From Escherichia phage vB_EcoM-pEK20: a DNA stretch of 64,000 nt. The notes under the pieces are model-generated. The model saw nothing but the letters and a program-made list of their open reading frames with translations, made no database searches and had not been told where the DNA came from. Positions 1-64,000 of the stretch are shown piece by piece. The translations under genes and the position numbers were made by a program. The number at the start of each line of letters is the position of its first letter. Position 1 is the stretch's first letter. The stretch is taken from the sequence record MZ868638.1; one strand, given 5' to 3'.

Positions 1-306
1 TTTTATTTTAACGAACGTGAAACAGTTATTTCCGATAGGTTAATTAATTCGCTGTATCAGCATGCTGATTATGTCTATTTTCAAAATGAATTCGGACATT
101 GGAAGTTTCTTAAAAACCGTTCCGGGTTAACTAGTTTTGAATACTTTGACCGTAAAGACCTTTTAAACGAAATTCCATTACAACATAGGTTCCAGAAACG
201 CGAATCACTATACTATTGTCGTCATATACCAAATGCTGAATGTGTTGATGAAGTAATTAATCTATGGCGTAGACGTAGAGAACAAATTGATGATATGTCA
301 AAATAA
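1..306 (+). CDS. hypothetical protein, 5' end outside window (C-terminal ~101 aa)
   Basis: Frame 1 open from nt 1 to TAA 304-306; no homolog recognised. Confidence 0.4.
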   Translation, partial: FYFNERETVISDRLINSLYQHADYVYFQNEFGHWKFLKNRSGLTSFEYFDRKDLLNEIPLQHRFQKRESLYYCRHIPNAECVDEVINLWRRRREQIDDMSK

Positions 307-475
307 GAAGCCGGGTCGCTACCGGCAAGTCGTCGGACTGATGTTCCCTGAGTAAGGACTGGTCTTAATAAATCTTTATGATTTGTTAATATCCCCTTAC
401 ATCACAGCAGAAACGGCGCAAAGAATTATCGATTCGAGGAAATATCTTTGCCGTAAGCCGAGTAGCGTTTTTGAC

Positions 476-567
476 GGAACGTTCGGATATGGTCGAGATA
501 TGGCCTTTTAAAAATATTGAGTAGCGTCAACTGCTTAATAACCGGGTTCGAATCCCGGCGTTTCGTA
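476..567 (+). ncRNA. tRNA-like remnant or small stable RNA (non-canonical cloverleaf)
   Basis: T-arm ccggg-TTCGAAT-cccgg at 543-559; 476-482 cggaacg can pair with 560-566 cgtttcg; D and anticodon arms do not fold canonically. Confidence 0.2.
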
Positions 568-610
568 CAAACACTTGCCTTAGTAGGTGGAAACCCCGAC
601 AAGGTATATA

Positions 611-639
611 GCCCCTTCCGAAAGGTTGGGGCTTTTTTG
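611..639 (+). terminator. rho-independent terminator
   Basis: stem gcccc 612-616 / ggggc 629-633 followed by T-run 634-639. Confidence 0.7.
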
Positions 640-640
640 T

Positions 641-648
641 ATAAATAT
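641..648 (+). promoter_or_regulatory. T4-type late promoter core TATAAATA
   Basis: exact TATAAATA 35 nt upstream of internal-protein-like gene at 683. Confidence 0.5.
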
Positions 649-682
649 AGTAAACAATAAACCTACTTTCTAAGGACCATCA

Positions 683-1309
683 ATGTATACTTTTAATGAA
701 TTTTTAGCCGAAACGGAAGTAATCACCGAAGCCGGTGTACGTATGACAAAAGAGAAATGGCAAGCTGCTTACGATGCTATTTCTGGTACAAAAACTAGTA
801 CAGAGTTTTTCAAAAACGTTCAAGCCATGTATGGTATCGACACTTCCAGCCAAAAAGAATATTACAGAGCTTCTAAAGCATTCAAAGATATTGTTAGTGG
901 CGGTGTTTCTGCTAAATCGGGTTCGCCTAAAGTAAAACCTGCTCCTACCGTTCCTAAACCTGCGACCCCTAAAGCAATAGCAAAACCTGAGCCTAAGCCG
1001 GAAGTAAAAGCAACTCCTAAAGCTCCTGCTCTTAAGTTTGATACTTCTAGCCTGGAAAAAAAATATAAACAACTATCTTCGCTTGTTCGTGATATTGAAT
1101 CCGATACATCTTCACTCGTTCGTGAATTCAACAGTCTTCGTAATGGCCAACATATCAACAACCTTGATACCCCAGACCTTTATCGTCTTTATTTGACTAT
1201 CGAAGGTTTGAAGTATACTCAACCACTTCACGATGCGATTAAAGAAAAACTTCGTCAGGCAGGTCGTTTGGCTGCTGACGCTGCTCAGTATGCAAAAACT
1301 CGTAAGTAA
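683..1309 (+). CDS. internal (head-packaged) protein-like, Pro/Lys-rich, with capsid-targeting-like N-terminus
   Basis: N-terminus MYTFNEFLAE resembles T4 IP leader MKTYQEFIAE; SD taagga upstream; PKP repeats. Confidence 0.5.
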   Translation: MYTFNEFLAETEVITEAGVRMTKEKWQAAYDAISGTKTSTEFFKNVQAMYGIDTSSQKEYYRASKAFKDIVSGGVSAKSGSPKVKPAPTVPKPATPKAIAKPEPKPEVKATPKAPALKFDTSSLEKKYKQLSSLVRDIESDTSSLVREFNSLRNGQHINNLDTPDLYRLYLTIEGLKYTQPLHDAIKEKLRQAGRLAADAAQYAKTRK

Positions 1310-1314
1310 AGAAT

Positions 1315-1333
1315 GGGGACTTCGGTCCCCATT
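1315..1333 (+). terminator. UUCG-tetraloop hairpin (terminator/RNA stabiliser), no strong U-run
   Basis: ggggac-ttcg-gtcccc directly after stop of 683..1309. Confidence 0.4.
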
Positions 1334-1361
1334 AGGGGGTCTATAACTTACTGAAAAAGTT

Positions 1362-1390
1362 GTTTACTTCTTCCCTAGATGTGTTACTAT
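1362..1390 (+). promoter_or_regulatory. early promoter (T4 early type)
   Basis: -35 gtttac 1362-1367, 17-nt spacer, -10 tactat 1385-1390 preceded by tg. Confidence 0.6.
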
Positions 1391-1418
1391 AGACCTATAA
1401 AAACATGAGGAAAATGTT

Positions 1419-1922
1419 ATGAGTCTTTATACCGAACTGAATAAAAAATCTGAAGAATCTGCTGAAACTATTTTTAAAAACGTGCAAAAGCGTATTTTAG
1501 AAAAGATGTATAACACTGCAGCTAAAGGTGAAAAATCTTGCCGGTTTCCGATGAGGTGTTCTTCTGATTTATGCGCAAATACTATTGAATGGCTGGAAAG
1601 TGAAGGTCTTACGGTAGAGAAAAACCCGGCGACTTCTATTGACAGCGAATCATATATTAGTATTTCTTGGGATAAATCAAGGGTAGAAGAGAAAGATGGT
1701 GATTGGGTTGTAGATGTTAAAACTTCTGATGGTGGACGTTCTGTTGAAGTTTCAGCTGTAGTTAAAGGTACCCACGAACAAAGGACTTGGGGTTGGGGTG
1801 GTGAAGAAAAAGAAATTGTTCTTAGTGTGATTGCCAGGTCAACCAGTAATAAAATTGCACAAAGCATCATTGACGCTGCAATTGCTGAAGCAGAAAAAAT
1901 TTGCAAAATTAAAAATAAATGA
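1419..1922 (+). CDS. hypothetical protein
   Basis: ATG ORF with gagg SD 9 nt upstream; no homolog recognised. Confidence 0.5.
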   Translation: MSLYTELNKKSEESAETIFKNVQKRILEKMYNTAAKGEKSCRFPMRCSSDLCANTIEWLESEGLTVEKNPATSIDSESYISISWDKSRVEEKDGDWVVDVKTSDGGRSVEVSAVVKGTHEQRTWGWGGEEKEIVLSVIARSTSNKIAQSIIDAAIAEAEKICKIKNK

Positions 1923-1951
1923 TGTACAAACGCCAAGGACGGTGTTACTAT
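1923..1951 (+). promoter_or_regulatory. early promoter
   Basis: -35 tgtaca, -10 tactat 1946-1951; the listed ORF start at 1919 lies inside this promoter. Confidence 0.45.
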
Positions 1952-1981
1952 AGACTTATCAACTACAGAGGAGTAAACAAA

Positions 1982-2146
1982 ATGACTACTTTAATTATTT
2001 GGTTTGACGAAAATGAAGAAACATACTGTGTGAACATTGGCGAAAGCCCAATGCCTGAATTTGAATCCTCAGATAAAAACTCTGTTGTATCTTGGGCTGA
2101 AGGTTATAAAGCAGCTAAAGGTGACGTTGAAATAATTTACATCTAA
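1982..2146 (+). CDS. hypothetical small protein
   Basis: internal ATG (M22 of ORF 1919..2146) preceded by SD gaggag; upstream part of listed ORF is promoter sequence. Confidence 0.45.
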   Translation: MTTLIIWFDENEETYCVNIGESPMPEFESSDKNSVVSWAEGYKAAKGDVEIIYI

Positions 2147-2164
2147 GTAAGTTTATGTTATAGT
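2135..2164 (+). promoter_or_regulatory. early promoter
   Basis: -35 atttac, -10 tatagt 2159-2164 within tgttatagtag motif shared by many promoters here. Confidence 0.5.
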
Positions 2165-2192
2165 AGTCCTATCAAATCAAGAGGAAAACAAA

Positions 2193-2420
2193 ATGGCTAA
2201 AGTTAGTATTGATGTCGTTGATTATGAATACACCGAAGAAGTTATTCGCAACCGACACCCTGAAGTTCGTATCGATTCAGTCCAAGATTCCAAGTTCTGG
2301 ACAACTGAGCTTAATCTGAGCGGTCCTTATGAAGTTGTTAAGAAGTTCATGGTTGAAGAATACTGCGAAGGCATGCACCCGGAAGACGCCGAGTTTTATG
2401 TCAATTTGATTAAAAAATAA
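2193..2420 (+). CDS. hypothetical protein
   Basis: ATG ORF, SD agagga upstream. Confidence 0.5.
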   Translation: MAKVSIDVVDYEYTEEVIRNRHPEVRIDSVQDSKFWTTELNLSGPYEVVKKFMVEEYCEGMHPEDAEFYVNLIKK

Positions 2421-2449
2421 TTTACAAACTCTTGAGAGCAGAGTATAAT
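2421..2449 (+). promoter_or_regulatory. early promoter inside repeated stem-loop cassette
   Basis: -35 tttaca 2421-2426, -10 tataat 2444-2449 flanked by inverted repeat gagagc/gctctc. Confidence 0.55.
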
Positions 2450-2468
2450 GCTCTCGTTGGATAATAAA
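2425..2468 (+). repeat. promoter cassette copy A (near-identical to 32539..32584)
   Basis: caaactcttgagagcagagtataatgctctc...ttggataataaa occurs twice in window. Confidence 0.8.
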
Positions 2469-2490
2469 CCACCAATTGAAAGGTAATAAT

Positions 2491-3084
2491 ATGAACACAC
2501 TGAAGAAACTTGTTGAATTCATCCGCACTAAACTGGGTACTGCTATGGCTAAAAATCTGACTGTCGAAGAACAGTATAACGCAGCTGCAGATAAGTTGAT
2601 TACCCAAATCAAAGAACTAAAAACGGCTTCTGTTAAATCTATTAATGAAGAAAAACGTATTCGCGAACTTGTTATTGAAAAGAATAAGCAAGCCGCTTCT
2701 AAGGAACGTGAAATTCGTAAGCTCCTGGCTGAAGGACAAGATGTTACCATGCATGCTAAGCTTGGTCTTCTGTATCGTCGAACTGCCGAACAACTTAATA
2801 CAAAAGCTGACGGGTATGCCGCTATGCGAATTGAAATTGCTCGTAAGGTTGTTGAACTTGACGATGCTCGTCAGAATCTGGCAATCAAACTCGAATACAT
2901 TCGTGAAACTCGAGCAGCTAATGCCCTTGGTATCTCTACGGCTGATGATGTAATTGAAATCGCTGCACTGACTAAGGTTGATATCGAAGACACTCTGACT
3001 CGTGTTGAAACGTTCAATGGTACTCCAGCTGGTGTCGAAACCACTTCTGCTGATGTACAAGAATATATTAACTCTTTGAAATAA
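2491..3084 (+). CDS. hypothetical protein (likely coiled-coil)
   Basis: ATG at M6 of listed TTG-start ORF; heptad-like charged sequence. Confidence 0.5.
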
Positions 3085-3092
3085 AATAATAC

Positions 3093-3114
3093 GGAGGACT
3101 CCGGTCCTCCTTTT
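3093..3114 (+). terminator. rho-independent terminator
   Basis: stem ggaggac 3093-3099 / gtcctcc 3104-3110, loop tccg, then tttt. Confidence 0.7.
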
Positions 3115-3133
3115 GGATAATAAAGGAGTTAAC

Positions 3134-3730
3134 ATGCGAAACCAAAATAATGATATTGACTCAATGTTCGAAGAGTTCCGAGATAAGGTAAATCCACCTA
3201 CGTCTTTAGTTGATTCATTACGATATGTTGCAACTGGACGTAAATGGTACTGGTCGTCTTCTTATGAGACAACTGAATATGCAAATAACCGAAAATCTTT
3301 ATTAGCCCCAGGTATTATGATTCATGATATCGGAGCTATTGCTAAACTAGTTGCAGACCATGATATTAGATTCACTGATTTCGTTGCTCCTACGTGGTCT
3401 GTTTGTTGTTTAAACACTGAATGGGACTATATCAGTGAACGTTCAGATGATTACATAGGCTTTAGAGACAAGCTTTTAAGGTCTAACATGTTTTATATTG
3501 ATACAGAAGTTCTGGTCAATAATAAAAAATACTACTTCACTTTAATCGTCGATTCTGAAACTATGTATGAAGGCAAGCCTTTGCTTAAAAGAGTTGATGC
3601 TTTAAGTGCTATTGATGCGCTTTATGAAACCATGGTTGTTAGTCCTAATTTCACTAACAATTTAATCCTTGAGCAATTTATTATGGAATGTAGAGAATAT
3701 GTCAAAGCCAACCCTATACATGCCAAGTAA
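3134..3730 (+). CDS. hypothetical protein
   Basis: ATG with SD aaagga; C-terminus carries EQFIMECR junction motif. Confidence 0.5.
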   Translation: MRNQNNDIDSMFEEFRDKVNPPTSLVDSLRYVATGRKWYWSSSYETTEYANNRKSLLAPGIMIHDIGAIAKLVADHDIRFTDFVAPTWSVCCLNTEWDYISERSDDYIGFRDKLLRSNMFYIDTEVLVNNKKYYFTLIVDSETMYEGKPLLKRVDALSAIDALYETMVVSPNFTNNLILEQFIMECREYVKANPIHAK

Positions 3731-4094
3731 GCCCTGGGCGTATGAATACAAGCGTAAATTAATCCCAAATGAAGTACTATTTGGCCCTATTTTAGCTTTA
3801 GCGTTTTTAATCTTTATGTTTATAGGAGCTGTTTTAGATTCCAATAAAGTTATATCGTCTGATGCAGCGTTTTCATTAATGTTCGTCGCACCACTTATTG
3901 TACCGTTTTTATTAATGCCTATTAATTGGGCAGGATATTGGCACCAAGGCCGTCATCACAGAGCCCGATTAAGAGAATGGAAAGTTCAGTGCGCAAAAGC
4001 CCAAGCTCAGTATGATGAAGCTGTTAAAAAGTATGAATATGAAGAAGCTATGGAATTCGTTAAGGAAATAAGATGCAAAAACCTCAACTCTTAA
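3699..4094 (+). CDS. small membrane protein (2 predicted TM segments)
   Basis: first in-frame ATG of listed TTG ORF; hydrophobic segments; C-terminal EFVKEIRC motif; start uncertain (3720 also possible). Confidence 0.4.
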   Translation: MSKPTLYMPSKPWAYEYKRKLIPNEVLFGPILALAFLIFMFIGAVLDSNKVISSDAAFSLMFVAPLIVPFLLMPINWAGYWHQGRHHRARLREWKVQCAKAQAQYDEAVKKYEYEEAMEFVKEIRCKNLNS

Positions 4095-4315
4095 CCGTAT
4101 GGCCTTCTCTTGGTGAGAACGTTCTAATTTTTATTATGAGTATTGGCATGGGATTTGCCTTTGGATTAGTTGGATTTCTTATTGACGGCGTTGTGTTAGG
4201 ATTTATAGGGAACACTGTTGGATTCACAGACCAATGGCAGGACTTACGGTATACACAAGCCTTTGCATCCATCGCATCATTTTGTACTGTAGTCTATTTT
4301 TACTACGATTTATAA
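4073..4315 (+). CDS. small membrane protein
   Basis: ATG ORF, strongly hydrophobic 80 aa. Confidence 0.45.
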   Translation: MQKPQLLTVWPSLGENVLIFIMSIGMGFAFGLVGFLIDGVVLGFIGNTVGFTDQWQDLRYTQAFASIASFCTVVYFYYDL

Positions 4316-4426
4316 ACCATAACAAGAAAAATAAAAAGGTTTACGCTTCTCAAATGATTAGTTATAATGAACTCCTAGCTAGACGTGAAAATGAAACAAT
4401 CGAAAACTTTATTAAGGAATGTAGAA

Positions 4427-4732
4427 ATGAGTAAGATTATTGAAATTAAAGTACCAGAGTTTAATGATGCCAAATCCGCTTCAGATGCAATTTATAAACT
4501 TCTGAATCAAGCTGAACGTATCGAAGAAGAAGCAACAAAGATCGCAGACCAATATGCCGTATCATTTTCTGTAGGTGATTATGGTAGTGGTCGTACTTAT
4601 TATCCTAAGGGTGAAATCGTATCCCAGTGGATGAAAGATGAAATTGAAAATAATGGTGGCGATGTTAAGCGTGAAGGTAATGGTTACATTATTACTGAAG
4701 GTGCTTGGGTTTCGTCTTCTGCGTTGTGCTAA
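4427..4732 (+). CDS. small protein, paralog family with C-terminal GxW[VI]SSSxxC (copy 1)
   Basis: ATG at M15 of listed GTG ORF; C-terminus GAWVSSSALC. Confidence 0.5.
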   Translation: MSKIIEIKVPEFNDAKSASDAIYKLLNQAERIEEEATKIADQYAVSFSVGDYGSGRTYYPKGEIVSQWMKDEIENNGGDVKREGNGYIITEGAWVSSSALC

Positions 4733-4741
4733 GGAATCATT

Positions 4742-5014
4742 ATGTCTAAAGAACAAACCGAACTGGCTGAAGCCGTAGCAAAAATCTATGCAGCTATTGA
4801 GGCTGCCAAAGAAATTGCTGATAAACAAAACACAACATTCGACTTGTATCCAGCTTATGGTATGGGTGGAACCTATCATTCACCGGGACAACTTAAAGCC
4901 GATCTTGAACGTTGTACAAAAAACGGCTATGCTGAATGGGCTGACGTTTACCAATACGACTACAATCTGAGCCTCGAAACTGGTGGTTGGATTGCGTCTT
5001 CTCACACTTGCTAA
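4742..5014 (+). CDS. small protein, paralog family (copy 2)
   Basis: ATG ORF; C-terminus GGWIASSHTC. Confidence 0.5.
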   Translation: MSKEQTELAEAVAKIYAAIEAAKEIADKQNTTFDLYPAYGMGGTYHSPGQLKADLERCTKNGYAEWADVYQYDYNLSLETGGWIASSHTC

Positions 5015-5023
5015 GGAAATCAT

Positions 5024-5221
5024 ATGTCTCGTGAATTAGATTGTGCTGTACGTACGGCAGTAGCTGCCCTAGAAAACCTGTTCCAAATTGCAACAGAAGA
5101 ACGCGAAGAAGTTACATTATGGATTGAAGATAACGCAGGTCTGAATCTCCAGAATGCAATCTCGGTATCAAATAATAGTATTACTGTTCAAGGCTGGGTA
5201 TCATCTAGTTATTCTTGCTAA
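5024..5221 (+). CDS. small protein, paralog family (copy 3)
   Basis: ATG ORF; C-terminus QGWVSSSYSC. Confidence 0.5.
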   Translation: MSRELDCAVRTAVAALENLFQIATEEREEVTLWIEDNAGLNLQNAISVSNNSITVQGWVSSSYSC

Positions 5222-5225
5222 AACA

Positions 5226-5255
5226 GTTTACAACAAGATAGGGCTATGTTATAGT
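5226..5255 (+). promoter_or_regulatory. early promoter in stem-loop
   Basis: -35 gtttac 5226-5231, -10 tatagt 5250-5255; inverted repeat gatagg 5237-5242 / cctatc 5259-5264. Confidence 0.6.
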
Positions 5256-5283
5256 AGTCCTATCAAATTAAACGGAGACCACA

Positions 5284-5523
5284 ATGATTTATTACGAAAG
5301 TGTTGGAACCAAAGTGGTTGGTAAAACCATTACTCGTGAAAAGTTTGCAAAGATATTCGATATGCGTTATAAAAAATCTGAACACAAAGGCATCCGATTC
5401 GAAGATGCACACTGTACAATTTGCCCTTATAATGAAGACATAAATGGTACAATCGTTCCATTAGTAGAGGCTTCACACGATGACCTCTGGGATGAATATA
5501 ATATCGCATGTCGTGAAATTTAA
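5284..5523 (+). CDS. hypothetical protein
   Basis: ATG ORF with SD ggagacc upstream. Confidence 0.45.
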   Translation: MIYYESVGTKVVGKTITREKFAKIFDMRYKKSEHKGIRFEDAHCTICPYNEDINGTIVPLVEASHDDLWDEYNIACREI

Positions 5524-5547
5524 GTTAATTAATCCGAGGAAAATATT

Positions 5548-6504
5548 ATGATGTTAGTTATTGGTTCTCGTGCACTTCACTATCATGGTCTTATTGATTC
5601 TAGCGCTATCAAAAATAGCGATTGGGACTTTATTGCGGACCAAGGTTCTTGGAATGCATTCAAAAATCAAATGATGGGTGTATATGTTCACCAAGACAAC
5701 CCTGATGTCCAAGTTTTCAAATGCTTCCATAATGGACGCGAAACTCATTTTGAAGCATATATTGTTCCGGCAATCACTAATGTTCGTGAACTAGTCGGTG
5801 AACTCACTCCTGAAGATTTCACGTCTTCTTATGACCTTTTAAAATACGCCAAGAAAAATTTGACTAAAGATCGTTTGACCGGGTTTTACTGGGCAACTCC
5901 TGAGATATGTCTTGCAATTAAAATGTCTCATCGTTTCAAGAAAAATAATCCATTCTTTTTAAAGACTATGAACCATATTCAGTATCTTCGTGGTAAAGGT
6001 GTTACACTGAACGATGAACTTACTGAAATTATGCTGAAACGCCAGAAAGAAACTTTGAACTATGCTCACCCAGTTCTTGACACTTCTAAAAGTGCGTTCT
6101 TTAAAGATGACATCTATACATATGACCATGATACTATTCACGAAGCCATTGCACTAACAGACCGTCCGGCTTATACGTTTTACATGAAAGACGGTTCTGA
6201 AGTCATGACCTCACGCGAGAAGTTCGAATCGTTACCAGAAATGGTCAAATTGGCCGGCGTATATGAAGAATCATGTGTACTAGCGTTAGAACGTTCTCAG
6301 ATTCCTAATAACTTTGAAATTAACCCTGAAGCCAGTTTCATGATGGCATTAGAAAAAGTCTGCACAAGCATCACCTCCGGTTGGTTCCGTGAGTATGCCT
6401 GGGAGAACTATGGCAAAGTAGTAAGTATGTATCAAAGCTTAGGACACGACGATTACGTCAAGCGTTTCAAACAAAATTTTCATATGGTAAAACCTTTCAA
6501 ATAA
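5548..6504 (+). CDS. hypothetical protein (possible minimal nucleotidyltransferase fold, weak)
   Basis: 318-aa ORF, SD gagga; N-terminal IGSRALHY...DWD loosely resembles GS...DxD motif. Confidence 0.5.
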   Translation: MMLVIGSRALHYHGLIDSSAIKNSDWDFIADQGSWNAFKNQMMGVYVHQDNPDVQVFKCFHNGRETHFEAYIVPAITNVRELVGELTPEDFTSSYDLLKYAKKNLTKDRLTGFYWATPEICLAIKMSHRFKKNNPFFLKTMNHIQYLRGKGVTLNDELTEIMLKRQKETLNYAHPVLDTSKSAFFKDDIYTYDHDTIHEAIALTDRPAYTFYMKDGSEVMTSREKFESLPEMVKLAGVYEESCVLALERSQIPNNFEINPEASFMMALEKVCTSITSGWFREYAWENYGKVVSMYQSLGHDDYVKRFKQNFHMVKPFK

Positions 6505-6516
6505 CTTCACAAAACT

Positions 6517-6546
6517 GTTTACAACAAGATAGGACTATGTTATAGT
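6517..6546 (+). promoter_or_regulatory. early promoter in stem-loop
   Basis: -35 gtttac 6517-6522, -10 tatagt 6541-6546; inverted repeat ataggact/agtcctat. Confidence 0.6.
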
Positions 6547-6574
6547 AGTCCTATTAAAACATGAGGAGAATATT

Positions 6575-6880
6575 ATGAAATTAGGCGAAACCAACCGAAT
6601 TGGTCTTTTAACAATATTTGCATCACCTTTTTACGCAGCTCTTTCTGTTGCAGTATTACAAAAGGCTTACGATATGGATGGTGTTCCTGGTTGTATATTC
6701 TTATCACCATTTTTATTATTCGTCGGGGCTTTGTTATTATATGCCACGACTAGTTTTGACCATAATGTCTGGGTTAATTATAAATGTAAATTGTCTGAAG
6801 AAGAACACGCAGAAGCTCGTAAAAAAGCTATTGAATCTACCAATCTAGAAAATTTCATTAAAGAATGTCGAGGAAAATAA
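6575..6880 (+). CDS. small membrane protein with C-terminal ENFIKECR motif
   Basis: ATG ORF, SD gaggag; two hydrophobic segments. Confidence 0.5.
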   Translation: MKLGETNRIGLLTIFASPFYAALSVAVLQKAYDMDGVPGCIFLSPFLLFVGALLLYATTSFDHNVWVNYKCKLSEEEHAEARKKAIESTNLENFIKECRGK

Positions 6881-6881
6881 T

Positions 6882-7568
6882 ATGAATAGTTCTAAAGTGT
6901 TTAATAGTCAAGCTCGTGCAGTAGGTGGTTTCGCTGGCCGTATCAGTAATGATAAAATTAAAAATGAGCCTATGTTCTTCAACTGCGACCTGAAGTTTGC
7001 TTTTGATAATGGCGGTCCTATCACTCGTTCTTTCATCATGAATCTGCCTGATGACTGGAACACTAATGAAGTAGTATTCGATTCACGTGTTCATATGCTT
7101 ATGCCTGGTTGGTACCCTGCTATTCCTGGATATCACCATGACGATGTTCCTCGCCCTGATATTCCAGTCGGCCAACACTTTATTACTGCAGGACAACCTG
7201 ACTATGATAACCCTCGTTACCATTCTGAACATATTCTTGGTCTTGTTAACGCTGACGTGTGTCCTACTCATTTTGCAACAGGAACTGCAGAGTTCAGTCA
7301 GATTCCTGATGGCGAACTTATCTATCGCCAGTGGCACAAAGAAGTCCTCGAAAAAATTGAAAAAGGTGAACTAGAGAAATGGGAAGCTCCGGACCGTACT
7401 CTTCTTCAGTTTGATTGGCAAACATGGCACACTGGTTCTCGTGCAATTAGTAATGGATGGCGTTGGTTCGGACGTGTATCTCGTAATACAGACCGAGTTA
7501 AAAAGATTACCAATGAAATTCGTGTCAACGCTCAAGTTTATCTAGAATTCCCTATGGAAGGCTGGTAA
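6882..7568 (+). CDS. hypothetical protein
   Basis: 228-aa ATG ORF, start 1 nt after upstream stop. Confidence 0.5.
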   Translation: MNSSKVFNSQARAVGGFAGRISNDKIKNEPMFFNCDLKFAFDNGGPITRSFIMNLPDDWNTNEVVFDSRVHMLMPGWYPAIPGYHHDDVPRPDIPVGQHFITAGQPDYDNPRYHSEHILGLVNADVCPTHFATGTAEFSQIPDGELIYRQWHKEVLEKIEKGELEKWEAPDRTLLQFDWQTWHTGSRAISNGWRWFGRVSRNTDRVKKITNEIRVNAQVYLEFPMEGW

Positions 7569-8059
7569 TGATTAACAAAACATATTGGTCTAATATTGAC
7601 GACGGCAATGAAGGTATTTCGTACTATTCGGTGGATTGGACAGGATGTCCATCCTACTTAGTGAAACATATTTGCCAAGAATTTAAAATCGACCAGCCAG
7701 CAGGTATTATTGTGAACAGATACATTAACGGATATCAACCTATCGATGAAGTAATACGAACAACTCAAGCTGATCTTGAAAAGTTTTTCAATAAGTGCCA
7801 ATGGATAACAGGATGGATTATATTTGTACCGTCGGTATGGTTTTTTAGTACTAAAGTAAGTGCCTTTGCCATACCAGATATTATCGCTATCTTATTAGCA
7901 TCTACTATCGTAAGTATTATTGGTGGTATTATTGGTGGAGGTACTATAGGCATCATTATTAATCTTGTTAAAAGTAGTTTACAGGAACGTAAAGACAAGA
8001 TAAAGGCCAAGAATAATGAAGTTGAACGTTTTATTACCGAATGCAGGAATTTGAGATGA
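7568..8059 (+). CDS. membrane protein with C-terminal ERFITECR motif
   Basis: ATG overlapping upstream stop (taATGa); Gly/Ile-rich TM segment. Confidence 0.5.
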   Translation: MINKTYWSNIDDGNEGISYYSVDWTGCPSYLVKHICQEFKIDQPAGIIVNRYINGYQPIDEVIRTTQADLEKFFNKCQWITGWIIFVPSVWFFSTKVSAFAIPDIIAILLASTIVSIIGGIIGGGTIGIIINLVKSSLQERKDKIKAKNNEVERFITECRNLR

Positions 8060-8292
8060 GTATAGCAATTTACATTAAATCAGAATCATGTGATAGTTAT
8101 CTGTACACATACGATAAAGATGTGTCAGAAGAAAAAATCAAAGACGATCTTAATATGGACCTTGATTTGTTCAGTCCTATTGCAGATTACAAACTTGCGG
8201 TCTCTAATAGTGAAAGTCCATCTAAAGAAACGCGCATTGAAGAATTTATGTCCGAATTAATGGCCAAATCATGGGACCGAGATGATGAGTAA
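8056..8292 (+). CDS. hypothetical small acidic protein
   Basis: ATG at M6 of listed ORF, agga 9 nt upstream. Confidence 0.4.
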   Translation: MSIAIYIKSESCDSYLYTYDKDVSEEKIKDDLNMDLDLFSPIADYKLAVSNSESPSKETRIEEFMSELMAKSWDRDDE

Positions 8293-8740
8293 GAAAAATA
8301 AAGTGAAAGAACTATCAGCCGGTATTATTTTCCTTACCGAAAATAAAGAATTATTCATGGGTCGTGTAACTGGTTCTCGTCCTAAAGGTGCATTAGCTCA
8401 TCGGTGGGATATTCCTAAAGGCCGTGTCGAACCTGGCGAATCTCCTATTGAAGCCGCTATTCGTGAATGCGAAGAAGAAACTGGGTTTACACAATATGAT
8501 CCTGCCTTCCTGAAAGACCTAGGTGAACATCATTACTCAGACAATAAGAATATTCATCTGTTCCTATATACCATCCCTGTAGAGCACGAGCAATTCAGAA
8601 ACAGTGTTTGCAATTCCTATCATACATTCCCAGACGGACGTCAGATTCCTGAATTTGATGCATTCGCTTTAATTAAACCTTCTCAATGGGAATATGTAAT
8701 GGGCAAATCATTATATAAGGTGCTCACTACCCTCCTATAA
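8282..8740 (+). CDS. nudE: Nudix hydrolase (T4 NudE/e.1-like)
   Basis: Nudix box GRVEPGESPIEAAIRECEEETG; position immediately upstream of lysozyme as in T4. Confidence 0.75.
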   Translation: MMSKKNKVKELSAGIIFLTENKELFMGRVTGSRPKGALAHRWDIPKGRVEPGESPIEAAIRECEEETGFTQYDPAFLKDLGEHHYSDNKNIHLFLYTIPVEHEQFRNSVCNSYHTFPDGRQIPEFDAFALIKPSQWEYVMGKSLYKVLTTLL

Positions 8741-8774
8741 GTAATAAATACCTCCTATAAACGTGGGAGGTATT

Positions 8775-9263
8775 ATGAATATATTTGAAATGCTTCGTAA
8801 TGACGAAGGTCTTAGACTGACTTTATACAAAGACACTGAAGGCTTTTGGACGATTGGCATAGGCCATTTAGTAACAAAGAACCCGTCTTTAGCCGTAGCT
8901 AAAGCTGAACTTGACAGAATGATCGGACGTAAATGCAACGGTACAATTACCCTTGATGAGGCTGAAAAGTTATTTAATGAAGACGTTGATAAAGCTGTTC
9001 GCGGAATCTTGGGTAATGCTAAACTTAAACCGGTATATGATTCTTTAGATGCAGTTCGTCGATGTGCATTGGTCAATATGGTCTTCCAAATGGGTGTAGC
9101 AGGCGTCGCTGGTTTTACTAATTCTCTTCGTATGCTTCAACAGAAACGTTGGGACGAAGCGGCAGTAAATCTAGCCCAATCTAAATGGTATCGTCAGACA
9201 CCTAATCGCGCGAAACGCGTAATCTCAACATTTAAAACAGGAACTTGGAAAGCGTATATATGA
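8775..9263 (+). CDS. e: endolysin, T4 lysozyme
   Basis: MNIFEMLR...GHLLTK...[27 protein letters not shown] closely matches T4 gpe; SD gggagg. Confidence 0.95.
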
Positions 9264-9541
9264 AAACATATAGTGAATTTTTATCAGAATCTATTCTTAA
9301 CGAAGCTACTGACACATTTGCAACTAAGCTAGGTGCAGCTTTGGTTGAAGCTGAAAGTTTATTAGCACGTATTTCTGAACTTGCTAGTAAGATAGATACT
9401 CGCAAATTTGAGCGCACCAGTGATATCGTTAAGCTTGAAGCCTTGTTGCGTATGTGCGATAAACCGGAAGAAATCGCTAAGAACGGCTCGCTGATGAAAC
9501 AACGTCTTGAAAAATATATTTCAGGCGCTTCAGAAAAATAG
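9260..9541 (+). CDS. internal protein (capsid-targeting sequence [10 protein letters not shown]), IPII/IPIII-like
   Basis: T4 IP leader consensus at N-terminus; ATGA overlap with e stop; position between e and denV. Confidence 0.6.
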
Positions 9542-9542
9542 T

Positions 9543-9572
9543 GTTTACTTCCTCCAAGGGTTTTGATACTAT
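9543..9572 (+). promoter_or_regulatory. early promoter upstream of denV
   Basis: -35 gtttac 9543-9548, -10 tactat 9567-9572. Confidence 0.55.
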
Positions 9573-9599
9573 ACATTCATCAACTACTTGGAGGAAATT

Positions 9600-10013
9600 A
9601 TGACTCGTATCAATTTAACACTTGTTTCTGAACTGGCCGACCAACATCTTATGGCTGAGTATCGTGAATTACCACGCGTATTTGGTGCAGTCCGTAAACA
9701 TGTTCAAAACGGTAAACGTGTAAAGGATTTTAAAATCTCTCCAACATTTATCTTAGGCACAGGTCACGTAACATTCTTTTACGACAAACTCGAATTTTTA
9801 CGTTTACGCCAAATCGAGCTAATCGCTGAATGCTTGAAACGTGGTTTCAAAATCAAGGACACGACTGTCCAGGATATTTCCGACATCCCTGCCGAATTTC
9901 GTAATAATTATGTCCCGTCCGAAGCGTCCATTGCGATAAGTCAAGCACGCTTAGATGAAAAAATTGCTCAACGTCCGACTTGGTACAAATACTATGGTAA
10001 ATCAATTTACTAA
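9600..10013 (+). CDS. denV: endonuclease V, pyrimidine-dimer DNA glycosylase
   Basis: [28 protein letters not shown]... matches T4 DenV. Confidence 0.95.
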
Positions 10014-10019
10014 GGAAAA

Positions 10020-10136
10020 ATGAAAATGTATCAAGAATTTATCATTGAAGCAGAGGCCAAAGGTCCTAAAGTAGATGTTGACGATATTGGATATGATTTT
10101 AACAACTTCGGAATTATTTCTGGCGGTAAAGCTTAA
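10020..10136 (+). CDS. mini internal-protein-like ORF (38 aa) with capsid-targeting leader MKMYQEFIIE
   Basis: SD aagga then ATG 10020; not in ORF track because <60 aa. Confidence 0.35.
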   Translation: MKMYQEFIIEAEAKGPKVDVDDIGYDFNNFGIISGGKA

Positions 10137-10139
10137 ACG

Positions 10140-10169
10140 GTTTACGCTTAAGTATTAATATGGTATAAT
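10140..10169 (+). promoter_or_regulatory. early promoter
   Basis: -35 gtttac 10140-10145, extended -10 tggtataat, tataat 10164-10169. Confidence 0.65.
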
Positions 10170-10199
10170 TGCTCTATCAAAACAAACAAGGAAACAAAA

Positions 10200-10514
10200 A
10201 TGAAAACCTATAAAGAATTTATTGCAGAATCCGCCAACCAACGCGTTGAAGGTGGTTATATTTGGATTGAACAAGTTGAGCCACCGAGCCGCACTTCTAC
10301 AGGTAAATGGAAAATTACTGTTGATGGTCCTGGTGGTAAACGTAGGACTCTTAAAGAAATTAATGGGTACTATGAAGAAGCTCTTTCGGATGCAGGAACT
10401 TACATGATGCAAATCATGATTAAAAACCCTGAAAACCGTTTTGCAGCTAAAGTCTTCCGCCGTATTGGTAATAAACTTTATGATGCATATTCTAAAAACT
10501 TCCCTAAAGAATAA
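10200..10514 (+). CDS. internal protein (leader MKTYKEFIAE)
   Basis: T4 IP leader consensus; ~100 aa basic protein. Confidence 0.6.
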   Translation: MKTYKEFIAESANQRVEGGYIWIEQVEPPSRTSTGKWKITVDGPGGKRRTLKEINGYYEEALSDAGTYMMQIMIKNPENRFAAKVFRRIGNKLYDAYSKNFPKE

Positions 10515-10540
10515 CATAAATTAAAACAATAGGAAAAAAA

Positions 10541-10843
10541 ATGAAAACATATCAAGAATTTATTACTGAAGCGCGAGTGAGTGCAGGTAAATTAGAAGCC
10601 GCTATAAATAAAAAGGCCCATTCATTTCATGATTTGTCCGATAAAGACCGTAAGAAACTTGTAAGCCTTTATATTGACAAAGAGCGTATTCTCGCTCTTC
10701 CTGGCGCTAATGAAGGTAAACAGGCCAAGCCTTTGAATGCCGTCGAAAAGAAAATTGATAACTTTGCTTCTAAATTCGGTATGTCTATGGATGACCTTCA
10801 GCAAGCGGCTATCGAAGCAGCTAAAGTAATTAAAGGTAAATAA
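10541..10843 (+). CDS. internal protein (leader MKTYQEFITE)
   Basis: T4 IP leader consensus; SD aggaaa. Confidence 0.6.
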   Translation: MKTYQEFITEARVSAGKLEAAINKKAHSFHDLSDKDRKKLVSLYIDKERILALPGANEGKQAKPLNAVEKKIDNFASKFGMSMDDLQQAAIEAAKVIKGK

Positions 10844-10845
10844 CA

Positions 10846-10874
10846 GTTTACTTTCTCCTAGAATTGTGATAGTA
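10846..10874 (+). promoter_or_regulatory. early promoter (diverged copy of the denV promoter)
   Basis: -35 gtttac 10846-10851, -10 tagtat 10869-10874. Confidence 0.5.
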
Positions 10875-10900
10875 TATTCATAATTACTTGGATGGGTAAA

Positions 10901-10999
10901 ATGACTTATATTAATTTGACTTTAGTATCTAAATTTGCTGATCAACATTTAATCGCCGAATACTGTGAATTGCCACGTGTTTTTTGGTATAATTCGTAA
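10901..10999 (+). pseudogene. denV 5' fragment (frameshifted, truncated second copy)
   Basis: [28 protein letters not shown] then stop; deleting one T restores GIIRKHV matching DenV GAVRKHV. Confidence 0.6.
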
Positions 11000-11172
11000 A
11001 CACGTGGCAAAAATATTTACATTCAAATAAAATGGGAACAACCTGGACCTCATGATTCTATGAGGGATTCCCGCCAACCTGTAATAAGGTCGAGCCCAAG
11101 TGCGGTAATGGGTAAATACAGAAATGGACAATTCATGCGCCACGGAACGGCCCCAACCTTAAGAGAAACTAA

Positions 11173-11712
11173 ATGAGAACATTTTTAACCGGACCTTATC
11201 TATCCCTGATGAATGCTTTTACACACCATTCTGATGCTAGAGTAGAAGAAATTTGTAAGAACGGTTATGCCCCACCATTTGAAGACGTACTCAAGCAGTA
11301 CTGTACACTTCGTTTAGACGGTGGCAGACAATCCGGTAAATCAATTGCTGTGACTAATTTTGCTGCTAATTGGTTGTATGATGGCGGAACGGTTATTGTT
11401 CTTTCTAATACTTCAGCTTATGCTAAAATTTCTGCTGGCAACATTGAAAAAGAATTTTCTCGTTATTCTAGCGACGATATTCGATTCCGTTTATTTACTG
11501 ATTCTGTTCGTAGTTTTATTGGTAATGAAGGACATAAATTCCGTGGATTAACACTTTCTCGTATTCTGTACATAATTGACGAGCCTATTAAAGCTCCTGA
11601 TATGGATAAGATTTACGACATCCATATTAAAACAGTCCAACACTGTTGCAAAAGCAAATATTGCATCGGCGGTAATGCTCGTCCTCAATTTTTTGTGATT
11701 GGAATGCAATGA
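11173..11712 (+). CDS. P-loop NTPase, function unknown
   Basis: Walker A DGGRQSGKS and Walker B-like LYIIDEP. Confidence 0.5.
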   Translation: MRTFLTGPYLSLMNAFTHHSDARVEEICKNGYAPPFEDVLKQYCTLRLDGGRQSGKSIAVTNFAANWLYDGGTVIVLSNTSAYAKISAGNIEKEFSRYSSDDIRFRLFTDSVRSFIGNEGHKFRGLTLSRILYIIDEPIKAPDMDKIYDIHIKTVQHCCKSKYCIGGNARPQFFVIGMQ

Positions 11713-12017
11713 TGACCGCTATTGAAGTTTTTGAGTACTGTTATAACAGCCCAGTATGCAATAAAAGGGCCCTTGTAGAAAATTATGAGATTTACCATTT
11801 TAAACCTAAACGATACCGTTTGACTAAAGGTCCGTTCGCAGGGCAGCAGGTTCTTTGTACTGCTCCTAATGCACGGTTGATGACTAGTATTCCACATTTC
11901 AAAATGGAATTTATTGATGGGCCATTTAAAGGATTAATCACTCAAAGTTTAATGGCGTTTAATTCCGACCCATTTTTGATTAAAGAAAAAACTTGGATAA
12001 ATTTATTTTCTAATTGA
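11709..12017 (+). CDS. hypothetical protein
   Basis: ATG overlapping upstream stop (ATGATGA). Confidence 0.45.
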   Translation: MMTAIEVFEYCYNSPVCNKRALVENYEIYHFKPKRYRLTKGPFAGQQVLCTAPNARLMTSIPHFKMEFIDGPFKGLITQSLMAFNSDPFLIKEKTWINLFSN

Positions 12018-12023
12018 GGTTAT

Positions 12024-12386
12024 ATGAAAGCATATCAAATTCTTGAAGGTGAACATAAAGGCACTATTTATTTTGAAGACGGTACTCAAGCCCGGATTAT
12101 TGTCTCTAAGACTTTTAAAGAAGACACTATTGTAGACCCGGAAATTTTCTACGGTTTGAATGCTCGTGAAATTGAAATTGAACATCAACCTAAAGTTAAA
12201 ATTGAAGGTGGTCAACACCTGAACGTTAACGTTCTGCGTCGCGAAACTCTGGAAGATGCAGTTAAGCATCCAGAAAAATATCCGCAGCTGACCATCCGTG
12301 TATCCGGTTATGCAGTTCGCTTTAACTCTCTGACTCCGGAACAGCAGCGCGACGTTATCGCTCGTACCTTTACCGAGAGTCTATAA
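12024..12386 (+). CDS. grcA: autonomous glycyl-radical cofactor GrcA/YfiD-like protein
   Basis: C-terminal ~60 aa ...[59 protein letters not shown] matches E. coli GrcA as I recall it; 3' half GC-rich. Confidence 0.8.
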
Positions 12387-12610
12387 TGGCTAAATTGATT
12401 ATAGAAGGGTCTGAAGATGTTTTAAAATGTTTTGCCGCCTGGTTTAGTTGCCCAGGCGAGCAATCATTCATTGAAGCATTTAGAACGGGTGATATTACTG
12501 GAAACTATCCGACAACTGATATCACTGTACGTGGATATGGTATTAATGAGCCTATCCAATTGGTCGAATATGACCTTGCCACCGATGAGGAAATTCCTTA
12601 TGTCGATTGA
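12386..12610 (+). CDS. hypothetical protein
   Basis: ATG overlapping grcA stop (TAATG). Confidence 0.4.
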   Translation: MAKLIIEGSEDVLKCFAAWFSCPGEQSFIEAFRTGDITGNYPTTDITVRGYGINEPIQLVEYDLATDEEIPYVD

Positions 12611-12845
12611 AGACATCAAAGGCTACAAGCCGCATACCGATGATAAAATCGGTAAAGTGAACGCTATTAAAGATGCCGAAGTTCGTTTAGGACTTATTCT
12701 AGACGCCCTGGCAGAAGAAGCATTATCAGCAAATACTCCTGAAGCTCTGACGGCTTTGTCCCAATTGAACTGTGCTAAAGAACGCCTAAAGGAAGCTAGT
12801 ATGTGGGCTTGTCGTGCGGTATTTCAACCAGAGGAAAAATACTAA
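12600..12845 (+). CDS. hypothetical protein
   Basis: ATG at M57 of listed ORF 12432; SD gagg; upstream part overlaps the previous gene in another frame. Confidence 0.4.
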
Positions 12846-13144
12846 TGGCTCAAATCCTATCAGGCTTTGGAACTCATTATGAAGCATCTCGACGCATAAC
12901 TGAAAGCAATCCTTTTGGCCTTGTTCCGAAGCACAAGAAAATTCAAAGCCTTGATGACTTTGAGAATCGCCTATGGGCCCTCTTTAATGAGTACAAGGCA
13001 TATCTGAAAGAAGACGCTGACGATTGTCTTGAAGAAGATGAGATTGCGTATTACGAACAACGCCTTGAACAGCTCAAGAACTTCCACCAGGTTCGTGACG
13101 AAGTATCTAAAGCAGTTAAAAAGTTAATTCCTTTCAAAGAGTAG
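12845..13144 (+). CDS. hypothetical protein
   Basis: ATG overlapping upstream stop (TAATGG). Confidence 0.45.
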
Positions 13145-13172
13145 TTTACTTCTCCTCTAGTTGTGTTACTAT
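13144..13172 (+). promoter_or_regulatory. early promoter in stem-loop, upstream of regB
   Basis: -35 gtttac 13144-13149, -10 tactat 13167-13172; inverted repeat tctcctctagttg / caactagaggaga. Confidence 0.65.
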
Positions 13173-13200
13173 AGACCTGTCAACTAGAGGAGAAATCAAA

Positions 13201-13659
13201 ATGACTATCAATTCAGACGTTTTTATCCGCCGCAATAAACTCCGTCGAATCTTTGAAACGGAGTTCCGCAAAATAAATGCCAGTATAAAAGATGCTGCAA
13301 AGTCTCTTGGACTACCGGGCTTTCATATCAAGTATTCTCAACATCTCTTAGATCGTGCCATCCAGAGAGAAATAGATGAGAATTACGTTTTTGAATTATT
13401 TCATAAAGTAAAAAATCATGTTAAAGAAGTTGCAGAATTTTTATCAATGCCGGCACGTCCAGATGTTGATGAAGATTTTGTCGAAGGTGTCGAATATCGC
13501 CCAGGCCGTTTAGAAATAACTGATGGAAATCTTTGGTTAGGACTTACAGTTTGTCGCGAAAATCCAGCATTCAAAATGAAGACTCTTCAATGCAGAATGG
13601 CTATTATTAACAATAAACGACTACCAGGAAAAGCTTCTAAAGCAGTGATTAAAATCTAG
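13201..13659 (+). CDS. regB: RegB site-specific endoribonuclease
   Basis: MTINSDVFIRRNKLRR...YSQHLLDRAIQREIDE...LQCRMAIINNKRLPGKASKAVIK matches T4 RegB. Confidence 0.9.
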   Translation: MTINSDVFIRRNKLRRIFETEFRKINASIKDAAKSLGLPGFHIKYSQHLLDRAIQREIDENYVFELFHKVKNHVKEVAEFLSMPARPDVDEDFVEGVEYRPGRLEITDGNLWLGLTVCRENPAFKMKTLQCRMAIINNKRLPGKASKAVIKI

Positions 13660-13667
13660 AGGTAAAC

Positions 13668-14210
13668 ATGAGAAAAGCACTACTCGCTGGTCTATTTGCT
13701 CTTTCATTATCAGCACATAGCTCCGAGCATACTTTTAGTAATGTCCAACTCGATAACTTGAATTATGCTTATCAGTTTGGGGAACAGTTTTCTAAGGATG
13801 GAAAATTTAAAACGCATGAAAATATGCATAAGAAAGGACTTGGATACATAATGGCCGCAATACTATGGCAGGAATCATCTGCCGGTATTAATCTTAAAGA
13901 TAAGAAAGGTCACCATGCGTATGGAATGTTCCAAAATTATCTACCAACAATGAGGGCAAGAATTAACCAACTTGGTTATAATATGACTGATGCCCAAATT
14001 AAGAAAATGCTATCTAAGCGGTCTAATTCAGCCAGATGGGCTTATATAGAATTTTCTTATTGGTTAAATATACATAACGGGGATATAAGGAAAGCCTTAT
14101 CCTCATATAATGCGGGATGGAAGACAAGTGCTGGAAGTAAATATGCTTCTGAAGTCCTAGAAAAGGCTAATTACCTTAAATCAAATAAACTACTGGAAAT
14201 AAAAGAATGA
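13668..14210 (+). CDS. secreted lytic-transglycosylase-like protein (signal peptide)
   Basis: N-terminal signal peptide; WQESSAG...GMFQ resembles Slt-domain catalytic motif. Confidence 0.45.
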   Translation: MRKALLAGLFALSLSAHSSEHTFSNVQLDNLNYAYQFGEQFSKDGKFKTHENMHKKGLGYIMAAILWQESSAGINLKDKKGHHAYGMFQNYLPTMRARINQLGYNMTDAQIKKMLSKRSNSARWAYIEFSYWLNIHNGDIRKALSSYNAGWKTSAGSKYASEVLEKANYLKSNKLLEIKE

Positions 14211-14554
14211 CCAAAATGTTGGCTTTAATAGTTGGCTTGGTTTCATTTAACGCTCTTGCTAATACTACATATACTGATGTAACGGAGTATACAAACAGAA
14301 CGGCGTCTGATTATTGTGGTAAAAGTCAAGAGTGTAAAGTAGATTTTTCACAAAAATTGTTATATGCGTATAAAGACGGAGAAAAAGACGGGGCGTCTAG
14401 TAGGTTCAAGGCGTCTACTTTAATTAAAAGATACTATAAAAAATGGCAAATATTAGAATGCTCGGTGGCGGAACCTAAAGATAAGGCGGCATGCAATTCT
14501 ATGGTGGACCGTCTAGTTGACTCTTATACTAGAGGACTTGTAGCAAGTGATTAA
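14207..14554 (+). CDS. small secreted/periplasmic protein
   Basis: signal-peptide-like N-terminus MTKMLALIVGLVSFNALA. Confidence 0.45.
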   Translation: MTKMLALIVGLVSFNALANTTYTDVTEYTNRTASDYCGKSQECKVDFSQKLLYAYKDGEKDGASSRFKASTLIKRYYKKWQILECSVAEPKDKAACNSMVDRLVDSYTRGLVASD

Positions 14555-15014
14555 AAACTATATCAAGGGCGATATTGTCGCCCTGTTTTCTAAAGGTAAT
14601 AATATTGCTCATGGGTGCAATTGTTTTCATACAATGGGCGCCGGTGTAGCAGGTCAATTGGCAAAGGCTTATCCAAAAATTTTAGAAGCCGATAAACTTC
14701 AAACCGAATTCGGAGATGAGTCTAAACTCGGGACTTATTCGGTTTATGAAAAATATTTTAAGACCCATAAAGCTTATTGCTTTAATCTTTATACACAGTT
14801 TGAGCCGGGACCTAATTTTGAGTACTATGCTTTAATGAATTGTATAATAGAATTAAATGAATTCGGAAAAAATAAGATAACAAAGCCTGTAATTTATATG
14901 CCAAGAATTGGTGCAGGTATAGGTGGTGGAAACTGGGATATCATTGAAGAAATTCTTGATACATATTCCACTAAACTAGAAATTGTGATTGTTGATTGGG
15001 AACCATTATTATGA
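14547..15014 (+). CDS. macro-domain protein (ADP-ribose binding/hydrolase family)
   Basis: HGCNCFHTMGAGVAGQL and PRIGAGIGGGNW resemble macro-domain glycine-rich motifs; GTG start, no in-frame ATG near N-terminus. Confidence 0.55.
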   Translation: MIKNYIKGDIVALFSKGNNIAHGCNCFHTMGAGVAGQLAKAYPKILEADKLQTEFGDESKLGTYSVYEKYFKTHKAYCFNLYTQFEPGPNFEYYALMNCIIELNEFGKNKITKPVIYMPRIGAGIGGGNWDIIEEILDTYSTKLEIVIVDWEPLL

Positions 15015-15223
15015 ATGTGCATTACCCACATCCGTTTGATCCTAAAAATAAAGCAGTAATTATTCGTCAATGGGAACGCATTTGTCGTACTAAATGTCCA
15101 ATTAATAGTCCACATGATGTAGATAAAGACTACATCGGAACATTCGTTGAATATACCTTTATTGATAAGAAAGGTCGTAAACAACATGTAGAAGAATATT
15201 GCTTAAAGGTTACATGGTTATGA
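15011..15223 (+). CDS. hypothetical small protein
   Basis: ATG at M6 of listed ORF. Confidence 0.4.
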   Translation: MNVHYPHPFDPKNKAVIIRQWERICRTKCPINSPHDVDKDYIGTFVEYTFIDKKGRKQHVEEYCLKVTWL

Positions 15224-15405
15224 GTTTAAGTAAAGAACAAAAAGACATACTATTTTCTCTTATTCACGAAGTTATGGATAAAAATAGTGAATTGGAAAAA
15301 GTTTGCGATGAATGCGGTCCTTTTAATACCGACGAATACGAAGAACTGTGTAAAGATTTCGACGATAAAGAACAAGAACTTATTGATTATATAAATTCCT
15401 TATGA
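15214..15405 (+). CDS. hypothetical small protein
   Basis: ATG with aaagg 6 nt upstream. Confidence 0.4.
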   Translation: MVMSLSKEQKDILFSLIHEVMDKNSELEKVCDECGPFNTDEYEELCKDFDDKEQELIDYINSL

Positions 15406-15599
15406 TTACTCGCGAACAAAAGAATGAAATACGATTTTTAATCAGCGAAATTATTAGTTTAGAACGAGATTTATCTTTTGAATTGGCTTCGGATTATGGA
15501 GATGCTGAAACATACTACGAATTAGTAAAATCTATCGATAAAGCTGAAAATGATTTAGAAACATATTTAGAAAATTTAACTAAGGACTCTTATGGCTAG
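15402..15599 (+). CDS. hypothetical small acidic protein
   Basis: ATG overlapping upstream stop. Confidence 0.4.
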   Translation: MITREQKNEIRFLISEIISLERDLSFELASDYGDAETYYELVKSIDKAENDLETYLENLTKDSYG

Positions 15600-16173
15600 T
15601 TTAATTTTTACATATGCCGCTATGAACGCTGGTAAGTCTGCTTCATTACTTACTGCCGCTCATAACTATAAAGAACGTGGCATGGGTGTATTAGTTCTTA
15701 AACCGGCTATTGATACTCGCGATTCAAAAGGTGAAATAGTCTCTCGTATTGGTATTCGTCAGGACGCCAATATAATTACAAAAGACATGGATATCTTTGA
15801 ATTCTATAAATGGGCTGCAGCACAAAAGGATATTCATTGTGTATTTGTTGACGAAGCTCAATTCTTAACTACTGAAAAGGTGTATCAACTTAGTCGTATT
15901 GTTGACGTATACAATGTGCCGGTAATGGCATATGGACTACGAACAGATTTTAAAGGTAATCTATTTGAAGGTTCTCAAGCATTAATGGCTATTGCCGATA
16001 AGCTTGTTGAACTTAAAGGTGTCTGTCATTGTGGTAAAAAGACCACAATGGTAGCTAGAGTCACGGAAGACGGACTTCCAATTATAGATGGCAGTCAAAT
16101 TGAAATTGGTGATACTGATAGATATGTGTCATTATGCCGGAAGCATTGGAATGATTTGACAGGGTTGTTATAA
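15592..16173 (+). CDS. tk: thymidine kinase
   Basis: P-loop AAMNAGKS, FVDEAQF, C-terminal CxCG zinc ribbon; matches T4 Tk. Confidence 0.95.
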   Translation: MASLIFTYAAMNAGKSASLLTAAHNYKERGMGVLVLKPAIDTRDSKGEIVSRIGIRQDANIITKDMDIFEFYKWAAAQKDIHCVFVDEAQFLTTEKVYQLSRIVDVYNVPVMAYGLRTDFKGNLFEGSQALMAIADKLVELKGVCHCGKKTTMVARVTEDGLPIIDGSQIEIGDTDRYVSLCRKHWNDLTGLL

Positions 16174-16176
16174 ATA
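16169..16176 (+). promoter_or_regulatory. late promoter core TATAAATA
   Basis: exact TATAAATA upstream of 16201 and rI. Confidence 0.45.
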
Positions 16177-16200
16177 CTAATATCTAACCAAGAGGTATAT

Positions 16201-16413
16201 ATGCAGCAATTAAACGAAAGACAACTTCGTAATCTTACTGTAACCCAATTGGATGAAATCCGAAGAGAATTAGGACATTCTATTTCTCATTTAAACGAGG
16301 ATATCCGTCAAACTGGTTCTAAAGCTGATTATACACGCAAGCGCAAGCTGGAAAAATACCTCACAGATGTTAAGGCCGTCCAAAGGCGAAAAATAAATAC
16401 TGGCCAAAATTAA
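16201..16413 (+). CDS. hypothetical protein
   Basis: ATG ORF, SD agagg. Confidence 0.45.
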
Positions 16414-16425
16414 CAGGAGGCCTAT

Positions 16426-16728
16426 ATGGCCTTAAGAGCGATAGCTGTCATAGCGATGCTGGGGTTTTTTGCAGCAACAACTCCTATCGTTGGTACTGCA
16501 CATATCGACCCATATTTTGATAACTTTATGGAATCAGGGATTAAAAACGTATATACTTTGTTTGAAATTCAAAATGTCGAGAATTCTGAAAAATTCTATA
16601 AGTATATGGCAAAGCATTACAAAAATAGCCCCTGTGATGATGCATTTGAATGTCATGAACAAGGCATAAAAACCGCCAGACAATTTGCCGAGTTCATGAA
16701 AATAAAATTAGAGCCTACATCTATCTAA
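16426..16728 (+). CDS. rI: lysis-inhibition regulator RI (antiholin)
   Basis: signal-anchor N-terminus and DPYFDNFMESGI...FECHEQG resemble T4 RI; adjacent to tk. Confidence 0.75.
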   Translation: MALRAIAVIAMLGFFAATTPIVGTAHIDPYFDNFMESGIKNVYTLFEIQNVENSEKFYKYMAKHYKNSPCDDAFECHEQGIKTARQFAEFMKIKLEPTSI

Positions 16729-16734
16729 TTTACT

Positions 16735-16762
16735 AGCCCCTTCCTTATGGTTGGGGCTTTTT
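16735..16762 (+). terminator. rho-independent terminator
   Basis: agcccc 16735-16740 / ggggct 16753-16758 then T-run. Confidence 0.7.
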
Positions 16763-16773
16763 GGCATTTAGCA

Positions 16774-16802
16774 GTTTACTTCTCCTCAGGTTGTGTTATA
16801 GT
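16774..16802 (+). promoter_or_regulatory. early promoter
   Basis: -35 gtttac 16774-16779, -10 tatagt 16797-16802. Confidence 0.6.
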
Positions 16803-16829
16803 AGTCCTTACTTACTAGAGGAGAACGTT

Positions 16830-17009
16830 ATGACACGTAAAGAAAAAATTTCTAAGTTAATGTTTTTGATTGAAGAGTACGCTAATGCGGTATCTGATTG
16901 GGAAAATGCTCATGGTTGCGAAGATGGAGACATCGACATTAACAGAGCTATGAAAAAGATGGCTGAAGCCCACACCGAATTGCAAATGTATGTTAACGAG
17001 ATTATGTGA
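16830..17009 (+). CDS. hypothetical small protein
   Basis: ATG after SD agaggag; upstream part of listed ORF 16761 is promoter. Confidence 0.35.
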   Translation: MTRKEKISKLMFLIEEYANAVSDWENAHGCEDGDIDINRAMKKMAEAHTELQMYVNEIM

Positions 17010-17016
17010 GGATATT

Positions 17017-17226
17017 ATGCTTTACGATTATACTGGAAAATCTGAAGACGGTGTACTTGAACTTTTACCTGAAAGCGCTGAAGATGACGATATGACGACG
17101 GTGATGTTTTGTAAAAATGGCCCTGGGGATAAGGGATGGATTTATCTTCGTCAAGAAAATGACTTAATTGTTTTGGACCCTAAACAAGTTGAAGAACTTT
17201 ATCAACATTTAAAACACAATCGGTAG
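17017..17226 (+). CDS. hypothetical small acidic protein
   Basis: ATG at M10 of listed ORF, SD gagga. Confidence 0.4.
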   Translation: MLYDYTGKSEDGVLELLPESAEDDDMTTVMFCKNGPGDKGWIYLRQENDLIVLDPKQVEELYQHLKHNR

Positions 17227-17255
17227 TTTACGTCTTGGTAGGACTATGATATAGT
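17226..17255 (+). promoter_or_regulatory. early promoter in stem-loop
   Basis: -35 gtttac 17226-17231, -10 tatagt 17250-17255; inverted repeat ttggtaggact / taatcctaccaa. Confidence 0.6.
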
Positions 17256-17390
17256 AATCCTACCAAAACAAATGGAGAACAAAATGAAACTTTTGCTTAT
17301 CGCTTATGTTGTAGTACAATACAATTATCCGATGTTTACTTATAACATGGTAAACGGCATAGTGAATCTTATTGAAACGAGTATGGTAAA

Positions 17391-17570
17391 ATGACCCGTG
17401 AACAAGCTAATAAATTGATGGACCTTATCCGTGACTTACGTGAAGCCGATTCAGATTTGAATGATGTAGCTTATCATGCGGTAAATGATAACGAAGACTT
17501 TTATGAAAATCAGGTTGATGCTTGCCAGAATGCTTTGGTGAATTTTGTTGAAACTTTAATTGGTGAATAA
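17391..17570 (+). CDS. hypothetical small protein (59 aa)
   Basis: ATG ORF not in track (<60 aa); stop overlaps next start. Confidence 0.3.
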   Translation: MTREQANKLMDLIRDLREADSDLNDVAYHAVNDNEDFYENQVDACQNALVNFVETLIGE

Positions 17571-17571
17571 T

Positions 17572-18105
17572 ATGAAAACTGTAATTGAAACAACCGAGTT
17601 GTTTGGTGATTTATGTATCGAAAAACGTGGTTATGTGTATGTTCTGACACAAGAAGATGATGCTGCTACTATTCTTCCTATGGAACTGGACAAGATTTTG
17701 AAACTCAATCCGTCTGGACGTCGTCGAGAGGTAATTAACATTGGTAAAGACCTCCAAGTTCGTTTTTATCCTGGTCTTTACAATGTGGCTAATATCGAAA
17801 CTGAAGACGAATGTTTTTCTATTAATAATTGGAAAACATTCGTCACTAAGGTGAAAGAATTAATGGAATCTGAAACAGCCAAAAAGGCCAAACTTCAATG
17901 GGCTAAATGCCGTAATGCTTTTATTACAAATCAGGACCGCCCTGACTATACAACAGTCCTAGGCGTTAATCCTTCTTATGAAGATGGTGATGTCGTAGTT
18001 ATTCGTCAAATTGATGACCTTCGTCAACATATCGTTACATTAGACAAAGATGAAGCAGTTGCTCTTAAAGCTTATCTTGATTCTATTATCCCGACTTTGA
18101 AATAA
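17572..18105 (+). CDS. hypothetical protein
   Basis: ATG at M5 of listed ORF. Confidence 0.5.
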   Translation: MKTVIETTELFGDLCIEKRGYVYVLTQEDDAATILPMELDKILKLNPSGRRREVINIGKDLQVRFYPGLYNVANIETEDECFSINNWKTFVTKVKELMESETAKKAKLQWAKCRNAFITNQDRPDYTTVLGVNPSYEDGDVVVIRQIDDLRQHIVTLDKDEAVALKAYLDSIIPTLK

Positions 18106-18114
18106 GGAATTATT

Positions 18115-18588
18115 ATGATTATCAATGAAAACTCTTGGCACTTTAAAATTTATGCCGCGTTCAATAGTACATGGAATCGCCCGAAAACGTTGTGTGCTTA
18201 TTTTTGGAAAACGTTAATCCCGGTATTGGCTGTTTCAATTATTGGATTTGCGATTTTAGCAGCAGTCGTAATCATTGGCCAGGAAATTTTAACTAAATTC
18301 TTTGTTTTTAGCAGTCTATGGACATTAGTTCCAGCCTCAATTGGCGTAGGCATTTTAATGGTAGCAGTCATGGCTTTTATTGCTACCGGGTTGGTAATTG
18401 GCCCGTCTTGGCTGTTAGACAAATATAACGACAGAAAATATTATAAAGAAATTGAGCTCATTGCGCAAAACCAAGAACGAATTAAAAATGGACTAGAGCC
18501 TATTGAACGTAAGAAATCATTAATAGGTGAATACCTTAAAGCTCGTAAAGAAAAAATCTGTCCTACTCTTGAATATAAGGCTAAATGA
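18115..18588 (+). CDS. membrane protein
   Basis: multiple hydrophobic segments. Confidence 0.5.
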   Translation: MIINENSWHFKIYAAFNSTWNRPKTLCAYFWKTLIPVLAVSIIGFAILAAVVIIGQEILTKFFVFSSLWTLVPASIGVGILMVAVMAFIATGLVIGPSWLLDKYNDRKYYKEIELIAQNQERIKNGLEPIERKKSLIGEYLKARKEKICPTLEYKAK

Positions 18589-19574
18589 TGAAAACGATTG
18601 TTAAGGCTTACTTTGGTAGCCATCTTTATGGAACGTCTACTCCTGAATCTGACATCGATTTTAAAGAAATTTATGTCCCTCATGCTCGTGATATCTTGAC
18701 CGGTAACGTTAAAGAACACATGAGCAAGAACACGAATAACACATCTTCTAAGAACACAAAAGACGACGTGGACCATGAGTTGTATAGTCTCAAATATTTC
18801 TTTAAACTAGCTGCAGATGGCGAAACCGTCGCATTAGATATGCTTCACACTCCACCAAGTTTAGTAGTTAAATCTGATTTGCCTGATGTATGGAAGTATA
18901 TTCAAGATAACAGGTCTCGTTTCTATACCACTAACATGAAATCTTATTTAGGGTATGTCCGTAAGCAAGCTTCTAAATACGGTGTCAAGGGTTCTCGACT
19001 GGCTGTTCTTCGTCAAGCCCTTAAACGTTCTAATGAATGGGGACAATACTTTGATAATGGTGCAGTAATTCGTTTATCACATATGAAGAATGTTCTGCCT
19101 GTAGGTGAATTTGCTTCGTGGATTGAAACTGAAAACGAGAAAACAGGTAAGCAAACATTCTATAATCTGTTAGACCGTAAATTCCAAGACACGTTAACCA
19201 ATAAAGAGTTCAATGCCATCCTGGTTAAACTGGAAGAGAACTATGGTGAACGTGCTCGTAAGGCAGAAGCTAACGAAGGTATTGATTGGAAAGCATTGAG
19301 TCATGCATGTCGTGGTGGACTTCAACTATTAGAAATTTATAAAACCGGCGACCTGGTTTACCCACTTCAGGATGCTCCATTTATTCTCGATGTTAAGCTC
19401 GGTAAACATACGTTTAAAACTGTACAAGAATTCCTAGAAGATATCGTCGACCAAGTTGAACATGCGTCAGAACAAGCTGCCAAGAACGGTATGCAACAAA
19501 AAGTAGATATGAGTTTCTGGGATGATTTCCTTGAACAAGTCTATCTCGAAAATCATAATTCTTACTATAAATAA
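18585..19574 (+). CDS. predicted nucleotidyltransferase (pol-beta-like fold)
   Basis: N-terminal FGSHLYGTSTPESDID fits hG[GS]-x(9-13)-DxD nucleotidyltransferase signature. Confidence 0.45.
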   Translation: MMKTIVKAYFGSHLYGTSTPESDIDFKEIYVPHARDILTGNVKEHMSKNTNNTSSKNTKDDVDHELYSLKYFFKLAADGETVALDMLHTPPSLVVKSDLPDVWKYIQDNRSRFYTTNMKSYLGYVRKQASKYGVKGSRLAVLRQALKRSNEWGQYFDNGAVIRLSHMKNVLPVGEFASWIETENEKTGKQTFYNLLDRKFQDTLTNKEFNAILVKLEENYGERARKAEANEGIDWKALSHACRGGLQLLEIYKTGDLVYPLQDAPFILDVKLGKHTFKTVQEFLEDIVDQVEHASEQAAKNGMQQKVDMSFWDDFLEQVYLENHNSYYK

Positions 19575-19605
19575 GTAGATAAATAACCATTAACTTGAGG
19601 TAAAT

Positions 19606-19872
19606 ATGAAAAAATTAGTAATTGGTTTATTCGCAGTAATGATGGCATTCTCTGTTGGTGCTACCACGGGTGCAGGAGCTGGTGGTAACCAGTCTTCTGG
19701 GCCTTCTAATGGTTCGGTAAATGCATCACATTCTCAGGGTATTGAGAACATTAGATCAAGCTATATTAATAGCACCGCCGGACAAGCAACTGAAGCATGG
19801 TCAAAGGGCCGAGTAGTTACTCGCTCCGTATTCTGTGATATGCCTAATTATGTTGCTAAGTGCGATAAGTAA
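19606..19872 (+). CDS. small secreted Gly/Ser-rich protein
   Basis: signal peptide MKKLVIGLFAVMMAFSVGA. Confidence 0.5.
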   Translation: MKKLVIGLFAVMMAFSVGATTGAGAGGNQSSGPSNGSVNASHSQGIENIRSSYINSTAGQATEAWSKGRVVTRSVFCDMPNYVAKCDK

Positions 19873-19877
19873 ATGTG

Positions 19878-19896
19878 GGGACCTTCGGGTCCCTTT
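19878..19896 (+). terminator. UUCG-tetraloop hairpin terminator
   Basis: gggacc-ttcg-ggtccc then ttt. Confidence 0.5.
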
Positions 19897-19968
19897 AGGG
19901 GGTTAAAATATTTAAAAAAGTGGTGTACATGCTTTTAGGATATGTTATTATAGACCTATCGAAACGAA

Positions 19969-20970
19969 ATGAGTAAATTGGAGAATAAAATGTTCAACGT
20001 TCAAATCAAAAAAGGTATCTATCGTAATAACGAAATCTCTGGTTCTTATGTTGCCACAAAGACCTGGTTCCCGGCAAAGCTTAATCCTGAATGTTCCCAC
20101 TTAGGTGATGGTAAAATTTTCGTTATGATTGATGGTTCTGAACGTGGAGTATGGGTCTTCAAATCAGACATCGTAATGGAAGGAGTTGAGACGTCACCAG
20201 TTGCAGTTGTTGAAAGCACTGAAGATATGAAAACTCGTATCAACAAACGCTTTAAAGTAATGAACATGATGACGAATGGCATTATCGATGGCAAAATTCG
20301 TTCACTCATTATTTCAGGTGCAGCCGGTATTGGTAAGACGTATTCTCTGGATAAAGCACTTAATAATGCTAATGATAACGGTTTCATCAAATACAAAAGC
20401 ATTAATGGTAAAATCTCCGGTATTGGCCTTTACGAACAACTTTGGCTCAACCGTGATGCGGACAGCGTTCTCTTAATCGACGACGTTGACGTATTCTCGG
20501 ATATGGACATCTTGAACCTTCTTAAAGCAGCATTAGATACCGGAGATAAACGCAAAGTTTGCTGGAGCACTGCGTCATCTTATCTCGATGATAAGGGTAT
20601 TGATAAAGAATTTGAGTTTGAAGGTACTATCGTTTTCATTACAAACGTTGATATCGATAAAGAGTTAGAACGCGGTTCGAAACTTGCCCCACACCTTCAA
20701 GCTTTAGTATCTCGTTCAGTGTATCTCGACCTTGGAGTACACTCTAATGAAGAGATTATGGTTCGAGTTGAAGATGTAATATTATCTACTGACATGATGC
20801 AGAAACGTGGTCTGACAGATGCAGAAACGTATAAAGCATTGTCCTGGATGAAGGCTAACGTATCTCGTCTTCGCAATGTATCATTACGTACGGCTCTTTA
20901 CGTAGCAGATTTTATTTCAACTGATAAAGATGGTTGGGAGGAAATCTCTGAAGTAACTTTACTGAAATAA
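19969..20970 (+). CDS. AAA+/P-loop ATPase
   Basis: Walker A SGAAGIGKT, Walker B LLIDDVD. Confidence 0.6.
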   Translation: MSKLENKMFNVQIKKGIYRNNEISGSYVATKTWFPAKLNPECSHLGDGKIFVMIDGSERGVWVFKSDIVMEGVETSPVAVVESTEDMKTRINKRFKVMNMMTNGIIDGKIRSLIISGAAGIGKTYSLDKALNNANDNGFIKYKSINGKISGIGLYEQLWLNRDADSVLLIDDVDVFSDMDILNLLKAALDTGDKRKVCWSTASSYLDDKGIDKEFEFEGTIVFITNVDIDKELERGSKLAPHLQALVSRSVYLDLGVHSNEEIMVRVEDVILSTDMMQKRGLTDAETYKALSWMKANVSRLRNVSLRTALYVADFISTDKDGWEEISEVTLLK

Positions 20971-21108
20971 GCTTATAGGAAGTTCTGAGGTAACAAAAGC
21001 CATAAAGATGAATAATCATATGGCTTACCTCAAAGAAGGACACCAGGAACCTACTGAGGGCATAGAAATATTTAAAAATAATGATGTACAAATCAAAGAG
21101 GATATGTT

Positions 21109-21396
21109 ATGGATTTTATGCAAAAAATTAAAGCCGCAGTAGAACTCTATGCTCATCGTATGGTTAGTTCTACAATGCAATATAGCGAGGAGGTTCGCCA
21201 GGACTCTTCCTTGAAAGGAAAAACTAAAGCCTTAATTACCTTAGATCGTTTGCAAAAGAATGCCATAGAGATGCTCCAGTACGACAAGGCTGTATATAAG
21301 AAAGAACAGGAAGAGAAACTTAAATCTGAAAAATTACAGAAAATTCCGAAATCGGTTTGGTTCAGTGGAAAAAATACCGAAAAAAGTTTCTTTTAG
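21109..21396 (+). CDS. hypothetical protein
   Basis: ATG ORF. Confidence 0.4.
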   Translation: MDFMQKIKAAVELYAHRMVSSTMQYSEEVRQDSSLKGKTKALITLDRLQKNAIEMLQYDKAVYKKEQEEKLKSEKLQKIPKSVWFSGKNTEKSFF

Positions 21397-21398
21397 TT

Positions 21399-21427
21399 GT
21401 TTACAAGGTCTATAGTTATGTTATTAT
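21399..21427 (+). promoter_or_regulatory. early promoter in stem-loop
   Basis: -35 gtttac 21399-21404, -10 tattat 21422-21427; inverted repeat ggtctatag / tatagacc. Confidence 0.6.
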
Positions 21428-21454
21428 AGACCTATCAACTACTGGAGGTAAAAC

Positions 21455-21982
21455 ATGAACGCTAAAGATATTTTCAACCTGGTAAATTATAACGACGGTA
21501 AATTTAAATCTGAAGCACAAAGCAAGTTCTTTAATGACGTTGCTTATGGTAACGAGATTACCGTGGACGGAGGTCAGATTTTCAAATCTCGCTGGAATTG
21601 GATTGCTATCATCGATTCAGTTGGAATTGTGGAAGTCTACAAAAACACTAACAAAAAACGTACATTATTCTGGTCTCGTGAAACTAACGAGCAGTACAAA
21701 AAGGATAAAGCATCTCGTTTATCCAAAGTAACCCAGGAAGATATCGAGTTTATCAAGAAAGATATCGAGATGTACGAAAATTTAATCGCTGAAGACCAGG
21801 CAGTACTCGACAAGTTTGACGAAATTAAAGCTTCTCGTGAAATCCCTGACTTCATGAAAGAAACAGTAAATGAACGATACGCTCTCACTTCAGAACGTAT
21901 TGCAAACTATACAAAACAGAAAGCAGAACGTATTAGTACTCTTCGGAAATTTGAAGAACGTTTAAAGACGGTTCACGCATAA
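21455..21982 (+). CDS. hypothetical protein
   Basis: ATG ORF, SD ggaggt. Confidence 0.5.
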   Translation: MNAKDIFNLVNYNDGKFKSEAQSKFFNDVAYGNEITVDGGQIFKSRWNWIAIIDSVGIVEVYKNTNKKRTLFWSRETNEQYKKDKASRLSKVTQEDIEFIKKDIEMYENLIAEDQAVLDKFDEIKASREIPDFMKETVNERYALTSERIANYTKQKAERISTLRKFEERLKTVHA

Positions 21983-22009
21983 ACGCTTTACCCAAGGACG
22001 GGTTATAAT
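21983..22009 (+). promoter_or_regulatory. middle promoter (MotA-box type)
   Basis: acGCTTTA 21983-21990, 13-nt spacer, tataat 22004-22009. Confidence 0.5.
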
Positions 22010-22044
22010 GGTTTTGAGTTCCAATTCAATCTGAGGAAATAGTT

Positions 22045-23040
22045 ATGAGCATTACATCTGATGCGGTAAAACATGAAATTAACGGTTTATGTGCTTCACA
22101 GATTAAAGTGTGGTTTAAAGACCATAATGATCGCAGAGCACTTAATTATGAGCAAATTGCTATCCAAGTTCATCAATTACTGACTAGTAAATTTGATTTT
22201 CATATGCCGTCTGAAATTTATACTAATCTACCACGAGCGCTTATTAAAGCGTGTAAAGGTTACGGAAAATCAATGGCCGATGGAATCTTCAGCGCGCTGA
22301 ATAAACTTAACGTTCTGTCGATGATTAACTCTAACAACATCCTGCGTAATCTAGGACGTACTGATTTGTTCGGCCGTGAACAGTGTAAAATGCCTTTGAA
22401 ATGGATTGTTGCTCATCTTAACGAGAACCAAACACGTTTTATGGCCGTATCAGCACGCTTACAAATGGGTCTAGATCGTCAGATGAACTTTAAAACTCAT
22501 CCACGTTATTCAGGTTCAACAGACTTTTATAAATGTGAGCTTCAAAAGGTTGCAGGTAAAACTGTCTTAGTAGTTCGTGTAACGTTTGAAGGACGACGTC
22601 AAGGATATTTTGACCTAATCGGCTCTGGACTTAAACATTGTGGATTTATTGACGAAGTTGATATCAAGCGAGACAGCATTGGATACCGTATTGGATATGT
22701 TTGTACTCTTAAAGAAGAGATTTCAGGACCAGCACCAGGACTAAAAGACGTTAGATATAAAGACGAACTCGTTGAAGAAATAAAAGAAGTTGAATATGAT
22801 ATCAACCAAGAAGATGCTCTTAAAGACCTTATTGATGAACTAAACCAAGACGTTATTCCGGTTCAGAAATTTGAATCAAAACATGCTGAGCAAATCAAAT
22901 ACTTTGAAGCTTTGATTAACGAACTTAATGTAACTATTCAACAGACTGATGATGAAATCTCACGATTAGCAGGCTTAAACGGTAAAAATAAAACAGAACG
23001 AGCTAATCTTATCCAGGTAGTAAAACTTCTTAAGGAATGA
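22045..23040 (+). CDS. hypothetical protein with C-terminal coiled coil
   Basis: 331-aa ATG ORF. Confidence 0.5.
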   Translation: MSITSDAVKHEINGLCASQIKVWFKDHNDRRALNYEQIAIQVHQLLTSKFDFHMPSEIYTNLPRALIKACKGYGKSMADGIFSALNKLNVLSMINSNNILRNLGRTDLFGREQCKMPLKWIVAHLNENQTRFMAVSARLQMGLDRQMNFKTHPRYSGSTDFYKCELQKVAGKTVLVVRVTFEGRRQGYFDLIGSGLKHCGFIDEVDIKRDSIGYRIGYVCTLKEEISGPAPGLKDVRYKDELVEEIKEVEYDINQEDALKDLIDELNQDVIPVQKFESKHAEQIKYFEALINELNVTIQQTDDEISRLAGLNGKNKTERANLIQVVKLLKE

Positions 23041-23069
23041 TGTACAACCAAGGATGGTTGGAGTATAAT
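23041..23069 (+). promoter_or_regulatory. early promoter in stem-loop
   Basis: -35 tgtaca, -10 tataat 23064-23069; inverted repeat caacca/tggttg; same cassette as 24036..24065. Confidence 0.5.
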
Positions 23070-23095
23070 AAATTTTTCAACATGAGGAATATAAA

Positions 23096-24031
23096 ATGGC
23101 TTCTATTACACGTAGAGAACTTATCAAAGAATTTACCTCGAACGCATATACCCCAGGACCTAATCCTATCCGTATGCCTGTAAAGACTCCTGAAGAGATT
23201 GAGGAAATCTGTTCATATTATGGGATTAATTCTCGTAAGTTTACTCAATTTGAATGCGTTACTAACACACCCGTTAAAGAGTTCATTAAAAATGGTGAGT
23301 TCAGCCGTTTATTAGCCAAACAGAAACTTCGTAATTTTTGTATTGGCGGTGAAGGACAATATTTCGCTAAGCAGTTCAGGAATAACCTTAACAATCTGAT
23401 GGCCATTGCTTCTCGTATTCGTCCTCAAGCAATTAACATGAAACATTTGAAATATACTTACGATAAGTTAGAAATCATGGTTATCAGTGAGAACGAGTTC
23501 ACTCTTACGTATAAACCTAAGAATGATAACGTTGCTCGTGTATTCCACCAAGCGTTGGAAGTTTTAGGTGATAATATCCACCAGATTAAAGCAATTTATT
23601 CTCGTGAGCTTAATATTATCAACCCTATCAAGAATAAGGGCCATATCGCTATCCAGGCTCGTGTATCTGTTGGTAAAAAGGTTCCTGCGCCATGGTGGCA
23701 CAAAGACTCTGAATACTATCAAAATCTTAAAAAGGAAAATGCAACGTTCGAAGCGTCAATTACTACAACCCCAATTGGCAATGCTGAAGTTCAAGGTGCA
23801 TATTTTACTGCTCCATCTATATACACTTCACCGTCGACTAAACTGGAAATCTCTAACGGTCTTCTTCCTGCCGAAGATTACTATTATAATCAAATCAAAG
23901 CCACTGTGGACCAACTGTCTGTTGAACTTGACAAAGCACAAGCTAAGCTTCGTGATGCTCAACAAGTAGTTACCAAGCTCCAGTTGCAGTACTCTAAACT
24001 TTTTAACGCAATGAATGCATTAAAATCATAA
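23096..24031 (+). CDS. hypothetical protein with C-terminal coiled coil
   Basis: 311-aa ATG ORF. Confidence 0.5.
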   Translation: MASITRRELIKEFTSNAYTPGPNPIRMPVKTPEEIEEICSYYGINSRKFTQFECVTNTPVKEFIKNGEFSRLLAKQKLRNFCIGGEGQYFAKQFRNNLNNLMAIASRIRPQAINMKHLKYTYDKLEIMVISENEFTLTYKPKNDNVARVFHQALEVLGDNIHQIKAIYSRELNIINPIKNKGHIAIQARVSVGKKVPAPWWHKDSEYYQNLKKENATFEASITTTPIGNAEVQGAYFTAPSIYTSPSTKLEISNGLLPAEDYYYNQIKATVDQLSVELDKAQAKLRDAQQVVTKLQLQYSKLFNAMNALKS

Positions 24032-24035
24032 ATCA

Positions 24036-24065
24036 GTTTACAACCAAGGATGGTTGGAGTATAAT
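24036..24065 (+). promoter_or_regulatory. early promoter in stem-loop
   Basis: -35 gtttac 24036-24041, -10 tataat 24060-24065. Confidence 0.6.
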
Positions 24066-24093
24066 CTTTCTATCTTAACGAGAGGAAAATATT

Positions 24094-25038
24094 ATGACAC
24101 GTTCACATTACATTGATTATTTTGCAGGTCTTATCGCTAACGTTCATGCCCAACGTGCTTCTGGTTCATTAGGATTTGATGTTCCACACCGAGTTGTAGT
24201 AAGTGGTATTCTTCGCGATTTTGGTACATACACAGGCCAAGAAAATCATATCTGTAAAGATACTCAGAATGCATATTCTCATTCATTAGGGACACTGCTT
24301 CAATGGTTCAAACGTTCTCGTTTATTATCTTCTACTGTAGCTCGCGATAACATTAAAAACTTTATGAAGCCGAGCTTTATTAAATCTGTGACATCTAAAA
24401 CCGATTTGGTTGAATTCACTATTGTTAATGATGTTAAAAAGACTCATTTGGCTGATTGGTTATCTACCATTCCTGAAACTAAATTTGCTGATAAATTTGC
24501 TTGTGAATTCAATAACCAAGTGAATATGCTTTTTAAACATTCTCGTAAATTATTCACAGGCGGCGATGATCGTACAAATAAAGTTCATGTTAAAGATTGG
24601 GTTACTGCAGTATTCAAACCAACCGGTAATGGTAACGCATCATTATCAATTGATATCCAGGTTCCTTATTACTACTCACGTAATCTCGGTACCATGAAAG
24701 CCGAAGAAATTAATAAGCACAACAAAACCATTCGTTCGCTGTCTTATAAACTTCGCATGATGTTAAGAATCATGGACGTGGTAGAAATGTATGATGAAAC
24801 CGAAGATAATGGTTCAATGTTATACAGTTCTCGCATTCAAATTAAGTTGAAGAACCCTAACGAGTATAAGCCTATTAAAGAGCCTAAAGCAGAAAAAGTT
24901 GATAACTTAAGAGAAGAACGCGAATATCTCAAATCTCGTCTGAAAGAAGTCGAAGCCCAGATTGCAGAACAAACTAAATCGTTAAAAGCTCTGAATGCGA
25001 AAGCGGATGGCTTACGAAATGCCATTGAGGTGTTATAA
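24094..25038 (+). CDS. hypothetical protein with C-terminal coiled coil
   Basis: 314-aa ATG ORF. Confidence 0.5.
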   Translation: MTRSHYIDYFAGLIANVHAQRASGSLGFDVPHRVVVSGILRDFGTYTGQENHICKDTQNAYSHSLGTLLQWFKRSRLLSSTVARDNIKNFMKPSFIKSVTSKTDLVEFTIVNDVKKTHLADWLSTIPETKFADKFACEFNNQVNMLFKHSRKLFTGGDDRTNKVHVKDWVTAVFKPTGNGNASLSIDIQVPYYYSRNLGTMKAEEINKHNKTIRSLSYKLRMMLRIMDVVEMYDETEDNGSMLYSSRIQIKLKNPNEYKPIKEPKAEKVDNLREEREYLKSRLKEVEAQIAEQTKSLKALNAKADGLRNAIEVL

Positions 25039-25343
25039 TGAAACTACGTCTTTTAGAGGATATTGATATGAGCACTAATCATGGCTTGGTTAAGTTTATT
25101 GACGATAGTTCAAAGATTGAATTTGTTCAGCGAGATAAAATCCACGGTGAAGAAGAGTTCGTTCCTCCGGCATGGAACGAAATCATGAAAATGGTTGAAC
25201 GACGTGAAAATGCTGCCAAATCGGCAGCAAAACATCCATGTCCGGAATGTGGAACTATCCAAGTCCAACTGGTTAACTGGACCACTGATAACTTGAAATT
25301 GAAATGCCGTAAATGCTTCCACAAATTTGAGAGAACATTATAA
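25038..25343 (+). CDS. hypothetical protein with C-terminal zinc ribbon
   Basis: CPECG...CRKC motif. Confidence 0.45.
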   Translation: MKLRLLEDIDMSTNHGLVKFIDDSSKIEFVQRDKIHGEEEFVPPAWNEIMKMVERRENAAKSAAKHPCPECGTIQVQLVNWTTDNLKLKCRKCFHKFERTL

Positions 25344-25756
25344 TGAGATATAGCTTTCGTTGTTTTATCGCAGCTTTAGTTTTTGCTATTATTCCATTCA
25401 TTTGGAACAGCCAGAATACTTACATGGAAACTAAAGTAATTCCTGTGGAGGTAGTGGAATTAATCTCAGGCCAATCTACAGGAAAATATTCTAAATTAGA
25501 ATTTATTGCAGTCTATAAAGATGAGCAAGGACGAGTTTTTGACAGGCGTGTATCGCCGTCGTTTTATACGCTTCTGAATAAAGGTGATACGATAGCTATA
25601 GAAATTCGTGAGATGGATATAAAACAAACTACTAAAGATAACTTGATTTGGTTCTTTGGTACAGTGTTGTTGGTTTCTATCTGTATCACAGGTTTTATTA
25701 CATGTATTGTATTTGGCATTGCATATTTAATCGATGAAAGGAAAAATAATGTTTAA
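25343..25756 (+). CDS. membrane protein
   Basis: N- and C-terminal hydrophobic segments. Confidence 0.45.
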   Translation: MRYSFRCFIAALVFAIIPFIWNSQNTYMETKVIPVEVVELISGQSTGKYSKLEFIAVYKDEQGRVFDRRVSPSFYTLLNKGDTIAIEIREMDIKQTTKDNLIWFFGTVLLVSICITGFITCIVFGIAYLIDERKNNV

Positions 25757-26012
25757 AGTGTACGGGTATGACTCTACTATTCATAAATGCATTTATTGCG
25801 ATAATGCGAAACGATTGCTGACTGTTAAGAAACAACCATTCGAATTCATTAATGTTATGCCAGAAAAAGGTGTGTTCGATGATGAGAAAATTGCTGAGCT
25901 TCTGGTTAAGCTTGGTCGTGAATCACAAGTTGGATTGACTATGCCTCAAGTGTTTGCTCCTGATGGAACTTCGATCGGTGGCTTTGACCAACTACGAGAA
26001 TATTTTAAATGA
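25749..26012 (+). CDS. nrdC: glutaredoxin/thioredoxin NrdC
   Basis: MFKVYGYD...CIYCDNAKRLL...MPQVFAPDG matches T4 NrdC. Confidence 0.9.
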   Translation: MFKVYGYDSTIHKCIYCDNAKRLLTVKKQPFEFINVMPEKGVFDDEKIAELLVKLGRESQVGLTMPQVFAPDGTSIGGFDQLREYFK

Positions 26013-26365
26013 CATATTCATTAAATCTTAAAGATTTCCAAGATGTATACGAAGTTTGTGCCAATGAACTTGGTCCTGATGCTCCAACTATTATTGAAGT
26101 TTTAAATGTGCTCCCTTCATCATTAGCTTACGAAGCCAAATCATGGGGTTGGAACGACACTGTCGTTCGTGATGACCTTTACGTCCTGATGAACGATATG
26201 ATGGTTAAAAAGGCAGAACCGGTTGCACCAATGGTTACCATTACCGTTGAAGAATATAATCGCCTGCAAGCCATTGAAGAGCTTCTGTGGAACATTGAAT
26301 GTGACCTGCCATCCGGACTAGAATCCTGGATTGATTATGAAGAGCTCAATAAACTCCGGGGTTAA
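26009..26365 (+). CDS. hypothetical protein
   Basis: ATG overlapping nrdC stop. Confidence 0.45.
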   Translation: MTYSLNLKDFQDVYEVCANELGPDAPTIIEVLNVLPSSLAYEAKSWGWNDTVVRDDLYVLMNDMMVKKAEPVAPMVTITVEEYNRLQAIEELLWNIECDLPSGLESWIDYEELNKLRG

Positions 26366-26493
26366 ACCGTGGTATTCGGCTCGATGGGAGACAGTCGAGC
26401 CAGACGTCGAAACAGTTTACAATGACGAAGAAACGTGTTATGATGAACCTTCAATAAATGAATTAATTGATATGGAAATGGGAAGAGATTATT

Positions 26494-26664
26494 ATGCAAG
26501 TTAAATTATTGTACCGTTTATTAAAAAATGGCAAGCATGATTGGTATTTGCTTATTAAAACCGATCCGAATTTTTTCTCTGGACAACCATTTACAGTTCG
26601 TCCTACTAAACGTCAGCTTCGCAAAGCTAAACGTTCTCATCGTAACTTTTATAGAGAATATTGA
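26494..26664 (+). CDS. small basic protein, RPTKRQ-motif family (copy 1)
   Basis: C-terminus VRPTKRQLRKAKRSHRNFY. Confidence 0.4.
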   Translation: MQVKLLYRLLKNGKHDWYLLIKTDPNFFSGQPFTVRPTKRQLRKAKRSHRNFYREY

Positions 26665-26665
26665 T

Positions 26666-27079
26666 ATGAATATTTCTGAAACTCGCGGTAAATGGTTCAA
26701 GATTGTTAAAGAAGACGAAGAACTCCAAGATAAGTTTCCTGAATTAAAGAAAGATACGATCATCAAGGTAATTGGTACTACTACCGAAGATGGTTATGGC
26801 GACCATGGCATTATCGAAGTGATGTTGAACACAGGTGAGAAACTTTGCATCTATGACCGTGATACTTCTCTTTGGTGCTTCTGGGAATCCCATTCAATAG
26901 ATGAACTCGAAGAAATTGACCAAGTAGTTTGTGATGGTGGACTTGGCGAATTCAAAGGTGAACGTATTTCTTATGCTTTAGCTAAATTAGCCGCCCAAGA
27001 AAATAATGACGGTTATGAAGGTAATCTGATGCAAGCCGCAGCGGAATACATTGAATATTTAGAAAGACGTTTAAGTTAA
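26666..27079 (+). CDS. hypothetical acidic protein
   Basis: ATG at M47 of listed ORF 26528. Confidence 0.45.
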   Translation: MNISETRGKWFKIVKEDEELQDKFPELKKDTIIKVIGTTTEDGYGDHGIIEVMLNTGEKLCIYDRDTSLWCFWESHSIDELEEIDQVVCDGGLGEFKGERISYALAKLAAQENNDGYEGNLMQAAAEYIEYLERRLS

Positions 27080-27088
27080 GGGCTTATT

Positions 27089-27268
27089 ATGAAAACTGCA
27101 TTATTTTTTGGCGAAAGAACAAACGGTCAAAAATCTTGGAAATTTGTTATAATTGGTGCTCCAAACAATCCGAACATGAGGACTTCAATCATTTCGGTAA
27201 CACGTCCTACTAAAAGAATGATTCGCCAATACAAACGTTTTCATCGAGACTTTTATAACGTTTACTAA
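27089..27268 (+). CDS. small basic protein, RPTKRQ-motif family (copy 2)
   Basis: 59-aa ORF not in track; C-terminus TRPTKRMIRQYKRFHRDFY. Confidence 0.35.
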   Translation: MKTALFFGERTNGQKSWKFVIIGAPNNPNMRTSIISVTRPTKRMIRQYKRFHRDFYNVY

Positions 27269-27270
27269 AT

Positions 27271-27278
27271 TATAAATA
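27271..27278 (+). promoter_or_regulatory. late promoter core TATAAATA upstream of gene 49
   Basis: exact TATAAATA 30 nt upstream of 49. Confidence 0.5.
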
Positions 27279-27307
27279 CCCTTATCTATTTAAGGTAAGG
27301 GTTTATC

Positions 27308-27781
27308 ATGTTATTATCAGGCGCAAAATATAAAGAAGAAAAACAAAAATTTTATGATGCACAGAACGGTAAGTGTCCTATTTGCCACCGTGAATTAGAC
27401 CCTGATGTTCAAGGTAACCATCTTGACCACGACCACGAATTAAACGGGCCAAAAGCCGGTAGAGTTCGTGGATTACTCTGTAATCTGTGCAACGCAGCAG
27501 AAGGTCAAATGAAGCATAAGTTCAACCGTTCCGGTCTTAAAGGACGTGATGTCGACTACCTCGAATGGCTTGAAGCTCTTCTTGCTTATTTGAAACAAGA
27601 TTATTCTGATAATAATATCCATCCTAATTTTGTTCCAGACAAAACTAAAGAGTTCTCAAGACTAGGTAAAGAGGAAATGATGGCTGAGATGCTTCAAAGA
27701 GGATTTGAATATAATGAATCTGATACCAAAACACAATTAATAGCTTCATTCAAAAAGCAGCTTAGAAAGAGTTTAAAATGA
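27308..27781 (+). CDS. 49: endonuclease VII (Holliday junction resolvase)
   Basis: near-identical to T4 gp49 over whole length (CPICHREL...GLLCNLCNAAEGQ). Confidence 0.95.
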   Translation: MLLSGAKYKEEKQKFYDAQNGKCPICHRELDPDVQGNHLDHDHELNGPKAGRVRGLLCNLCNAAEGQMKHKFNRSGLKGRDVDYLEWLEALLAYLKQDYSDNNIHPNFVPDKTKEFSRLGKEEMMAEMLQRGFEYNESDTKTQLIASFKKQLRKSLK

Positions 27782-29595
27782 AAATTGAAAAAGAAATTGA
27801 AGGATTAATTCATAAAACTAATAAAGATCTTTTGAACGAGAATGCTAATAAAGATTCTCGTGTTTTTCCAACTCAACGGGACCTTATGGCTGGTATTGTG
27901 TCTAAGCACATTGCCAAAAATATGGTCCCGTCTTTTATTATGAAAGCACATGAAAGCGGAATTGTCCATTTCCATGATATTGATTATTCCCCTGCTCTTC
28001 CATTTACTAATTGCTGTTTAGTAGATTTAAAAGGAATGCTTGAAAACGGGTTTAAGCTAGGTAATGCTCAAATTGAAACGCCTAAATCGATTGGTGTTGC
28101 TACTGCAATTATGGCACAAATTACCGCACAGGTTGCTTCACATCAGTACGGCGGAACGACTTTTGCTAATGTAGATAAAGTACTTTCTCCTTATGTTAAA
28201 CGCACCTATGCAAAACATATTGAGGATGCAGAAAAATGGCAAATCGCTGATGCGTTGAATTATGCCCAATCTAAAACAGAAAAAGACGTATACGATGCAT
28301 TTCAAGCTTATGAGTATGAAGTAAATACTCTTTTTAGCTCAAACGGTCAAACGCCTTTTGTAACAATTACATTTGGTACTGGAACTGACTGGACTGAACG
28401 AATTATTCAGAAAGCAATTCTTAAAAACCGCATTAAAGGCCTTGGTCGTGATGGAATAACTCCTATTTTCCCTAAACTTGTTATGTTCATTGAAGAGGGT
28501 GTCAATCTTTATAAAGACGACCCGAACTATGATATTAAGCAGCTTGCTCTAGAGTGTGCAAGCAAAAGAATGTATCCTGATATTATTTCAGCTAAGAACA
28601 ATAAAGCTATCACTGGTTCATCTATTCCTGTTTCTCCAATGGGTTGTCGTAGTTTCTTGAGTGTATGGAAAGATTCGACTGGAAATGAAATTCTTGATGG
28701 ACGTAATAATCTTGGTGTTGTAACACTGAATCTTCCTCGTATTGCGTTAGATTCTTATATTGGAACACAATTCAATGAACAGAAATTTGTTGAGCTATTT
28801 AATGAACGAATGGATCTGTGTTTTGAAGCCTTGATGTGTAGAATTAGTTCTTTAAAGGGTGTTAAAGCAACAGTTGCTCCTATTCTTTACCAAGAAGGTG
28901 CATTTGGGGTTCGTCTTAAACCTGATGATGATATAATTGAGCTATTTAAAAACGGTAGAAGTTCAGTGTCTTTAGGATACATTGGTATTCACGAATTGAA
29001 TATTCTTGTCGGTCGTGATATTGGACAGGAAATTTTGACTAAAATGAATGCTCGTCTTAAGCAGTGGACTGAAAGAACCGGTTTTGCTTTTAGCTTGTAT
29101 TCTACTCCTGCTGAAAACCTGTGCTATCGCTTCTGTAAACTTGATACTGAAAAATATGGAAGTGTAAAAGATGTTACTGATAAAGGCTGGTACACTAATA
29201 GTTTCCATGTTTCAGTAGAAGAAAATATCACTCCGTTTGAAAAGATTTCTCGCGAAGCCCCATATCATTTCATTGCGACTGGCGGACACATTTCTTATGT
29301 TGAACTTCCTGATATGAAAAATAACCTAAAAGGTCTTGAGGCTGTCTGGGATTATGCTGCGCAACATTTAGATTATTTTGGTGTTAATATGCCAGTAGAT
29401 AAATGTTTTACGTGTGGAAGTACCCATGAAATGACTCCTACCGAAAACGGATTTGTTTGTTCTATTTGTGGAGAAACTGATCCTAAAAAGATGAACACAA
29501 TAAGAAGAACTTGTGGTTATCTTGGAAATCCTAACGAACGTGGATTTAATCTCGGCAAAAATAAAGAAATCATGCATAGGGTTAAACACCAATGA
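27778..29595 (+). CDS. nrdD: anaerobic ribonucleoside-triphosphate reductase
   Basis: 605 aa, glycyl-radical motif RTCGYLG and zinc-site cysteines at C-terminus; uninterrupted (no intron). Confidence 0.95.
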   Translation: MKIEKEIEGLIHKTNKDLLNENANKDSRVFPTQRDLMAGIVSKHIAKNMVPSFIMKAHESGIVHFHDIDYSPALPFTNCCLVDLKGMLENGFKLGNAQIETPKSIGVATAIMAQITAQVASHQYGGTTFANVDKVLSPYVKRTYAKHIEDAEKWQIADALNYAQSKTEKDVYDAFQAYEYEVNTLFSSNGQTPFVTITFGTGTDWTERIIQKAILKNRIKGLGRDGITPIFPKLVMFIEEGVNLYKDDPNYDIKQLALECASKRMYPDIISAKNNKAITGSSIPVSPMGCRSFLSVWKDSTGNEILDGRNNLGVVTLNLPRIALDSYIGTQFNEQKFVELFNERMDLCFEALMCRISSLKGVKATVAPILYQEGAFGVRLKPDDDIIELFKNGRSSVSLGYIGIHELNILVGRDIGQEILTKMNARLKQWTERTGFAFSLYSTPAENLCYRFCKLDTEKYGSVKDVTDKGWYTNSFHVSVEENITPFEKISREAPYHFIATGGHISYVELPDMKNNLKGLEAVWDYAAQHLDYFGVNMPVDKCFTCGSTHEMTPTENGFVCSICGETDPKKMNTIRRTCGYLGNPNERGFNLGKNKEIMHRVKHQ

Positions 29596-30062
29596 ATTAT
29601 GATAGATTTTATCCTTGCGATTTTGTGAATGGCCCTGGTTGCAGGGTCGTTCTTTTCGTTACAGGTTGTTTGCATAAATGCGAAGGGTGTTATAATAAAT
29701 CAACATGGAATGCTAGAAATGGTATTCCATTCACAGGTGAAACACTAGAGCAATTAATTGAATGTTTGAATAATGATTATATAGAAGGATTAACTATAAC
29801 TGGAGGAGACCCTCTCTATCCCGATAACAGAGATGTTGTTCATTGCATTGCTCAAACAGTAAAAAATCTTTATCCCAATAAAAGCATTTGGTTGTGGACA
29901 GGATATAAGTTTGAAGATATTAAACAACTAGAAATGCTTAAATATGTTGATGTTATTATTGATGGGAAGTATGAGAAAAATCTTCCGACCAAAAAACTGT
30001 GGCGAGGATCAGATAATCAGCGACTTTGGTCAAATACCGATGGGGTGTGGAAACATGATTAA
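29592..30062 (+). CDS. nrdG: anaerobic RNR activating enzyme (radical SAM)
   Basis: CxxxCxxC-type cluster CLHKCEGCYN; immediately downstream of nrdD. Confidence 0.9.
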   Translation: MNYDRFYPCDFVNGPGCRVVLFVTGCLHKCEGCYNKSTWNARNGIPFTGETLEQLIECLNNDYIEGLTITGGDPLYPDNRDVVHCIAQTVKNLYPNKSIWLWTGYKFEDIKQLEMLKYVDVIIDGKYEKNLPTKKLWRGSDNQRLWSNTDGVWKHD

Positions 30063-30172
30063 ATTGAATTACATTATGGATACTATAAATGATATGATTT
30101 TTCGTTTTGGTCCAGAATTTTATTCGCAGTATAGTTTGGTGTTTATCAATGCTTAGTTAATTAAGGGTAAAT

Positions 30173-30388
30173 ATGTATAAATTTCGTAAAGGTTTAGCTG
30201 ATTTTCTTACAACTGTAACGTTCTTTTTGTTTATGGCAGTTGGAGCTATTTTTCTTATTCCTTTTACTGTTGTATTTTTCTTGATTAGTTTAATTTCTCC
30301 GGAAAAGGGTTTATCCTCCAGCGAATTCAATGAACGTTTGGACAAAATTACTAATAAACTGAATTCTGTTCTTGATAAAAAGGCTTAA
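30173..30388 (+). CDS. small membrane protein
   Basis: hydrophobic 71-aa ORF. Confidence 0.4.
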   Translation: MYKFRKGLADFLTTVTFFLFMAVGAIFLIPFTVVFFLISLISPEKGLSSSEFNERLDKITNKLNSVLDKKA

Positions 30389-30390
30389 TT

Positions 30391-30708
30391 ATGATTAGTT
30401 TTGAGCGGTATGTGGTAGAGAGTTGGAAAGGTTTTGATATGTTCGGTAATGACTATTATTTTTACGAATGTAATCTAAATCCTAGTTTTTGGGCTGGACG
30501 TGAACGAGATCTCGAAGAAATTAATGCTCGTGCCGAATTGTTAGGTGAACTGCCTACAGTTTATTTTACCTTTGATGAATCTGGATTTGTTATCCAGGTT
30601 TATTTTCCTGAAGAAAACTCTGGCGAGGATTCTGTTAATCCTCCTTATTGGGCTTACCAAGGAATTATTTCTCGTGGAACAAAACTCGAACTTAAAGAAC
30701 AAGATTGA
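30391..30708 (+). CDS. hypothetical protein
   Basis: ATG ORF. Confidence 0.45.
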   Translation: MISFERYVVESWKGFDMFGNDYYFYECNLNPSFWAGRERDLEEINARAELLGELPTVYFTFDESGFVIQVYFPEENSGEDSVNPPYWAYQGIISRGTKLELKEQD

Positions 30709-30997
30709 AATTTATGGCATCCCTGAAGAAGTAGGACGTTGTCCGGGATGTTATACTGTTACAAAACTTTTAAAGGAGCTCAATGCTCCTTATACGTTTT
30801 ATAAAGTCCTCACTAATAATGGTAAGATTGAATATGACCGTCCTTTAATCGTATCTCTTGCTAAACGTGCAGGATTCACTTCACTTAATATTCGTTATCC
30901 TGTCATATTTTTAAATGATAAGAAACAAAAGAATATTGCAGAGTTTAAAAAGTCCTTGATTTCATTAGGATATGACTCCGATATCATAGAAGATTGA
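30674..30997 (+). CDS. nrdH: glutaredoxin-like protein NrdH
   Basis: CPGCY redox motif; no in-frame ATG near N-terminus, start assigned to GTG 30674 (ATT 30704 also possible). Confidence 0.55.
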   Translation: MEQNSNLKNKIEIYGIPEEVGRCPGCYTVTKLLKELNAPYTFYKVLTNNGKIEYDRPLIVSLAKRAGFTSLNIRYPVIFLNDKKQKNIAEFKKSLISLGYDSDIIED

Positions 30998-31020
30998 CCA
31001 GGTGCCGCCTGGTCTTCTTT
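30996..31020 (+). terminator. rho-independent terminator
   Basis: gaccagg 30996-31002 / cctggtc 31008-31014 then ttcttt. Confidence 0.6.
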
Positions 31021-31106
31021 ATCTCATTTCTAATATAATCCATTGGAATCTTCACTTCACTATCTCCTTGTGCCCCTCTCAAATCAAAAAATATTTTCAT
31101 AAAACA

Positions 31107-31135
31107 GTTTACATCCTCAATAGATGTGTTAAGAT
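31107..31135 (+). promoter_or_regulatory. early promoter
   Basis: -35 gtttac 31107-31112, -10 taagat 31130-31135. Confidence 0.5.
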
Positions 31136-31163
31136 TAAACCATCTACTATAGAGGAAAATAAA

Positions 31164-31346
31164 ATGACAATTGAAGATAAAGAAATTAAGGTCGACCAGT
31201 ACTATTCTGTCAACGGTAGTGCAGTACAGATAACCAGAGTTTCAAGCCTGGATGTTTGGTACCGTTCGATCAAATATCCAGAAATTGGTGAAATGCTTTG
31301 TGACCGTGGTATCTTCTGTTCAATTGCGAAGGAAATTAAGCCATGA
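31164..31346 (+). CDS. hypothetical small protein
   Basis: ATG at M55 of listed ORF, SD agagga. Confidence 0.35.
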   Translation: MTIEDKEIKVDQYYSVNGSAVQITRVSSLDVWYRSIKYPEIGEMLCDRGIFCSIAKEIKP

Positions 31347-31591
31347 TTAGTTTAGATTCAAAGAAAGTTGTTCTAACCCTTAAAGTTAATGATGAGCGTC
31401 TAGTATTCGTTACCATTTCAGATTTGCATGTTGAAATTGCTAATGGCGTCCGTACTTATCAAACGTCTAAAACACAATGGGACTATATCCCAATGTTGAC
31501 GCTTACTCAGCGTTTAGAATCAATCGGTCTTAAAGACCTTTCAGTAAGTGAAGTGAATTTTATCAAACGCGTTGTATCAATCAACCTCTGA
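31343..31591 (+). CDS. hypothetical protein
   Basis: ATG overlapping upstream stop. Confidence 0.4.
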   Translation: MISLDSKKVVLTLKVNDERLVFVTISDLHVEIANGVRTYQTSKTQWDYIPMLTLTQRLESIGLKDLSVSEVNFIKRVVSINL

Positions 31592-31598
31592 GGTACTT

Positions 31599-31892
31599 AT
31601 GGGTAAAACGTATCGTCGTAAAGATTTGAAAGTTCGTGATTACGACTATTTTGGTAAACGTAAAGCTCCTGACGGTGTTAGCCACAAAGACATGGTTGAA
31701 AACATTTTCCGCTCAGATAAATGGAAACGTATGAAAGGCGTTGATTCTGAAGTCAAGAACGAAATGAATCGACAACTCCGCAAAGAAGTTCGTAAGTTGA
31801 AAAAAGATGTTTACAGTAAAGAAGATTATGATTATAATACTTCTCATACTGAAGCCAAACGTAAAGCTAATGAATGTTATCGTTACAGTTGA
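31599..31892 (+). CDS. hypothetical basic protein
   Basis: ATG at M10 of listed ORF. Confidence 0.4.
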   Translation: MGKTYRRKDLKVRDYDYFGKRKAPDGVSHKDMVENIFRSDKWKRMKGVDSEVKNEMNRQLRKEVRKLKKDVYSKEDYDYNTSHTEAKRKANECYRYS

Positions 31893-32030
31893 GGAAATTA
31901 TGAATATCAAACGAATGCTTTTTAAGCAGGGATTATATACTTTAAATGTTAATCCAAAGGGTGATACAACTAAATGGTCTGTAAATGACTGGATTAAGTT
32001 CATCGATGAAAATGGGGCGTGGAACACAAA

Positions 32031-32231
32031 ATGAATCCTGAAAATATTGTGTCATGGCAACTTCGTGAAGAACGTGCCGAATTCTTTGCCAATATGAAAC
32101 TCAACGGCGTTGAGGACGAAGACTTTTTACGTTGGTTCTGGATTTACAAATACAAAGAATGCCAGCACGCTGTACTACTGACTTGTGCAGCTATGTATGA
32201 AGGCTGGAAAGGCGCTAAAAAGTTCGGTTAA
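32031..32231 (+). CDS. hypothetical small protein
   Basis: ATG at M5 of listed ORF. Confidence 0.4.
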   Translation: MNPENIVSWQLREERAEFFANMKLNGVEDEDFLRWFWIYKYKECQHAVLLTCAAMYEGWKGAKKFG

Positions 32232-32294
32232 TAATGTACAACGATAGGAAGACGTGTTATTATCTTCCTATCGTCTTAAAATGAGGAAAATATC

Positions 32295-32534
32295 ATGGAA
32301 CAAGAATTAGACGTTATTACATCGAAAAAACGTCTTGAAGTCGTAGTGAATGGCTCAACTATTAAGTTTGTATATGACACTTTAACTGATGCTATTACCG
32401 TTAGTTGTGGTGGAAAGGCTTTTAGTCTAGATTCTACTGAAAACAAATACCCGTTCTATAAAGGTATCTTTGATATGGGTGTTGATATCAGTGTTCGTCA
32501 AGCAAACTATTTACATTATCTTATCACGGAATAA
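32295..32534 (+). CDS. hypothetical protein
   Basis: ATG ORF, SD gagga; upstream inverted repeat gacgataggaaga/tcttcctatcgtc. Confidence 0.45.
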   Translation: MEQELDVITSKKRLEVVVNGSTIKFVYDTLTDAITVSCGGKAFSLDSTENKYPFYKGIFDMGVDISVRQANYLHYLITE

Positions 32535-32563
32535 TGCACAAACTCTTGAGAGCAGAGTATAAT
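32535..32563 (+). promoter_or_regulatory. early promoter inside repeated stem-loop cassette
   Basis: -35 tgcaca, -10 tataat 32558-32563. Confidence 0.5.
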
Positions 32564-32584
32564 GCTCTCTCATTGGATAATAAA
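32539..32584 (+). repeat. promoter cassette copy B (near-identical to 2425..2468)
   Basis: caaactcttgagagcagagtataatgctctc shared with 2425-2455. Confidence 0.8.
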
Positions 32585-32602
32585 ATAACCGAGGAAAATA
32601 AT

Positions 32603-32935
32603 ATGTCTACTAAAATCAAAAACGTAGTTAATTCTTTCGCTTTCGATAAAGTTGTTGCTCTTCTGGAATCCGGCAATATTGTTACTCCTCAAGTCCTTGA
32701 CGCGTGGGAATTCCGTCTTTATGAAATCATGCAAAAACACGACCAGAAAATTGGACGTAATTCTATTCGTGAAATTCTAGTACAATATATTCTTTCTGAA
32801 TTTGACGTTGCTGCATTTGGTGTTGAATCTAAAGCTTATCAGAAACATGAAATCTCTGAAAAGACTATCCGTCGTATGAAAAATCAACGTAAGAAAAAAT
32901 TCGTTGACCTGAAAATTGTTAAGGCGGTAAAATGA
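32603..32935 (+). CDS. hypothetical protein
   Basis: ATG at M24 of listed ORF, SD gagga. Confidence 0.45.
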   Translation: MSTKIKNVVNSFAFDKVVALLESGNIVTPQVLDAWEFRLYEIMQKHDQKIGRNSIREILVQYILSEFDVAAFGVESKAYQKHEISEKTIRRMKNQRKKKFVDLKIVKAVK

Positions 32936-33159
32936 GTGTATTAACAGAATCTTTGATTAATGACCTGCGTCTAGCTGGTTACGAAGTTGGTACAAATAGC
33001 CTAGGTCTTTCTCAGATTGAAGGGCTTGGATTTATCCTAGAATATGAATTCAAACAATGGTGGCTATATGCTACGGCTGACGATGCGTTGAATATCGATT
33101 TCGTTGACCAATTTGATTCGTTGGATGATGCTCTTGAAGCAGCAAAGGAACTAGAATGA
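32932..33159 (+). CDS. hypothetical acidic protein
   Basis: ATG overlapping upstream stop. Confidence 0.4.
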   Translation: MSVLTESLINDLRLAGYEVGTNSLGLSQIEGLGFILEYEFKQWWLYATADDALNIDFVDQFDSLDDALEAAKELE

Positions 33160-33425
33160 AATTAACTCGAATCAGTATAACTGAAGAAAAGCTGGGCGAA
33201 TTTTATGTTGACGAATACATGAAAGTCACGTATTTTCCATTCGTTAAAGGTGTTGGTTTTTGGGAAACTCATGTATCTCAATTAAACGAAGGCGACTATA
33301 ACGAAACACATGAGAACTTTTTAGATTTTCTTTATAATGCCGGTCTTACTGAGCTTTATATCGATATCCATGAGTTCAAACGTTTAATGGAAAAAGTGTT
33401 TCAGGCTTATTGTTTGCTCCGATAG
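33156..33425 (+). CDS. hypothetical protein
   Basis: ATG overlapping upstream stop. Confidence 0.4.
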   Translation: MKLTRISITEEKLGEFYVDEYMKVTYFPFVKGVGFWETHVSQLNEGDYNETHENFLDFLYNAGLTELYIDIHEFKRLMEKVFQAYCLLR

Positions 33426-33432
33426 TATCTCG

Positions 33433-33477
33433 TGCTTTAAGATAGGTCTCTAAATATTATGATATAATAGACCTATG
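33433..33477 (+). promoter_or_regulatory. promoter-containing stem-loop upstream of gene 55 (MotA-box-like tgcttta)
   Basis: tgcttta 33433-33439; inverted repeat ataggtct 33442-33449 / agacctat 33470-33477 enclosing tattat and tataat. Confidence 0.4.
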
Positions 33478-33497
33478 AATTGAGCTAAGAGGTACTT

Positions 33498-34055
33498 ATG
33501 ACCGAACAAAAACCTAAAAATAACTATGTGAATAATAAAGAGCTTCTCGCCGCTATAATCGAGTGGAAAAAGGAGCTCTTAAATAATAAAGACCCAAACA
33601 AAATTATTCGTCAGAATGATACCATCGGTTTAGCAATTATGCTTATCGCCGAAGGCCTGTCCAAACGTTTCAACTTTTCAGGATATACCCAGTCTTGGAA
33701 GCAGGAGATGATTGCAGATGGGATTGAAGCCTCTATTAAGGGACTTCATAATTTCGACGAAACTAAGTACAATAACCCACATGCATACATAACTCGAGCT
33801 TGTTTTAATGCTTTTGTCCAACGTATCAAAAAAGAACGTAAGGAAGTTGCAAAGAAATATAGTTACTTCGTTCATAACGTCTACGACAGTCATGACGATG
33901 ATATGGTAGCGTTGGTAGATGAAACGTTTATTCAAGACATCTACGATAAAATGACGCATTATGAAGAATCCGCTTATAAAGCTCCTGGGGCTGAAAAGAA
34001 GGAAGTTGTTAGCGATTCGCCTAGTTTGGATTTTTTATATGAGGATGACAATTGA
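33498..34055 (+). CDS. 55: late-transcription sigma factor gp55
   Basis: near-identical to T4 gp55 (YVNNKELL...[39 protein letters not shown]). Confidence 0.95.
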
Positions 34056-34254
34056 CATCTCTAACTACTTAGAAGAACCTTTTGACGAAGCAATCCCTTA
34101 TTTGGTAAAACTGTTGGGTCGTGAATTTAAAATTAATTTTGACATCGACCCTTTGAACCCACATGACGTGTCATTTTCGATAAATGGGACTCCGGTTGAG
34201 TATGAGTTCTGTATTGAAGAGGATGGACGTTTTTATTTTAATTTAATGAGATAA
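34039..34254 (+). CDS. hypothetical small protein
   Basis: ATG at M27 of listed ORF 33961, overlapping 55 stop. Confidence 0.35.
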
Positions 34255-34255
34255 T

Positions 34256-34579
34256 ATGACTACCGAGATTATTGAAAATAAAGAAGCAGAAGATGCAGTA
34301 GCTAAAATGCTACAAGAAATCCAAAAGAAAAATGAAGCTGAAGCACGTAAAAAATCCGAAAAGATTCTTAAAAAGAATCGTTTTGAACTAAACCGTCTTT
34401 ATGCTCATGCTCAAGAAGCAGCAATTCAAAACAACTTCGAAGCTTACGAATATGCTATTAAGAAATCTCGGGATATTCTACGACAACCATATAATGACAA
34501 GTTAATTAAAATCCAGTGGATTACTACTCGTCAGGCTATTGAGGACATCATTAATGGCGCTAGTTCAAACAAAGTTTAA
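34256..34579 (+). CDS. hypothetical protein
   Basis: ATG ORF. Confidence 0.45.
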   Translation: MTTEIIENKEAEDAVAKMLQEIQKKNEAEARKKSEKILKKNRFELNRLYAHAQEAAIQNNFEAYEYAIKKSRDILRQPYNDKLIKIQWITTRQAIEDIINGASSNKV

Positions 34580-34760
34580 ACGTCTGAAGCTGAACGCAGG
34601 GTTCACCCTTAAATTGGGAGGTCCTCTTTGTGTTAAAATTTCTGAAAAGGAATATCACGACGGTTCTATTACAGAAATTTGTCCGCCTATTGTAAAGGCA
34701 GACCCAAAACAACTCGTGTGGGTTGATTCATTTCAAGTTAAGAAATGGTGGAAACGATGA
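34554..34760 (+). CDS. hypothetical small protein
   Basis: ATG at M6 of listed ORF. Confidence 0.35.
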   Translation: MALVQTKFKRLKLNAGFTLKLGGPLCVKISEKEYHDGSITEICPPIVKADPKQLVWVDSFQVKKWWKR

Positions 34761-34799
34761 GAGAAATCGATTTAGGCATTTTCTGAGAGGTGCTTATGC

Positions 34800-34973
34800 A
34801 TGACGAACATCCCGACTTCTGAAAATTTCGATAAAATCCGTAAAGGCAAAGCAGAAAGAATGAGACGTTTTAAAGAGTCTTATGATAAAGCTAAAGCCGA
34901 AGGAACTATTACATACAAGCCCATTCGATTTAAAAGTTCAAATGAGCCTCTGTACGGTGTACTATGTGGATAG
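34800..34973 (+). CDS. hypothetical small basic protein (57 aa)
   Basis: ATG ORF not in track; followed directly by terminator. Confidence 0.3.
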   Translation: MTNIPTSENFDKIRKGKAERMRRFKESYDKAKAEGTITYKPIRFKSSNEPLYGVLCG

Positions 34974-34996
34974 GAACTCTTCGGAGTTCCTTTTTT
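34972..34996 (+). terminator. rho-independent terminator
   Basis: aggaactc-ttcg-gagttcct then T6 34991-34996. Confidence 0.7.
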
Positions 34997-35042
34997 GCTT
35001 TATAAACGGATGATAGAATGAATTAACTAATGAGGAAATAAT

Positions 35043-36062
35043 ATGAAAATTTTAAATTTAGGTGATTGGCATTTAGGTGTTAAAGCCGATGATGAGTGGG
35101 TTCAATCCATTCAGTTGGATGGAATTAAGCAGGCGATAGAATATTCTAAGAAAAATGGAATTACTACATGGATTCAATACGGCGATATTTTTGATGTGCG
35201 AAAAGCAATCACGCATAAAACTATGGAGTTCGCACGTGAAATAGTTCAAATGCTTGATGATGCTGGTATTACCCTACATACTGTTGTAGGAAACCATGAT
35301 ATGCACTTTAAAAATACTTTAACTCCAAACGCTTCTACTGAGCTTTTAGCTAAATATCCTAATGTTAAAGTATATGATAAGCCTACTACAGTAGATTTTG
35401 ACGGATGTTTGATTGATTTAATTCCTTGGATGTGCGAAGAAAATACTGGTGAAATTCTTGAACATATCAAAACTTCATCTGCTTCTTTTTGTGTTGGGCA
35501 CTGGGAACTGAATGGTTTTTATTTCTATAAAGGAATGAAGTCTCATGGGCTTGAACCTGATTTTTTAAAGACCTATAAACAAGTCTGGTCCGGCCACTTC
35601 CACACAATCTCTGAAGCTGCTAACGTCAAATATATTGGGACACCATGGACCCTTACTGCAGGTGATGAAAACGACCCTCGAGGATTCTGGGTATTTGACA
35701 CCGATGTTGAACGTATGGAATTTATTCCTAATGAAACAACATGGCATCGACGAATCACTTATCCGTTTAAAGGCAAAATCAATTATTCTGATTATACTAA
35801 TCTAGCCGTACGTGTTATAGTATCAGAAATTGATTCAGAGTTGACTAAGTTTGAATCTGAACTTGAAAAAGTAGTTCACTCTCTTCGTATGGTTTCTAAA
35901 GTTGATAACAGTGTTGAATCTGATGACGACCAGGAAATCGAGATTAAATCACTTCAAGATATCATTAAAGAATATATTGACGCGATTCCAGATATCTCAG
36001 ACGAAGACAGAGAAGCGCTGGTCAAATATTCCAACGAACTTTATATTGAGGCAACACAATGA
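35043..36062 (+). CDS. 47: recombination endonuclease subunit gp47 (Mre11-like)
   Basis: 339 aa; phosphoesterase motifs DWHLG, GDIFD, GNHD; matches T4 gp47. Confidence 0.95.
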   Translation: MKILNLGDWHLGVKADDEWVQSIQLDGIKQAIEYSKKNGITTWIQYGDIFDVRKAITHKTMEFAREIVQMLDDAGITLHTVVGNHDMHFKNTLTPNASTELLAKYPNVKVYDKPTTVDFDGCLIDLIPWMCEENTGEILEHIKTSSASFCVGHWELNGFYFYKGMKSHGLEPDFLKTYKQVWSGHFHTISEAANVKYIGTPWTLTAGDENDPRGFWVFDTDVERMEFIPNETTWHRRITYPFKGKINYSDYTNLAVRVIVSEIDSELTKFESELEKVVHSLRMVSKVDNSVESDDDQEIEIKSLQDIIKEYIDAIPDISDEDREALVKYSNELYIEATQ

Positions 36063-36316
36063 CTTTAGATGAATTTAACAATGCTGGACTCAGGCTTGAA
36101 GTTGAAATGGACGTTAAAGATGATGATGGATTCGAGAACACTATCAAGTATTGGATTGAGCCATTACGTGTTGAAGGCAATGAAGTTAAAGCAGTTCATG
36201 TCTGCACCGACTGGGCTATTGAATTTAGCTTTAATATAATGGACAACGATACTCCTGGCTCTATTCTTAAAATGGCTGAAGCGTGTATTGAGGACGCGTA
36301 TAATGACGAAGACTGA
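36059..36316 (+). CDS. hypothetical acidic protein
   Basis: ATG overlapping 47 stop. Confidence 0.45.
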   Translation: MTLDEFNNAGLRLEVEMDVKDDDGFENTIKYWIEPLRVEGNEVKAVHVCTDWAIEFSFNIMDNDTPGSILKMAEACIEDAYNDED

Positions 36317-37163
36317 CTATGAAACTCAAATTTATAAAATTCTTAAAACCTCCTTCCCTTCGTGGGAAGGACTTGATGAGTATTTAAACTTTATAAAAAC
36401 TAATTCCACTAATAAAGTAAAAGGACTGACTCAGGTTCACCATATACTACCAAAATCTATTTTTCCAGATTTTAAAACATGTAAATGGAACTTGTGTCAT
36501 TTAAGTCATTATAACCATTTTATTGCACATAGCATTTTGGCAAAAACTGGCAACCACAAGATGATTAACGCGCTTCAAAGAATGTATACCGGGCGATTTA
36601 ATTTAAATTGTACAACGCATGAACTAAATAATATAGCCGAGGCGTATTCTTTAGAATTCGAAAATGTTTGTAAAGTTAATTCTATAAAAATGACATTATA
36701 CTATTCCAATCAGGATAATAGAATTAAGATTAGTCAAGCTTTAAAAGCATGGTTTAAAAATCCGGAAAATTTAAAGAAACATAGAATTATGACAAGTTCA
36801 AAGGAATTTAAAGAAACCGTCTCTATTATGACCCAAAAGTGGTTTAGTGACCCTATTAATAAACAAAAACATTTGGATGCTTGTCGTAAAATATCTAAAA
36901 CAACCGAATATAGAGAATCATTATCGGCTGGAGTTTCACGCAGTTGGAAAAATCCTAAAGTTAGAGACACTCATTTGAAATCTAGAAGAAAAGGATATCA
37001 TTGGGAAAATTTTGATATGCTTTACGTTGAATGGGTTAAAATGAACAAACCTAAATATGTAACTTTTTCTAAAAATTTAGTCAATTTAGGATATCCTATA
37101 CAAAGTTCTTTACAGGCTTTAGTTTCTGAATTCATGAGGAAAAATTTAAGTGAAAACATTTAA
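36303..37163 (+). CDS. HNH homing endonuclease with NUMOD-like repeats
   Basis: HNH core VHHILPKS...NLCHLSHYNHFIAH; three KxWxNPxxxKxH-type repeats; ATG at M6 of listed TTG ORF. Confidence 0.6.
   Translation: MTKTDYETQIYKILKTSFPSWEGLDEYLNFIKTNSTNKVKGLTQVHHILPKSIFPDFKTCKWNLCHLSHYNHFIAHSILAKTGNHKMINALQRMYTGRFNLNCTTHELNNIAEAYSLEFENVCKVNSIKMTLYYSNQDNRIKISQALKAWFKNPENLKKHRIMTSSKEFKETVSIMTQKWFSDPINKQKHLDACRKISKTTEYRESLSAGVSRSWKNPKVRDTHLKSRRKGYHWENFDMLYVEWVKMNKPKYVTFSKNLVNLGYPIQSSLQALVSEFMRKNLSENI
36303..37163 (+). mobile_element. free-standing homing endonuclease gene between genes 47 and 46
   Basis: HNH endonuclease ORF in a slot that holds only small ORFs in T4. Confidence 0.5.
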
Positions 37164-38838
37164 ATTAAATCGTGTTCGTTATAAAAATATAATGTCTGTT
37201 GGGCAAAATTTTATCGATATCCAATTAGATAAAGTCCAAAAGACCTTAATCACAGGTAAAAATGGTGGTGGTAAATCTACGATGTTAGAAGCCATTACTT
37301 TCGGACTTTTCGGTAAACCATTTCGTGATGTTAAGAAAGGGCAAATCATTAATAGCACGAACAAGAAAGAGCTCTTAGTTGAGCTTTGGATGGAATTCGA
37401 TGGTAAAAAATACTTCATTAAACGTGGCCAAAAACCCAATATTTTCGAAATCTCCGTTGACGGTGTTCGTCTTGATGAATCTGCCAGCAGTCGTGACTTC
37501 CAAGAAGAATTTGAACGCAGCATCGGAATGTCATACGCGTCTTTTAAACAAATCGTTGTGCTTGGGACGGCAGGGTATACCCCTTTCATGGCTCTTAGCA
37601 CCCCTGCTCGCAGAAAACTTGTCGAAGACCTTTTAGAAGTCGGCACACTCGCTGAAATGGATAAAATCAATAAGTCTCAAGTTCGAGAACTTAATTCCCA
37701 GGGACAAGTTCTCGATGCCAAGAAAGATGGTATTATCCAACAAATTAAGATTTATAACGAGAATATCGAACGTCAAAAGAAATTATCTGGTGATAATGTA
37801 GCGCGTCTACAGAATATGTATGACGACCTAGCCAAAGAAGCTCGTTCATTAAAAGCAGAAATCGAAGAAGCTAATGAGCGACTACTTAATATCGTTCTTG
37901 ATGAAGACCCTACTGAGGCATTCAACAAGATAGGACAAGAAGCATTCTTGATTAAATCTAAAATCGACTCATATAACAAAGTTATTAAGATGTATCATGA
38001 CGGTGGCACATGTCCTACTTGTGCATCACAGTTGCACCAGGGTGATCCTATTGTCTCTAAGATTACCGATAAGCTTCACGAATGTAATCACTCATTCGAA
38101 CAACTTACATGTCACAGAGATAATCTGAGTGTCTTAGTGGACGAATATAGAGCTAATGTTAAGACTAAACAGGACCTTGCATCTGATATTCGTACCAAGA
38201 AACAAGCAATGATTGCCACTATTGATAAAGCTAAGAAAGTTAAAGCTGCAATAGAACAAGCCTCAGCGGAATTTATCGACCATGCCGATGAGATAGCTTT
38301 GCTTCAAAAAGAACTTGATAAAATCATTAAAACAAAATCGGATATCGTTCTTGAAAAATACCATCGTGGTATTATCACAGATATGTTAAAAGATTCTGGT
38401 ATTAAAGGTGCTATCATTAAAAAATATGTGCCTCTGTTCAACAAACAGATTAACCATTATCTTAAAATCATGGAAGCTGATTACGTGTTTTCTATTGACG
38501 AAGAATTCAATGAATCTATAAAATCACGTGGTCGTGAAGAGTTCAGTTATGCTTCATTTAGTCAAGGTGAAAAGGCACGTATCGATATCGCATTGTTGTT
38601 TACATGGCGAGATATTGCTGAAAAGGTCTCTGGTGTTAGAATCAATACATTAATTATGGACGAAGTCATGGATTCCGCGACTGATTCTGAAGGTATTAAA
38701 GCTATTTCAACAATTCTTAACTCTCTAACCGATGCAAACGTGTTTATAATTAGTCACAGAGACCATGACCCACAAGCTTATGGACAACATCTTCAAATGA
38801 GCAAAGTTGGACGATTTACTGTAATGACTGTTTCATAA
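37150..38838 (+). CDS. 46: recombination endonuclease subunit gp46 (Rad50/SbcC-like)
   Basis: Walker A GKNGGGKST, coiled-coil middle, CPTC zinc hook, signature FSQGEKARI; GTG start overlapping HEG end. Confidence 0.95.
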   Translation: MKTFKLNRVRYKNIMSVGQNFIDIQLDKVQKTLITGKNGGGKSTMLEAITFGLFGKPFRDVKKGQIINSTNKKELLVELWMEFDGKKYFIKRGQKPNIFEISVDGVRLDESASSRDFQEEFERSIGMSYASFKQIVVLGTAGYTPFMALSTPARRKLVEDLLEVGTLAEMDKINKSQVRELNSQGQVLDAKKDGIIQQIKIYNENIERQKKLSGDNVARLQNMYDDLAKEARSLKAEIEEANERLLNIVLDEDPTEAFNKIGQEAFLIKSKIDSYNKVIKMYHDGGTCPTCASQLHQGDPIVSKITDKLHECNHSFEQLTCHRDNLSVLVDEYRANVKTKQDLASDIRTKKQAMIATIDKAKKVKAAIEQASAEFIDHADEIALLQKELDKIIKTKSDIVLEKYHRGIITDMLKDSGIKGAIIKKYVPLFNKQINHYLKIMEADYVFSIDEEFNESIKSRGREEFSYASFSQGEKARIDIALLFTWRDIAEKVSGVRINTLIMDEVMDSATDSEGIKAISTILNSLTDANVFIISHRDHDPQAYGQHLQMSKVGRFTVMTVS

Positions 38839-38839
38839 A

Positions 38840-38864
38840 CGCTTTAACACGATGTGGTTATAAT
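38840..38864 (+). promoter_or_regulatory. middle promoter (MotA-box type)
   Basis: cGCTTTA 38840-38846, 12-nt spacer, tataat 38859-38864; inverted repeat gatgtggt/accacatc. Confidence 0.55.
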
Positions 38865-38892
38865 GACCACATCAAATTAAATGGAGAACAAC

Positions 38893-39081
38893 ATGGAGTA
38901 TTCAACTGGCCAACATCTTCTCGTTGTCCCTGAAATTAAAAAATATGTTTTGACCAATACGTTTTCAGGTGAAGAACATATTGTTACTGAACAAATGCTC
39001 AAATCTGCTTTTAAAGATGAGTATAATAAAATAATGTCTAATCGCAATTCCGCATGGACAGTTACCGACTTCTACGAATAA
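38893..39081 (+). CDS. 45.2: small protein 45.2-like
   Basis: ATG at M5 of listed ORF; position upstream of rpbA/45. Confidence 0.5.
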   Translation: MEYSTGQHLLVVPEIKKYVLTNTFSGEEHIVTEQMLKSAFKDEYNKIMSNRNSAWTVTDFYE

Positions 39082-39093
39082 GAGAGAAATAAT

Positions 39094-39510
39094 ATGTTTA
39101 CTACTGCTAAAGGTTTCACTGCTGCTGATCTGAAAGTTACTTCTATCCGTACTGACGCTAACCCACATAACCATAATCGTGTTCGTAAAGCATGGGTCCT
39201 GCATTGTGATGACGCAAGTGCTAAAAAGCTTCAATCTCTTCCACAAGAAACTCGTTTTATGATTTATGGTTTTATTGATAACGATGTATCTGATATGTGG
39301 ATTCATCTGATGCGTAAGCACTATAAAGATTCTATTGAAGCCGGCGGAAAAATCGTTCTTGATAAAGATGGTTCTGAGCGTCTGGAAGATTTCTACTGTG
39401 TTGATGCCGACGAACAACTAATTGCAGCTGGCGAAATTGTTGCTTCTAAAATTCCAGAATATATTGAATCACTGCCTGAAGCTATTAAAAAGCAAATGGT
39501 TGCTGCATAA
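39094..39510 (+). CDS. rpbA: RNA polymerase-binding protein RpbA
   Basis: position immediately upstream of gene 45 and size as in T4. Confidence 0.65.
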   Translation: MFTTAKGFTAADLKVTSIRTDANPHNHNRVRKAWVLHCDDASAKKLQSLPQETRFMIYGFIDNDVSDMWIHLMRKHYKDSIEAGGKIVLDKDGSERLEDFYCVDADEQLIAAGEIVASKIPEYIESLPEAIKKQMVAA

Positions 39511-39550
39511 TAAATTTGTTAAACTTTGAATTGTCTTGAAAGGAAATAAA

Positions 39551-40237
39551 ATGAAACTGTCTAAAGATACTATCGCTATTCTGAAAAACTTTGCCTCTAT
39601 TAACTCCGGCATTCTGCTGAGTCAAGGTAAATTTATTATGACTCGTGCAGTTAATGGCACAACTTATGCGGAAGCAAATATCTCTGATGAAATTGATTTT
39701 GACGTAGCACTTTATGATTTGAATAGCTTCTTAAGCATTTTGAGTCTAGTGTCTGATGATGCTGAAATTTCAATGCACACCGATGGCAATATTAAAATTG
39801 CAGATACACGTTCCACGGTTTATTGGCCTGCCGCTGACAAGAGCACCATTGTTTTTCCTAATAAGCCAATTCAATTTCCAGTGGCTTCTGTGATTACTGA
39901 AATTAAAGCTGAAGACCTTCAACAATTGCTTCGAGTTTCACGTGGTCTTCAGATTGATACAATTGCTATTACAAATAAAGATGGTAAAATTGTTATCAAT
40001 GGCTATAATAAAGTTGAAGATTCTGGACTAACTCGTCCTAAGTATTCTTTGACTCTTACCGATTATGATGGTTCTAACAACTTTAACTTCGTAATCAATA
40101 TGGCTAATATGAAAATCCAGCCAGGTAACTATAAAGTAATGTTGTGGGGAGCTGGTGATAAAGTTGCAGCCAAGTTTGAAAGCTCTCAAGTAAGTTATGT
40201 TATTGCGATGGAAGCCGATTCTACTCACGACTTCTAA
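39551..40237 (+). CDS. 45: sliding clamp gp45
   Basis: MKLSKDT..LKNFASINSGILL matches T4 gp45 N-terminus; 228 aa. Confidence 0.95.
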   Translation: MKLSKDTIAILKNFASINSGILLSQGKFIMTRAVNGTTYAEANISDEIDFDVALYDLNSFLSILSLVSDDAEISMHTDGNIKIADTRSTVYWPAADKSTIVFPNKPIQFPVASVITEIKAEDLQQLLRVSRGLQIDTIAITNKDGKIVINGYNKVEDSGLTRPKYSLTLTDYDGSNNFNFVINMANMKIQPGNYKVMLWGAGDKVAAKFESSQVSYVIAMEADSTHDF

Positions 40238-40312
40238 GTCAAAGCTTTACGTTTAATGTAGTACTATTATGGAGGAGAAATCCTCCAGTTTAATGATAAT
40301 GAGGAAAATTAC

Positions 40313-41275
40313 ATGATTACTATCAATTCCAAAGAACACATTCTAGAACAGAAATATCGTCCTTCTTCCATTGACGAATGTATTCTGCCTGCGTATGACC
40401 ATGAAACATTCAAGTCTTTAGTATCTAAAGGAAAACTTCCTCATATTATTTTGCACTCTCCTTCTCCTGGTACAGGTAAAACAACCGTAGCAAAAGCATT
40501 ATGTAATGATATCAATGCCGAAATGATGTTCGTCAACGGTTCTGATTGTAAGATTGATTTTGTGCGTGGTCCGTTAACCGCATTCGCTCGTTCAGTCTCA
40601 ATGGAAGGCAAGCCTAAAGTTATTGTTATTGATGAATTTGACCGTAGTGGCCTCGCCGAATCACAACGTCACCTTCGTACATTCATGGAAGAATTCTCTA
40701 GTAACTGCTCTATTATTATTACTGCTAACAACATCGATGGAATTATTGAACCATTACGTAGTCGTTGTCGAGTTATCGAATTCGGACGTCCAACCGAAGA
40801 AGATAAAATCTCGATGATGAAGAAAATGATTCATCGTATGGTTGAAATCTGTAAGAACGAAAATATCGAAATCGCTGATATGAAAGTTGTTGCAGCTCTG
40901 GTTAAAAAGAACTTCCCGGACTTTCGTCGCACAATTGGACAATTAGACCAGTACTCGTCTAAAGGTGTTCTTGATGCGGGTATTTTGTCTATCGTAACTA
41001 ATGACCGTGGCACGGTCTCTGATGTTATCGAAGCAATGAAGAACAAAGATATCAAACAGCTTCGTGCATTAGCTCCAAAATATGCCGCAGATTATTCATG
41101 GTTCATCGATAAATTAGTTTCAGAATGTTATGACCAAGTTGCACCTGGTAAAAGTATTATTTCGCTTTATGAAATTGCAGGCGAAAACAATAAGTTTCAT
41201 GGATTAGCAAGTAATATTGAATTACATGTTATGTATATGCTTCTTCAACTGACCTGCGAACTGACTTGGAAATAA
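40313..41275 (+). CDS. 44: clamp loader large subunit gp44 (AAA+)
   Basis: Walker A SPGTGKTT, Walker [12 protein letters not shown] motif. Confidence 0.95.
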
Positions 41276-41276
41276 T

Positions 41277-41840
41277 ATGAACTTATTCGATGATGACGTC
41301 CAGCTTAACGAGCACCAAATTGCATGGAAGTCTAATGACGCTGATGCGATTCAAAAATGTGCTGATATGTTTAAAGAAAAACCTGAGAATGAATTCTTTA
41401 AAATCATTAATGCTATTAATGAAAAGAAATCTATGTCAATTGCTCAGGTCGACTACTCAAAATTTATGGTTGAGAACTCATTATCCCAGTTCCCAGAATG
41501 TATGCCAGCTGTTTACATGATGAACTTAGTCGGTTCTGAATTAAGTGATGAAGCGCACTTCAACTATATGATGGCGGCAATTCCGCGTGGTCGTCGATTC
41601 TCTAAATGGGCTAAACTAGTCGAAGACACTTCAGAGTTACTAGTTATCAAACTGTTGATGAAACATTACACAATCAACATGAATGATGCTACTGAGTATA
41701 AGCGGCTCCTTGAAAAAAATAACAAGTTGCCAATAGTCCTTAAAGAACTGAAGGCCATGGTCACTGATGAGTTTCTCAAAGAAGTTACAAAAAATGTGAA
41801 AGAACAAAAACAATTTAAAAAATTAGCATTGGAATGGTAA
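41277..41840 (+). CDS. 62: clamp loader small subunit gp62
   Basis: 187 aa, directly follows 44 as in T4. Confidence 0.9.
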
Positions 41841-41842
41841 AA

Positions 41843-42211
41843 ATGATTGAAATTAAATTGAAGAACCCTGAAGATTTTCTGAAAGTCAAAGAGACTTTGA
41901 CCCGTATGGGCATCGCTAATAACAAGGATAAAGTCCTTTACCAGTCTTGTCATATCCTCCAAAAGCAAGGTAAATACTATATCGTCCACTTTAAAGAAAT
42001 GCTGCGTATGGACGGACGTCAGGTTGATATTGATGGTGAAGACTATCAGCGACGTGATTCGATTGCTCAGTTGCTTGAAGACTGGGGATTGATTGTTATT
42101 GAAGACTCTGCTCGTGAAGATCTGTTTGGTCTGACTAATAACTTCCGCGTTATCTCTTTTAAACAGAAAGATGACTGGACTTTGAAAGCAAAATATACAA
42201 TTGGTAATTAA
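41843..42211 (+). CDS. regA: translational repressor RegA
   Basis: MIEIKLKNPEDFLKVKETLTRMGIANNKDKVLYQSCHILQK matches T4 RegA. Confidence 0.95.
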   Translation: MIEIKLKNPEDFLKVKETLTRMGIANNKDKVLYQSCHILQKQGKYYIVHFKEMLRMDGRQVDIDGEDYQRRDSIAQLLEDWGLIVIEDSAREDLFGLTNNFRVISFKQKDDWTLKAKYTIGN

Positions 42212-42216
42212 AGCAA

Positions 42217-42235
42217 TGGGACTTCGGTCCCATTT
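42217..42235 (+). terminator. UUCG-tetraloop hairpin between regA and 43
   Basis: tgggac-ttcg-gtccca then ttt; followed by tataat 42240-42245. Confidence 0.45.
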
Positions 42236-42292
42236 GGAGTATAATAAGTTCATCAACAAACAAAAGACAATAACTCGTCTAAAGGAAATTAA

Positions 42293-45004
42293 ATGAAAGA
42301 ATTTTACTTAACGGTTGAACAGATTGGTGATTCAATTTTTGAACGTTACATCGATTCTAACGGTCGTGAACGTACTCGTGAAGTAGAATATAAACCATCA
42401 CTGTTTGCTCATTGTCCAGAAAGTCAGGCTACGAAATATTTCGATATCTACGGTAAGCCGTGTACTCGTAAGTTGTTCGCCAATATGCGTGATGCCTCCC
42501 AATGGATTAAACGCATGGAAGATATCGGACTTGAAGCACTTGGCATGGACGATTTCAAATTGGCGTATTTGTCCGACACTTATAACTATGAAATAAAATA
42601 CGACCATACAAAAATTCGTGTGGCTAACTTCGACATCGAAGTAACATCTCCAGATGGGTTCCCTGAGCCATCACAAGCAAAACATCCGATTGATGCTATC
42701 ACTCATTATGACTCAATTGACGACAGGTTCTACGTATTTGACCTTTTGAATTCTCCATACGGTAATGTAGAAGAATGGTCTATCGAAATTGCGGCTAAGC
42801 TTCAAGAACAAGGTGGTGATGAAGTTCCATCCGAAATTATCGATAAAATCATTTATATGCCGTTTGATAACGAAAAAGAATTGTTGATGGAATATCTCAA
42901 CTTCTGGCAACAGAAAACTCCTGTCATTTTGACTGGATGGAACGTTGAGTCATTTGATATTCCATATGTGTATAACCGAATCAAGAATATTTTTGGCGAA
43001 TCTACTGCGAAACGTTTATCACCACATCGTAAAACTCGTGTTAAAGTTATCGAAAACATGTATGGTTCTCGTGAAATCATTACATTGTTCGGTATCTCTG
43101 TTCTTGATTACATTGACCTTTACAAAAAATTCTCTTTTACCAATCAACCATCATATTCTCTGGATTACATTTCAGAATTTGAATTGAACGTTGGTAAACT
43201 GAAATATGACGGCCCTATTTCTAAGCTTCGTGAAAGCAATCACCAACGATATATTTCTTATAACATTATCGACGTATATCGTGTATTGCAAATTGACGCT
43301 AAGCGTCAGTTCATCAACTTGAGTTTGGACATGGGTTATTATGCTAAGATACAGATTCAATCTGTGTTTAGCCCAATTAAAACATGGGATGCTATTATTT
43401 TTAATAGCCTTAAAGAGCAGAACAAGGTGATTCCACAAGGTCGTTCTCACCCGGTTCAACCTTATCCAGGCGCTTTTGTTAAGGAACCTATTCCAAATCG
43501 GTACAAATATGTAATGAGTTTCGACCTTACATCTCTGTATCCAAGTATTATTCGCCAAGTGAATATTAGCCCAGAAACAATAGCAGGAACGTTTAAAGTA
43601 GCTCCATTGCATGATTATATTAACGCTGTTGCTGAACGTCCTTCTGATGTGTACAGTTGTTCTCCTAACGGCATGATGTATTATAAAGACCGTGACGGTG
43701 TTGTTCCAACTGAAATCACTAAGGTCTTTAATCAACGTAAAGAACATAAAGGTTACATGCTTGCAGCTCAACGTAATGGTGAAATAATTAAAGAGGCATT
43801 GCATAATCCTAATCTTTCTGTTGACGAACCATTAGATGTTGATTATCGTTTCGACTTCAGTGATGAGATTAAAGAAAAGATTAAAAAGTTGTCTGCTAAA
43901 TCTCTTAACGAAATGTTGTTTAGAGCTCAACGTACTGAAGTTGCAGGTATGACTGCCCAAATTAACCGTAAATTGCTTATCAACTCACTTTATGGTGCAC
44001 TTGGCAACGTTTGGTTCCGTTATTATGATTTGCGTAATGCTACTGCAATCACAACATTCGGGCAAATGGCTTTACAGTGGATTGAACGTAAAGTTAATGA
44101 ATATTTGAATGAAGTTTGTGGCACAGAAGGTGAAGCTTTCGTTCTTTATGGTGATACAGACTCTATTTACGTATCTGCTGATAAAATTATCGATAAGGTT
44201 GGTGAATCTAAATTCCGTGATACCAACCATTGGGTAGACTTCTTAGATAAGTTTGCACGTGAACGTATGGAACCAGCTATTGATAGAGGTTTCCGTGAAA
44301 TGTGTGAATACATGAACAATAAACAACACTTAATGTTCATGGACCGAGAAGCTATCGCTGGGCCTCCACTCGGTTCTAAAGGTATTGGTGGATTCTGGAC
44401 TGGTAAGAAACGTTATGCATTAAACGTGTGGGATATGGAAGGTACTCGTTACGCTGAGCCTAAACTCAAAATCATGGGTCTAGAGACTCAGAAATCTTCG
44501 ACTCCTAAAGCAGTACAGAAAGCTCTTAAAGAATGTATTCGTCGTATGCTTCAAGAAGGTGAAGAATCATTACAAGAATATTTTAAAGAGTTTGAAAAAG
44601 AATTCCGTCAATTGAATTATATTAGCATCGCGTCGGTATCTTCTGCGAATAACATTGCTAAATATGATGTAGGTGGATTCCCTGGTCCCAAATGCCCGTT
44701 CCATATTCGTGGAATTCTGACGTATAACCGGGCTATCAAAGGTAATATCGATGCACCACAAGTTGTAGAAGGTGAAAAAGTATATGTTCTGCCTTTACGT
44801 GAAGGAAACCCATTCGGTGATAAATGTATCGCATGGCCTTCTGGTACTGAAATCACAGATTTAATTAAAGACGATGTACTTCATTGGATGGACTACACTG
44901 TTCTCCTTGAGAAGACATTTATTAAACCACTTGAAGGATTCACATCAGCAGCGAAACTCGATTACGAGAAGAAAGCATCTCTGTTCGATATGTTCGATTT
45001 TTGA
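42293..45004 (+). CDS. 43: DNA polymerase gp43 (family B)
   Basis: 903 aa; exo motif FDIEV, pol motifs SFDLTSLYPSII, KILINSLYGALG, YGDTDS; N-terminus as I recall for RB69 gp43. Confidence 0.98.
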   Translation: MKEFYLTVEQIGDSIFERYIDSNGRERTREVEYKPSLFAHCPESQATKYFDIYGKPCTRKLFANMRDASQWIKRMEDIGLEALGMDDFKLAYLSDTYNYEIKYDHTKIRVANFDIEVTSPDGFPEPSQAKHPIDAITHYDSIDDRFYVFDLLNSPYGNVEEWSIEIAAKLQEQGGDEVPSEIIDKIIYMPFDNEKELLMEYLNFWQQKTPVILTGWNVESFDIPYVYNRIKNIFGESTAKRLSPHRKTRVKVIENMYGSREIITLFGISVLDYIDLYKKFSFTNQPSYSLDYISEFELNVGKLKYDGPISKLRESNHQRYISYNIIDVYRVLQIDAKRQFINLSLDMGYYAKIQIQSVFSPIKTWDAIIFNSLKEQNKVIPQGRSHPVQPYPGAFVKEPIPNRYKYVMSFDLTSLYPSIIRQVNISPETIAGTFKVAPLHDYINAVAERPSDVYSCSPNGMMYYKDRDGVVPTEITKVFNQRKEHKGYMLAAQRNGEIIKEALHNPNLSVDEPLDVDYRFDFSDEIKEKIKKLSAKSLNEMLFRAQRTEVAGMTAQINRKLLINSLYGALGNVWFRYYDLRNATAITTFGQMALQWIERKVNEYLNEVCGTEGEAFVLYGDTDSIYVSADKIIDKVGESKFRDTNHWVDFLDKFARERMEPAIDRGFREMCEYMNNKQHLMFMDREAIAGPPLGSKGIGGFWTGKKRYALNVWDMEGTRYAEPKLKIMGLETQKSSTPKAVQKALKECIRRMLQEGEESLQEYFKEFEKEFRQLNYISIASVSSANNIAKYDVGGFPGPKCPFHIRGILTYNRAIKGNIDAPQVVEGEKVYVLPLREGNPFGDKCIAWPSGTEITDLIKDDVLHWMDYTVLLEKTFIKPLEGFTSAAKLDYEKKASLFDMFDF

Positions 45005-45044
45005 TATAATGTCATGGACGGTAAACTAATTAAATGAGAGAAAT

Positions 45045-45680
45045 ATGAAAACTACTCCTATTACTATCGCTATTGACGCAATCATAAAACAAGCTTCTTC
45101 TTTGGCCGCTATGGCCAAAGTAATTAGTCAAAACCCTGCTCGTTATAATGCTATTCTAGAAACTCTTCGACGCCCGGGACTTAGTAATTATGAAAGTCGT
45201 GTAATTATTACAGGTGTGGGTAAGAATGCTAATATTGCAACTAAAGCTTCTGAGACATTTGCTTCACTTGGTATCCCGAGTATGTACTTGAACACCGGGC
45301 ATTATTCTCACGGTGATGCAGGATTCATTGCGCCTAATGATGTGTTGATTCATATTAGTCGTTCTGGTAAAACTGAAGAAATGATAGGCGTGGCTAAGCA
45401 TCTTAAAATGATTCGTCCGAACGTCAAACAGATTCTGTTGCATTGTAACCCAGACATTCCACAAGAAAATGAAGCCCTTTTTGATTACTCTTTCTGTACA
45501 GGCATCGCAGTAGAGGTTGATGAGAATTCTCTGGCTCCGACTATGTCCACTACATTGTTGTTAGCGCTTATCGATACGTTTGCTATCAACCTTTCGTCTG
45601 AACGTGGATTTACCTCTAATGACTTCCTTAAGTTCCACCCTGGCGGTGCACTAGGTGCCATGTTACGAGGCGAACAATGA
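45045..45680 (+). CDS. SIS-domain sugar-phosphate isomerase (arabinose-5-phosphate isomerase-like, no CBS domains)
   Basis: SIS motifs VIITGVGKNANIATKA, LIHISRSGKTEE and KpsF/KdsD-type FHPGGALG. Confidence 0.75.
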   Translation: MKTTPITIAIDAIIKQASSLAAMAKVISQNPARYNAILETLRRPGLSNYESRVIITGVGKNANIATKASETFASLGIPSMYLNTGHYSHGDAGFIAPNDVLIHISRSGKTEEMIGVAKHLKMIRPNVKQILLHCNPDIPQENEALFDYSFCTGIAVEVDENSLAPTMSTTLLLALIDTFAINLSSERGFTSNDFLKFHPGGALGAMLRGEQ

Positions 45681-45820
45681 AAGCAATAACAATAGGACTT
45701 TTACTATTGATGCTTGTCATGACTATCTACTGGAGCTTAACGGCTCCAGTAATGATTCCGACTCTTATAATCGGATGGATTATGATTGGACTACAAGCAA
45801 AGTATGAATGCTTTAACTAG
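45677..45820 (+). CDS. tiny hydrophobic protein (47 aa)
   Basis: ATGA overlap with SIS stop; single TM segment; not in track. Confidence 0.3.
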   Translation: MKAITIGLLLLMLVMTIYWSLTAPVMIPTLIIGWIMIGLQAKYECFN

Positions 45821-45833
45821 AATAGTGTACAAT
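45809..45833 (+). promoter_or_regulatory. middle promoter (MotA box) upstream of nucleotidyltransferase-kinase gene
   Basis: TGCTTTA 45809-45815, 12-nt spacer, tacaat 45828-45833. Confidence 0.55.
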
Positions 45834-45861
45834 ACTCCTACTTACCAATGAGGACCACAAC

Positions 45862-47550
45862 ATGAAAAAAGCTGTTATTCTTGGTGCTGGACTGGCAACT
45901 CGTTTGTATCCAATAACGCATCATATTCCTAAGGTGCTTGTTAACTATAAACAAGACACTATTCTGAGCAATTTGTATACAATTTATTCTGACCTTGGCG
46001 CAGATGAAATTATTGTAGTAGTTCATTCAAAATTTGCTGAAACTGTTCGAGCTTATTGTGAGCAAGAAGGGTTCAATGTGACTATTCGTACAGTTGATGA
46101 AGCGTATGGTTCCGCTTATGCTCTTGCTAAATTACACAAAGATTTAGACGGCCATAATGTAATTGTTAACTGGTGTGATATTATTCCCGATTTTGGTTCA
46201 TGGTCTTGGAATGTTAACGCAATCTATGTTAAGGGCGACGAATGTCGTTATAATTTCGACGGTGAAAATATCACTAACGTAGGTTCAACAGGTGGTAATG
46301 TTGTAGGAATTTATCAGTTCAAAGACTGGGAATTCTATATGGGTTCTACTGATGAGGAAATTCATGAATACTGCAAAGGACGTGATTTCGTAGAATTCCT
46401 TTACGGCAGCGCATTCAATAAATCAGAGCTTATGAATATCATCGACCTTGGTGATATGCCTAAACTTGAAAAAGCTCATGAAGTTCGTGAACTTAATCGT
46501 AGTTTTAATGCAGTTGAAATTGGCGAAGAAACGGTAACAAAGATTGCTTTAACAGAACAGGGCGTTGCACTTCAAAAAGATGAAGTCAATTGGTATAAGA
46601 AAGTTAAATCAGATTCAGTTCCACGGATTGTAAGTTATCATCCTGGCGGCCACTTTATTATGGAACGCATTAAAGGTAAGCCAGCATTTGAATATATTAA
46701 ATCCAAATCGAGTCTTGCTCGTCCACAAATTGTTGATGCAATTTTAGACGCACTGAAATTCAGCACAGACACTTATTTTGTAAGTCCTGAAACTGTTCGT
46801 CGTGATTTCACTAAAGAATTCTATACGAAAGTTATTGATCGTTGTGAAAGTATTCAACCATTGATTGATTCATTTGGTAAAATCACACATGTGAACTACA
46901 CTAAGATTGGGCGTCTGAAGCCAATGCTGAAACAAGCTTTAGAACACCTTATTCGTTATCATAACCGTTCTCAGGGACAGTACTCTGTTATTCATGGTGA
47001 CCCGAACTTCAGTAATACTATGATTACTGATAATGGTGAAGTCAAGTTTATCGACCCTCGTGGATATTTTGGTGAAACCAAGATTTATGGGCCAAAATTG
47101 TATGATGAAGCTAAAGTGCTTTATGCTGTTTCAGGTTATGATGAATTCAACGCTAATCCGACCTGGGGTCAGTTTACTATTGATGAAACAACTTGTAATG
47201 TGACTATTAACATCAATCCATTAGTTTACAAATATGGAAAGATGAGTTCGTTTAATGAGTATCATCATTTGGCTGTAGCAATTATCTGGATTGCATTAGG
47301 TGGTTATTTCAAGAATAATCCACTTAAAGCGGTAGCCGCATATTATAAAGGTATGGAACTTCTGACTAAGCAATTACGTAACATGGGCCGTGTACTTCAG
47401 GACGGCACTATTAGTTATGATGTAGCAGAACCTGTAACGGCTACTCTGATTACAAAAAATCCTGGTAAATGGGTACTAACTGATAAAGAAACTGGTGTTT
47501 CTTATCGTCCAATCGGTGGCGATATCACTCATCAATGGGAACGAATCTAA
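45862..47550 (+). CDS. bifunctional sugar-1-phosphate nucleotidyltransferase / anomeric sugar kinase
   Basis: N-terminal GAGLATRLYPIT (RmlA/GlmU-type NT); C-terminal HGDPNFSNTMI...IDPRG (APH/choline-kinase-type kinase). Confidence 0.7.
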   Translation: MKKAVILGAGLATRLYPITHHIPKVLVNYKQDTILSNLYTIYSDLGADEIIVVVHSKFAETVRAYCEQEGFNVTIRTVDEAYGSAYALAKLHKDLDGHNVIVNWCDIIPDFGSWSWNVNAIYVKGDECRYNFDGENITNVGSTGGNVVGIYQFKDWEFYMGSTDEEIHEYCKGRDFVEFLYGSAFNKSELMNIIDLGDMPKLEKAHEVRELNRSFNAVEIGEETVTKIALTEQGVALQKDEVNWYKKVKSDSVPRIVSYHPGGHFIMERIKGKPAFEYIKSKSSLARPQIVDAILDALKFSTDTYFVSPETVRRDFTKEFYTKVIDRCESIQPLIDSFGKITHVNYTKIGRLKPMLKQALEHLIRYHNRSQGQYSVIHGDPNFSNTMITDNGEVKFIDPRGYFGETKIYGPKLYDEAKVLYAVSGYDEFNANPTWGQFTIDETTCNVTININPLVYKYGKMSSFNEYHHLAVAIIWIALGGYFKNNPLKAVAAYYKGMELLTKQLRNMGRVLQDGTISYDVAEPVTATLITKNPGKWVLTDKETGVSYRPIGGDITHQWERI

Positions 47551-47936
47551 TGCACCGTGTAGAAAACATGCTTAATCTTTGTTTTGATGTCGATGATTGT
47601 ATAACAGAGTGGAATAACAACCGTGATTACGTGAACTTCAAACCAGACGTCGAAATGGTGACTGCCATTAATGCCCTGTACGATGCAGGGCATACCATAA
47701 CGCTTTACACTGCTCGCGGTATGAAGTCAGTCGGTCCTGGTCGTATAGCAATTGACATTCTCCCAAGTCTGATTCAGAACTTGGCAAACATTGGATTGAA
47801 GTACCATAATTTGCTAACACATAAACCAGTATATGATTGGATTATCGACGACAAAGCTATGCGTCCTGACGAATTCAAAGCTCTTATGAATAAAGGCGAA
47901 TTCGAAACATTTAAATCGTATAAACCGAATCTATAA
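47550..47936 (+). CDS. HAD-superfamily phosphatase
   Basis: motif I LCFDVDDCIT at N-terminus; ATG overlapping upstream stop. Confidence 0.6.
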   Translation: MHRVENMLNLCFDVDDCITEWNNNRDYVNFKPDVEMVTAINALYDAGHTITLYTARGMKSVGPGRIAIDILPSLIQNLANIGLKYHNLLTHKPVYDWIIDDKAMRPDEFKALMNKGEFETFKSYKPNL

Positions 47937-47992
47937 TAATTTAAGTAAGACCTGCAAAAACCATCGCGTCAATTAACGTGAGATGCAAAAAA

Positions 47993-49153
47993 ATGAATAC
48001 TTTTAAAATCGGAACGAATTTTGATTTAGCTCTTCTTGATAAAATCGTAGAGCTCAATAAAACTTATCCTAATAGCTTGATAAACGAAGTATACGGCTCT
48101 ACAAGAGAAATGGCTTTTGTAGCAGCCAGACCTGATTTTAGGCTTCCTGACGTTGACAAAAAGATGTTAGAAGATTACGTTAAACGTTGTAACGAATTAG
48201 GTATTTGCTTTAACTATACACTCAACACGATAAATCCTGGTTCAAAAAGAGAACTAGTTGAGTGGAAGAAGAAAGCTATTCAGGATTATGTTCAGTATCT
48301 TTGGTCAATAGGCGTATGGCGTATTACTATCGCTAACCCTGTTGTTATGGAAATTGTTCGTGAAGTCAATAAAGACATTGAGATTGAAGTTTCAACAATT
48401 CTACATGTCGATGCTGTAACTCAAATCAAATACTTGCATGACCAGTATAATATCAAAAAGGTCTGCTGTGGAATTCATAAGAACCGTTCGGTTTCTTTCC
48501 TGAAGCGTGCAGCAGAGTTTTGCAATAAGAACAATATAATATTTGAAGTTCTTGTAAATGAGTTCTGTTCTAATGCTGGTAAAGGGTATACAACACATTG
48601 TAGCTATCGTGACTCTTGCTATATTTTCCATAGTACTGATGTTACCGCTGATGATGCTAAATCCTTAAATGGATATCCAATGCAACACTGCATTAAAGCT
48701 CGTGATACAGATCCATTTAACTGGTTGAGAACTCGTTTTGTTCGTCCTCAAGATTTGAAACTTTATAATGATATTGGTATCACTCAATTCAAAGTTTCAG
48801 GACGTACAGGTAGCACAGACTACATTTTGAAAGTTCTTGAAGCTTATGCTTCCGAAAAATTTGAAGGTAATTTGTTGGAATTGTGGAAGCCTTTAGAGAC
48901 CATTTTCACTCTTGAAAATGAGACCGAGTTTTCACATACGGTAAATATTGAAACCTCTTTGTTAGATGGCTTTTTAGAAAAAAGGTGGTTCAGACATCCA
49001 GATTTCGATTGTGCTAATGAAATCTGTGGGACGACGTGTACATATTGTGAAAGATATTATAAACGTCAATTATCTAAAAATGGGTTATCAGAAAACTCTA
49101 TATCTATTATTGATATAACTAACTCTGACGACGCTTTGAGGTACCCAGAATGA
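47993..49153 (+). CDS. peptidase-U32-family-like protein (putative Fe-S/radical enzyme), function unknown
   Basis: LGICFNYTLNT, NEFCSNAGKGYTTHC and FKVSGRTGSTDYILKVLEAY resemble U32 family motifs; C-terminal Cys cluster CGTTCTYC. Confidence 0.4.
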   Translation: MNTFKIGTNFDLALLDKIVELNKTYPNSLINEVYGSTREMAFVAARPDFRLPDVDKKMLEDYVKRCNELGICFNYTLNTINPGSKRELVEWKKKAIQDYVQYLWSIGVWRITIANPVVMEIVREVNKDIEIEVSTILHVDAVTQIKYLHDQYNIKKVCCGIHKNRSVSFLKRAAEFCNKNNIIFEVLVNEFCSNAGKGYTTHCSYRDSCYIFHSTDVTADDAKSLNGYPMQHCIKARDTDPFNWLRTRFVRPQDLKLYNDIGITQFKVSGRTGSTDYILKVLEAYASEKFEGNLLELWKPLETIFTLENETEFSHTVNIETSLLDGFLEKRWFRHPDFDCANEICGTTCTYCERYYKRQLSKNGLSENSISIIDITNSDDALRYPE

Positions 49154-49388
49154 TTTCTAGAAAAACTTTTAACCACCAACTTAATGAAGAGATTTTGACT
49201 ATGAAAATTAACAGCAACGAACAAATTCTTAAAAAGGCCCTTATGGGCCTGTTTGAAACCAAAGCGGCTTAAAGTGATTAAAGAACCTGTTCAATTGTAA
49301 TACTACGCTGATGCATTTCTTCATAGTGTCCTTGGAAGTATCGATGCCGAAGCTCTACGTTATATCAACATCGCTAAGAAATTCAAAT

Positions 49389-49413
49389 AAGCTTTATGAA
49401 TTGAGTATATAAT
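49389..49413 (+). promoter_or_regulatory. middle-type promoter upstream of gene 42
   Basis: aGCTTTA 49390-49396, 11-nt spacer, tataat 49408-49413. Confidence 0.45.
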
Positions 49414-49432
49414 AAATTGTATTGAGGTAAAC

Positions 49433-50149
49433 ATGGGAAAACATAACACAATGAAATATATTAAAGCCGCAGATTTTCAATCCGCATTTAAAGCTGTCAA
49501 TCGTGAAATTTTAGAAAACCCGGAATTCGTAACTGATTCTCGTATTGGACGTTGTAATGAAATTGGGTCTATGACAGTAGTTGTTGACACTCCATCATCA
49601 TTCAAAATGACCGACCCACGTATTAACCGCATCTCTTATGAATATGCTGAAGACTTCTGGAAGTTTATGGTTTCTGGTGGTACTGATGCAGAAGAAGCAT
49701 TTAAGGCATATCCTAACGTTGCTAAATTTATTTCTAAACCTAAATCAGACGCTTTGCCTGCAAACTTCAACACTTTCTACGGTCCACGAATTGCGGCCCA
49801 ATTACCAGCTCTTTTAAAAGAACTTAAAGAGAAGCCTAACTCTCGAAGAGTTGTGTTTCAAATTCTTGAAAGTTCTGATCAGGCTTTGCTTGATTCGGAC
49901 GAAACGCTTGAATATCCATGTACTGACTCAGTGACTTATTATATTCGTGATGGTAAGCTTTATACCCACTGCCATATGCGTTCTCAGAACTGTGCTGTTG
50001 TTATGCAGTTGGATTTTTATCTCCAAGGAAAATTACTTCATTATATCGCTAACGAATGTGGTGTAGAAGTTGGTGATTATACTCATACCATGGTAAGTGC
50101 CCATGTGTTTGAACGTGATTTTGATTATGTTAAAGGATTCCTTGACTAA
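49433..50149 (+). CDS. 42: dCMP hydroxymethylase
   Basis: thymidylate-synthase-like motifs PNSRRVVFQI and TDSVTYYIRDGKLYTHCHMRSQN parallel T4 gp42. Confidence 0.9.
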   Translation: MGKHNTMKYIKAADFQSAFKAVNREILENPEFVTDSRIGRCNEIGSMTVVVDTPSSFKMTDPRINRISYEYAEDFWKFMVSGGTDAEEAFKAYPNVAKFISKPKSDALPANFNTFYGPRIAAQLPALLKELKEKPNSRRVVFQILESSDQALLDSDETLEYPCTDSVTYYIRDGKLYTHCHMRSQNCAVVMQLDFYLQGKLLHYIANECGVEVGDYTHTMVSAHVFERDFDYVKGFLD

Positions 50150-51048
50150 TGGCTATTTTCCGCGTACCTATCTTGAGTATGCGGTCTTATGAAACTGGAC
50201 AGTATGCTATCCTTAAGGATGGCAACTTCCAACTTCATTTGCACCGTGCTAATCCAGGTGATGTGATTACATATCCACGTAATGCATCTGATATTAAAGA
50301 ATGTGAACGTCTTTTCCCAGAATTTAAGTTTGTTCCATTATGGTATAAAGATAACGCGTATAACACTCGTAAATATTTCTGGTCTGAAAATGAATTTGTG
50401 GTTGATTCATTAATTGCTTATTATGATTGTGATTTTCTAATAACAGATATCACTGGATATGATGGTGCTTTTGATGTAGAATTCAATTTCAATATCACCG
50501 CAGACCCTAATAAACCGCGTTTTTATATTGACGAATTCTTAAAAACCGACATGTTGTCGGTTAATCGTTCACTTCAAACTACTGTGTTGAATGAACGTCA
50601 AAAGGAAGTGCTGGTTAACGCTGGTGCGGATGGTAATAAGATTATCGTAACGCAGAAAGTTATACGTCCTTCCATCATGCAGCGTCTTGTAGGTGATTTG
50701 GCTCCTATTCATCTAGATGGTATTTTTCATCCATTTCGAATTAGTGACCCGTGCTATCGTTTTGAACAAGTGGTTGAATGTGCAATTCAATTAGGCCAAC
50801 CGCTTTATATAACCGATCCAAATAATAGCTTCGACAGAAATAAGTATCCTGAAGAAGCGCTGATTCGAATTTTTAAACCAACTAAAACCGAGTACTATCA
50901 AATTCTTAAAGGACGTCCAAAGATTCAATATTTCGAAAATCCTGAAGAAGTATTCCATCCAGGTCTTGGTGAGTTCATCTACTTTAATGCTTTAATTTCT
51001 TCGCCGTATAATATACCTAAATACGAAGATGTCGTAATCGAGGAATAA
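50149..51048 (+). CDS. hypothetical protein in the beta-glucosyltransferase slot (candidate hmC glycosyltransferase)
   Basis: 299-aa ORF between 42 and uvsX; no similarity to T4 Bgt noted; assignment by synteny only. Confidence 0.3.
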   Translation: MAIFRVPILSMRSYETGQYAILKDGNFQLHLHRANPGDVITYPRNASDIKECERLFPEFKFVPLWYKDNAYNTRKYFWSENEFVVDSLIAYYDCDFLITDITGYDGAFDVEFNFNITADPNKPRFYIDEFLKTDMLSVNRSLQTTVLNERQKEVLVNAGADGNKIIVTQKVIRPSIMQRLVGDLAPIHLDGIFHPFRISDPCYRFEQVVECAIQLGQPLYITDPNNSFDRNKYPEEALIRIFKPTKTEYYQILKGRPKIQYFENPEEVFHPGLGEFIYFNALISSPYNIPKYEDVVIEE

Positions 51049-51049
51049 A

Positions 51050-51598
51050 ATGGCTAAAATTATTTTAGTAGATGGCCCGGATAATGCTGGTAAAACAACT
51101 TTCATTAATGACATAATGGAAATTAGTGAAAGATATGTAAAGATTGATTTCCCTAAACGAACGGTTGATGGACGTTTCGATGTTAAGTCTCGAAATGAAG
51201 TTGGCTGTTTCGAAACGATGCTGAATTATTTAGACCCTACTAAGATTTATCTGTTAGATCGTGGATATATTAGTAACTGGGTTTACGGACGTATTCGACA
51301 AGATGCGGACTCGGTTCTTGACGTTTATGAACAGGATTATGTTCGTCTTTGCCAAAACCATGATGTGTTCACAATTATTTTAACACGTAACGAAATGACT
51401 GAAAGTTTTGAAGACGACCTTATTACTTTGTCTTCATTCGGTTTTAATACAGTAATTTCATATTTTGAAGAGTTTGCAATCCATAACGAAATCCAAACGT
51501 ATCAATTACTTAATCATGATGGTGCTAACAAAGTTATAGGATTTAATGCAAGCGAACGTAATAATTTGATTACAGAAATTATCAAATGGGCTCGTTAA
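51050..51598 (+). CDS. P-loop kinase-like protein
   Basis: Walker A VDGPDNAGKTT; LLDRGY resembles nucleotide-kinase DRx motif. Confidence 0.5.
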   Translation: MAKIILVDGPDNAGKTTFINDIMEISERYVKIDFPKRTVDGRFDVKSRNEVGCFETMLNYLDPTKIYLLDRGYISNWVYGRIRQDADSVLDVYEQDYVRLCQNHDVFTIILTRNEMTESFEDDLITLSSFGFNTVISYFEEFAIHNEIQTYQLLNHDGANKVIGFNASERNNLITEIIKWAR

Positions 51599-51619
51599 GA
51601 GCCTGTTTAAAGTTTTAAA

Positions 51620-51644
51620 TGCTGTATAACCCTTAGTATATAAT
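51620..51644 (+). promoter_or_regulatory. middle promoter upstream of uvsX
   Basis: TGCTGTA 51620-51626, 12-nt spacer, tataat 51639-51644. Confidence 0.5.
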
Positions 51645-51697
51645 CGTCTTATCTTTTAAACATGAGTAAAATATAATGATGCCTATGGAAAAATACA

Positions 51698-52870
51698 ATG
51701 TCTGATTTAAAATCTCGTCTGATTAAAGCTTCTACTTCTAAAATGACTGCAGACTTGACTAAGTCTAAGTTGTTTAATAATCGCGATGAAGTCCCTACTC
51801 GTATTCCGATGTTGAATATTGCATTAGGTGGTGCACTGAATGCTGGGTTGCAATCAGGCTTAACTATTTTTGCTGCTCCTTCTAAACACTTTAAAACGTT
51901 GTTTGGACTGACCATGGTTGCAGCATATATGAAGAAATATAAAGATGCAATTTGTTTGTTCTATGATTCAGAATTTGGTGCTTCAGAATCTTATTTTCGT
52001 TCGATGGGTGTTGATTTAGACCGTGTAGTTCATACTCCGATTCAATCTGTCGAACAACTTAAAGTTGATATGACTAATCAGCTTGACGCGATTGAACGCG
52101 GTGATAAAGTTATTATCTTTATCGATTCAATTGGTAATACTGCATCTAAGAAAGAAACCGAAGATGCGTTGAACGAGAAAGTTGTAGGTGATATGTCTCG
52201 TGCTAAGGCACTTAAATCTCTGTTCCGCATTGTGACTCCTTATCTGACTATTAAAGATATTCCGTGTGTTGCAATCAACCATACAGCAATGGAAATTGGC
52301 GGACTATATCCTAAAGAGATTATGGGTGGTGGTACAGGTATTCTTTACTCTGCTAACACTGTATTCTTTATCTCTAAACGTCAGGTTAAAGAAGGTACAG
52401 AATTGACCGGTTATGACTTCACGTTGAAAGCAGAAAAATCTCGTACAGTTAAAGAGAAATCTACTTTCCCAATCACAGTCAATTTCGATGGCGGTATCGA
52501 CCCATTCAGTGGCTTGTTAGAAATGGCAACTGAAATTGGTTTTGTAGTTAAGCCTAAAGCCGGGTGGTATGCTCGAGAATTCCTTGACGAAGAAACAGGC
52601 GAAATGATTCGTGAAGAGAAATCATGGCGTGCTAAAGCTACTGATTGTGTAGAATTCTGGGGACCGTTGTTTAAACACAAACCTTTCCGAGATGCAATTG
52701 AAACTAAATATAAACTAGGTGCTATCTCTTCTATTAAAGAAGTCGATGACGCTGTTAACGACCTTATTAATTGCAAAGCAACAACTAAAGTTCCGGTTAA
52801 AACTTCTGATGCTCCGTCTGCAGCAGATATAGAAAACGACCTTGACGAAATGGAAGATTTCGATGAATAA
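51698..52870 (+). CDS. uvsX: recombinase UvsX (RecA-like)
   Basis: 390 aa; RecA-fold motifs; matches T4 UvsX. Confidence 0.95.
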   Translation: MSDLKSRLIKASTSKMTADLTKSKLFNNRDEVPTRIPMLNIALGGALNAGLQSGLTIFAAPSKHFKTLFGLTMVAAYMKKYKDAICLFYDSEFGASESYFRSMGVDLDRVVHTPIQSVEQLKVDMTNQLDAIERGDKVIIFIDSIGNTASKKETEDALNEKVVGDMSRAKALKSLFRIVTPYLTIKDIPCVAINHTAMEIGGLYPKEIMGGGTGILYSANTVFFISKRQVKEGTELTGYDFTLKAEKSRTVKEKSTFPITVNFDGGIDPFSGLLEMATEIGFVVKPKAGWYAREFLDEETGEMIREEKSWRAKATDCVEFWGPLFKHKPFRDAIETKYKLGAISSIKEVDDAVNDLINCKATTKVPVKTSDAPSAADIENDLDEMEDFDE

Positions 52871-53204
52871 TCTCGATGATTTAAATCTAGAAATCGTTGA
52901 TGAATCCCCTTCTTCGGAAGGGGAAGACATTCGCAAAGAACGAGTGTTTAATGAATCTCTTAAAATTGTCCGTTCAGCAATGGAAAATGTCATTCAAGAG
53001 ATTCTGATTACGCTTGAAGATGGTTCTCATCATATAGTCTATATTACAAAACTAGACTGGGTTGATGGTAAAATCGTAATGGACTTTGCAGTTCTTGACC
53101 AGGACAGAAAAGCAGAACTTGCACCACATGTTGAAAAATGTGTTACAATGCAAGTACAACAAGCTTTTAATGAACGGGCCAAGAAAAAATTTAGATTCTT
53201 TTAA
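52863..53204 (+). CDS. 40: gp40-like protein (head vertex assembly chaperone)
   Basis: position between uvsX and 41 as in T4; ATG overlapping uvsX stop. Confidence 0.5.
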   Translation: MNNLDDLNLEIVDESPSSEGEDIRKERVFNESLKIVRSAMENVIQEILITLEDGSHHIVYITKLDWVDGKIVMDFAVLDQDRKAELAPHVEKCVTMQVQQAFNERAKKKFRFF

Positions 53205-53213
53205 GGAGTTATC

Positions 53214-54656
53214 GTGGTAGAAATTATTTTGTCTCATCTAGTATACGACCAGGCTTATTTTTCTAAGGTCTGGCCTTATATGGATTCTGAGTATTTTGAG
53301 CGTGGACCGGCAAAAAATGTCTTTAAAATTATAAAGAGCCACGTTAACGAATATAATGCAATGCCGTCTATCAATGCATTAAAGGTGGCTTTAGATAACA
53401 GTTCTTTAACTGAAGCCGAATATAAAGGAACTTCAGACCTAATTGAAAAATTGGCTGATACTCCTGAAGACCACGAATGGTTGGTTAAAGAAACTGAGAA
53501 ATATGTCCAGCAAAAAGCGATGTATAATGCTACATCCAAAATCATTGAGATTCAGTCTAATGCTGAACTACCTCCAGAACAACGTAACAAGAAAATGCCT
53601 GACGTAGGAGCTATTCCTGATATTATGCGTCAAGCACTTTCAATTTCGTTTGATAGTTATGTTGGACATGACTGGATGGAAGACTATGAAGCACGCTGGC
53701 TTTCTTATCTGAACAAAGCACGTAAGGTCCCGTTCAAATTAAACATTCTGAATAAAATCACTAAAGGTGGTGCTGAAACCGGTACACTGAATGTTTTAAT
53801 GGCTGGTGTTAACGTTGGTAAATCTTTAGGCCTTTGTTCACTTGCTGCAGATTATCTTCAAACAGGTCATAATGTTCTTTATATTTCCATGGAAATGGCT
53901 GAAGAAGTTTGTGCTAAGCGTATAGATGCAAACATGCTTGACGTATCACTCGATGATATCGATGATGGTAACGTATCTTATGCTGAATATAAAGCCAAGA
54001 TGGAAAAATGGCGTTCAAAATCCACATTAGGACGTTTAGTGGTTAAACAGTATCCTACTGGCGGAGCTAATGCTAATACATTCCGTGCATTGCTTAATGA
54101 ATTGAAACTCAAGAAGAACTTTGTGCCATCTGTAATCATGGTTGATTACTTAGGTATTTGTGGGTCTTGTCGTATCAGAGTTTACACTGAAAATAGCTAC
54201 ACATTAGTTAAAGCTATCGCAGAAGAACTTCGTGCATTAGCAGTAGAATCTGAAACAGTTCTATGGACTGCAGCTCAAGTAGGACGTGCAGCATGGGATG
54301 CTTCGGATATGAACATGAGCGATATTGCAGAATCAGCAGGTTTACCAGCAACGGCAGATTTCATGTTGGCCGTAATTGAAACCGAAGAACTTGCACAAGC
54401 TGAACAACAACTTATCAAACAAATCAAATCACGATATGGTGATAAGAATAAGTGGAATAAATTCCTGATGGGTGTACGTAAAGGCAACCAGAAATGGATT
54501 GAGATTGAGCAAGAAGGCATGAACACATCTAACACAGTAAATGAAAACGCAGGTGCTCAGATGCGTCAGGCAGAGGTGAATCGTACGGAACGCGTAGGTA
54601 AAGCCAAAGCAACACGTGCTGACCTAGATAGCTTAGCCAATGAGTTAAAATTTTAA
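53214..54656 (+). CDS. 41: replicative DNA helicase gp41 (DnaB-like)
   Basis: MVEIILSHL..., Walker A GVNVGKS; matches T4 gp41; GTG start. Confidence 0.95.
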   Translation: MVEIILSHLVYDQAYFSKVWPYMDSEYFERGPAKNVFKIIKSHVNEYNAMPSINALKVALDNSSLTEAEYKGTSDLIEKLADTPEDHEWLVKETEKYVQQKAMYNATSKIIEIQSNAELPPEQRNKKMPDVGAIPDIMRQALSISFDSYVGHDWMEDYEARWLSYLNKARKVPFKLNILNKITKGGAETGTLNVLMAGVNVGKSLGLCSLAADYLQTGHNVLYISMEMAEEVCAKRIDANMLDVSLDDIDDGNVSYAEYKAKMEKWRSKSTLGRLVVKQYPTGGANANTFRALLNELKLKKNFVPSVIMVDYLGICGSCRIRVYTENSYTLVKAIAEELRALAVESETVLWTAAQVGRAAWDASDMNMSDIAESAGLPATADFMLAVIETEELAQAEQQLIKQIKSRYGDKNKWNKFLMGVRKGNQKWIEIEQEGMNTSNTVNENAGAQMRQAEVNRTERVGKAKATRADLDSLANELKF

Positions 54657-54662
54657 TAAAAA

Positions 54663-54681
54663 GGAGACTTCGGTCTCCTTT
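54663..54681 (+). terminator. UUCG-tetraloop hairpin terminator
   Basis: ggagac-ttcg-gtctcc then ttt. Confidence 0.55.
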
Positions 54682-54685
54682 CGGG

Positions 54686-54715
54686 GTTTACATCTTCCTC
54701 TAGGCATGATATGAT
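54686..54715 (+). promoter_or_regulatory. early promoter
   Basis: -35 gtttac 54686-54691, -10 tatgat 54710-54715. Confidence 0.5.
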
Positions 54716-54744
54716 GTACTTACACAAACCAAGAGGAAAACATT

Positions 54745-55119
54745 ATGAATATGTCTCAAGCAATTTTTACTGCAATCACCGAAAACACAACTGTTGAAGT
54801 AGTTTCTCCGCTGGCAACCTACGTTATTCTTGCTCCTAAAACTATTGTATCTCGTATGGAAAACATGGGCAAACGTATCGTACAAATTGTTGGAGCCGGA
54901 AATCAAAAACTTGATTATCTGCGAACCATCAAAGCTTATGAACATTTCCAACTCGAAAAAGGTTCTCCTATCCAGGTAGAACTCGTAAATGGTGATATTG
55001 TTCGAGCAATGTTCCATCATTTCTATGCATTGAATGACCCATCTAAAGCGGTTCGTTTAATTGCATACGACGCAAACCAAAACGAAATCAACGCAGATGT
55101 ATCTAAATTACGTTTTTAA
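54745..55119 (+). CDS. hypothetical protein
   Basis: ATG ORF, SD agagga. Confidence 0.5.
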   Translation: MNMSQAIFTAITENTTVEVVSPLATYVILAPKTIVSRMENMGKRIVQIVGAGNQKLDYLRTIKAYEHFQLEKGSPIQVELVNGDIVRAMFHHFYALNDPSKAVRLIAYDANQNEINADVSKLRF

Positions 55120-55148
55120 GTTTACTTCTCCAGTAGTTGTGTTATTAT
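55120..55148 (+). promoter_or_regulatory. early promoter in stem-loop
   Basis: -35 gtttac 55120-55125, -10 tattat 55143-55148; inverted repeat ctccagtagttg / caactactggag. Confidence 0.65.
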
Positions 55149-55174
55149 AGACCTATCAACTACTGGAGAACAAA

Positions 55175-55492
55175 ATGAAAACCATCGATTGTAAAGCAGA
55201 ATTTAAGATTTTTTATCACGGTTCAAGTAGTTCAGCTAACATCGAAAACATGCTTTGTCCTCCTGAGGAAACAGGAGTTCTGTCTGAAACCGGACGTAAG
55301 AAAAACTTGGATCGTGTATTCTTTACTGAAGATATCGGTTTAGCAAAGATTTATGCAGGACGAGCAGCACGCTCTTATGGAGGTGAACCACGTCTCTATC
55401 GAGTAATTTCTCCGGTAGACGTAGTTCAAATGAATAATACTAAAGGTGCTACAGTTTATCACGCTGAATGGGCATTTTGCGAGGAAATATGA
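55175..55492 (+). CDS. hypothetical protein
   Basis: ATG ORF. Confidence 0.5.
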   Translation: MKTIDCKAEFKIFYHGSSSSANIENMLCPPEETGVLSETGRKKNLDRVFFTEDIGLAKIYAGRAARSYGGEPRLYRVISPVDVVQMNNTKGATVYHAEWAFCEEI

Positions 55493-55680
55493 GCAAATTA
55501 ACTAAAGTTACTTTTATTGGTTGGTTTAAAAGTGGTGAGATGTTCACTAAAGATATCATGTTATCAGGTGACCGTGAAGAAATCGAGTGGGTTGCTGTAC
55601 AACTCGCTGAAGTGAACAGTGCACTTGTTAAAGCATTTGTTAATGACGAGAAAGTTTTTGAAGCTGATTTCAGAGGATAA
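55489..55680 (+). CDS. hypothetical small protein
   Basis: ATG at M8 of listed ORF. Confidence 0.4.
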   Translation: MSKLTKVTFIGWFKSGEMFTKDIMLSGDREEIEWVAVQLAEVNSALVKAFVNDEKVFEADFRG

Positions 55681-55681
55681 T

Positions 55682-55894
55682 ATGTATTCAACTGTGTTTA
55701 AACCATCAACATACGAATTTGCATCAACTACACAATGGAAAGCTCTTATTCTGGAAGGATGGGAACTAATGATGGACTGTGAAGCATCTGAAAAGTTTCC
55801 ACACGGCAAAGTGGACTTCGTTAAATTTGCTGTACGTCCGACTAAACGACAGATTCGTCAAGAAAAACGCAAATTTCGCAAAAGTTTAAAATAA
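55682..55894 (+). CDS. small basic protein, RPTKRQ-motif family (copy 3)
   Basis: C-terminus VRPTKRQIRQEKRKFRKSLK. Confidence 0.4.
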   Translation: MYSTVFKPSTYEFASTTQWKALILEGWELMMDCEASEKFPHGKVDFVKFAVRPTKRQIRQEKRKFRKSLK

Positions 55895-55896
55895 CT

Positions 55897-55926
55897 GTTT
55901 ACAAGCACCACATACTGTGTTACTAT
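55897..55926 (+). promoter_or_regulatory. early promoter
   Basis: -35 gtttac 55897-55902, -10 tactat 55921-55926. Confidence 0.6.
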
Positions 55927-55954
55927 CTTTTTATCAACTACAGAGGAAATTGAA

Positions 55955-56323
55955 ATGAAAAAATTAATCGCTTTAGCAATGGTATTTGGATTAACCGGAT
56001 GTGGTGCCCATGGCTTTATCCCTAATAACGTTGGCCAACTGATTTACAATCCGAATGTTAAACAGTATGACCAACCTAAAGTTGAAGTGGAAGACCCGGT
56101 TACTGTAGGTAATCGAATGATTCAAGCTGATGCCCATGCTCAACGTTATCGTGACTCTGATACTGTAGCATTGTCAAAAGAACAACGCGTTAAAGAACAT
56201 TGTCTACAATCTACTGAAATCGCATTCATTCGCTATGTTGAAACAACTGGTAAAGAGCCTACCCAGAAACAAATCGCAAATAACTACGTCCAGTGTATTG
56301 AACGTTTAAACAAATTTAACTAA
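55955..56323 (+). CDS. lipoprotein
   Basis: signal peptide with lipobox LTGC. Confidence 0.55.
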   Translation: MKKLIALAMVFGLTGCGAHGFIPNNVGQLIYNPNVKQYDQPKVEVEDPVTVGNRMIQADAHAQRYRDSDTVALSKEQRVKEHCLQSTEIAFIRYVETTGKEPTQKQIANNYVQCIERLNKFN

Positions 56324-56326
56324 TTG

Positions 56327-56356
56327 GTTTACACCAAAGTTAAAATAAGATACTAT
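56327..56356 (+). promoter_or_regulatory. early promoter
   Basis: -35 gtttac 56327-56332, -10 tactat 56351-56356. Confidence 0.55.
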
Positions 56357-56384
56357 AAACATAACAAATCAAGAGGAAATTAAC

Positions 56385-56633
56385 ATGGAATTATTCGTAG
56401 CTAGTTCAGTAGCAGTTTTAATCGCAGGTATTGGTTCAATCATCATTTACATGTTGCCTTGGGTAATCGCACTTATTCGTGGCACAAAAAGCACAACAGC
56501 AATCTTCTTTGTATCTTTACTCTTTAACTGGACGATGATTGGTTGGATTGGAACTTTAATTTGGTCTATCGTTGCCGAAAAGAAATCTGCTCAGCAGCCT
56601 CAACAAGTAATTATTATTCGCGAAAAAGAATAA
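56385..56633 (+). CDS. small membrane protein
   Basis: two hydrophobic segments. Confidence 0.5.
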   Translation: MELFVASSVAVLIAGIGSIIIYMLPWVIALIRGTKSTTAIFFVSLLFNWTMIGWIGTLIWSIVAEKKSAQQPQQVIIIREKE

Positions 56634-56637
56634 ACTT

Positions 56638-56667
56638 GTTTACATTATAGATGGACTATAGTATAGT
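56638..56667 (+). promoter_or_regulatory. early promoter in stem-loop
   Basis: -35 gtttac 56638-56643, -10 tatagt 56662-56667; inverted repeat ggactat/atagtcc. Confidence 0.6.
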
Positions 56668-56696
56668 AGTCCTATCAAATCAACTAAGGAGTTAAA

Positions 56697-56990
56697 ATGA
56701 AAAAGTTATCATTGGCAGCAATCTTACTTGCAGTATCATGTGCACCAGCTCCAGTTACGGCAGGTTATGATAAAGACCTCTGTGAGTGGTCAATGACTGC
56801 AAATCAAGAAGATGTTGAACAACAAATCTTCTCTGATATCATGAACATCACTAAACGAGACCGTCCTAATATGGTTAATAAAGTTGTTGAACAACTTAAG
56901 TCTGGCGGTATCATGCAGTACAACTATGTTTTGTATTGTGACCCTAATTTCGATAACAAAGATATCGTAACCGAAATCACAGGTGAATAA
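56697..56990 (+). CDS. sp: periplasmic protein, spackle (Sp)-like
   Basis: signal peptide; 97 aa; GYDKDLCEWSMTA resembles my recollection of T4 Sp; lies between 41 and 61. Confidence 0.45.
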   Translation: MKKLSLAAILLAVSCAPAPVTAGYDKDLCEWSMTANQEDVEQQIFSDIMNITKRDRPNMVNKVVEQLKSGGIMQYNYVLYCDPNFDNKDIVTEITGE

Positions 56991-56991
56991 C

Positions 56992-57642
56992 ATGATTTAT
57001 TACATGCACAAAAATGCGCCATTTAAATATGGTAAATTTCCTAATGCGCAATGTTATAATATAACGCCGAATGAAAATAATAACGGATATCATATTGGTG
57101 TAATTTTTGTAATTGTTAAAGATAACGAAATCGTTGCCTGGGCAGATTTTAAAGGTACAACATATGATGTTAATCCTGTGCCTTTCACATATTACAATAT
57201 AATGGATTTGGCATATGATTATAATTGGTTTAATCACGACGCGTTGGCTCATATTGAAGGTGTAGGATTTGACATCTCTTATTCTAGCTATTCATTATGT
57301 CCTATGAGCCGAGCTCACGGTAAAGATGCATCATATCTTTCATTTCGGAAACGTGTAAACTTCAAACGTAGTACAGAGTATGTCGGTGGACTCTTTGTTA
57401 AAGATAATAAAATAACCCGTATTAGTTATCCTCTAAGTGTAGGTCAAAAAGATGTTGATGTTGATTTAGACTTAACTGAAAATAACATTAATCATATTGC
57501 TTCTGTATATTTTGATATCGATGAAAAAATTGTAGTGTGTGGATACGAATTACCACCCGAAGAAAAGGCTGAAGCAATTGAAGTCGAATTAGAAATTTCT
57601 GTCGATGACCAAATATTTAATGCATTTATGAATCGAGGTTAA
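56992..57642 (+). CDS. hypothetical protein
   Basis: ATG at M4 of listed GTG ORF. Confidence 0.5.
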   Translation: MIYYMHKNAPFKYGKFPNAQCYNITPNENNNGYHIGVIFVIVKDNEIVAWADFKGTTYDVNPVPFTYYNIMDLAYDYNWFNHDALAHIEGVGFDISYSSYSLCPMSRAHGKDASYLSFRKRVNFKRSTEYVGGLFVKDNKITRISYPLSVGQKDVDVDLDLTENNINHIASVYFDIDEKIVVCGYELPPEEKAEAIEVELEISVDDQIFNAFMNRG

Positions 57643-57643
57643 A

Positions 57644-57841
57644 ATGACTACTGCAATTTGCACTGGTTCTAAAATTAGTGTTTTTACAAGTTTTGAAGAT
57701 TATGAAGTTATTTCAAAACACCAATGCCATATTAGCGTAAAAGCTAATGACGGTGTAATTTGGAATATTCCACAGTATGAAGGCACTACATATGAAGTCA
57801 CAGATATAAATGGTGACAAAGCAATCTTTGTAATTGATTAA
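57644..57841 (+). CDS. hypothetical small protein
   Basis: ATG ORF. Confidence 0.4.
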   Translation: MTTAICTGSKISVFTSFEDYEVISKHQCHISVKANDGVIWNIPQYEGTTYEVTDINGDKAIFVID

Positions 57842-57860
57842 ATATACTCAGGAGGTACCT

Positions 57861-58328
57861 ATGGGTATTATTAACACTGCAATAGATTCTGTTTACGCAT
57901 ATAAGTTTATTCGACTAATGCAAAAACCTTTTACTGAATGGAAAGCATACGAAGCCAAAATCATCGATGAACGTGGAAGTGTTCTTAAACGTCCTTCCAC
58001 TCCTGAAGAGAAAGCGGCTTATACACCTTTTCATGCTTCAGTTCGTTCAATGAAGCGAATGATGAGCACTGTTCCAGGTCTTAATGGAATGGCCTCAATG
58101 ATGTCTGCCTGGAGTGCTGTAGCTTCACGCTATAACATTACGGAAGAACAGCAGAAAGAAATATTTAAAGAACTCCCTTTATTTGAGGATATGGTTGCTG
58201 GTGATTCAGGTGGCAGCCCTCAAGCTATTGCATCAGGAACAACTACAGGTGCAGTAGTAAATAAAGGTCCAGAACAAATTCCTTCCAAGAAAAGAAAGCG
58301 AATTAAAGTAAATATTAATAAGTTGTGA
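57861..58328 (+). CDS. hypothetical protein
   Basis: ATG at M10 of listed ORF, SD ggaggt. Confidence 0.45.
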   Translation: MGIINTAIDSVYAYKFIRLMQKPFTEWKAYEAKIIDERGSVLKRPSTPEEKAAYTPFHASVRSMKRMMSTVPGLNGMASMMSAWSAVASRYNITEEQQKEIFKELPLFEDMVAGDSGGSPQAIASGTTTGAVVNKGPEQIPSKKRKRIKVNINKL

Positions 58329-58367
58329 TAAGATGGCCTTATTAATTTAAGGCCTCTGGAGAATACT

Positions 58368-59390
58368 ATGGCTGAATGGATAGATAATGAATTTGCTTAT
58401 CGCGCGTTTTCTCACCTACCTCGTTTTAGACAAATCAATAATTCAAGCACATTTAAATTAACATTTCGATGTCCAGTTTGTGGCGACTCCCAGACAGATG
58501 CAATGAAAGCTCGCGGATGGTATTATGGCGGTACTCCTGGTAATGTACATTGTTATAATTGCCAATACCACAATACAATTTCCGGATACTTAAAAGAGTA
58601 TGATGAAGAGCTTTATCGCGAATATCTAATGGAAGTTCGTAAAGAAAAAGCTAGAATGGAACCAAAGATTGAAAAGGTTCCTGAACATAAACCAGAACCG
58701 GAGAAAAAGACTATAAATTCTTTGCCGTCTTGTTCTCGTCTGGACAAGCTGCCCGAAGAGCATCCTATTGTGAAATATGTTAAGTCTCGGTGTATTCCTA
58801 AAGAATCGTGGAACAGATTATGGTTCACATTAGAATGGCCTAAATTGGTCAACAAGATTCAACCTGGTACGTATAAGAAAGAGATTCCCGAACCACGTTT
58901 AGTGATTCCTATTTTTAATAAAGATGGGAAGGCCGAGTCATTCCAAGGACGTGCACTTCGTAAAGATGCTCCTCAGAAATATATCACTATTAAAGCGTTT
59001 GAGTCTGCAACAAAAATTTATGGTGTTGAACGTGTTAAGGAAGGGGACGTCTGGGTAATGGAAGGCCCTATTGATAGTTTATTCATACCCAATGCAATCG
59101 CTATTACAGGCGGCTCAATAGATTTAGATGTGGTACCATTTAAAGAACGTCGGGTATGGGTAATGGATAATGAACCTAGGCATCCGGATACTATAGCTCG
59201 CATGAAGCGATTAGTTGATGCAGGCGAACGTGTCATGTTCTGGGACCGAGCTCCGTGGAGATCAAAGGATGTGAATGATATGGTAATGAAAGAAAATGCA
59301 ACACCACAAGAAATTTTAGAATATATGAAACAGAATATTTCAAGTGGGTTGCATGCTAAAATGAGATTATCTCGTTATTCGAAGATTTAA
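58368..59390 (+). CDS. 61: DNA primase gp61
   Basis: N-terminal zinc ribbon CPVCGDS...CYNC, TOPRIM-like motifs; matches T4 gp61. Confidence 0.95.
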   Translation: MAEWIDNEFAYRAFSHLPRFRQINNSSTFKLTFRCPVCGDSQTDAMKARGWYYGGTPGNVHCYNCQYHNTISGYLKEYDEELYREYLMEVRKEKARMEPKIEKVPEHKPEPEKKTINSLPSCSRLDKLPEEHPIVKYVKSRCIPKESWNRLWFTLEWPKLVNKIQPGTYKKEIPEPRLVIPIFNKDGKAESFQGRALRKDAPQKYITIKAFESATKIYGVERVKEGDVWVMEGPIDSLFIPNAIAITGGSIDLDVVPFKERRVWVMDNEPRHPDTIARMKRLVDAGERVMFWDRAPWRSKDVNDMVMKENATPQEILEYMKQNISSGLHAKMRLSRYSKI

Positions 59391-59584
59391 ACAAGCCCTA
59401 TAATAGCAAAGGCCAAATCAACTACAGTATCCAATGGAACAGAAGGAACCATAACACCATGGGCAACTAACAATGGTGCAATCCCGAAGTTCCATGAAAT
59501 AATGCCACCTACAACTATTGCAGCGATAGCAGTTTTCTTTTTATTGCCTTTAATAGCGTTGATTAACGATGGAAGTTTAAACAT
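59387..59584 (-). CDS. small hydrophobic membrane protein (minus strand)
   Basis: only minus-strand ORF in an intergenic gap; strong SD aaggag 5 nt upstream of ATG (complement of 59590-59595). Confidence 0.45.
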   Translation of the reverse strand: MFKLPSLINAIKGNKKKTAIAAIVVGGIISWNFGIAPLLVAHGVMVPSVPLDTVVDLAFAIIGLV

Positions 59585-59614
59585 AATATCTCCTTAGTTA
59601 CCTATTATTTATTA

Positions 59615-59639
59615 CGCTTTATAAAATTAATGTTAGAAT
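59615..59639 (+). promoter_or_regulatory. middle promoter (MotA box) upstream of gene 56
   Basis: cGCTTTA 59615-59621, 12-nt spacer, tagaat 59634-59639. Confidence 0.5.
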
Positions 59640-59673
59640 TAACTTCTCTTATACTGAATTGAAAGGAAAAATA

Positions 59674-60195
59674 ATGGCACACTTTAACGAATGTTCACAA
59701 CTTATTTCTGGTGTTGATAAAGCAGAAGAAGCTTATTTTAATGCTCTGATTCACGAAGATAAAGACCCTCTGCAGGTAATGCTTGATATGCAGAAATCTT
59801 TACAGGTTCGTCTGGCAAATGACAAGCCTGAACATAACAAACATCCTGATGAATTGGCCACTGCTGGTGATGTTGTTGATTGGCTGCGTAATCAGAAAGA
59901 TTATATTGATGATGAATTCCGTGAACTGTTGACTTCACTTGGTGGTATGAGCAATGGTGAAAAAGCCGCTAGCTCTGTATGGAAGCCGTGGAAAGCACAA
60001 CATGCTGAATATCGAAATCGTCGTATCGATGAACTGTCTCCTGAAGACCAGCTTGAAATTAAATTTGAAATGATTGATATTCTGCATTTCGTTCTAAATA
60101 TGTTCCAAGGTCTAGGACTTTCTGCTGAAGAAATCTTCAAACTGTATTACCTGAAAAACCAACACAACTTTGAACGCCAGGATAATGGTTACTAA
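59674..60195 (+). CDS. 56: dCTPase/dUTPase gp56 (MazG-like)
   Basis: MAHFNEC...DPLQVMLDMQ...ELATAGDVVDWLR...IDDEFRELLTSLGG matches T4 gp56. Confidence 0.95.
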   Translation: MAHFNECSQLISGVDKAEEAYFNALIHEDKDPLQVMLDMQKSLQVRLANDKPEHNKHPDELATAGDVVDWLRNQKDYIDDEFRELLTSLGGMSNGEKAASSVWKPWKAQHAEYRNRRIDELSPEDQLEIKFEMIDILHFVLNMFQGLGLSAEEIFKLYYLKNQHNFERQDNGY

Positions 60196-60201
60196 TTAAG
60201 T

Positions 60202-60209
60202 TATAAATA
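60202..60209 (+). promoter_or_regulatory. late promoter core TATAAATA upstream of soc
   Basis: exact TATAAATA 31 nt upstream of soc ATG. Confidence 0.6.
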
Positions 60210-60240
60210 CACCTGTAATTAAACAACAAAGGAGTTAATT

Positions 60241-60477
60241 ATGGGTGGTTACGTTAATATCAAAACCTTTACGCATCCTGCAGGTGAAGGCAAAGAAGTT
60301 AAAGGTATGGAAGTTTCTGTACCGTTTGAGATTTATTCAAACGAACATCGGATTGCGGATTCTCATTACCAAATCTTTCCGTCAGAAAAGGCAGCTTATT
60401 CTGATGTCGTTTCTGATGCAGCAACTTGGAAAACTAAGAACGCTGCAATGTTTACCCCTACACCAGTAAGTGGTTAA
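60241..60477 (+). CDS. soc: small outer capsid protein Soc
   Basis: GYVNIKTF...HYQIFPSEKAAYS matches T4 Soc; downstream of 56 as in T4. Confidence 0.85.
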   Translation: MGGYVNIKTFTHPAGEGKEVKGMEVSVPFEIYSNEHRIADSHYQIFPSEKAAYSDVVSDAATWKTKNAAMFTPTPVSG

Positions 60478-60486
60478 ATAATTTAA

Positions 60487-60511
60487 GGAATCCTTCGGGA
60501 TTCCTTTTTTT
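60487..60511 (+). terminator. rho-independent terminator
   Basis: ggaatcc-ttcg-ggattcc then T7 60505-60511. Confidence 0.8.
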
Positions 60512-60520
60512 GTTTCTACA

Positions 60521-60550
60521 GTTTACAACCACTAAAAACTGTGTTAAGAT
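60521..60550 (+). promoter_or_regulatory. early promoter
   Basis: -35 gtttac 60521-60526, -10 taagat 60545-60550. Confidence 0.5.
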
Positions 60551-60578
60551 ATTATTACTTACTCAAGAGGAGAACAAT

Positions 60579-60806
60579 ATGTTAAATCGTTGGATTAAAC
60601 CTAATAACACATTAGGTGCTTTGATTGCTCAAGAAGTTTCGTTGAAATATGGTCTTGGATATTATGACGACGTAGTCGTACACTCATTCATGATGGATGG
60701 TGAAGACGTCAAATTTAATGCCGAAATCCGTTGGGATGATGGTGGTGTTCGTTTTGTTCGAGGAACAATTAATGCTTACGATGCTGAAGAAGTTGTTTGC
60801 TGTTAA
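60579..60806 (+). CDS. hypothetical small protein
   Basis: ATG at M24 of listed ORF, SD agaggag. Confidence 0.4.
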   Translation: MLNRWIKPNNTLGALIAQEVSLKYGLGYYDDVVVHSFMMDGEDVKFNAEIRWDDGGVRFVRGTINAYDAEEVVCC

Positions 60807-60819
60807 ACCAGGCGAAGGT

Positions 60820-61008
60820 ATGATGCCTATTCCTGATACACGTGAAAAGGCTTGGGAATACATTGGTGACGGCATGATGGAAGAAGTTATTCGTCCAAAG
60901 TCTGCTTCAAGCTCTTCAAGTTATAATCATTCATACGTATCGTCTTGGTCTGGTGATTCTGGGTCAAGTTATTCTGATTGTGATTCAAGCTCAGGGAGCT
61001 GCGAATGA
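60820..61008 (+). CDS. small protein with Ser-rich low-complexity C-terminus
   Basis: ATG with SD gaagg; C-terminus SASSSSSYNHSYVSSWSGDSGSSYSDCDSSSGSCE. Confidence 0.35.
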   Translation: MMPIPDTREKAWEYIGDGMMEEVIRPKSASSSSSYNHSYVSSWSGDSGSSYSDCDSSSGSCE

Positions 61009-61184
61009 ACAAGATAGTTAAATGGTTTAAAAGCTGGGACGATGGTGTCGGTCCAGAAGATTGGCTGGATGTTCTTGAAGAGAATATGGCTAAAGAATTC
61101 CAGAAACATGAAGAAAAGCTCGTCGAAGATGAAGGCGAACGTATTGTAAAACTTTATATGGGTGAACCATCGAGGAAATTATAA
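61005..61184 (+). CDS. hypothetical small acidic protein (59 aa)
   Basis: ATG overlapping upstream stop; not in track. Confidence 0.3.
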   Translation: MNKIVKWFKSWDDGVGPEDWLDVLEENMAKEFQKHEEKLVEDEGERIVKLYMGEPSRKL

Positions 61185-61543
61185 TGGATGCTATGCTATT
61201 TAAAATGTATTTGCTTGAAGCCAAGTCATTTAAACATATACCAGTGGAAGATAAGACTCCACTAGAAATAGCTATTCTAATTAACAAAAGTCTAAATAAT
61301 CCGCAATATATCGTAGAAGAATTCTGCAAATTGCAGATTCCTAAAGGTTACAAAATTCGTGTAGAGCGAGTTGGAGCTATTACTCGTTCTAAAAATTCTC
61401 CGTTTAGTCTTGAAGAAGGCATAAAGGACTTAGGTTATGAATCTACGGAAAATGCAGTTTATGTGAATCCTGAAAAGCGTTTAGACTTGTTTGAAAAGCG
61501 AGACCATAAGTATTTTGCCAAAAATACTTTATTACATCATTAG
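61184..61543 (+). CDS. hypothetical protein
   Basis: ATG overlapping upstream stop. Confidence 0.45.
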   Translation: MDAMLFKMYLLEAKSFKHIPVEDKTPLEIAILINKSLNNPQYIVEEFCKLQIPKGYKIRVERVGAITRSKNSPFSLEEGIKDLGYESTENAVYVNPEKRLDLFEKRDHKYFAKNTLLHH

Positions 61544-61639
61544 CAGATTTAGTCCATTTGCAACGAGCTATTTGGAAATTTTTTAAGACAAAAGGTGTAG
61601 CGCTAGAAACATTCTCTGAACCTGCTAGTTTTTATCTAG

Positions 61640-61828
61640 GTGAATAATATGGACCTTATGAGTATGTTTGACGAGCCTGAAGTTGAGGCTCCTAAAGTGC
61701 ATCGTAGTGAACTTATTGATGAACTAGATAGTATTATACAACGACACGGCTTTAGTTTACCTGTTGAAGCCCTGAAAGACCTTGCATCTTATTATGACGA
61801 CCCTCCACCATGGAGTCCTTGGAAATGA
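61640..61828 (+). CDS. hypothetical small acidic protein
   Basis: ATG ORF. Confidence 0.4.
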   Translation: MNNMDLMSMFDEPEVEAPKVHRSELIDELDSIIQRHGFSLPVEALKDLASYYDDPPPWSPWK

Positions 61829-61989
61829 AAGAGAAATTGAAAGAGAAATTCTTACTAGAAATCAAGGAAAAAGACTTTGAGACATGGTATCGAATGGTGA
61901 AAGGGCTGACATTGCTTTTTAAAGCATCGTTATTCATGTTAGAACAACCTGGTCCTGATGGGCCTTTAGTAGGAAAGCTTAAAAAGTAG
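61825..61989 (+). CDS. hypothetical small protein (54 aa)
   Basis: ATGA overlap with upstream stop; not in track. Confidence 0.3.
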   Translation: MKEKLKEKFLLEIKEKDFETWYRMVKGLTLLFKASLFMLEQPGPDGPLVGKLKK

Positions 61990-62017
61990 TTTACATTCCC
62001 TCCTCTCGTGTTATGAT
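61989..62017 (+). promoter_or_regulatory. early promoter
   Basis: -35 gtttac 61989-61994, -10 tatgat 62012-62017. Confidence 0.5.
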
Positions 62018-62044
62018 AGGCTTATCTTTAAATGGAGGTCTATC

Positions 62045-62626
62045 ATGACATGTCAATCTGAACTTCAAGAACGCGAATACCTAACAAATCTGATTGATAG
62101 CAAATTCACCCGCCAAGAACAAAACATTCTCTGGGCCTGCACCGATTCTAAGGAAGACCCGGATTTCCACTATGAATTAGACCATCTTGTTCGTAAGCAT
62201 ATGACTTCTACAGTGCCAGTAGAACTCTACCGTGGTGTAACTCCAGAAGAAGTAGAACGTCTTTCCCTTCTTTCTGTGGGATGCCATTGGTCTCCTGGAC
62301 GAGTAACATCGTTCACAACTGATTTCAGTACAGCTCGTCAATTCTCCGGGAGATGGGAATATCAGACGTACACTATTCTTAGTCTCAGGAATGCTCCATT
62401 CATTTTTGATTACTACCAAAACATGGTTAACATTGTACTTGCCGGAAAGAACCCTAAGCATGTTATGGAAGAAACGCGTGTTGACGTCCTAGATATGATT
62501 GAATCTGAACAAGAATACATGGTCTCAGGTATCTCTAGATTTGAGATTGTGGAAATTGAAGAGTTAGAGTATGACCCTTTGTCTCGAGTATACAAAATCA
62601 TTCACTTAAAGATGTTGAATTTTTAG
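62045..62626 (+). CDS. ADP-ribosyltransferase, ModA/ModB-like
   Basis: R-S-E ART motifs: YRG, SFTTDF, EQEYMVSG; paralog of next gene; position downstream of soc as for T4 modA/modB. Confidence 0.55.
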   Translation: MTCQSELQEREYLTNLIDSKFTRQEQNILWACTDSKEDPDFHYELDHLVRKHMTSTVPVELYRGVTPEEVERLSLLSVGCHWSPGRVTSFTTDFSTARQFSGRWEYQTYTILSLRNAPFIFDYYQNMVNIVLAGKNPKHVMEETRVDVLDMIESEQEYMVSGISRFEIVEIEELEYDPLSRVYKIIHLKMLNF

Positions 62627-62655
62627 TGTACAAACTCTACCTACGATGATACTAT
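62626..62655 (+). promoter_or_regulatory. early promoter
   Basis: -35 gtgtac 62626-62631, -10 tactat 62650-62655. Confidence 0.5.
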
Positions 62656-62683
62656 ACTTTTATCAACCACAGGAGAAACCTAA

Positions 62684-63292
62684 ATGTTTATGCCGTATAA
62701 CGAGTGTGAAATTGAAGAAATGGTTCGTCGTGCTCAAAACCCCGAATATCAAGATGTATTGCAGTACGAAATTGATAGTCAATTCAGCGACATTGAACAA
62801 AGTGTACTGTGGCAGTGTATGGAAAACAAGCCAGACTGTATTCAACAGGAGTTAAGTTCAATCGTTCGTAGAAATTGGACGTCTTCTGTTCCTGAGACAA
62901 TGTATCGTGGAATCTCTAAGAAAACTATAGCCACACTCGATGATAAAGGTATTGGTAGTATTATTAAATTTGACAGAGTAATGAGCTTCAGCCCAGTGTT
63001 CGGTGTAGCACGTAACTTTGCTTCGTATAATTTTTACGGAACATTTAATATGTTCTGCATCAAAGATGCACCATTTGCTTTCAACTTCCGTGAACATATG
63101 CTTAATATGATTCTGGCTGCACCATCTTGTGAGTTCAATGGAGCTTTCCCTGAAGCGACAAGACGGTCTAATGCTAGACTTATATCTGACGAATGTGAAT
63201 TTATGCTCCCTATAGGGACTACACTGCGTGTAGATTCTATTATTCAAGATGGACGTTATACAATCTGGAATCTGTCTATTGTCAGTTACTGA
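62684..63292 (+). CDS. ADP-ribosyltransferase, ModA/ModB-like
   Basis: R-S-E ART motifs: YRG, SFSPVF, ECEFMLPIG. Confidence 0.55.
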   Translation: MFMPYNECEIEEMVRRAQNPEYQDVLQYEIDSQFSDIEQSVLWQCMENKPDCIQQELSSIVRRNWTSSVPETMYRGISKKTIATLDDKGIGSIIKFDRVMSFSPVFGVARNFASYNFYGTFNMFCIKDAPFAFNFREHMLNMILAAPSCEFNGAFPEATRRSNARLISDECEFMLPIGTTLRVDSIIQDGRYTIWNLSIVSY

Positions 63293-63444
63293 CTGAATTG
63301 GAATAACCGGATGGAACTCAGAACCATTATAACACATAAAAAATTAAAGCATTTTATGAAAAAAGAGTGTACACTACCTGAGGGCATGATATTATAAGCT
63401 TATCAGCTAAATGACCTAACGTCCGTAAGACAGAGGAAAATATT

Positions 63445-64000
63445 ATGTTGTCAAATAATAAAATTAACAAAATCAATCGTCGTCTTGACCACACCAGAGC
63501 TTCTGCGAAGAGACGCTCTAAGGATTTTAACTTAGACTTTAATTACCTTAAAAACATTCTTGATCAAAAGGTCTGCGCTTACTCAGGTGAATCTTTTAAT
63601 AACTCTGTTGAAGGTGAGAAATTATCCTTAGAACGTTTTAATAATGATATCGGCTACATTAAAGGTAATGTTATCCCAGTTAAGAAAAAATATAACACGG
63701 CTCGTTCTGATTTAACATTAGAAGAACTTATTGAGAAACGTGATGCCATTGCAAGACGTATCGCTAATCCTTCTGCCCGTAAAGTAGAGAAACTTAATCT
63801 CGACGAGAAGAAATGGGCCCAAATTAAAAAGGTTTATGGTACTATTTTAAAAATCCGAGCAAAACGTGAAAATCGTGTTAAGCATATGGCGAACATGATG
63901 AAAAATCAACCTTTATCTAACGAATCTAAACTTAGAATTGTTGCTTTGAAAGCACGCATTAATGGCTCACATCAAGCAGAAGGCCATGAACTTACTAAAC
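63445..64000 (+). CDS. hypothetical basic protein, 3' end outside window
   Basis: ATG 63445 after SD agaggaaaa; open to window end. Confidence 0.4.
   Translation, partial: MLSNNKINKINRRLDHTRASAKRRSKDFNLDFNYLKNILDQKVCAYSGESFNNSVEGEKLSLERFNNDIGYIKGNVIPVKKKYNTARSDLTLEELIEKRDAIARRIANPSARKVEKLNLDEKKWAQIKKVYGTILKIRAKRENRVKHMANMMKNQPLSNESKLRIVALKARINGSHQAEGHELTK

Follow-up and report, generated by a model that had tools for sequence, protein, structure and literature searches.

What is encoded by a stretch of phage DNA that carries an exact tRNA-type T-arm and ends at a terminator, and in which neither a credible open reading frame nor a tRNA gene is found? This question is raised by positions 307-640 of the 64,000-nucleotide sequence from Escherichia phage vB_EcoM-pEK20 (MZ868638.1), the whole of which will hereafter be referred to as the window. 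A first, sequence-only reading had suggested that it may be a small stable RNA or a degenerate tRNA. Two small RNAs, named species 1 and species 2, have been known from bacteriophage T4 since the 1970s. They derive from a tRNA-operon transcript of about 1.75 kb (literature including the SegB paper), and T4 transcription ends after the species I gene (SegB paper). Accumulation of both RNAs in T4 infection has been confirmed by Northern blot, and both were classed as late-accumulating (PMC9697503). Published T4 accounts assign them no function (PMC12685909, PMC9697503). Here, we compared the locus with its homologues in T4-like phages. The region 303-640 is the end of a tRNA operon, with orthologues of T4 rnaD and rnaC, a conserved trailer and a terminator, as shown by homology, synteny and covariation. 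Taken as a whole, with the identity of the orthologues included, we hold this explanation to be very probable; its functional part is graded separately, and as tentative. The presence of species 1 and species 2 RNAs in an RB69/JS09-like phage is known biology. What may be added here is a secondary structure of rnaC that is backed by covariation, a contact between two of its loops, and the variants found in Pectobacterium phage PM2 and in Marfavirus.

Results

The segment matches Escherichia phage vB_EcoM_JS09, a Mosigvirus and relative of RB69, at 100% identity, and matches to the segment are found in more than 800 T4-like phage records; by its sequence, the window is assigned to a JS09/RB69-like Mosigvirus. 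Positions 1-306 (plus strand) hold the 3' part of an upstream coding sequence, which the JS09 annotation, the T4 map and the sequence identify as a homologue of RB69 ORF150c, and which ends with the TAA stop codon at 304-306. This coding sequence forms the boundary of the RNA region and lies outside the RNAs themselves. The next ATG-started gene begins at 683, and the open reading frames between 306 and 683 have only TTG or GTG starts and lengths of 25-58 aa, in agreement with the earlier statement that 307-640 holds no credible one. The order in JS09 is 57A, 57B, ipI, tRNA.4/.3/.2, ORF151c, tRNA-Met, tRNA-Arg, ORF150c, the non-coding region and the e.6/e.5-type genes. The order common to T4 and JS09 is 57A-57B-ipI-tRNA.4/.3/.2-tRNAs-(rnaD rnaC)-e.8/e.6/e.5.

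Pairwise alignment matches 303-640 base for base with rnaD, rnaC, the trailer and the terminator of T4 (NC_000866), in which the annotation places rnaD (species 2 RNA, 119 nt) and then rnaC (species 1 RNA, 139 nt) after tRNA-Arg. The sequence-only reading had noted that T4 carries small stable RNAs at this map position, and it was correct: the orthologues of rnaD and rnaC occupy the same place in the tRNA operon. Of the 139 bases of rnaC (about 429-567), 137 are identical to T4 rnaC (98.6%), while rnaD (about 303-422) has an identity of 85.7% to T4 rnaD over 119 nt and segment 568-640 an identity of 78% to the T4 trailer and terminator. Between JS09 and T4, the protein-coding DNA on either side reaches no more than 70-84% identity, and rnaC is therefore under unusually strong constraint.

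The ends of both RNAs were inferred from the T4 annotation. T4 rnaC (T4s001, NC_000866 70908-71046) differs from the one described here by two substitutions and resembles it in its slot after rnaD and before the terminator, in its strand relative to the tRNA genes and in its predicted fold. In the window, rnaC lies in the tRNA operon and on the same strand, 3' of rnaD and 5' of the operon terminator. The neighbouring RNA is recognised as rnaD by its homology to T4 rnaD (T4s002, NC_000866 71053-71171) and by its adjacency to rnaC; the two rnaD share the 5' hairpin, the closing stem, the internal loops and the slot directly 5' of rnaC. However, the upstream context of the precursor is different, since the ORF150c coding sequence separates tRNA-Arg from rnaD here, and T4 has no gene in this place. 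The 5' end of rnaD thus abuts a stop codon in the window, whereas in T4 it directly adjoins tRNA-Arg.

Segment 296-645 folds far better than its shuffled versions (z = -5.65; 0 of 100 shuffles as good); the several other hairpins that had been noticed in the letters are present as well. Taken alone, rnaC has a folding z-score of -4.17 relative to shuffles and rnaD, in single-sequence folding, one of -3.69. The region is composed of two separate RNAs and a conserved trailer, rather than of one element. It is closed by segment 610-638 (plus strand), which plausibly is the intrinsic terminator of the tRNA/stable-RNA transcription unit and is kept in T4 and relatives. In the predicted fold, a GC-rich hairpin [610-633] with a GAAA loop is followed by six T, T633-T638. 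The earlier reading had placed a strong terminator here; a simple terminator scan missed it because the hairpin has an internal loop.

Structure of rnaC

rnaC, a 139-nt RNA on the plus strand (429-567), could be described as a tRNA-shaped four-way junction on the basis of its identity to T4, a covariance model and a consensus structure. The alignment comprised 25 distinct homologues, obtained from a phage collection, IMG/VR and metagenomes. They represent about ten genera: Tequatro-, Mosig-, Gapriver- (VR25), Karam-, Kanagawa-, Winkler-, Moon-, Gelderland-, Marfa- and Mosugukvirus. RNAalifold was run on the first 19 sequences, and pairs were counted on both the set of 19 and the set of 25. Over the 25 sequences, the 48 pairs of the structure are formed in 91.7% of cases, compared with 35-49% after a shift of the 3' partners by 1-3 columns. 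Compensatory changes, on both sides of the pair, are found in 30 of the 48, and the observed values were reached by none of 500 shuffles. The resulting model, a cloverleaf-like four-way junction made of an acceptor-like stem, a T-arm stacked next to it and two long arms, is thus supported. A covariance model built from rnaC gave 159 bits at 428-569, its sole match in the 64 kb, and 113-165 bits on all known homologues; it matched tRNA-Ser and other real tRNAs weakly, with 19-24 bits.

The acceptor-like stem is built from the 5' strand CGAUUCG [430-436], which pairs with segment [559-565] on the same plus strand. It has five Watson-Crick pairs and a tandem U.U mismatch at 433/562 and 434/561. 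A 7-bp acceptor pairing had been regarded as possible from the letters, and covariation now backs it: pair 432/563 is A-U in 8, G-C in 16 and G-U in 1 of the 25 sequences. In Pectobacterium phage PM2 the stem has seven canonical pairs (AGGUUCG/CGAAUCU), and both U.U positions are U-A. Covariation independently places the ends of the stem at most 1-2 nt away from the annotated mature ends of T4 rnaC. The 3' part of the acceptor-like unit (559-569, plus strand) comprises the strand CGUUUCG [559-565], the unpaired U566 in the discriminator position and the triplet ACA [567-569] in the place of CCA. Most phages have this tail, UACA, whereas PM2 and the Klebsiella Marfavirus type have UCCA. The U-ACA is encoded here and in T4, where the annotated mature end is ...GUA; as a point against the proposal made below, this leaves CCA addition hypothetical. 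A pairing of the 5' segment AUUCGA with the T-loop segment UCGAAU was also considered and rejected, as it is lost where the T-loop is UGCAUGC.

The T-arm (542-558, plus strand), evident from both sequence and covariation, is the exact tRNA-type arm that had first drawn attention to the locus, with CCGGG [542-546] and CCCGG [554-558] enclosing the 7-nt loop TTCGAAT [547-553], UUCGAAU in the RNA. The middle pair of its 5-bp stem is G-C in 10, U-A in 14 and U-G in 1 of the 25 sequences. The loop is not always canonical, as it is UUCGGUC in PM2 and UGCAUGC in Entb_45-like phages; in the genera with the latter, rnaC may not be recognised by every enzyme that reads the T-loop.

The two long arms, located between the acceptor-like 5' strand and the T-arm, replace the D and anticodon arms. 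The 5' arm (437-506, plus strand), in the position of a D-arm, has a basal stem formed by AGG [437-439] and CCU [504-506], three further helices and an apical loop that contains UUGACG [471-476]. Compensatory changes affect 17 of the 20 pairs of its helices, and in the PEi20, Klebsiella, Melville and NM4.3 phages its sequence is wholly replaced while pairing and shape are kept. An A-rich linker, UUUAAAAA (507-514, plus strand), connects the two arms and is unpaired in the consensus structure. Its AAAAU core is conserved among the homologues, and indels of 1-2 nt occur in it, which rules out coding there. The 3' arm (515-540, plus strand) is a 10-bp stem, [515-524] with [531-540], that carries the loop CGUCAA [525-530]; 9 of its 10 pairs show compensatory changes.

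These data bear on the proposal that the locus encodes a small protein, from open reading frame 383-511, 426-602 (minus strand) or 517-660. Such frames, of 42-58 aa, are indeed found mechanically, and many GenBank records carry "hypothetical protein" coding sequences here. However, all three start with TTG and are broken by indels of 1-2 nt in homologues, the substitutions follow RNA pairing instead of codon positions, and in other genera the sequence of an arm is replaced wholesale with the fold kept. We regard the chance of a protein product as negligible.

The hexamers UUGACG (471-476, plus strand) and CGUCAA (525-530), each in the apical loop of one long arm, are perfectly complementary. 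They are almost invariant, while the stems beneath them vary freely. Over the 25 sequences, standard pairs are found at the six loop-loop positions in all cells but one (99.3%). Three sequences of the Klebsiella Marfavirus type have changed both loops jointly to UUGGCG/CGCCAA, which turns an A-U pair into G-C, and PM2 keeps the core GACG/CGUC. The conservation and this one independent double change make it probable that the two loops form a kissing loop. Such a contact would tie the long arms together and lock the body of the RNA, leaving the acceptor/T-arm unit exposed. The same letters, TTGACG, were also examined as the -35 box of a promoter, and no promoter-like site was found on the plus strand and no consistent -10 box in type-B sequences.

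Structure of rnaD and of the trailer

rnaD, of about 120 nt (about 303-422, plus strand), was described on the basis of its identity to T4, RNAalifold and the folding z-score. It begins with a hairpin [311-327] of 5 bp and a loop GUCGCUA, in which A-U/G-C covariation is seen. This hairpin is followed by a long irregular stem, closed by segment [333-339] with about [414-420]. RNAalifold predicts 24 pairs from 18 distinct sequences, and 6 of these pairs show compensatory change. The apical hairpin varies: three unrelated sequence versions exist in the family, and the one found here differs from that of T4. The 3' tail is GCGCAAAG here, which ends in AAAG and has no CCA-like end, compared with GCGCACCA in T4, which ends in ACCA. 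A CCA-like end is therefore not a conserved feature of rnaD. Two other descriptions of rnaD were rejected. In the first, CUGAGUA would be an anticodon loop with a variable "anticodon"; the apical hairpin is in fact closed by the pairing of GUAAGG with CCUUAC. In the second, rnaD would be a permuted mimic of the acceptor/T-arm unit, for which the topology is wrong, as the 5' hairpin and the 3' tail share one end of the molecule.

The trailer ACACUUGCCUUAGUAGGUGGAAACCCCGACAAGGU (570-604, plus strand), recognised by its conservation, is predicted to form a small hairpin. These 35 nt are nearly invariant among 13 distinct versions, and in phages that lack rnaC the trailer is found directly 3' of rnaD.

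Distribution of rnaC and rnaD

The two RNAs do not always occur together. rnaD is found without rnaC in Dhakavirus IME08, in Providencia phage PSTCR6, where it lies between tRNA-Arg and tRNA-Ile, and in VR20 (Gaprivervirus). The Karamvirus and Kanagawavirus groups have rnaC without rnaD. Each RNA being found without the other, rnaC and rnaD are separable modules. The lack of rnaC in some relatives (IME08, VR20) is an observation that counts against the functional proposal made below. The tRNA arrays of Karam-, Kanagawa-, Moon-, Gelderland- and Winklervirus phages carry rnaC at an internal position and not at the 3' end. In other genera than that of the window it takes a "tRNA slot" with a spacing of a few nucleotides, as in Trp-rnaC-Gly or Met-rnaC. 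Scanning of metagenomes added only Marfavirus-like and Entb_45-like copies of rnaC, besides chance matches. A loose pattern retrieved at least 120 loci from bacterial genome contigs; among the matches listed, all were chance matches and none exceeded 17.5 bits against the rnaC model.

Likeness of rnaC to tRNA

ARAGORN found 0 tRNA genes in the whole 64-kb window. Rfam release 15, applied to positions 1-1500, gave five matches at E <= 10, all far below the gathering score; within the tRNA clan, tRNA-Sec scores best, its match at 474-566 reaching 16.6 bits where the gathering score is 47 (E = 4.9). The earlier reading would have taken the lack of a covariance-model hit, besides that of a stable transcript, as evidence against its own proposal. 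No Rfam model does reach its threshold, yet this criterion is misleading, since Rfam contains no curated family for the two RNAs. That reading had also stated that there is no complete cloverleaf. This holds for tRNA finders, although rnaC does form a cloverleaf-like four-way junction, in which the arms are oversized.

When compared with the features that define tRNA (RF00005/CL00001), rnaC has an acceptor stem built by its own 5' and 3' ends, and at 542-558 a 5-bp T-stem with a 7-nt loop, the latter canonical here. An anticodon arm of 5 bp with a 7-nt loop and a conserved anticodon is absent from the rnaC consensus, in which a 10-bp arm with a 6-nt loop is found instead, and rnaC reaches neither a call by tRNA finders in the window nor the Rfam gathering score for tRNA. 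Lacking a conserved anticodon arm, rnaC is a mimic of tRNA rather than a decoding one. As to the encoded 3' end, rnaC resembles tRNA-Pro and tRNA-Ser of T4, which likewise have no encoded CCA (PMC11143913).

Some GenBank records do annotate rnaC as a genuine decoding tRNA, which would then be one of unusual structure. Its T-arm and acceptor stem agree with this annotation, as do the weak tRNA-Sec match at 474-566 and the 94-96-nt "tRNA" that tRNAscan and ARAGORN call in some orthologues. However, the calls disagree on the anticodon, being tRNA-Lys in phage 55 and G4507, tRNA-OTHER in G9062, tRNA-Met in PG7-like phages, tRNA-Phe in Pet-CM3-4, or nothing, as in this window. Moreover, the tRNA-Sec match and some of the tRNAscan calls depend on an internal acceptor pairing, [474-481] with [559-566], which was rejected: its 5' strand is not conserved, a G.U pair becoming A.C in Entb_45 and the segment having no counterpart in PEi20-type sequences, and it is the strand at the true 5' end that covaries. 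With an anticodon arm of 5 bp and 7 nt missing and a score of 16.6 against 47, we consider a decoding tRNA to be very improbable.

rnaC may also be compared with class II tRNAs and tRNA-Sec (CL00001). It shares with them the acceptor stem built by the ends and the 5-bp T-stem with a 7-nt loop, and the long hairpin that directly precedes its T-arm is reminiscent of a long variable arm. Weak matches are obtained with the rnaC model on tRNA-Ser and with the tRNA-Sec model on rnaC. However, rnaC differs from class II tRNAs in having neither a D-loop nor an anticodon arm, in the tandem U.U of its acceptor-like stem, in having ACA for CCA, and in its length of 139 nt.

The other half of the original proposal, a degenerate tRNA, or more broadly a decaying tRNA pseudogene or some other non-functional spacer, would account for the failure of tRNA finders to see a complete cloverleaf and for the loss of rnaC in some related phages. 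It does not agree with an identity of 98.6% to T4 rnaC next to genes that are 70-84% identical, with the 30 pairs maintained by compensatory change across about ten genera, or with the stable transcripts made from the orthologous region of T4 (PMC9697503), and we give such decay hardly any credence. The small stable RNA, in contrast, is upheld by the orthology to T4 rnaD and rnaC. As judged from these comparisons, rnaC is a tRNA mimic kept by selection, and not a tRNA gene in decay.

Discussion

The tRNA-like end of rnaC suggests how both RNAs may be produced. Because rnaC presents an acceptor/T-arm unit, and a minihelix of this kind is a minimal substrate of RNase P (PMC11143913), it may be excised from the polycistronic transcript as a tRNA would be, its acceptor/T-arm unit being read by the tRNA-processing enzymes. 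RNase P would cut at the 5' end of rnaC, and 3' trimming, possibly with CCA repair, would follow. The same 5' cut would also free rnaD, and both RNAs, being compactly folded, would persist and build up as stable species. The literature of the 1970s-80s describes the species 1 precursor as cleaved by RNase P.

Non-decoding tRNA mimics include the tRNA-like domain of tmRNA, the module of the bacterial Y-RNA YrlA and mammalian mascRNA. In these mimics, an acceptor/T-arm unit recruits tRNA-processing or tRNA-binding proteins without decoding, and rnaC would work alike. rnaC has no sequence or covariance-model similarity to tmRNA, YrlA or mascRNA, and its body differs from theirs in consisting of two long arms with a loop-loop contact. 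Our tentative proposal is an action of rnaC in trans: as a non-decoding mimic of tRNA, it would bind or titrate a host factor that recognises the geometry of the acceptor/T-arm unit. Candidates for such a factor would be a tRNA-targeting enzyme of a defence or toxin system, or a processing enzyme; base pairing with mRNA would not be involved.

The main rival to a mimic acting in trans is a purely cis role in processing and stabilisation, which we regard as rather unlikely. According to this explanation, the fold of rnaC and the hairpins of rnaD direct cleavage by RNase P and RNase E and shield the 3' end of the operon from exonucleases, and the stable RNAs are by-products. It suits the position of the RNAs in T4 and in the window, at the operon 3' end just 5' of the terminator, with the conserved trailer and the terminator coming next, and tRNA-like units are known RNase P substrates. 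It does not suit the genera in which rnaC lies mid-array, namely Karam-, Kanagawa-, Moon-, Gelderland- and Winklervirus. The neighbouring tRNAs provide sites for RNase P in any case, and a processing signal needs neither two long arms with complementary loops nor a conservation of 98.6%.

Trans-acting small RNAs that base-pair with host or phage mRNAs through conserved loops or the trailer were also considered. Unpaired stretches are indeed conserved, GGACUGA and AGAAA in rnaD, the A-rich linker in rnaC and the trailer 570-604, and Hfq-binding small RNAs typically have a Rho-independent terminator with a U-tail, such as the one present here; some papers use the label "regulatory RNAs" (PMC12685909, PMC9697503). 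However, the annotated mature RNAs of T4 stop before the terminator and U-tail, and the best-conserved loops of rnaC are complementary to each other and hence not free. No complementarity of at least 13 nt was found in the rest of the window, where the only matches, AT-rich and of 11-12 nt, are at chance level, and a search of 5,426 E. coli genomes for a host origin or target gave no BLAST match on either strand. The lack of extended complementarity in the window or the E. coli genomes argues against a classical antisense role, and we hold regulation by base pairing to be improbable, though pairing through short seeds of 7-10 nt may occur.

Returning to the mimic, any role of rnaC and rnaD would be conditional, since T4 remains viable on laboratory hosts after deletion of its entire tRNA region. 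As an indirect hint in favour of a mimic, the T-even tRNA region, in which rnaC lies, is reported to serve as an anti-defence locus against tRNA-targeting defences (PMC13096335). When the T4-like phage BW1 was evolved on a single semi-permissive host, the same rnaD SNP arose in all lines (PMC12685909), and this convergence hints at a host-specific role of rnaD. More speculatively, and with low confidence, rnaC may represent a distinct structural class of phage tRNA mimics, in which an acceptor/T-arm unit is carried by two long arms that a 6-bp kissing loop locks, and which would be a decoy or inhibitor of a host tRNA-targeting enzyme or of another tRNA-binding factor, with rnaD having a related, host-specific role. 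If true, a decoy role would explain why rnaC is retained inside the tRNA arrays, or anti-defence arrays, of T4-like phages.

The structure of rnaC offers features that could be mutated to address a question that is 50 years old: the acceptor stem built with the true 5' end, the U.U tandem, the two loops that complement each other and the variants in which CCA is encoded. The value of the locus lies also in its RNAs having no Rfam family and being inconsistently annotated in public genomes, where the region is labelled as tRNA-Lys, -Met, -Phe or -OTHER, as "hypothetical proteins", or not at all. The comparative model of rnaC permits T4-like genomes to be annotated consistently.

Variation among rnaC and rnaD homologues

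Among the homologues of rnaC (the orthologue of T4 species 1 RNA) that were found, that of Pectobacterium phage PM2 (locus L170, ~528-669) is the most divergent. Its acceptor stem has 7 bp, all of them canonical, the UCCA tail is encoded, and the 5' arm has a compensating replacement of A-U by U-A in its basal stem. The PM2 RNA is a useful natural 'repaired' variant. A CCA tail is also encoded in the rnaC of the Klebsiella Marfavirus type (loci L030, L031, L041 and L044), in which the complementary apical loops of the two long arms co-vary as the pair UUGGCG/CGCCAA. Phages of this type carry what appears to be another conserved structured stretch about 80 nt upstream of rnaC, following a tRNA-like 3' end.

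The 3' two-thirds of rnaC orthologues bear conflicting labels, tRNA-Lys, tRNA-Met, tRNA-Phe and tRNA-OTHER, in public records and in ARAGORN output (homologue loci L001, 3225-3318; L035, 8491-8585; and L032, 976-1071; phage records G4507 and G9062). In many public records, 'hypothetical protein' CDSs are annotated across the rnaC locus. Both kinds of label look like systematic misannotations.

In rnaD, the orthologue of T4 species 2 RNA, closely related phages have one of three unrelated sequences for the apical hairpin (window ~358-395; columns ~60-100 of the rnaD homologue alignment), whereas the closing stem, the internal loops and the 5' hairpin do not change with it. Judged from this alignment, the apical hairpin looks like a swappable module. 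The 5' context of rnaD differs from that of T4, where 1 nt separates it from tRNA-Arg, whereas in Mosigviruses a CDS (RB69 ORF150c homologue; window 1-306) is inserted between the two; the 5' end of rnaD must therefore arise differently here. When the T4-like phage BW1 was evolved on the semi-permissive host ECOR34, an identical single SNP within rnaD appeared in all replicate lines (PMC12685909). In the literature found, this SNP is the sole experimental hint at a host-dependent role of rnaD/rnaC.

Trailer, terminator and late-promoter motif

The 35-nt trailer that follows rnaC (window 570-604; ACACUUGCCUUAGUAGGUGGAAACCCCGACAAGGU) shows almost no variation across 13 distinct phage versions, and in phages that lack rnaC (IME08, L023 and L025-L028) it lies directly 3' of rnaD. 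Two small, mutually exclusive hairpins are predicted as possible folds of the trailer.

A simple terminator scan overlooked the real plus-strand terminator (610-638) because of its internal loop. The scan's sole terminator-like match near the region, at 310-326 on the minus strand, corresponds to the rnaD 5' hairpin read in reverse, then TTCTTATTTT, and is probably an artefact. Directly 3' of the terminator is TATAAATA, the T4 late-promoter consensus (640-647, plus strand), with an ATG 36 nt downstream, at 683. All six copies of this consensus in the window are on the plus strand, their total number being at chance level.

Follow-up and report, generated by a model that had tools for sequence, protein, structure and literature searches.

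Why should two short stretches of one phage genome, some 30 kb apart and each placed ahead of a different gene, be nearly identical in sequence? The window, meaning the whole stretch of 64,000 nucleotides that was analysed, contains two such stretches, referred to here as copy 1 and copy 2. The first-pass annotation had reported about 45 bp of near-identity at 2425-2468 and 32539-32584, and these coordinates proved right to within 1 nt. The copies share ACAAACTCTTGAGAGCAGAGTATAATGCTCTC at 32 of 32 positions, which is followed by a 1- versus 3-nt difference (G in copy 1, TCA in copy 2) and then by the leader TTGGATAATAAA at 12 of 12 positions. The likeness has its left limit at about -30, where the -35 hexamers part (TTTACA versus TGCACA), and its right limit at about +13. 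When the window was searched with a 27-nt core, allowing up to 3 mismatches, exactly two sites were recovered, namely copies 1 and 2, and the control of 100 dinucleotide-preserving shuffles gave 0 matches.

The window belongs to a T4-type myovirus of the RB69 group (Straboviridae, Tevenvirinae, Mosigvirus), and segments of it have 97-99.8% DNA identity to the Mosigvirus phages DCP548, MM02, JK45, and JQD51. By synteny with the annotated phage ChristianSchoenbein, it spans the region from just past the tRNA cluster to near srd and carries, in order and all on the + strand, e, denV, regB, tk, rI, nrdC, 49, nrdD/G/H, the 55.x genes, 55, 47, 46, and 45. In RB69, 57 early promoters have been predicted (PMC1524935).

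Both copies have the same order of elements, which is upstream TAA, -35, spacer, -10, conserved leader, Shine-Dalgarno sequence (SD), and ATG; in copy 1 the TAA abuts the -35. A scan against the sigma-70 consensus gave 11/12 matches for copy 1 and 10/12 for copy 2, with a perfect -10 (TATAAT) in both; the -35 of copy 1 is good and that of copy 2 weak. Copy 1 has an A-tract upstream, and an AT-rich region is present 5' of the cassettes, which is weakly informative in a genome that is itself AT-rich. Copies 1 and 2 are predicted from these features to be immediate-early sigma-70 promoters, their activity and start sites being deduced from the sequence. This reading is based on the consensus matches, the 17-nt spacer, the position between a stop codon and an SD with ATG, and homology to the T4 motB upstream element, for which the phage record NBG2 has a promoter annotation, and the earlier description of the stretches as promoter cassettes was borne out on the same grounds.

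T4-type early promoters carry an extended consensus, and the 'uber' form of the T4 early promoter (Pe) consists of an UP element, the -35 GTTTAC, TGn, and the -10 TATAAT (PMC2988021). The twin resembles Pe in its GTTTAC-type -35, 17-nt spacer, TATAAT, A-rich upstream region, and early gene immediately following (PMC2988021, PMC1524935), and the element upstream of T4 motB belongs to the sequence family of the twin. It differs from Pe in that the TGn extended -10, which is typical of T4 early promoters, is absent from copy 1 and copy 2, in the weak -35 of copy 2, and in an inverted repeat around the -10 that covaries across the family and does not appear in published consensus descriptions. No experiment that maps the early promoter of T4 motB was found in the literature searched.

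The layout was also compared with that of the PeSLs (promoter-early stem-loops) of T4-like phages, in which, by definition, a stop codon and an AT-rich region precede a sigma-70 promoter with a stem-loop, and an SD and an ATG come after it; the stem-loop is mostly between the -35 and -10 or overlaps the -10, and ORFan indels adjoin the element (PMC2839356; PMC4122927). These elements have been described in RB49/phi1 (Arbiol et al. 2010, PMC2839356) and in T4/PST and KVP40/nt-1 (Comeau et al. 2014, PMC4122927). Promoter activity and attenuation or termination by the stem-loop were shown only for the PeSLs of RB49/phi1 (PMC2839356), which were also shown to form mini-circles, and modular shuffling through PeSLs has already been described (PMC2839356, PMC4122927). 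Every sequence-level feature of a PeSL was found in copies 1 and 2. The coordinates of the cassettes and of the features beside them are given in Table 1.

Table 1. Coordinates of the two cassettes and of the features beside them in the window.
Feature	Position	Strand	Description
frd.3-like gene, upstream of copy 1	2193..2420	+	Pfam Phage_FRD3, E=2.3e-38
Upstream stop, copy 1	2418-2420		TAA
Predicted promoter, copy 1	2421..2449	+	-35 TTTACA (2421-2426), 17-nt spacer, -10 TATAAT (2444-2449)
32-nt identity, copy 1	2424-2455		ACAAACTCTTGAGAGCAGAGTATAATGCTCTC
Predicted stem-loop, copy 1	2434..2455	+	GAGAGCA (2434-2440), loop GAGTATAA, TGCTCTC (2449-2455)
Leader, copy 1	2457..2468	+	TTGGATAATAAA; about +2 to +13 of the predicted transcript; then SD AAAGG (2479-2483)
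SD and ATG, copy 1	2479-2493		
T4 e.6 homolog, downstream of copy 1	2491..3084	+	197 aa; tblastn 88% identity to T4 e.6 locus; phrog_1203
True terminator hairpin	3093-3110		GGAGGAC tccg GTCCTCC TTTT
Third exact leader	3113-3124		TTGGATAATAAA; ahead of ATG 3134 of the next gene (e.5 position by synteny)
PeSL-A, upstream of ORF79	32234..32274	+	-35 TGTACA, -10 TATTAT, 12-bp stem ACGATAGGAAGA/TCTTCCTATCGT
ORF79, upstream of copy 2	32295..32534	+	79-codon ORFan module between PeSL-A and copy 2
Upstream stop, copy 2	32532-32534		TAA
Long ORF with gp55.2 extension	32534-32935		Probable annotation trap; in frame with gp55.2
Predicted promoter, copy 2	32535..32563	+	-35 TGCACA (degenerate, at junction), 17-nt spacer, -10 TATAAT (32558-32563)
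32-nt identity, copy 2	32538-32569		ACAAACTCTTGAGAGCAGAGTATAATGCTCTC
Predicted stem-loop, copy 2	32548..32569	+	GAGAGCA / TGCTCTC, same as copy 1
Leader, copy 2	32573..32584	+	TTGGATAATAAA; then SD GAGG (32591-32594)
SD and ATG, copy 2	32591-32605		
gp55.2 homolog, downstream of copy 2	32603..32935	+	75% identity to T4 gp55.2, E=2e-63; Pfam DUF7570

The genes downstream of the two copies had been described as unrelated, and this held, as the e.6 and gp55.2 homologs gave no BLASTP alignment at E<=100; the upstream proteins are unrelated as well (E=1.3). T4 gp55.2 has been reported as an inhibitor of host topoisomerase I (PMC4396842). Upstream of ORF79, the RNA of PeSL-A folds at -18.4 kcal/mol (z=-4.5). 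The third exact leader, which is located directly 3' of the true terminator hairpin, looks like either a promoter-less remnant of the twin cassette or a reused leader.

An ATG overlapping the TAA of ORF79 (TAATG) opens an in-frame 23-codon N-terminal extension of gp55.2, and the resulting ORF runs through the entire copy 2 cassette. The extension occurs only in the allele that has ATGCAC plus the extra 2 nt 3' of the stem, and in the annotation of JQD51 a longer ORF of this type was taken as the CDS. This long ORF is probably an annotation trap, and its product might conceivably be made as an isoform through translational coupling. Recognition of the cassettes provides more reliable transcription units and a warning against ORFs that are drawn through them, such as 32534-32935.

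A 7-bp inverted repeat straddles the -10 of each copy, with the 5' arm in the spacer and the 3' arm extending from -7 to about -1; in copy 1 the 3' arm begins with the last T of the -10. The calculated RNA fold energy of copy 1 is -12.9 kcal/mol (z=-3.7), and that of copy 2 is -11.4 kcal/mol. Because the 3' arm ends at about -1, the hairpin would be absent from RNA begun at the cassette's own promoter and present only in read-through RNA. Family members for comparison were read directly from annotated records and from IMG/VR loci. Among 20 distinct members from six genera, 97.1% of the stem cells are paired, whereas a control in which the 3' partner was slid by 1-3 columns gave just 43-49% pairing. 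Four of the 7 stem pairs are changed on both sides, one of them taking GC, AU, CG, and UA among the 20 variants, and most of the cells that depart from Watson-Crick pairing are G.T on the sense strand, A.C occurring once. The stem is thus under selection for pairing across the family.

The same covariation bears on the possibility that the inverted repeat is an operator for a dimeric phage or host DNA-binding protein that co-regulates e.6, 55.2, ndd, and motB. A palindrome over the -10 occupies a classical repressor position, the same element recurs ahead of a small set of early genes, and the shut-off of T4 early promoters is not fully explained (PMC2988021), but it is the complementarity of the arms that is conserved and not their sequence, and G.T wobble is tolerated. 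Covarying arms with wobble therefore point to a nucleic-acid structure rather than to sequence-specific protein contacts, and unrelated stems occupy the corresponding position at many other promoters of the window, so that an operator is regarded as very unlikely.

In 23 of 24 family sequences, which are related and not independent of each other, the sense fold exceeds the antisense fold in stability. Since no such strand asymmetry was seen across all promoters of the window, where the two strands give folds of equal stability (p=0.67), an RNA-level role for the stem is likely but not established. As an intergenic stem-loop immediately 3' of a stop codon, the structure resembles an intrinsic terminator. 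It differs in having no U-tract behind the stem, and the true terminator is located 640 bp downstream. A terminator scan found no terminator-like site at either cassette, where the tail after the stem is GTTGGATAAT or TCATTGGATA, and a role as a classical intrinsic terminator is therefore unlikely. An Rfam search of the whole window gave 0 matches at the gathering score. In T4, the genes e (lysozyme), soc, 49, and I-TevI have a promoter within a hairpin, and in longer transcripts the ribosome-binding site is masked by this hairpin. The twin is similar to these genes in that the promoter lies between the hairpin arms and the hairpin forms only in read-through RNA, the 5' arm being missing from promoter-proximal RNA, but its 3' arm ends before +1 and makes no contact with the SD. 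As the 3' arm stops short of the SD, translational masking is not expected.

A BLAST search with the 58-nt sequence of copy 1 had matches in 748 phage records, and each Mosigvirus genome was matched at 3-4 places. Three Mosigvirus copies were located, ahead of e.6, 55.2, and ndd, as compared with the 3-4 matching places per GenBank record. The Mosigvirus motB promoter was considered as a fourth copy and rejected, as motB of JK45 has a cassette of a different subfamily. In at least six genera of the Tevenvirinae, the twin-type cassette was found ahead of one or more of e.6, 55.2, ndd, and motB. It is located ahead of motB in Tequatrovirus, including T4 (annotated 'promoter' in NBG2), ahead of 55.2, an ORF after pseT.2, and, in diverged form, e.6 in Dhakavirus, ahead of motB and ndd in Gaprivervirus (VR7 group), ahead of 55.2 and ndd in Kanagawavirus, and ahead of 55.2 in Marfavirus. 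Both motB and e.6 have the twin-type cassette in some genera and another early promoter in others; T4 e.6 has a different promoter, and in T4 the gap ahead of 55.2 is just 13 nt. Conservation across genera is high for the -10, for the spacer segment AAACTCTTG, and for the leader, which takes the related form GGA(T/G)NA(T/C)AAA outside Mosigvirus, and part of this invariance is ascertainment, as the search pattern fixed ACAAACTCTTG and TATAAT.

This distribution was weighed against the idea of an autonomous mobile promoter, whether MITE-like or a promoter-carrying insertion, that was recently duplicated or transposed to a site 30 kb off. Such an element would account for exact 32+12-nt identity ahead of unrelated genes and for an inverted repeat inside the element. 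However, both sites are occupied in every Mosigvirus examined, with no empty sites in approximately 160 Mosigvirus records, and orthologous sites are occupied elsewhere (55.2 in Dhakavirus, Kanagawavirus, and Marfavirus; e.6 in Dhakavirus). Furthermore, the inverted repeat lies within the element, on both sides of the -10, instead of at its ends, there is no target-site duplication, the identity merely decays at -30 and +13, and no transposase-like gene is associated with the copies. A recent jump of this kind is considered extremely improbable, and classification of the cassette as a transposable element or MITE was rejected on the basis of the internal inverted repeat, the lack of flank duplication, and the occupancy of the sites across genera.

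The near-identity of copies 1 and 2 is instead attributed to conservation combined with recombinational homogenisation among resident cassettes. Within Mosigvirus, the stems at e.6, 55.2, and ndd are all GAGAGCA/TGCTCTC; motB and ndd of VR20 both have GGGGTC/GACCCC; and 55.2 and ndd of Kanagawavirus both have GAGGACA/TGTCCTC. Orthologous copies, in contrast, differ from genus to genus. Sameness within a genus together with ortholog differences between genera amounts to concerted evolution. The 55.2 copy is itself polymorphic in Mosigvirus, where GAGAGC-AGAG-TATAAT-GCTCTC is found in some phages and GAGAGA-TGA(A/G)-TATAAT-TCTCTC in others, the changes again being compensatory. The GAGAGA/TCTCTC variant may be the derived one, in which case copy 2 of the window may simply represent the ancestral state.

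Close relatives were compared for traces of the exchange itself. Over 449 nt around the cassette, the phages ST0 and ChristianSchoenbein differ by just 4 changes, all of which fall in a 12-nt part of the core, a clustering with a simulated P of approximately 6e-5, and this short patch is a product of recombination. A second candidate for conversion, VR20 versus VR25/VR26 at motB, was set aside as weak, given that these genomes are 6-11% different overall. Between the window and ST0, identity is 97% in 55.4-55.3, 95% in PeSL-A, 72.5% in ORF79, 90% in the copy 2 cassette, 98.9% in 55.2, and 99% beyond 55.2. Between the window and UGJNEcP1, PeSL-A is 55.6% identical and its two flanks are 97-98% identical. 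It follows from these two patterns that ORF and cassette have each been swapped as units. The ORF79 allele has been exchanged between close relatives, and the gene is absent from AV112, Dhakavirus, and T4; in AV112, JS10, WG01, and Dhakaviruses, which lack it, the cassette is located directly between 55.3 and 55.2. As for 32505-32615, 126 of 161 Mosigvirus records are homologous to it only from the left edge of the cassette onward. In the metagenomic relative L172, an extra promoter and an 82-codon ORF are inserted at copy 1, and the junctions of the insert lie in the -35/ACAAAC region. A supposed replacement of the downstream gene between L182 and L166 was rejected, since it is a 36-nt indel within the same gene.

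An account without any exchange would have the identity arise purely from purifying selection on an optimal promoter, through shared ancestry or convergence. The high conservation of the -10, the spacer segment, and the leader across genera and the known extended T4-type consensus (PMC2988021) are in its favor. It is nevertheless unlikely because the stem, which is free to vary as long as it is paired, has one arbitrary variant per genus and different variants in orthologs, because 4 changes form a patch in 449 otherwise identical nucleotides, because homology breakpoints fall exactly at cassette edges, and because motB and e.6 have other promoter types in other genera.

The first-pass annotation had further concluded that the cassette moves independently of coding sequence. 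Independent reassortment was upheld, given that one stem is shared at e.6, 55.2, and ndd, that motB and e.6 switch promoters, and that a core-confined patch separates close relatives. The term 'movement' was an overstatement, as both sites are old and have neither transposon-like ends nor target-site duplications. Homologous recombination or gene conversion among cassettes already in place, together with shuffling of the intervening ORFs, fits as the mechanism.

Taken as a whole, it is highly probable that the two stretches are members of one PeSL subfamily in an RB69-like phage, serving as early promoter, read-through hairpin, and recombination substrate that is kept alike. Each copy would act as an immediate-early sigma-70 promoter right behind the upstream stop codon and drive the next gene, the e.6 homolog in one case and the gp55.2 homolog in the other. 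In read-through transcripts of the upstream gene, the hairpin would most likely be an attenuator or a protective 3'-end hairpin. With the cassette of approximately 45-60 bp present at several loci, the copies would provide a substrate for homologous recombination, through which copies in one genome would be kept identical by gene conversion, and ORFs and the cassettes themselves would be inserted, deleted, or exchanged at cassette boundaries.

The likeness to published PeSLs extends from the layout between stop and start codon, with the N17 spacer and the stem-loop between the boxes or over the -10, to the location in the hyperplastic early region, ahead of small ORFs and in many copies per genome. 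It also includes ORF insertions, deletions, and replacements between close relatives, breakpoints within the cassette, and a chimeric or degenerate -35 at junctions. Among the differences, the twin stem is short (7 bp, of which 4 are G-C) and unlike the polyG/polyC stems of RB49 PeSLs, Mosigvirus and this subfamily are absent from the two PeSL studies (PMC2839356 and PMC4122927), and the trans-genus conservation of one subfamily together with its concerted evolution is documented here and not in those studies. The PeSL model itself is known, and the Mosigvirus subfamily is an addition to a known class and not a new kind of system. The published model of PeSLs as recombination joints that shuffle small early genes holds in RB69-like phages as well, and the evidence is cleaner than in the original descriptions in that it comprises cross-genus stem covariation, concerted evolution, a short conversion patch, and cassette-bounded ORF modules. 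The cassettes also give a guide to the sites at which an insertion engineered into a T4-like therapeutic phage would probably be tolerated or prove unstable.

The genes behind the subfamily raise a further and rather doubtful possibility, namely that it marks a small ancient set of immediate-early host-takeover genes (ndd, motB, 55.2, and e.6) that share a regulatory property. Ndd is named for nucleoid disruption, and MotB is a DNA binder that copurifies with H-NS. Ndd, MotB, and gp55.2 all act on host DNA or its topology, and e.6 has no known function. If such a set existed, the hairpin and the leader GGA(T/G)NA(T/C)AAA could impose one timing or dose on it, for instance by way of an RNA processing or attenuation signal that the genes have in common, and gene conversion would hold the copies matched within each genome.

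The other promoters of the window were surveyed in the same manner. Candidates with promoter, SD, and ATG numbered 41 on the coding (+) strand versus 3 on the - strand, and approximately 33-41 promoter-like sites were counted on the coding strand. At 15 of 33 curated promoter sites the fold has z<-2, as compared with 9% of random 52-mers, and the mean fold z is -1.79 at window promoters versus -0.23 for random 52-mers (p=3.5e-5). The twin does not stand alone in the window, as other promoter pairs are just as similar: the pair 5227/6518 is identical at 42/44 positions, the pair 1358/13140 at 38/44, and the twin at 38/44, the median being 20/44. The 5227/6518 and 1358/13140 pairs are also located ahead of genes for unrelated proteins.

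The most similar pair (5220-5287 and 6511-6578) has an 11-bp stem around the -10, GATAGG(G/A)CTAT / (G)TAGTCCTAT(C/T), and promoters of this type are also found at 2129, 17220, and 56632. In another subfamily (13140-13192, 21395-21447, and 55116-55168), a 12-nt spacer segment is exactly complementary to the downstream Shine-Dalgarno region (CTCCTCTAGTTG...CAACTAGAGGAG; CTCCAGTAGTTG...CAACTACTGGAG). The two members tested, 13140 and 55116, fold at approximately -20 kcal/mol, and the SD of this subfamily would be masked in read-through RNA and free in RNA from the local promoter. A compensated version of the spacer/SD pairing is found in JK45 upstream of the gene ending at 7876. A third subfamily (TTTACAACCAAGGATGGTTGGAGTATAAT) is located at 23041-23096 and 24037-24097, ahead of two genes of approximately 311 aa that have no detectable similarity to each other. 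It is also found upstream of motB in JK45 (L196) at 8820, the gene that has the twin's cassette in T4.

In six unrelated marine viral contigs from IMG/VR (L139, L144, L148, L164, L175, and L176), GATTTACAAACTCTTGAA(A/G)ATGTG(G/A)TATAAT is located ahead of a conserved gene. The -35 and the first part of the spacer are like those of the cassette family and the stem is not, and the likeness may be due to chance or to a distant relative of the family.

Two further repeats were noted in the coding DNA of the window. Gene starts at 683, 9260, 10016, 10200, and 10541 share the recurring sequence ATGAAAAC(A/C)TAT..GAATTTAT, which suggests a paralogous family of small early genes, three of them nearly in tandem. 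A 55-nt direct repeat (CGTCCTACTAAACG...CGTAACTTTTATA) is found at 26599-26653, 27203-27257, and 55835-55889, with copies that are 65-78% identical, and it probably encodes a basic C-terminal motif common to several small proteins.

Follow-up and report, generated by a model that had tools for sequence, protein, structure and literature searches.

Five genes of Escherichia phage vB_EcoM-pEK20 end in a common short peptide, and it is this peptide that is under selection; the DNA encoding it is not the target. The stretch analysed, here called the window, comprises 64,000 nucleotides (sequence record MZ868638.1) and belongs to a Mosigvirus (RB69-like). The carriers, designated genes A to E (Table 1), are homologues of T4 e.5, e.4, e.3 and e.2 together with a Mosigvirus-specific gene. 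Orthology to T4 was established with phmmer (E-values 5e-59 for e.5, 5e-47 for e.4, 6e-19 for e.3 and 2.5e-7 for e.2); the RB69 record names protein E 'e.2', and the order of the carriers in the window is that of T4 (e.5, e.4, e.3, e.2). The motif may be written as phi-[E/D/N]-x-[F/W]-[I/V]-x-x-[C, rarely I/V/M/S]-[R/K], after which come 1-15 residues, most of them basic, and it marks a single early accessory gene cluster of T-even-type phages.

Table 1. Carriers of the C-terminal motif and junctions with their downstream genes (positions in the window; SD, Shine-Dalgarno sequence; TM, transmembrane segment)
Feature	Positions	Strand	Remarks
Gene A, T4 e.5 homologue, 198 aa, soluble	3134..3730	+	motif FIMECR 3677-3694, then 11 codons overlapping gene B; next ATG 3699
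Gene B, T4 e.4 homologue, 131 aa, 2 TM	3699..4094	+	motif variant FVKEIR 4056-4073; next ATG (gene C, 4073) begins inside the Arg codon
Gene C, T4 e.3 homologue, split here	4073..4434	+	motif FIKECR 4408-4425; next ATG 4427
Gene D, 101 aa, 2 TM, Mosigvirus loci only	6575..6880	+	motif FIKECR 6854-6871; next ATG 6882
Gene E, e.2, 163 aa: soluble N-terminal part, 2 TM, tail	7568..8059	+	motif FITECR 8030-8047; next ATG 8056
Junction 1	3671..3701	+	motif codons, then GAATATG, the start of gene B
Junction 3	4402..4429	+	TTTATTAAGGAATGTAGAAATG; SD is AAGGA (codons K-E), 8 nt upstream of ATG

All five copies reported at gene ends in the initial annotation were recovered at the positions given there, on the + strand, and each is read in frame as part of a real gene; the next ATG follows the motif at a distance of -1 to +10 nt. 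The pattern F[IV]xE[CI]R has 7 matches in the six frames of the window as against a mean of 0.18 and a maximum of 2 in 200 shuffles; the two surplus matches are on the - strand (62176 and 56960), outside genes. Some details had to be corrected. The second copy had been read as EFVKEIRC, but the correct alignment is F-V-K-E-I-R with the Cys displaced. What had been taken for a 26-codon relic ORF around the copy at 4402 belongs to the e.3 homologue and forms its 3' end. In the window, the loss of 1 nt from a T-run near 4309 splits the reading frame of that gene, and a second apparent homopolymer difference lies in the A-run at 4423-4426. The gene is intact in phages mogra and 308Ecol101PP, where it forms a 119-aa ORF ending in ENFIKECRK and the stop codon. 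The description of most carriers as small membrane proteins was borne out by a hydropathy scan, which found hydrophobic segments in four of the five and none in the 198 aa of gene A.

The copies had also been described as near-identical DNA, which is an overstatement: they have 10-20 of 24 nt in common, the longest exact word is 6-10 nt, and the likeness lies in the peptide. Codon usage was surveyed in 60 distinct DNA instances from 20 protein clusters. All six codons are used for the motif Arg (AGA, AGG, CGT, CGC, CGA and CGG), Cys is encoded by TGT (29) or TGC (22), and Phe is encoded by TTT or TTC with Trp as its sole replacement. Third codon positions hold 0.59-0.85 bit of information compared with 1.0-2.0 at positions 1 and 2. 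Even the identical peptide ENFIKECR of genes C and D is encoded with synonymous differences at four of its eight codons. Only M1, N94, F182 and C186 are invariant in an alignment of the e.5 superfamily (14 members, 11-48% identity), and the remote e.5 homologues read from an exhaustive search of 1.84 billion proteins keep F-[IV]-x-x-C-R, with the exception of an Aeromonas-phage member that has Ile for Arg. The e.5 family had just 10 representatives in that exhaustive profile search, each of them phage-like. Cysteine chemistry is not a requirement, since the e.4 lineage has I, V, M or S in place of the Cys. Recent gene conversion as a source of concerted evolution among the tails finds no support, as synonymous differences are saturated and the tails track orthology; the e.2 tail, for example, is FITECR in T4 and in Mosigvirus alike.

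The five junctions are all of the coupling type; at one extreme the genes overlap by 32 nt, at the other they are 1 nt apart. Among the 60 tabulated instances the next ATG is located -1 to +22 nt from the motif Arg codon, even when the carrier ORF continues for 4-15 codons. Where the ATG follows within 3 nt, the motif codons +2/+3 (AAG GAA, GAG GAA, AAA GGA or AAG GAG) are the downstream Shine-Dalgarno sequence; in 33 of the 60 the ATG is no more than 2 nt downstream and K-E, E-E or K-G codons supply the SD. At the gene D junction the SD (GAGGA) is composed of the Arg codon and the next bases, and at the gene E junction the next ATG overlaps the stop codon (ATGA). Such arrangements are familiar from coupled overlapping junctions (ATGA, SD in the upstream coding sequence): at all five, stop and start overlap or are 1 nt apart, and the SD is within the upstream ORF. 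Ordinary coupled junctions, however, have no conserved upstream peptide, and the motif described here is not present at other T4 junctions. The suggestion that the element is a translational coupling site therefore holds for the type of junction and for the K-E codons, which form the SD. It does not extend to F, I, C and R: because these are held as amino acids with free synonymous sites, the SD role accounts for the K-E part only.

If the nucleotides themselves were selected, as a coupling or regulatory site for the downstream gene (an S1/SD enhancer, a RegA operator or a RegB site), the narrow range of ATG positions and the SD provided by motif codons in more than half of the instances would be expected, and the succession of UUUAUU and AAGGA does resemble an AU-rich enhancer followed by an SD. 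Synonymous positions are free, however, with six Arg codons in use; Phe gives way to Trp (TGG) only and never to residues with other U-rich codons. The e.5 genes of Dhakavirus and Gaprivervirus show the same degree of conservation in the motif, with the ATG 22 nt off and the SD elsewhere, and the motif is absent from thousands of other T4 gene junctions. The free synonymous variation argues in particular against a conserved RegA operator, an AU-rich site across the start codon to which RegA binds. A RegB cleavage site was rejected because the RegB target GGAG is absent from all five junction sequences of the window. A structured RNA element was likewise rejected: the folding z-scores of the five junctions are unremarkable (0.70, 0.16, 1.86, -0.05 and -1.10) and no Rfam family matched there. 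Selection on the nucleotides seems to us improbable.

A 16-column profile HMM of the motif, run over six frames of the T4 genome and the window, scored 16.8-22.7 bits for the tails of T4 e.5, e.4, e.3 and e.2 and for the five window copies, and nothing outside the cluster exceeded 11.1 bits. The Mosigvirus genome OZ035759 gave exactly five matches, all between 57.5 and 62.5 kb, with the next best at 9.7. Since the HMM was built from sequences that it recovers, only the absence of other matches is informative. A motif search over whole genomes had been recommended as a check on the element; scanning T4 and a Mosigvirus in full excludes a genome-wide junction signal and leaves the cluster only. 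At 20-22 bits, significance for a motif of this kind is out of reach against 10^9 sequences. Sampled enterobacterial T4-like genomes with an intact cluster have 4-6 carriers, and two loci missing part of the cluster have 2. Lineage-specific carriers, of which gene D is one example, join e.5, e.4, e.3 and e.2. The Glu at +3 is found in 75-100% of the paralogues in three lineages and in 0-20% in four others. This is a coordinated state across paralogues, for which one or two evolutionary events might suffice; SD usage is another possible cause. Among the papers searched, none contained FIKECR, FITECR, FVKECR, FIEECR or FIMECR.

The bodies to which the tail is attached are of different types: a soluble protein of ~200 aa, a soluble protein of ~95 aa that is present in other genera, and several membrane families with two TM segments. 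The five carriers of the window fall into five PHROGs (2607, 2604, 2330, 9798 and 2203). Scans against Pfam and NCBIfam yielded no known family for any carrier, matches to PcfK, MAG0920 and the like being below cut-off. Individual carriers have already been placed in Pfam PF26876 (e.5 family) and PF26896 (e.2 family) as well as in the five PHROGs, but these are distinct families without an assigned function, and none records the shared tail. The labels 'sulfurtransferase' and 'SdpI/YfhL' in two GenBank records are without support in the family scans. The idea that the N-terminal domain of e.2 is a fused copy of the small soluble carriers finds no support either (hhalign 0.6%).

The initial annotation had set a separate element against simple paralogy, in which the motif would be confined to homologous proteins at comparable positions. 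The position is indeed comparable, since the motif is always C-terminal and restricted to one gene cluster. One duplicated ancestor could account for this if the tail were merely its slowest-evolving segment, for instance a helix serving its own folding or homo-oligomerisation, with no common partner. Tandem duplicates in relatives (clusters 246-246 and 165-166) are consistent with such a history, as are tails that follow orthology and not the genome in which they reside. In hhalign comparisons the membrane families match one another at 79-94% over TM segments and tail. Once the tail is removed, however, no pair rises above 3.5%. BLASTP finds likeness between carriers only in the last 9-30 residues, and both gene A (e.5, ~200 aa, soluble alpha/beta) and the ~95-aa soluble family match the two-TM proteins in the tail only. 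Homology of the bodies is thus undetectable without the tail, and they include soluble as well as membrane proteins. As the carrier bodies appear unrelated, simple paralogy is probably not enough, and we think it rather unlikely as the whole explanation. The profile alignment of D and E covers TM segments plus tail, so the four membrane families may be distant paralogues, in which case part of the sharing would be plain inheritance.

What the peptide does can be approached from its setting. The tails are rich in K and R and are situated after the last TM segment. In an AF2 model of protein A the motif lies in a terminal helix (H177-192), and in one of protein E in a helix continuing from TM2, both being weak, low-confidence models (pLDDT 62.5 and 50.2). 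The K/R-rich tails of the two-TM carriers should face the cytoplasm at the inner membrane, as judged from a hydropathy scan and the positive-inside rule only. The element is a protein motif rather than a DNA cassette, presumably a short C-terminal amphipathic helix. A shared cytoplasmic docking or assembly helix on early accessory proteins is the candidate function that we regard as fairly probable. On the cytoplasmic side of the inner membrane, such a tag would bring the carriers together or recruit them to a single common partner, and the soluble e.5 protein, which is always present, is one candidate for this partner. A role of e.6 as a PspA/IM30-like partner was rejected (no Pfam or PDB sequence match; hhalign probability 0.5%). 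Because the genes are packed end to end, the codons of the tag double as the translation-initiation region of the next gene, with the SD coming from K-E, E-E or K-G codons (AAGGA, GAGGA, AAAGGA) or, when the ATG is 7-10 nt away, from the choice of the Arg codon.

The proposed docking helix has parallels among known targeting peptides. The membrane-targeting sequences of MinD and FtsA are C-terminal amphipathic helices that anchor these proteins to the membrane or to a partner. They resemble the predicted tail helix in being short, terminal and amphipathic with basic residues on the cytoplasmic side, but they are unrelated to it in sequence, and four of the five carriers sit in the membrane in any case. 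The capsid targeting sequence of T4 is an N-terminal peptide, MKTYQEFIxE, which is present on internal proteins and cleaved by gp21. It too is a short tag on otherwise unrelated proteins, and it occurs in the same neighbourhood: internal proteins encoded nearby have EFIxE tags at 9260, 10020, 10200 and 10541. The resemblance of EFIxE to the tail motif is superficial. The capsid targeting sequence is N-terminal and cut after Glu whereas the tail motif is C-terminal and its carriers are mostly membrane proteins. The motif HMM scored 1.4 bits on an internal-protein N-terminus, with no detectable profile similarity, and kinship between the two finds no support.

The same evidence bears on the idea that the tail is a nascent-peptide signal that works inside the ribosome tunnel at termination, or a site like that of the gp21 protease or of capsid targeting, cut after I-x-E. 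T4 offers a precedent in the bypassing of gene 60, which uses the nascent peptide, and FIxE fits the L/I-x-E consensus of gp21. Yet the motif stands anywhere from 1 to 15 codons before its own stop codon, the Glu of the gp21 site is missing from most paralogues in the four lineages that have it at 0-20%, and inner-membrane proteins are unlikely as capsid cargo. Together with the low profile score this makes such a signal extremely improbable.

To our knowledge T4 e.2-e.8, like many other T-even early genes, have no known function. Should a single C-terminal peptide under strong selection be common to e.5, e.4, e.3, e.2 and the lineage-specific genes beside them, their products probably act jointly or on one target, and a row of ORFans would become a single testable module. 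Dual coding is also clearly exemplified here, since the same codons hold a peptide motif and the Shine-Dalgarno sequence of the next gene.

A further question is how the junctions relate to gene gain and loss. An e.4-like gene of 345 nt is present in phages VR20 and VR25 and missing from IME341-type phages, and both ends of the indel fall in a 25-nt imperfect repeat (17/25 identical) consisting of tail codons, SD and ATG. This is the one clean case of a patch-bounded indel that was found, and it documents that a whole gene was gained or lost where two coding sequences meet, instead of at a PeSL. PeSLs are the promoter-early stem-loop cassettes of T4-type phages (Arbiol et al. 2010, PMC2839356; Comeau et al. 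2014, PMC4122927), for which crossovers at SD/ATG sequences are documented (PMC2839356). Like them, the motif junction is a short recurrent boundary sequence in hyperplastic regions of T4-like genomes that ends in the downstream SD and ATG, and indel crossovers occur within it, in the single case just described. PeSLs, however, are non-coding and contain a sigma-70 early promoter and a stem-loop, whereas the tail motif is coding, is conserved at the peptide level and occurs in one gene cluster only. No sigma-70-type early promoter (-35 GTTTAC, -10 TATAAT) overlaps any of the five copies; promoter-like sites were located at 2421, 4340, 5227 and 6518, away from them. Neither folding z-scores nor a terminator search revealed a stem-loop or terminator-like site at the five junctions. 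All copies lie inside ORFs and not in the intergenic location typical of PeSLs, only the SD/ATG part being common to both.

The homology patch for module shuffling that had been suggested is therefore supported by the e.4-like gene, but the other indels of the region end elsewhere, one (L004) in a PeSL at window position 6529 and another (L005) inside gene C (4090-4338). That the patch is kept for the sake of modular shuffling, as a coding analogue of the PeSLs, would agree with the single event and with the known PeSL crossovers. Exact words of 6-10 nt within one genome are, however, too short for efficient homologous exchange, and selection for future shuffling would not favour amino acids over nucleotides; we consider this reading very improbable. 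Under the docking-helix proposal, similar patches of tail, SD and ATG may still serve as occasional crossover points for whole-gene gain or loss. It is conceivable, though on balance doubtful, that the tail is a C-terminal address tag which brings unrelated early proteins to one partner or membrane complex, much as the capsid targeting sequence gathers internal proteins by their N-termini. The DNA of the tag would then be the next ribosome-binding site, so that incoming genes would acquire tag and expression signal together, at a coding cassette boundary distinct from PeSLs. True PeSL-like elements are present elsewhere in the window, at 5222-5270 and 6508-6560.

The recurrent C-terminal peptide F-I-x-E-C-R and its variants (positions are counted from F = 0) is a real, non-random feature. 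It is a motif of the protein level that marks C-termini in the T-even e.2-e.5 cluster and overlaps the ribosome-binding site of the downstream gene. Positions 3000-9000 of the window were 96% identical to Mosigvirus genomes (RB69/JS09-type T4-like phages, e.g. 308Ecol101PP, mogra and Shf125875). All genes of the region lie on the plus strand, in an order leading from the tRNA cluster to nudE, e (lysozyme), the internal proteins, denV and regB. The five carriers, genes A to E, were matched to T4 genes by phmmer and gene order. All five motif copies were found where the initial annotation had placed them; the site of the second was correct and its alignment was not, the peptide reading FVKEIR. 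The pattern F[IV]xE[CI]R gave seven matches in six frames of the window against 0.18 expected from shuffles, the two surplus matches lying on the opposite strand in non-genic frames.

Genes carrying the C-terminal motif and the extended T4 e.2 frame
Feature	Coordinates	Strand	Motif (position)	Remarks
Gene A	3134-3730	+	FIMECR (3677)	T4 e.5
Gene B	3699-4094	+	FVKEIR (4056)	T4 e.4
Gene C	4073-4434	+	FIKECR (4408)	T4 e.3
Gene D	6575-6880	+	FIKECR (6854)	seen in Mosigvirus loci only
Gene E	7568-8059	+	FITECR (8030)	T4 e.2; name e.2 also used in RB69
Longer T4 e.2 frame	NC_000866 67,472-67,960 (5473-5961 of compared locus L003)	-		from alignment to e.2 of relatives

The third copy had been assigned to a relic ORF. 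This ORF proved to be the 3' end of gene C, which a 1-nt deletion in a T-run near 4309 interrupts; the gene is unbroken in mogra and 308Ecol101PP, where it encodes a membrane protein of 119 aa ending in ENFIKECRK. Compared with its closest relatives, the window differs in length by a single base in each of two homopolymers lying within 120 nt: in the T-run (4306-4315) the change divides the e.3 homologue into pieces of 80 aa and 26 codons, and in an A-run (4423-4426) it turns the end of gene C from CRK-stop into CRNE-stop. These differences could be sequencing errors or mark a genuine pseudogene. The 3' part of gene C contains a strong promoter-like site of the T4-early type (A-tract, GTTTAC, 17 nt, TATAAT; 4340-4368), 34 nt before the third copy. 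The annotated T4 e.2 (102 aa) covers the front part of a longer gene that two in-frame stop codons break. Its frame runs on to NLNNFITECRKLK and a stop directly before nudE, and the extended frame aligned end to end with the unbroken e.2 proteins (163-197 aa) of relatives.

The copies had been described as near-identical DNA, which did not hold: they are identical at only 10-20 of 24 nt and share exact words of 6-10 nt. In a codon survey of 60 distinct DNA instances from 20 protein clusters, Phe was encoded by TTT or TTC and replaced only by Trp (TGG), Ile/Val by ATT, ATC, ATA, GTT, GTC or GTG, Cys by TGT (29) or TGC (22), and Arg by all six codons. The information per nucleotide showed a clear three-base periodicity, and genes C and D share ENFIKECR but differ synonymously at four of its eight codons. 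In an alignment of 14 members of the e.5 superfamily (11-48% identity, Aeromonas phages included) only four columns were invariant: the initiator Met, an Asn, and F and C within the motif. Those remote homologues from an exhaustive search of 1.84 billion representatives that were inspected as sequences kept F-[IV]-x-x-C-R with one exception, in which an Aeromonas phage has Ile at the Arg position. The conservation reflects purifying selection on the peptide. The broader consensus reads phi-[E/D/N]-x-[F/W]-[I/V]-x-x-[C]-[R/K], with I/V/M/S at the Cys position in the e.4 lineage, and 1-15 residues, most of them basic, come after it; positions -3, 0, +1 and +4 fall on a single helical face.

A hidden Markov model of 16 columns built from 17 seed instances was scanned over every stop-to-stop segment. 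In complete T4 and the window, only T4 e.5, e.4, e.3, a tail downstream of e.2 and the five copies of the window scored 16.8-22.7 bits, and the best further match reached 11.1 bits; one complete Mosigvirus genome gave exactly five matches, all in the same 5 kb (next 9.7 bits). Because the seeds match by construction, the informative part is the lack of any other match in about 170 kb. A simple pattern, [FW][IV]xxC[RK] in the last 22 residues, matched 3 of the 285 ORFs in T4 and 4 of the 274 in Mosigvirus, all inside the cluster. The motif is thus not a general junction signal but the hallmark of a single gene cluster. Among 80 related loci fetched around a 228-aa anchor gene, all enterobacterial T4-like genomes with an intact cluster had 4-6 motif genes in the same region, and two loci lacking part of it had two each. 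No such set of motif genes was found within 10 kb of the anchor gene in more distant environmental relatives. No paper in the literature searched contained the motif strings; as a variant of a shared terminal peptide tag, the motif is apparently undescribed. The closest such tag is the capsid targeting sequence of internal proteins, which differs in being N-terminal and cleaved after Glu and showed no profile similarity to the motif. Capsid-targeting-like N-termini occur on five genes of the window (683, 9260, 10020, 10200 and 10541), one of which (10020-10136) has only 38 codons.

Arg codon and next ATG are separated by -1 to +22 nt in every true instance. This spacing is kept even where the carrier ORF runs on, by 9-15 codons in e.5, 4-6 in e.4 and 4 in some e.2. 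When the ATG is at most 3 nt away, codons +2/+3 form its Shine-Dalgarno sequence (AAG GAA, GAG GAA, AAA GGA, AAG GAG or ATG GAG); at 7-10 nt, the Arg codon contributes it (AGG A, AGA GG or CGA GGA). The K-E of the consensus first proposed is therefore partly a Shine-Dalgarno sequence written as codons, while F, I, C and R are constrained as peptide. The five junctions showed no RNA structure (z-scores 0.70 to -1.10), and the copies contained no Rfam family, GGAG or overlapping promoter.

The closest described junction element is the promoter-early stem-loop (PeSL) at gene boundaries of T4-type phages (PMC2839356, PMC4122927). Both elements end in a Shine-Dalgarno sequence and ATG and are used as crossover points, but the motif lacks the promoter, the stem-loop and the non-coding character of a PeSL. 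Two near-identical PeSL-type elements, GTTTACAACAAGATAGG(G/A)CTATGTTATAGTAGTCCTAT, are present at 5222-5270 and 6508-6560; in each, a stem-loop and an early promoter (-35 TTTACA, 17 nt, TATAGT) overlap. In 308Ecol101PP an additional 66-aa ORF is inserted directly before gene D.

The suggestion that the motif is a homology patch for module shuffling received direct support from a single event. An e.4-like gene between e.5 and e.3 is present in VR20 and VR25 and absent from IME341-type phages; in the alignment the two states differ by a clean indel of about 345 nt. The indel ends, GAATA(T/C)GCTAAAGGGGTTCAAAATG and GAATTTAT(T/C)AAGGAGGTTCGTAATG, are identical at 17 of 25 positions and consist of tail codons, Shine-Dalgarno sequence and ATG; genomes without the e.4-like gene have a hybrid of both ends. 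Other rearrangements end elsewhere: in locus L004 homology to the window begins at 6529, inside the second PeSL-type promoter/stem-loop, and in L005 a deletion of 4090-4338 inside gene C ends at 4338/4339, directly before the promoter-like site. The exact sequence shared by copies within one genome is too short for homologous exchange to be efficient. In our view, recombination at the patch is a by-product and not the selected function.

Simple paralogy would confine the motif to homologous proteins at comparable positions. The five carriers fall into five PHROGs, matched no Pfam or NCBIfam family in local libraries, and resemble each other by BLASTP only in the last 9-30 residues. Profile-profile comparison of the four membrane families gave probabilities of 79-94% with the tail and at most 3.5% without it, and the gene A profile matched other carriers in the tail only. 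Distant paralogy of the membrane carriers is possible, and tandem duplicates are present. Among the carriers in other genera are a soluble family (about 95 aa) and several other families with two transmembrane segments. The soluble carriers, however, show the same tail on unrelated bodies, and the expectation of simple paralogy is therefore borne out only by half.

A hydropathy scan with the positive-inside rule placed the K/R-rich tails of proteins B, C, D and E in the cytoplasm and found no transmembrane segment in protein A. AlphaFold2 put the motif of protein A within a terminal helix (H177-192; weak model, pLDDT 62.5, pTM 0.64) and the tail of protein E in a helix extending TM2 (weak model, pLDDT 50); fold searches gave nothing usable. 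In the Mosigvirus, T4 and Dhaka/Gapriver lineages 75-100% of the paralogues have Glu at +3, but only 0-20% do so in four further T4-like lineages. Different genes of a genome are coordinated in this respect, as they would be by a shared partner. This coordination may also reflect few evolutionary events or Shine-Dalgarno usage. We therefore interpret the motif, with moderate confidence, as a putative common cytoplasmic interaction or assembly helix.

The e.6 homologue ends in QEYINSLK (3061-3084) and T4 e.8 in EEYFNNMK: aromatic, aliphatic, x, x, aliphatic, Lys, in register with F-I-x-x-C-R. This broad pattern, picked after the tails had been viewed, occurs in 5 of about 8 T4 e-region genes against 7 of about 277 elsewhere. 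A second conserved C-terminal motif, G-x-W-[VI]-[SA]-S-S-x-x-C-stop, is shared by three consecutive small paralogues (4427-4732, 4742-5014 and 5024-5221); in other genera, related families have the endings SSMSC and PSSC. Finally, a 35-codon ORF (10892-10999) duplicates the N-terminus of denV (9588-10013) and appears to be a fragmentary second copy of that gene.

Follow-up and report, generated by a model that had tools for sequence, protein, structure and literature searches.

Small acidic phage proteins with a common C-terminal tag are encoded upstream of a predicted MenT-like nucleotidyltransferase and are probably linked to it in function

Three consecutive small genes of Escherichia phage vB_EcoM-pEK20 (MZ868638.1) encode members of a large protein family with an invariant C-terminal tag, and genes of this family were found upstream of one type of predicted nucleotidyltransferase gene in unrelated phages. 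A functional link between the tag proteins and the enzyme is likely (probability approximately 0.85), and the pair looks like a two-part module which has not been described; no literature on these ORFs, on their DUF or PHROG accessions or on such a module was found in open-access papers and bioRxiv. The analysis was based on a stretch of 64,000 nt from this phage (the window), to which the coordinates below refer unless a locus is named.

The three genes, here called A, B and C, are located on the plus strand at 4427-4732 (101 aa, corresponding to RB69ORF139c), 4742-5014 (90 aa, RB69ORF137c) and 5024-5221 (65 aa, RB69ORF136c). A sequence-only reading had reported three consecutive genes with similar endings, and the ORFs were recovered at exactly those positions on one strand. 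Protein A possesses a type 1 body, with a long N-terminal helix, the segment F-S-x-G-D-Y-G-S-G-R-T-Y-Y-P and an acidic linker, and ends in GAWVSSSALC. The type 2 body of B contains A-Y-G-M-G-G-T-Y and is followed by GGWIASSHTC, while C has a short body without the YGxG segment and ends in QGWVSSSYSC. Read from the sequence, the tails are W94-V-S-S-S-A-L-C101 (4706-4729), W83-I-A-S-S-H-T-C90 (4988-5011) and W58-V-S-S-S-Y-S-C65 (5195-5218), all on the plus strand and each followed directly by TAA. The gaps between A and B and between B and C are 9 nt each, and a Shine-Dalgarno-like TAAGGA overlaps each of the three stops. A promoter-like site (TTTACG-17-TATAAT with a MotA-box-like GCTT element; 10/12 match) was identified upstream of A at 4340-4368 (plus strand); its counterpart in phage SA79RD, a 96%-identical relative, carries the annotation of a T4-type middle promoter. 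In Pfam, NCBIfam and PADLOC, the three proteins gave sub-threshold noise only.

All six frames of the window were searched for stop-to-stop ORFs of 35 aa or more that end in a loose tail pattern, W.[SAT][ST].{0,4}C.{0,1}. Only four ORFs matched and three of these were A, B and C; the shared tail is therefore not due to chance. The fourth, a 54-codon stop-to-stop ORF at 38769-38933 ending in NWPTSSRCP, was dropped as a chance match, having none of the other features of the family.

The family was delineated by a profile search of 1.84 billion representative proteins (E <= 1e-3), which revealed at least 653 clusters at 50% identity. Nearly all matches were 65-150 aa in length, with the end of the profile coinciding with the end of the protein. 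The sole universal feature of the family is the tail, W-x-[S/A/P]-S-S-x(0-3)-C, situated at the C-terminus or not more than one residue from it. In a sample of 148 representatives with mutual identities of 50% or less, Cys was the terminal residue in 140, and in most of the others a single residue follows the Cys. The 140 Cys-terminated sequences have Trp at position -7 in 138 cases, Ser at -4 in 139 and Ser at -3 in 137; Ser, Ala or Pro occupies -5, and positions -6, -2 and -1 are variable. Judged from these sequences, the tail is under strong purifying selection. In 165 distinct ORFs all six Ser codons occur at -4 and -3, TCN and AGY being used interchangeably, the Cys is encoded by TGC or TGT, and all three stop codons are used. 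The mixed Ser codons indicate that the constraint acts on the protein and not on the DNA or a ribosome-binding site. An artefact at the DNA level, in which the endings would be conserved as a sequence for ribosome binding or translational coupling at the next gene, is suggested by the position of TAAGGA across the stops, 9 nt before the next ATG; it is refuted by the variable Ser, Cys and stop codons, and the motif is also kept where no gene follows closely, so that this explanation has practically no chance of being correct.

The sequence-only reading was to be given up if the motif proved absent from orthologues. It was found to be kept in orthologues of many T4-like phages, including RB69, HX01, JS98-like phages and phages of Klebsiella, Edwardsiella, Yersinia, Serratia and Aeromonas, and the family also occurs well outside the T4-like phages. 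The common architecture consists of an N-terminal amphipathic helix (...IADEhGhxF), a short strand, a loop, an acidic linker rich in Asp, Glu, Tyr and Trp, and the tag. The loop is usually D-Y-G-S-G-R-T-Y-Y-P or A-Y-G-M-G-G-T-Y. Other body types include the C-type without the loop, proteins of 140-170 aa with unrelated N-terminal extensions, and "double" type 4 proteins which combine an internal DW[LMQ]SS[SAD]CYGEGD copy with a terminal W-x-S-S-S-C. No Pfam domains were identified in the N-terminal extensions of the longer members. The proteins are acidic (median pI 4.4, median net charge -8), and 67 of 169 have no Cys other than the terminal one. In the type 4 and variant tails (W-x-x-S-S-C, WVQSSC and internal copies) the S-S pair is anchored to the Trp and not to the Cys. 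The spacing between S-S and the terminal Cys ranges from 0 to 3 residues across the variants and some copies of the motif are internal, which argues against a strict need for a free alpha-carboxylate at a fixed distance.

Proteins A and B matched the family profile phrog_899 (E = 3.5e-22 and 1.9e-18, respectively) and C matched phrog_4882 (E = 1.6e-36). There is no Pfam model for the tail family, and searches of PDB sequences with single sequences and profiles yielded nothing for the small proteins or for the enzyme. The best reading of A, B and C is that they are members of a large family of small, acidic, non-structural phage proteins. Their orthologues in phage phiR1-RT (g126-g128) were among the 94 proteins of unknown function left for a toxicity screen once those present in the virion proteome or resembling known proteins had been set aside (PMC6893735). 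Cloned in E. coli, the three were non-toxic, with relative CFU values of 0.94, 0.69 and 1.08 against a threshold of 0.4 (PMC6893735 supplement); the enzyme, g125, was left out of this screen (PMC6893735).

An AlphaFold2 model of A places the tag Trp and the first Ser in the last beta-strand and the residues SSAL in a short helical turn. This strand comes after the one which follows the YGSG loop and forms part of the folded sheet; according to the model, the tag may thus be partly structural rather than a free peptide. Such a position would fit small proteins that are ligand binders, acting as a sponge or receptor for a nucleotide that the enzyme makes or destroys, with the tag and the YGxG loop together forming a metal or nucleotide site or an oligomer interface. 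Small acidic phage proteins often serve as sponges, the internal W-x-S-S-x-C of type 4 proteins runs directly into Y-G-E-G-D so that the two motifs lie side by side, and a vs.4-like gene adjoins the module in phage ukendt. Against this, type C and several larger proteins carry the tag without the YGxG motif, and no known sponge fold, nor a HEPN-like fold, was detected in the model of A. Ligand binding is accordingly regarded as rather improbable.

The sequence-only reading further proposed an old tandem expansion with a constrained tail. This holds, given the homology of the bodies, the presence of type-specific orthologues and the selection on the tail. Proteins A and B are clear paralogues, both belonging to phrog_899, and after removal of the last nine residues the A-type and B-type orthologue groups were aligned by hhalign with 98% probability (E = 3e-13). 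Direct profile-profile comparisons of the C-type body with A and B, tail removed, showed no similarity, the tail alone being common to them; through intermediates, the C-type N-terminal helix could be connected to B-type proteins (BLAST, 43% identity over 30 aa, E = 1.3e-4). Based on these sequence comparisons, C would most simply be a B-type copy from which the central YGxGGTY segment has disappeared. Orthologues specific to each of the three types occur in several genera, indicating that the expansion is old, and type-specific residues at -2/-1 are kept across genera (x-M-C in A-type, x-E-C in B-type and Y-x-C in C-type proteins).

The region is 97% identical to that of Escherichia phage HX01 and other RB69-like Mosigvirus genomes. 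Genes A, B and C are located between homologues of e.3 and e.2 in the e-tRNA hyperplastic region; in T4, e.3 abuts e.2 with nothing between them and the module is therefore absent from this T4 site. An intergenic repeat, TTTACA-N5-ATAGGNCTATGTTATAGTAGTCCTAT, which comprises early-promoter-like hexamers and an overlapping stem-loop, was identified at 5227-5263, where it divides the triplet from the next unit, and at 6518-6554 (both plus strand). These two copies match the search pattern exactly, differ from each other at one unconstrained position, and bracket a 79-aa ORF and the nucleotidyltransferase gene, the second copy closing this unit. A third copy, with three mismatches, is located at 2136-2172; the number expected by chance is 0. 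The repeats resemble the PeSL cassettes described for the hyperplastic regions of T4-type phages (PMC2839356, PMC4122927). The 79-aa ORF (5284-5523, plus strand; phrog_3723) lies between C and the enzyme gene and encodes a C-x-x-C at residues 44-47. Its family was not among the neighbours common to different enzyme lineages, and it is doubtful that it belongs to the module.

Three small membrane-type ORFs flank the module: the homologues of e.4 (3699-4094) and e.3 (4073-4434) and a 101-aa ORF (6575-6880). They share a motif near the C-terminus, E-x-F-[IV]-K-E-[CI]-R, with 1-5 residues after it (the endings are ...EFVKEIRCKNLNS, ...ENFIKECRNE and ...ENFIKECRGK), which is also found in several tandem membrane ORFs of related phages (loci L003 and L028). 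They are a second paralogue family with a constrained tail and a distinct motif. The e.3 homologue is split in the window into ORFs at 4073-4315 and 4234-4434. Two 1-nt deletions distinguish the window from phages SA79RD and 308Ecol101PP, one in a T-run near 4309 and the other in an A-run near 4425, just before the start of A; the split is either a real pseudogene or the result of homopolymer sequencing errors.

The gene for the partner enzyme (5548-6504, plus strand; 318 aa, corresponding to RB69ORF134c and phrog_2141) begins approximately 330 nt downstream of C. Its product matched DUF7277 and DUF7275 in Pfam (E = 1e-27 and 1.5e-78, respectively), and nothing in NCBIfam or PADLOC. DUF7277, at the N-terminus, is a pol-beta-type nucleotidyltransferase domain that contains G6-S7, D25-x-D27 and E69; these five residues, of which the G-S and D-x-D residues are catalytic, are invariant or nearly so among the homologues, as would be expected for an active enzyme of this type. 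The C-terminal DUF7275 is a helical domain in which K125, H128, K139, T140, R165, Y172, H174, H194-D195, H198, E240, E241, E248, R249, K270, C272 and S274-x-T-S-G278 are invariant. An AlphaFold2 model of the enzyme, built with 36 homologues, had a pLDDT of 91.0 and a pTM of 0.86. The closest solved structures to this model were MenT1, MenT3/TglT and MenT4; the nearest structures nucleotidylylate hydroxyl groups on tRNA 3' ends or antibiotics. The protein is thus predicted to combine a pol-beta core of the MenT/AbiEii/ANT kind carrying the G-[S/T] and D-x-D catalytic residues with a MenT-like bilobed fold. Membership of DUF1814/AbiEii was not found by sequence, the 36 homologues giving only DUF7277 and DUF7275 even at E values up to 10.

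The association of tag genes with this enzyme was first noticed in Yersinia phage fHe-Yen9-01, where four tag genes directly precede the enzyme homologue. Further examples came from Phapecoctavirus ukendt, Otagovirus phiPsa374, Serratia phage 4S and Aeromonas phage 44RR2, where the genomic surroundings are quite different. In a survey starting from the enzyme, 68 of 80 loci on viral contigs had at least one tag ORF ending not more than 1.5 kb upstream on the same strand, and no tag matches were found on the opposite strand or downstream in these loci. The background of the loose pattern is about one spurious match per 64 kb over six frames. Three apparent exceptions (L045, L062, L066) have tag ORFs slightly further upstream, and three others (L034, L082, L087) have variant tags outside the pattern, e.g. 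W-Y-P-S-S-Q-S-C and W-V-Q-S-S-C. In a survey starting from the small proteins, using the type 1 alignment, the enzyme was encoded downstream in 21 of 21 loci with downstream DNA. Tag ORFs were located upstream of the enzyme in five of five loci from metagenome-assembled genomes, and two distant family members that were looked up independently, P0057 and P0059, precede genes for which DUF7277/DUF7275 matches had been precomputed.

Approximately five of the 80 enzyme loci (L028, L047, L052, L076 and L080) had no tag ORF within 4 kb; as the loci cover 4-5 kb on either side of the enzyme, this means that none is nearby. The enzymes of these loci were checked as possibly degenerate forms which had lost particular invariant residues, and all invariant residues were found to be kept. 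Based on these sequences, the enzyme may have another substrate. In L052 the enzyme gene (3788-4714) is split into ORFs for a 55-aa N-terminal and a 209-aa C-terminal part; the enzyme is intact, at 308 aa, in its close relatives L047 and L076. The split may reflect decay of the enzyme in a lineage without tag genes.

For 90 loci, the enzymes of which form 22 lineages at 60% identity, every ORF in a segment reaching from 3.5 kb before the enzyme to 2.5 kb after it was included in a clustering; lineages were counted besides loci because the IMG/VR loci are not fully independent. The tag family was present in 80 of the 90 loci and 18 of the 22 lineages, and a separately clustered family holding the type 4 double-motif tag proteins in 37 loci and three lineages. 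All other neighbour families were limited to three lineages or fewer, making the tag family the only widely common neighbour. The module would therefore consist of two components, i.e. one to four tag proteins and one enzyme.

It is very improbable that the two components have no functional link, in which case the tail would be a signal for stability, degradation or localisation, or an inherited structural element, and the adjacency would stem from mobile-cassette ancestry. Genes of T4-type hyperplastic regions do travel as PeSL-bounded cassettes (PMC2839356, PMC4122927), and the tail is partly structured in the model of A. However, the coupling extends over those 18 lineages without any other common neighbour and over unrelated phage families and settings (T4-like phages, Phapecoctavirus, Otagovirus and contigs of approximately 350 kb); the gene order and strand are constant, with tag genes upstream of the enzyme; and the tag stays invariant though the identity of the enzymes falls to about 38-45%. 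In the window, the triplet and the enzyme occupy separate units bounded by promoter and stem-loop elements, with the 79-aa ORF between them, and in Mosigvirus and JS98-like phages other ORFs or 1.1-1.3 kb separate the tag genes from the enzyme gene.

A few further neighbours were observed. A nicotinamide phosphoribosyltransferase (NAMPT) gene precedes the module by a few kb in Aeromonas phage 44RR2 (L007, 1-680), and in an unrelated metagenomic contig of 87 kb such a gene immediately precedes the first tag gene (L116, 2323-3990). In phage ukendt (L004), the vs.4-like gene lies just upstream of the module and a Sir2-like gene approximately 2 kb downstream. These may represent an accessory or counter-defence neighbourhood, or a coincidence.

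As to the nature of the link, the explanation tentatively favoured, at somewhat less than even odds, is that the tag is a docking and acceptor site for the downstream enzyme. The enzyme would recognise its one to four client proteins by the tag as a handle, with the Trp serving for docking. A hydroxyl of the invariant Ser-Ser pair would then undergo O-nucleotidylylation or phosphorylation, with an NTP as the donor. A later step could involve the nearby terminal Cys together with DUF7275, and the diverged bodies of the clients would direct the modified proteins to different targets in early or middle infection. This is favoured because the invariant residues of the tag comprise three nucleophiles, namely two Ser and one Cys, and a single aromatic anchor, because one enzyme serves one to four clients with diverged bodies, and because the structural relatives of the enzyme all nucleotidylylate hydroxyl groups. 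The auto-phosphorylation of MenT1 at T39 and of MenT3 at S78 demonstrates that MenT-family sites can phosphorylate Thr or Ser of a protein (PMC11375011), and hence that this class of enzyme can act on a protein hydroxyl. Against an acceptor tag speak the possibly structural role of the tag in the model of A, the variable distance from S-S to Cys together with the internal motif copies, the enzymes which keep all invariant residues but have no tag gene nearby, and the placement of triplet and enzyme in separate units of the window.

The main rival, considered unlikely, is that the small proteins are antitoxin-like regulators by which the nucleotidyltransferase is inhibited or tuned, in the way that MenA1 acts on MenT1. 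An electropositive nucleic-acid groove of the enzyme would be covered by the acidic body, and the tag would block the active site or cause the catalytic Ser7 to be auto-phosphorylated; the substrate of the enzyme would be tRNA 3' ends, either to shut off the host or to repair tRNA of phage or host. In MenT systems a short antitoxin gene lies upstream of the toxin gene, and MenT1 auto-phosphorylates its active-site Thr39 when induced by MenA1 (PMC10435456, PMC11375011). As in MenAT1 and AbiE, small acidic partners are encoded here upstream on the same strand, and the fold of the enzyme is closest to MenT; gene order, acidity and fold fit regulation as well as they fit an acceptor tag. The enzymes of those systems are DUF1814 proteins, whereas the phage enzyme matches only DUF7277 and DUF7275 in Pfam and has an extra invariant domain rich in His, Asp, Glu and Cys; moreover, the present module belongs to lytic phages and has one to four partners with a common invariant C-terminal tag. 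One to four diverged paralogues per enzyme would be unusual for antitoxins, the conserved residues are nucleophiles and not a typical binding surface, and some enzymes are without any nearby tag gene. The intervening ORFs or distances in Mosigvirus and JS98-like phages also mean that expression is not tightly coupled there, and the small proteins show no likeness in sequence or fold to MenA1, AbiEi or other PDB chains.

The acceptor-tag explanation can be compared with several known systems. In MNT-HEPN, a minimal nucleotidyltransferase AMPylates its partner protein. As here, a pol-beta-fold nucleotidyltransferase is encoded beside a small partner, though hydroxyl nucleotidylylation is only a candidate reaction for the phage enzyme. 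Proteins A, B and C had no Pfam HEPN match and no Rx4-6H motif, and the candidate acceptors are Ser residues of a tail, not a Tyr in a HEPN fold, with several partners per enzyme. The antibiotic O-nucleotidyltransferases ANT(2'')/AadB and LnuA differ in being single-domain enzymes which act on small molecules and have no tagged protein partners. We know of no counterpart in MenAT, AbiE or MNT-HEPN for an invariant C-terminal tag common to multiple partners.

Systems consisting of a tag and an enzyme include RiPP precursors with class III/IV lanthipeptide synthetases and PEP-CTERM sorting tags with exosortase, in which, as here, diverged proteins with a short invariant terminal motif are associated with one dedicated enzyme. 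By analogy with RiPPs, Ser-Ser situated 0-3 residues before Cys would provide the residue set for Ser activation, elimination and thioether formation. In contrast to leader-core peptides, the tagged proteins are folded and 65-170 aa in length, and the spacing of S-S and Cys is variable. No LanB/LanM/LanKC/LanC or LanD-type gene was found among the enzyme neighbours common to lineages, and the enzyme had no such match in Pfam. The AviCys motif is S-x-x-C-COOH, and a fixed (S/T)-x-x-C-COOH spacing would be expected of such systems; canonical tails have S at -3 in 137/140, but in type 4 and variant tails the S-S pair keeps its distance to the Trp and not to the Cys. An AviCys-type reading was downgraded in view of the anchoring of S-S to the Trp, the Cys spacing of 0 to 3 and the lack of a LanD-like gene.

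A stronger form of the acceptor-tag explanation, possible if on the unlikely side, is that the module is an unrecognised phage protein-modification system, in which the MenT-like enzyme, helped by its invariant second domain, covalently modifies the W-x-x-S-S-x-x-C tag of small effectors. Candidate chemistries would be Ser-O-(poly)nucleotidylylation, or activation and elimination of Ser followed by a thioether with the terminal Cys. Such a system would yield modified effectors or decoys directed against the host or host defences.

The tag is among the most sharply conserved short motifs possible for a family of small phage proteins. It is invariant over hundreds of clusters, the remainder of the protein differing between them, and its tie to a single type of enzyme extends over T4-like, rV5-like, Otagovirus-like and jumbo-size phage contigs. 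Control of a MenT-like enzyme by the small proteins would mean that lytic phages employ nucleotidyltransferases which target tRNA and are regulated by several partners. Should the tag be modified by the enzyme, the module would constitute a new viral enzyme-substrate pair for protein nucleotidylylation or related Ser/Cys chemistry, and two Pfam DUFs, two PHROGs and hundreds of early genes now annotated as hypothetical would gain a function.
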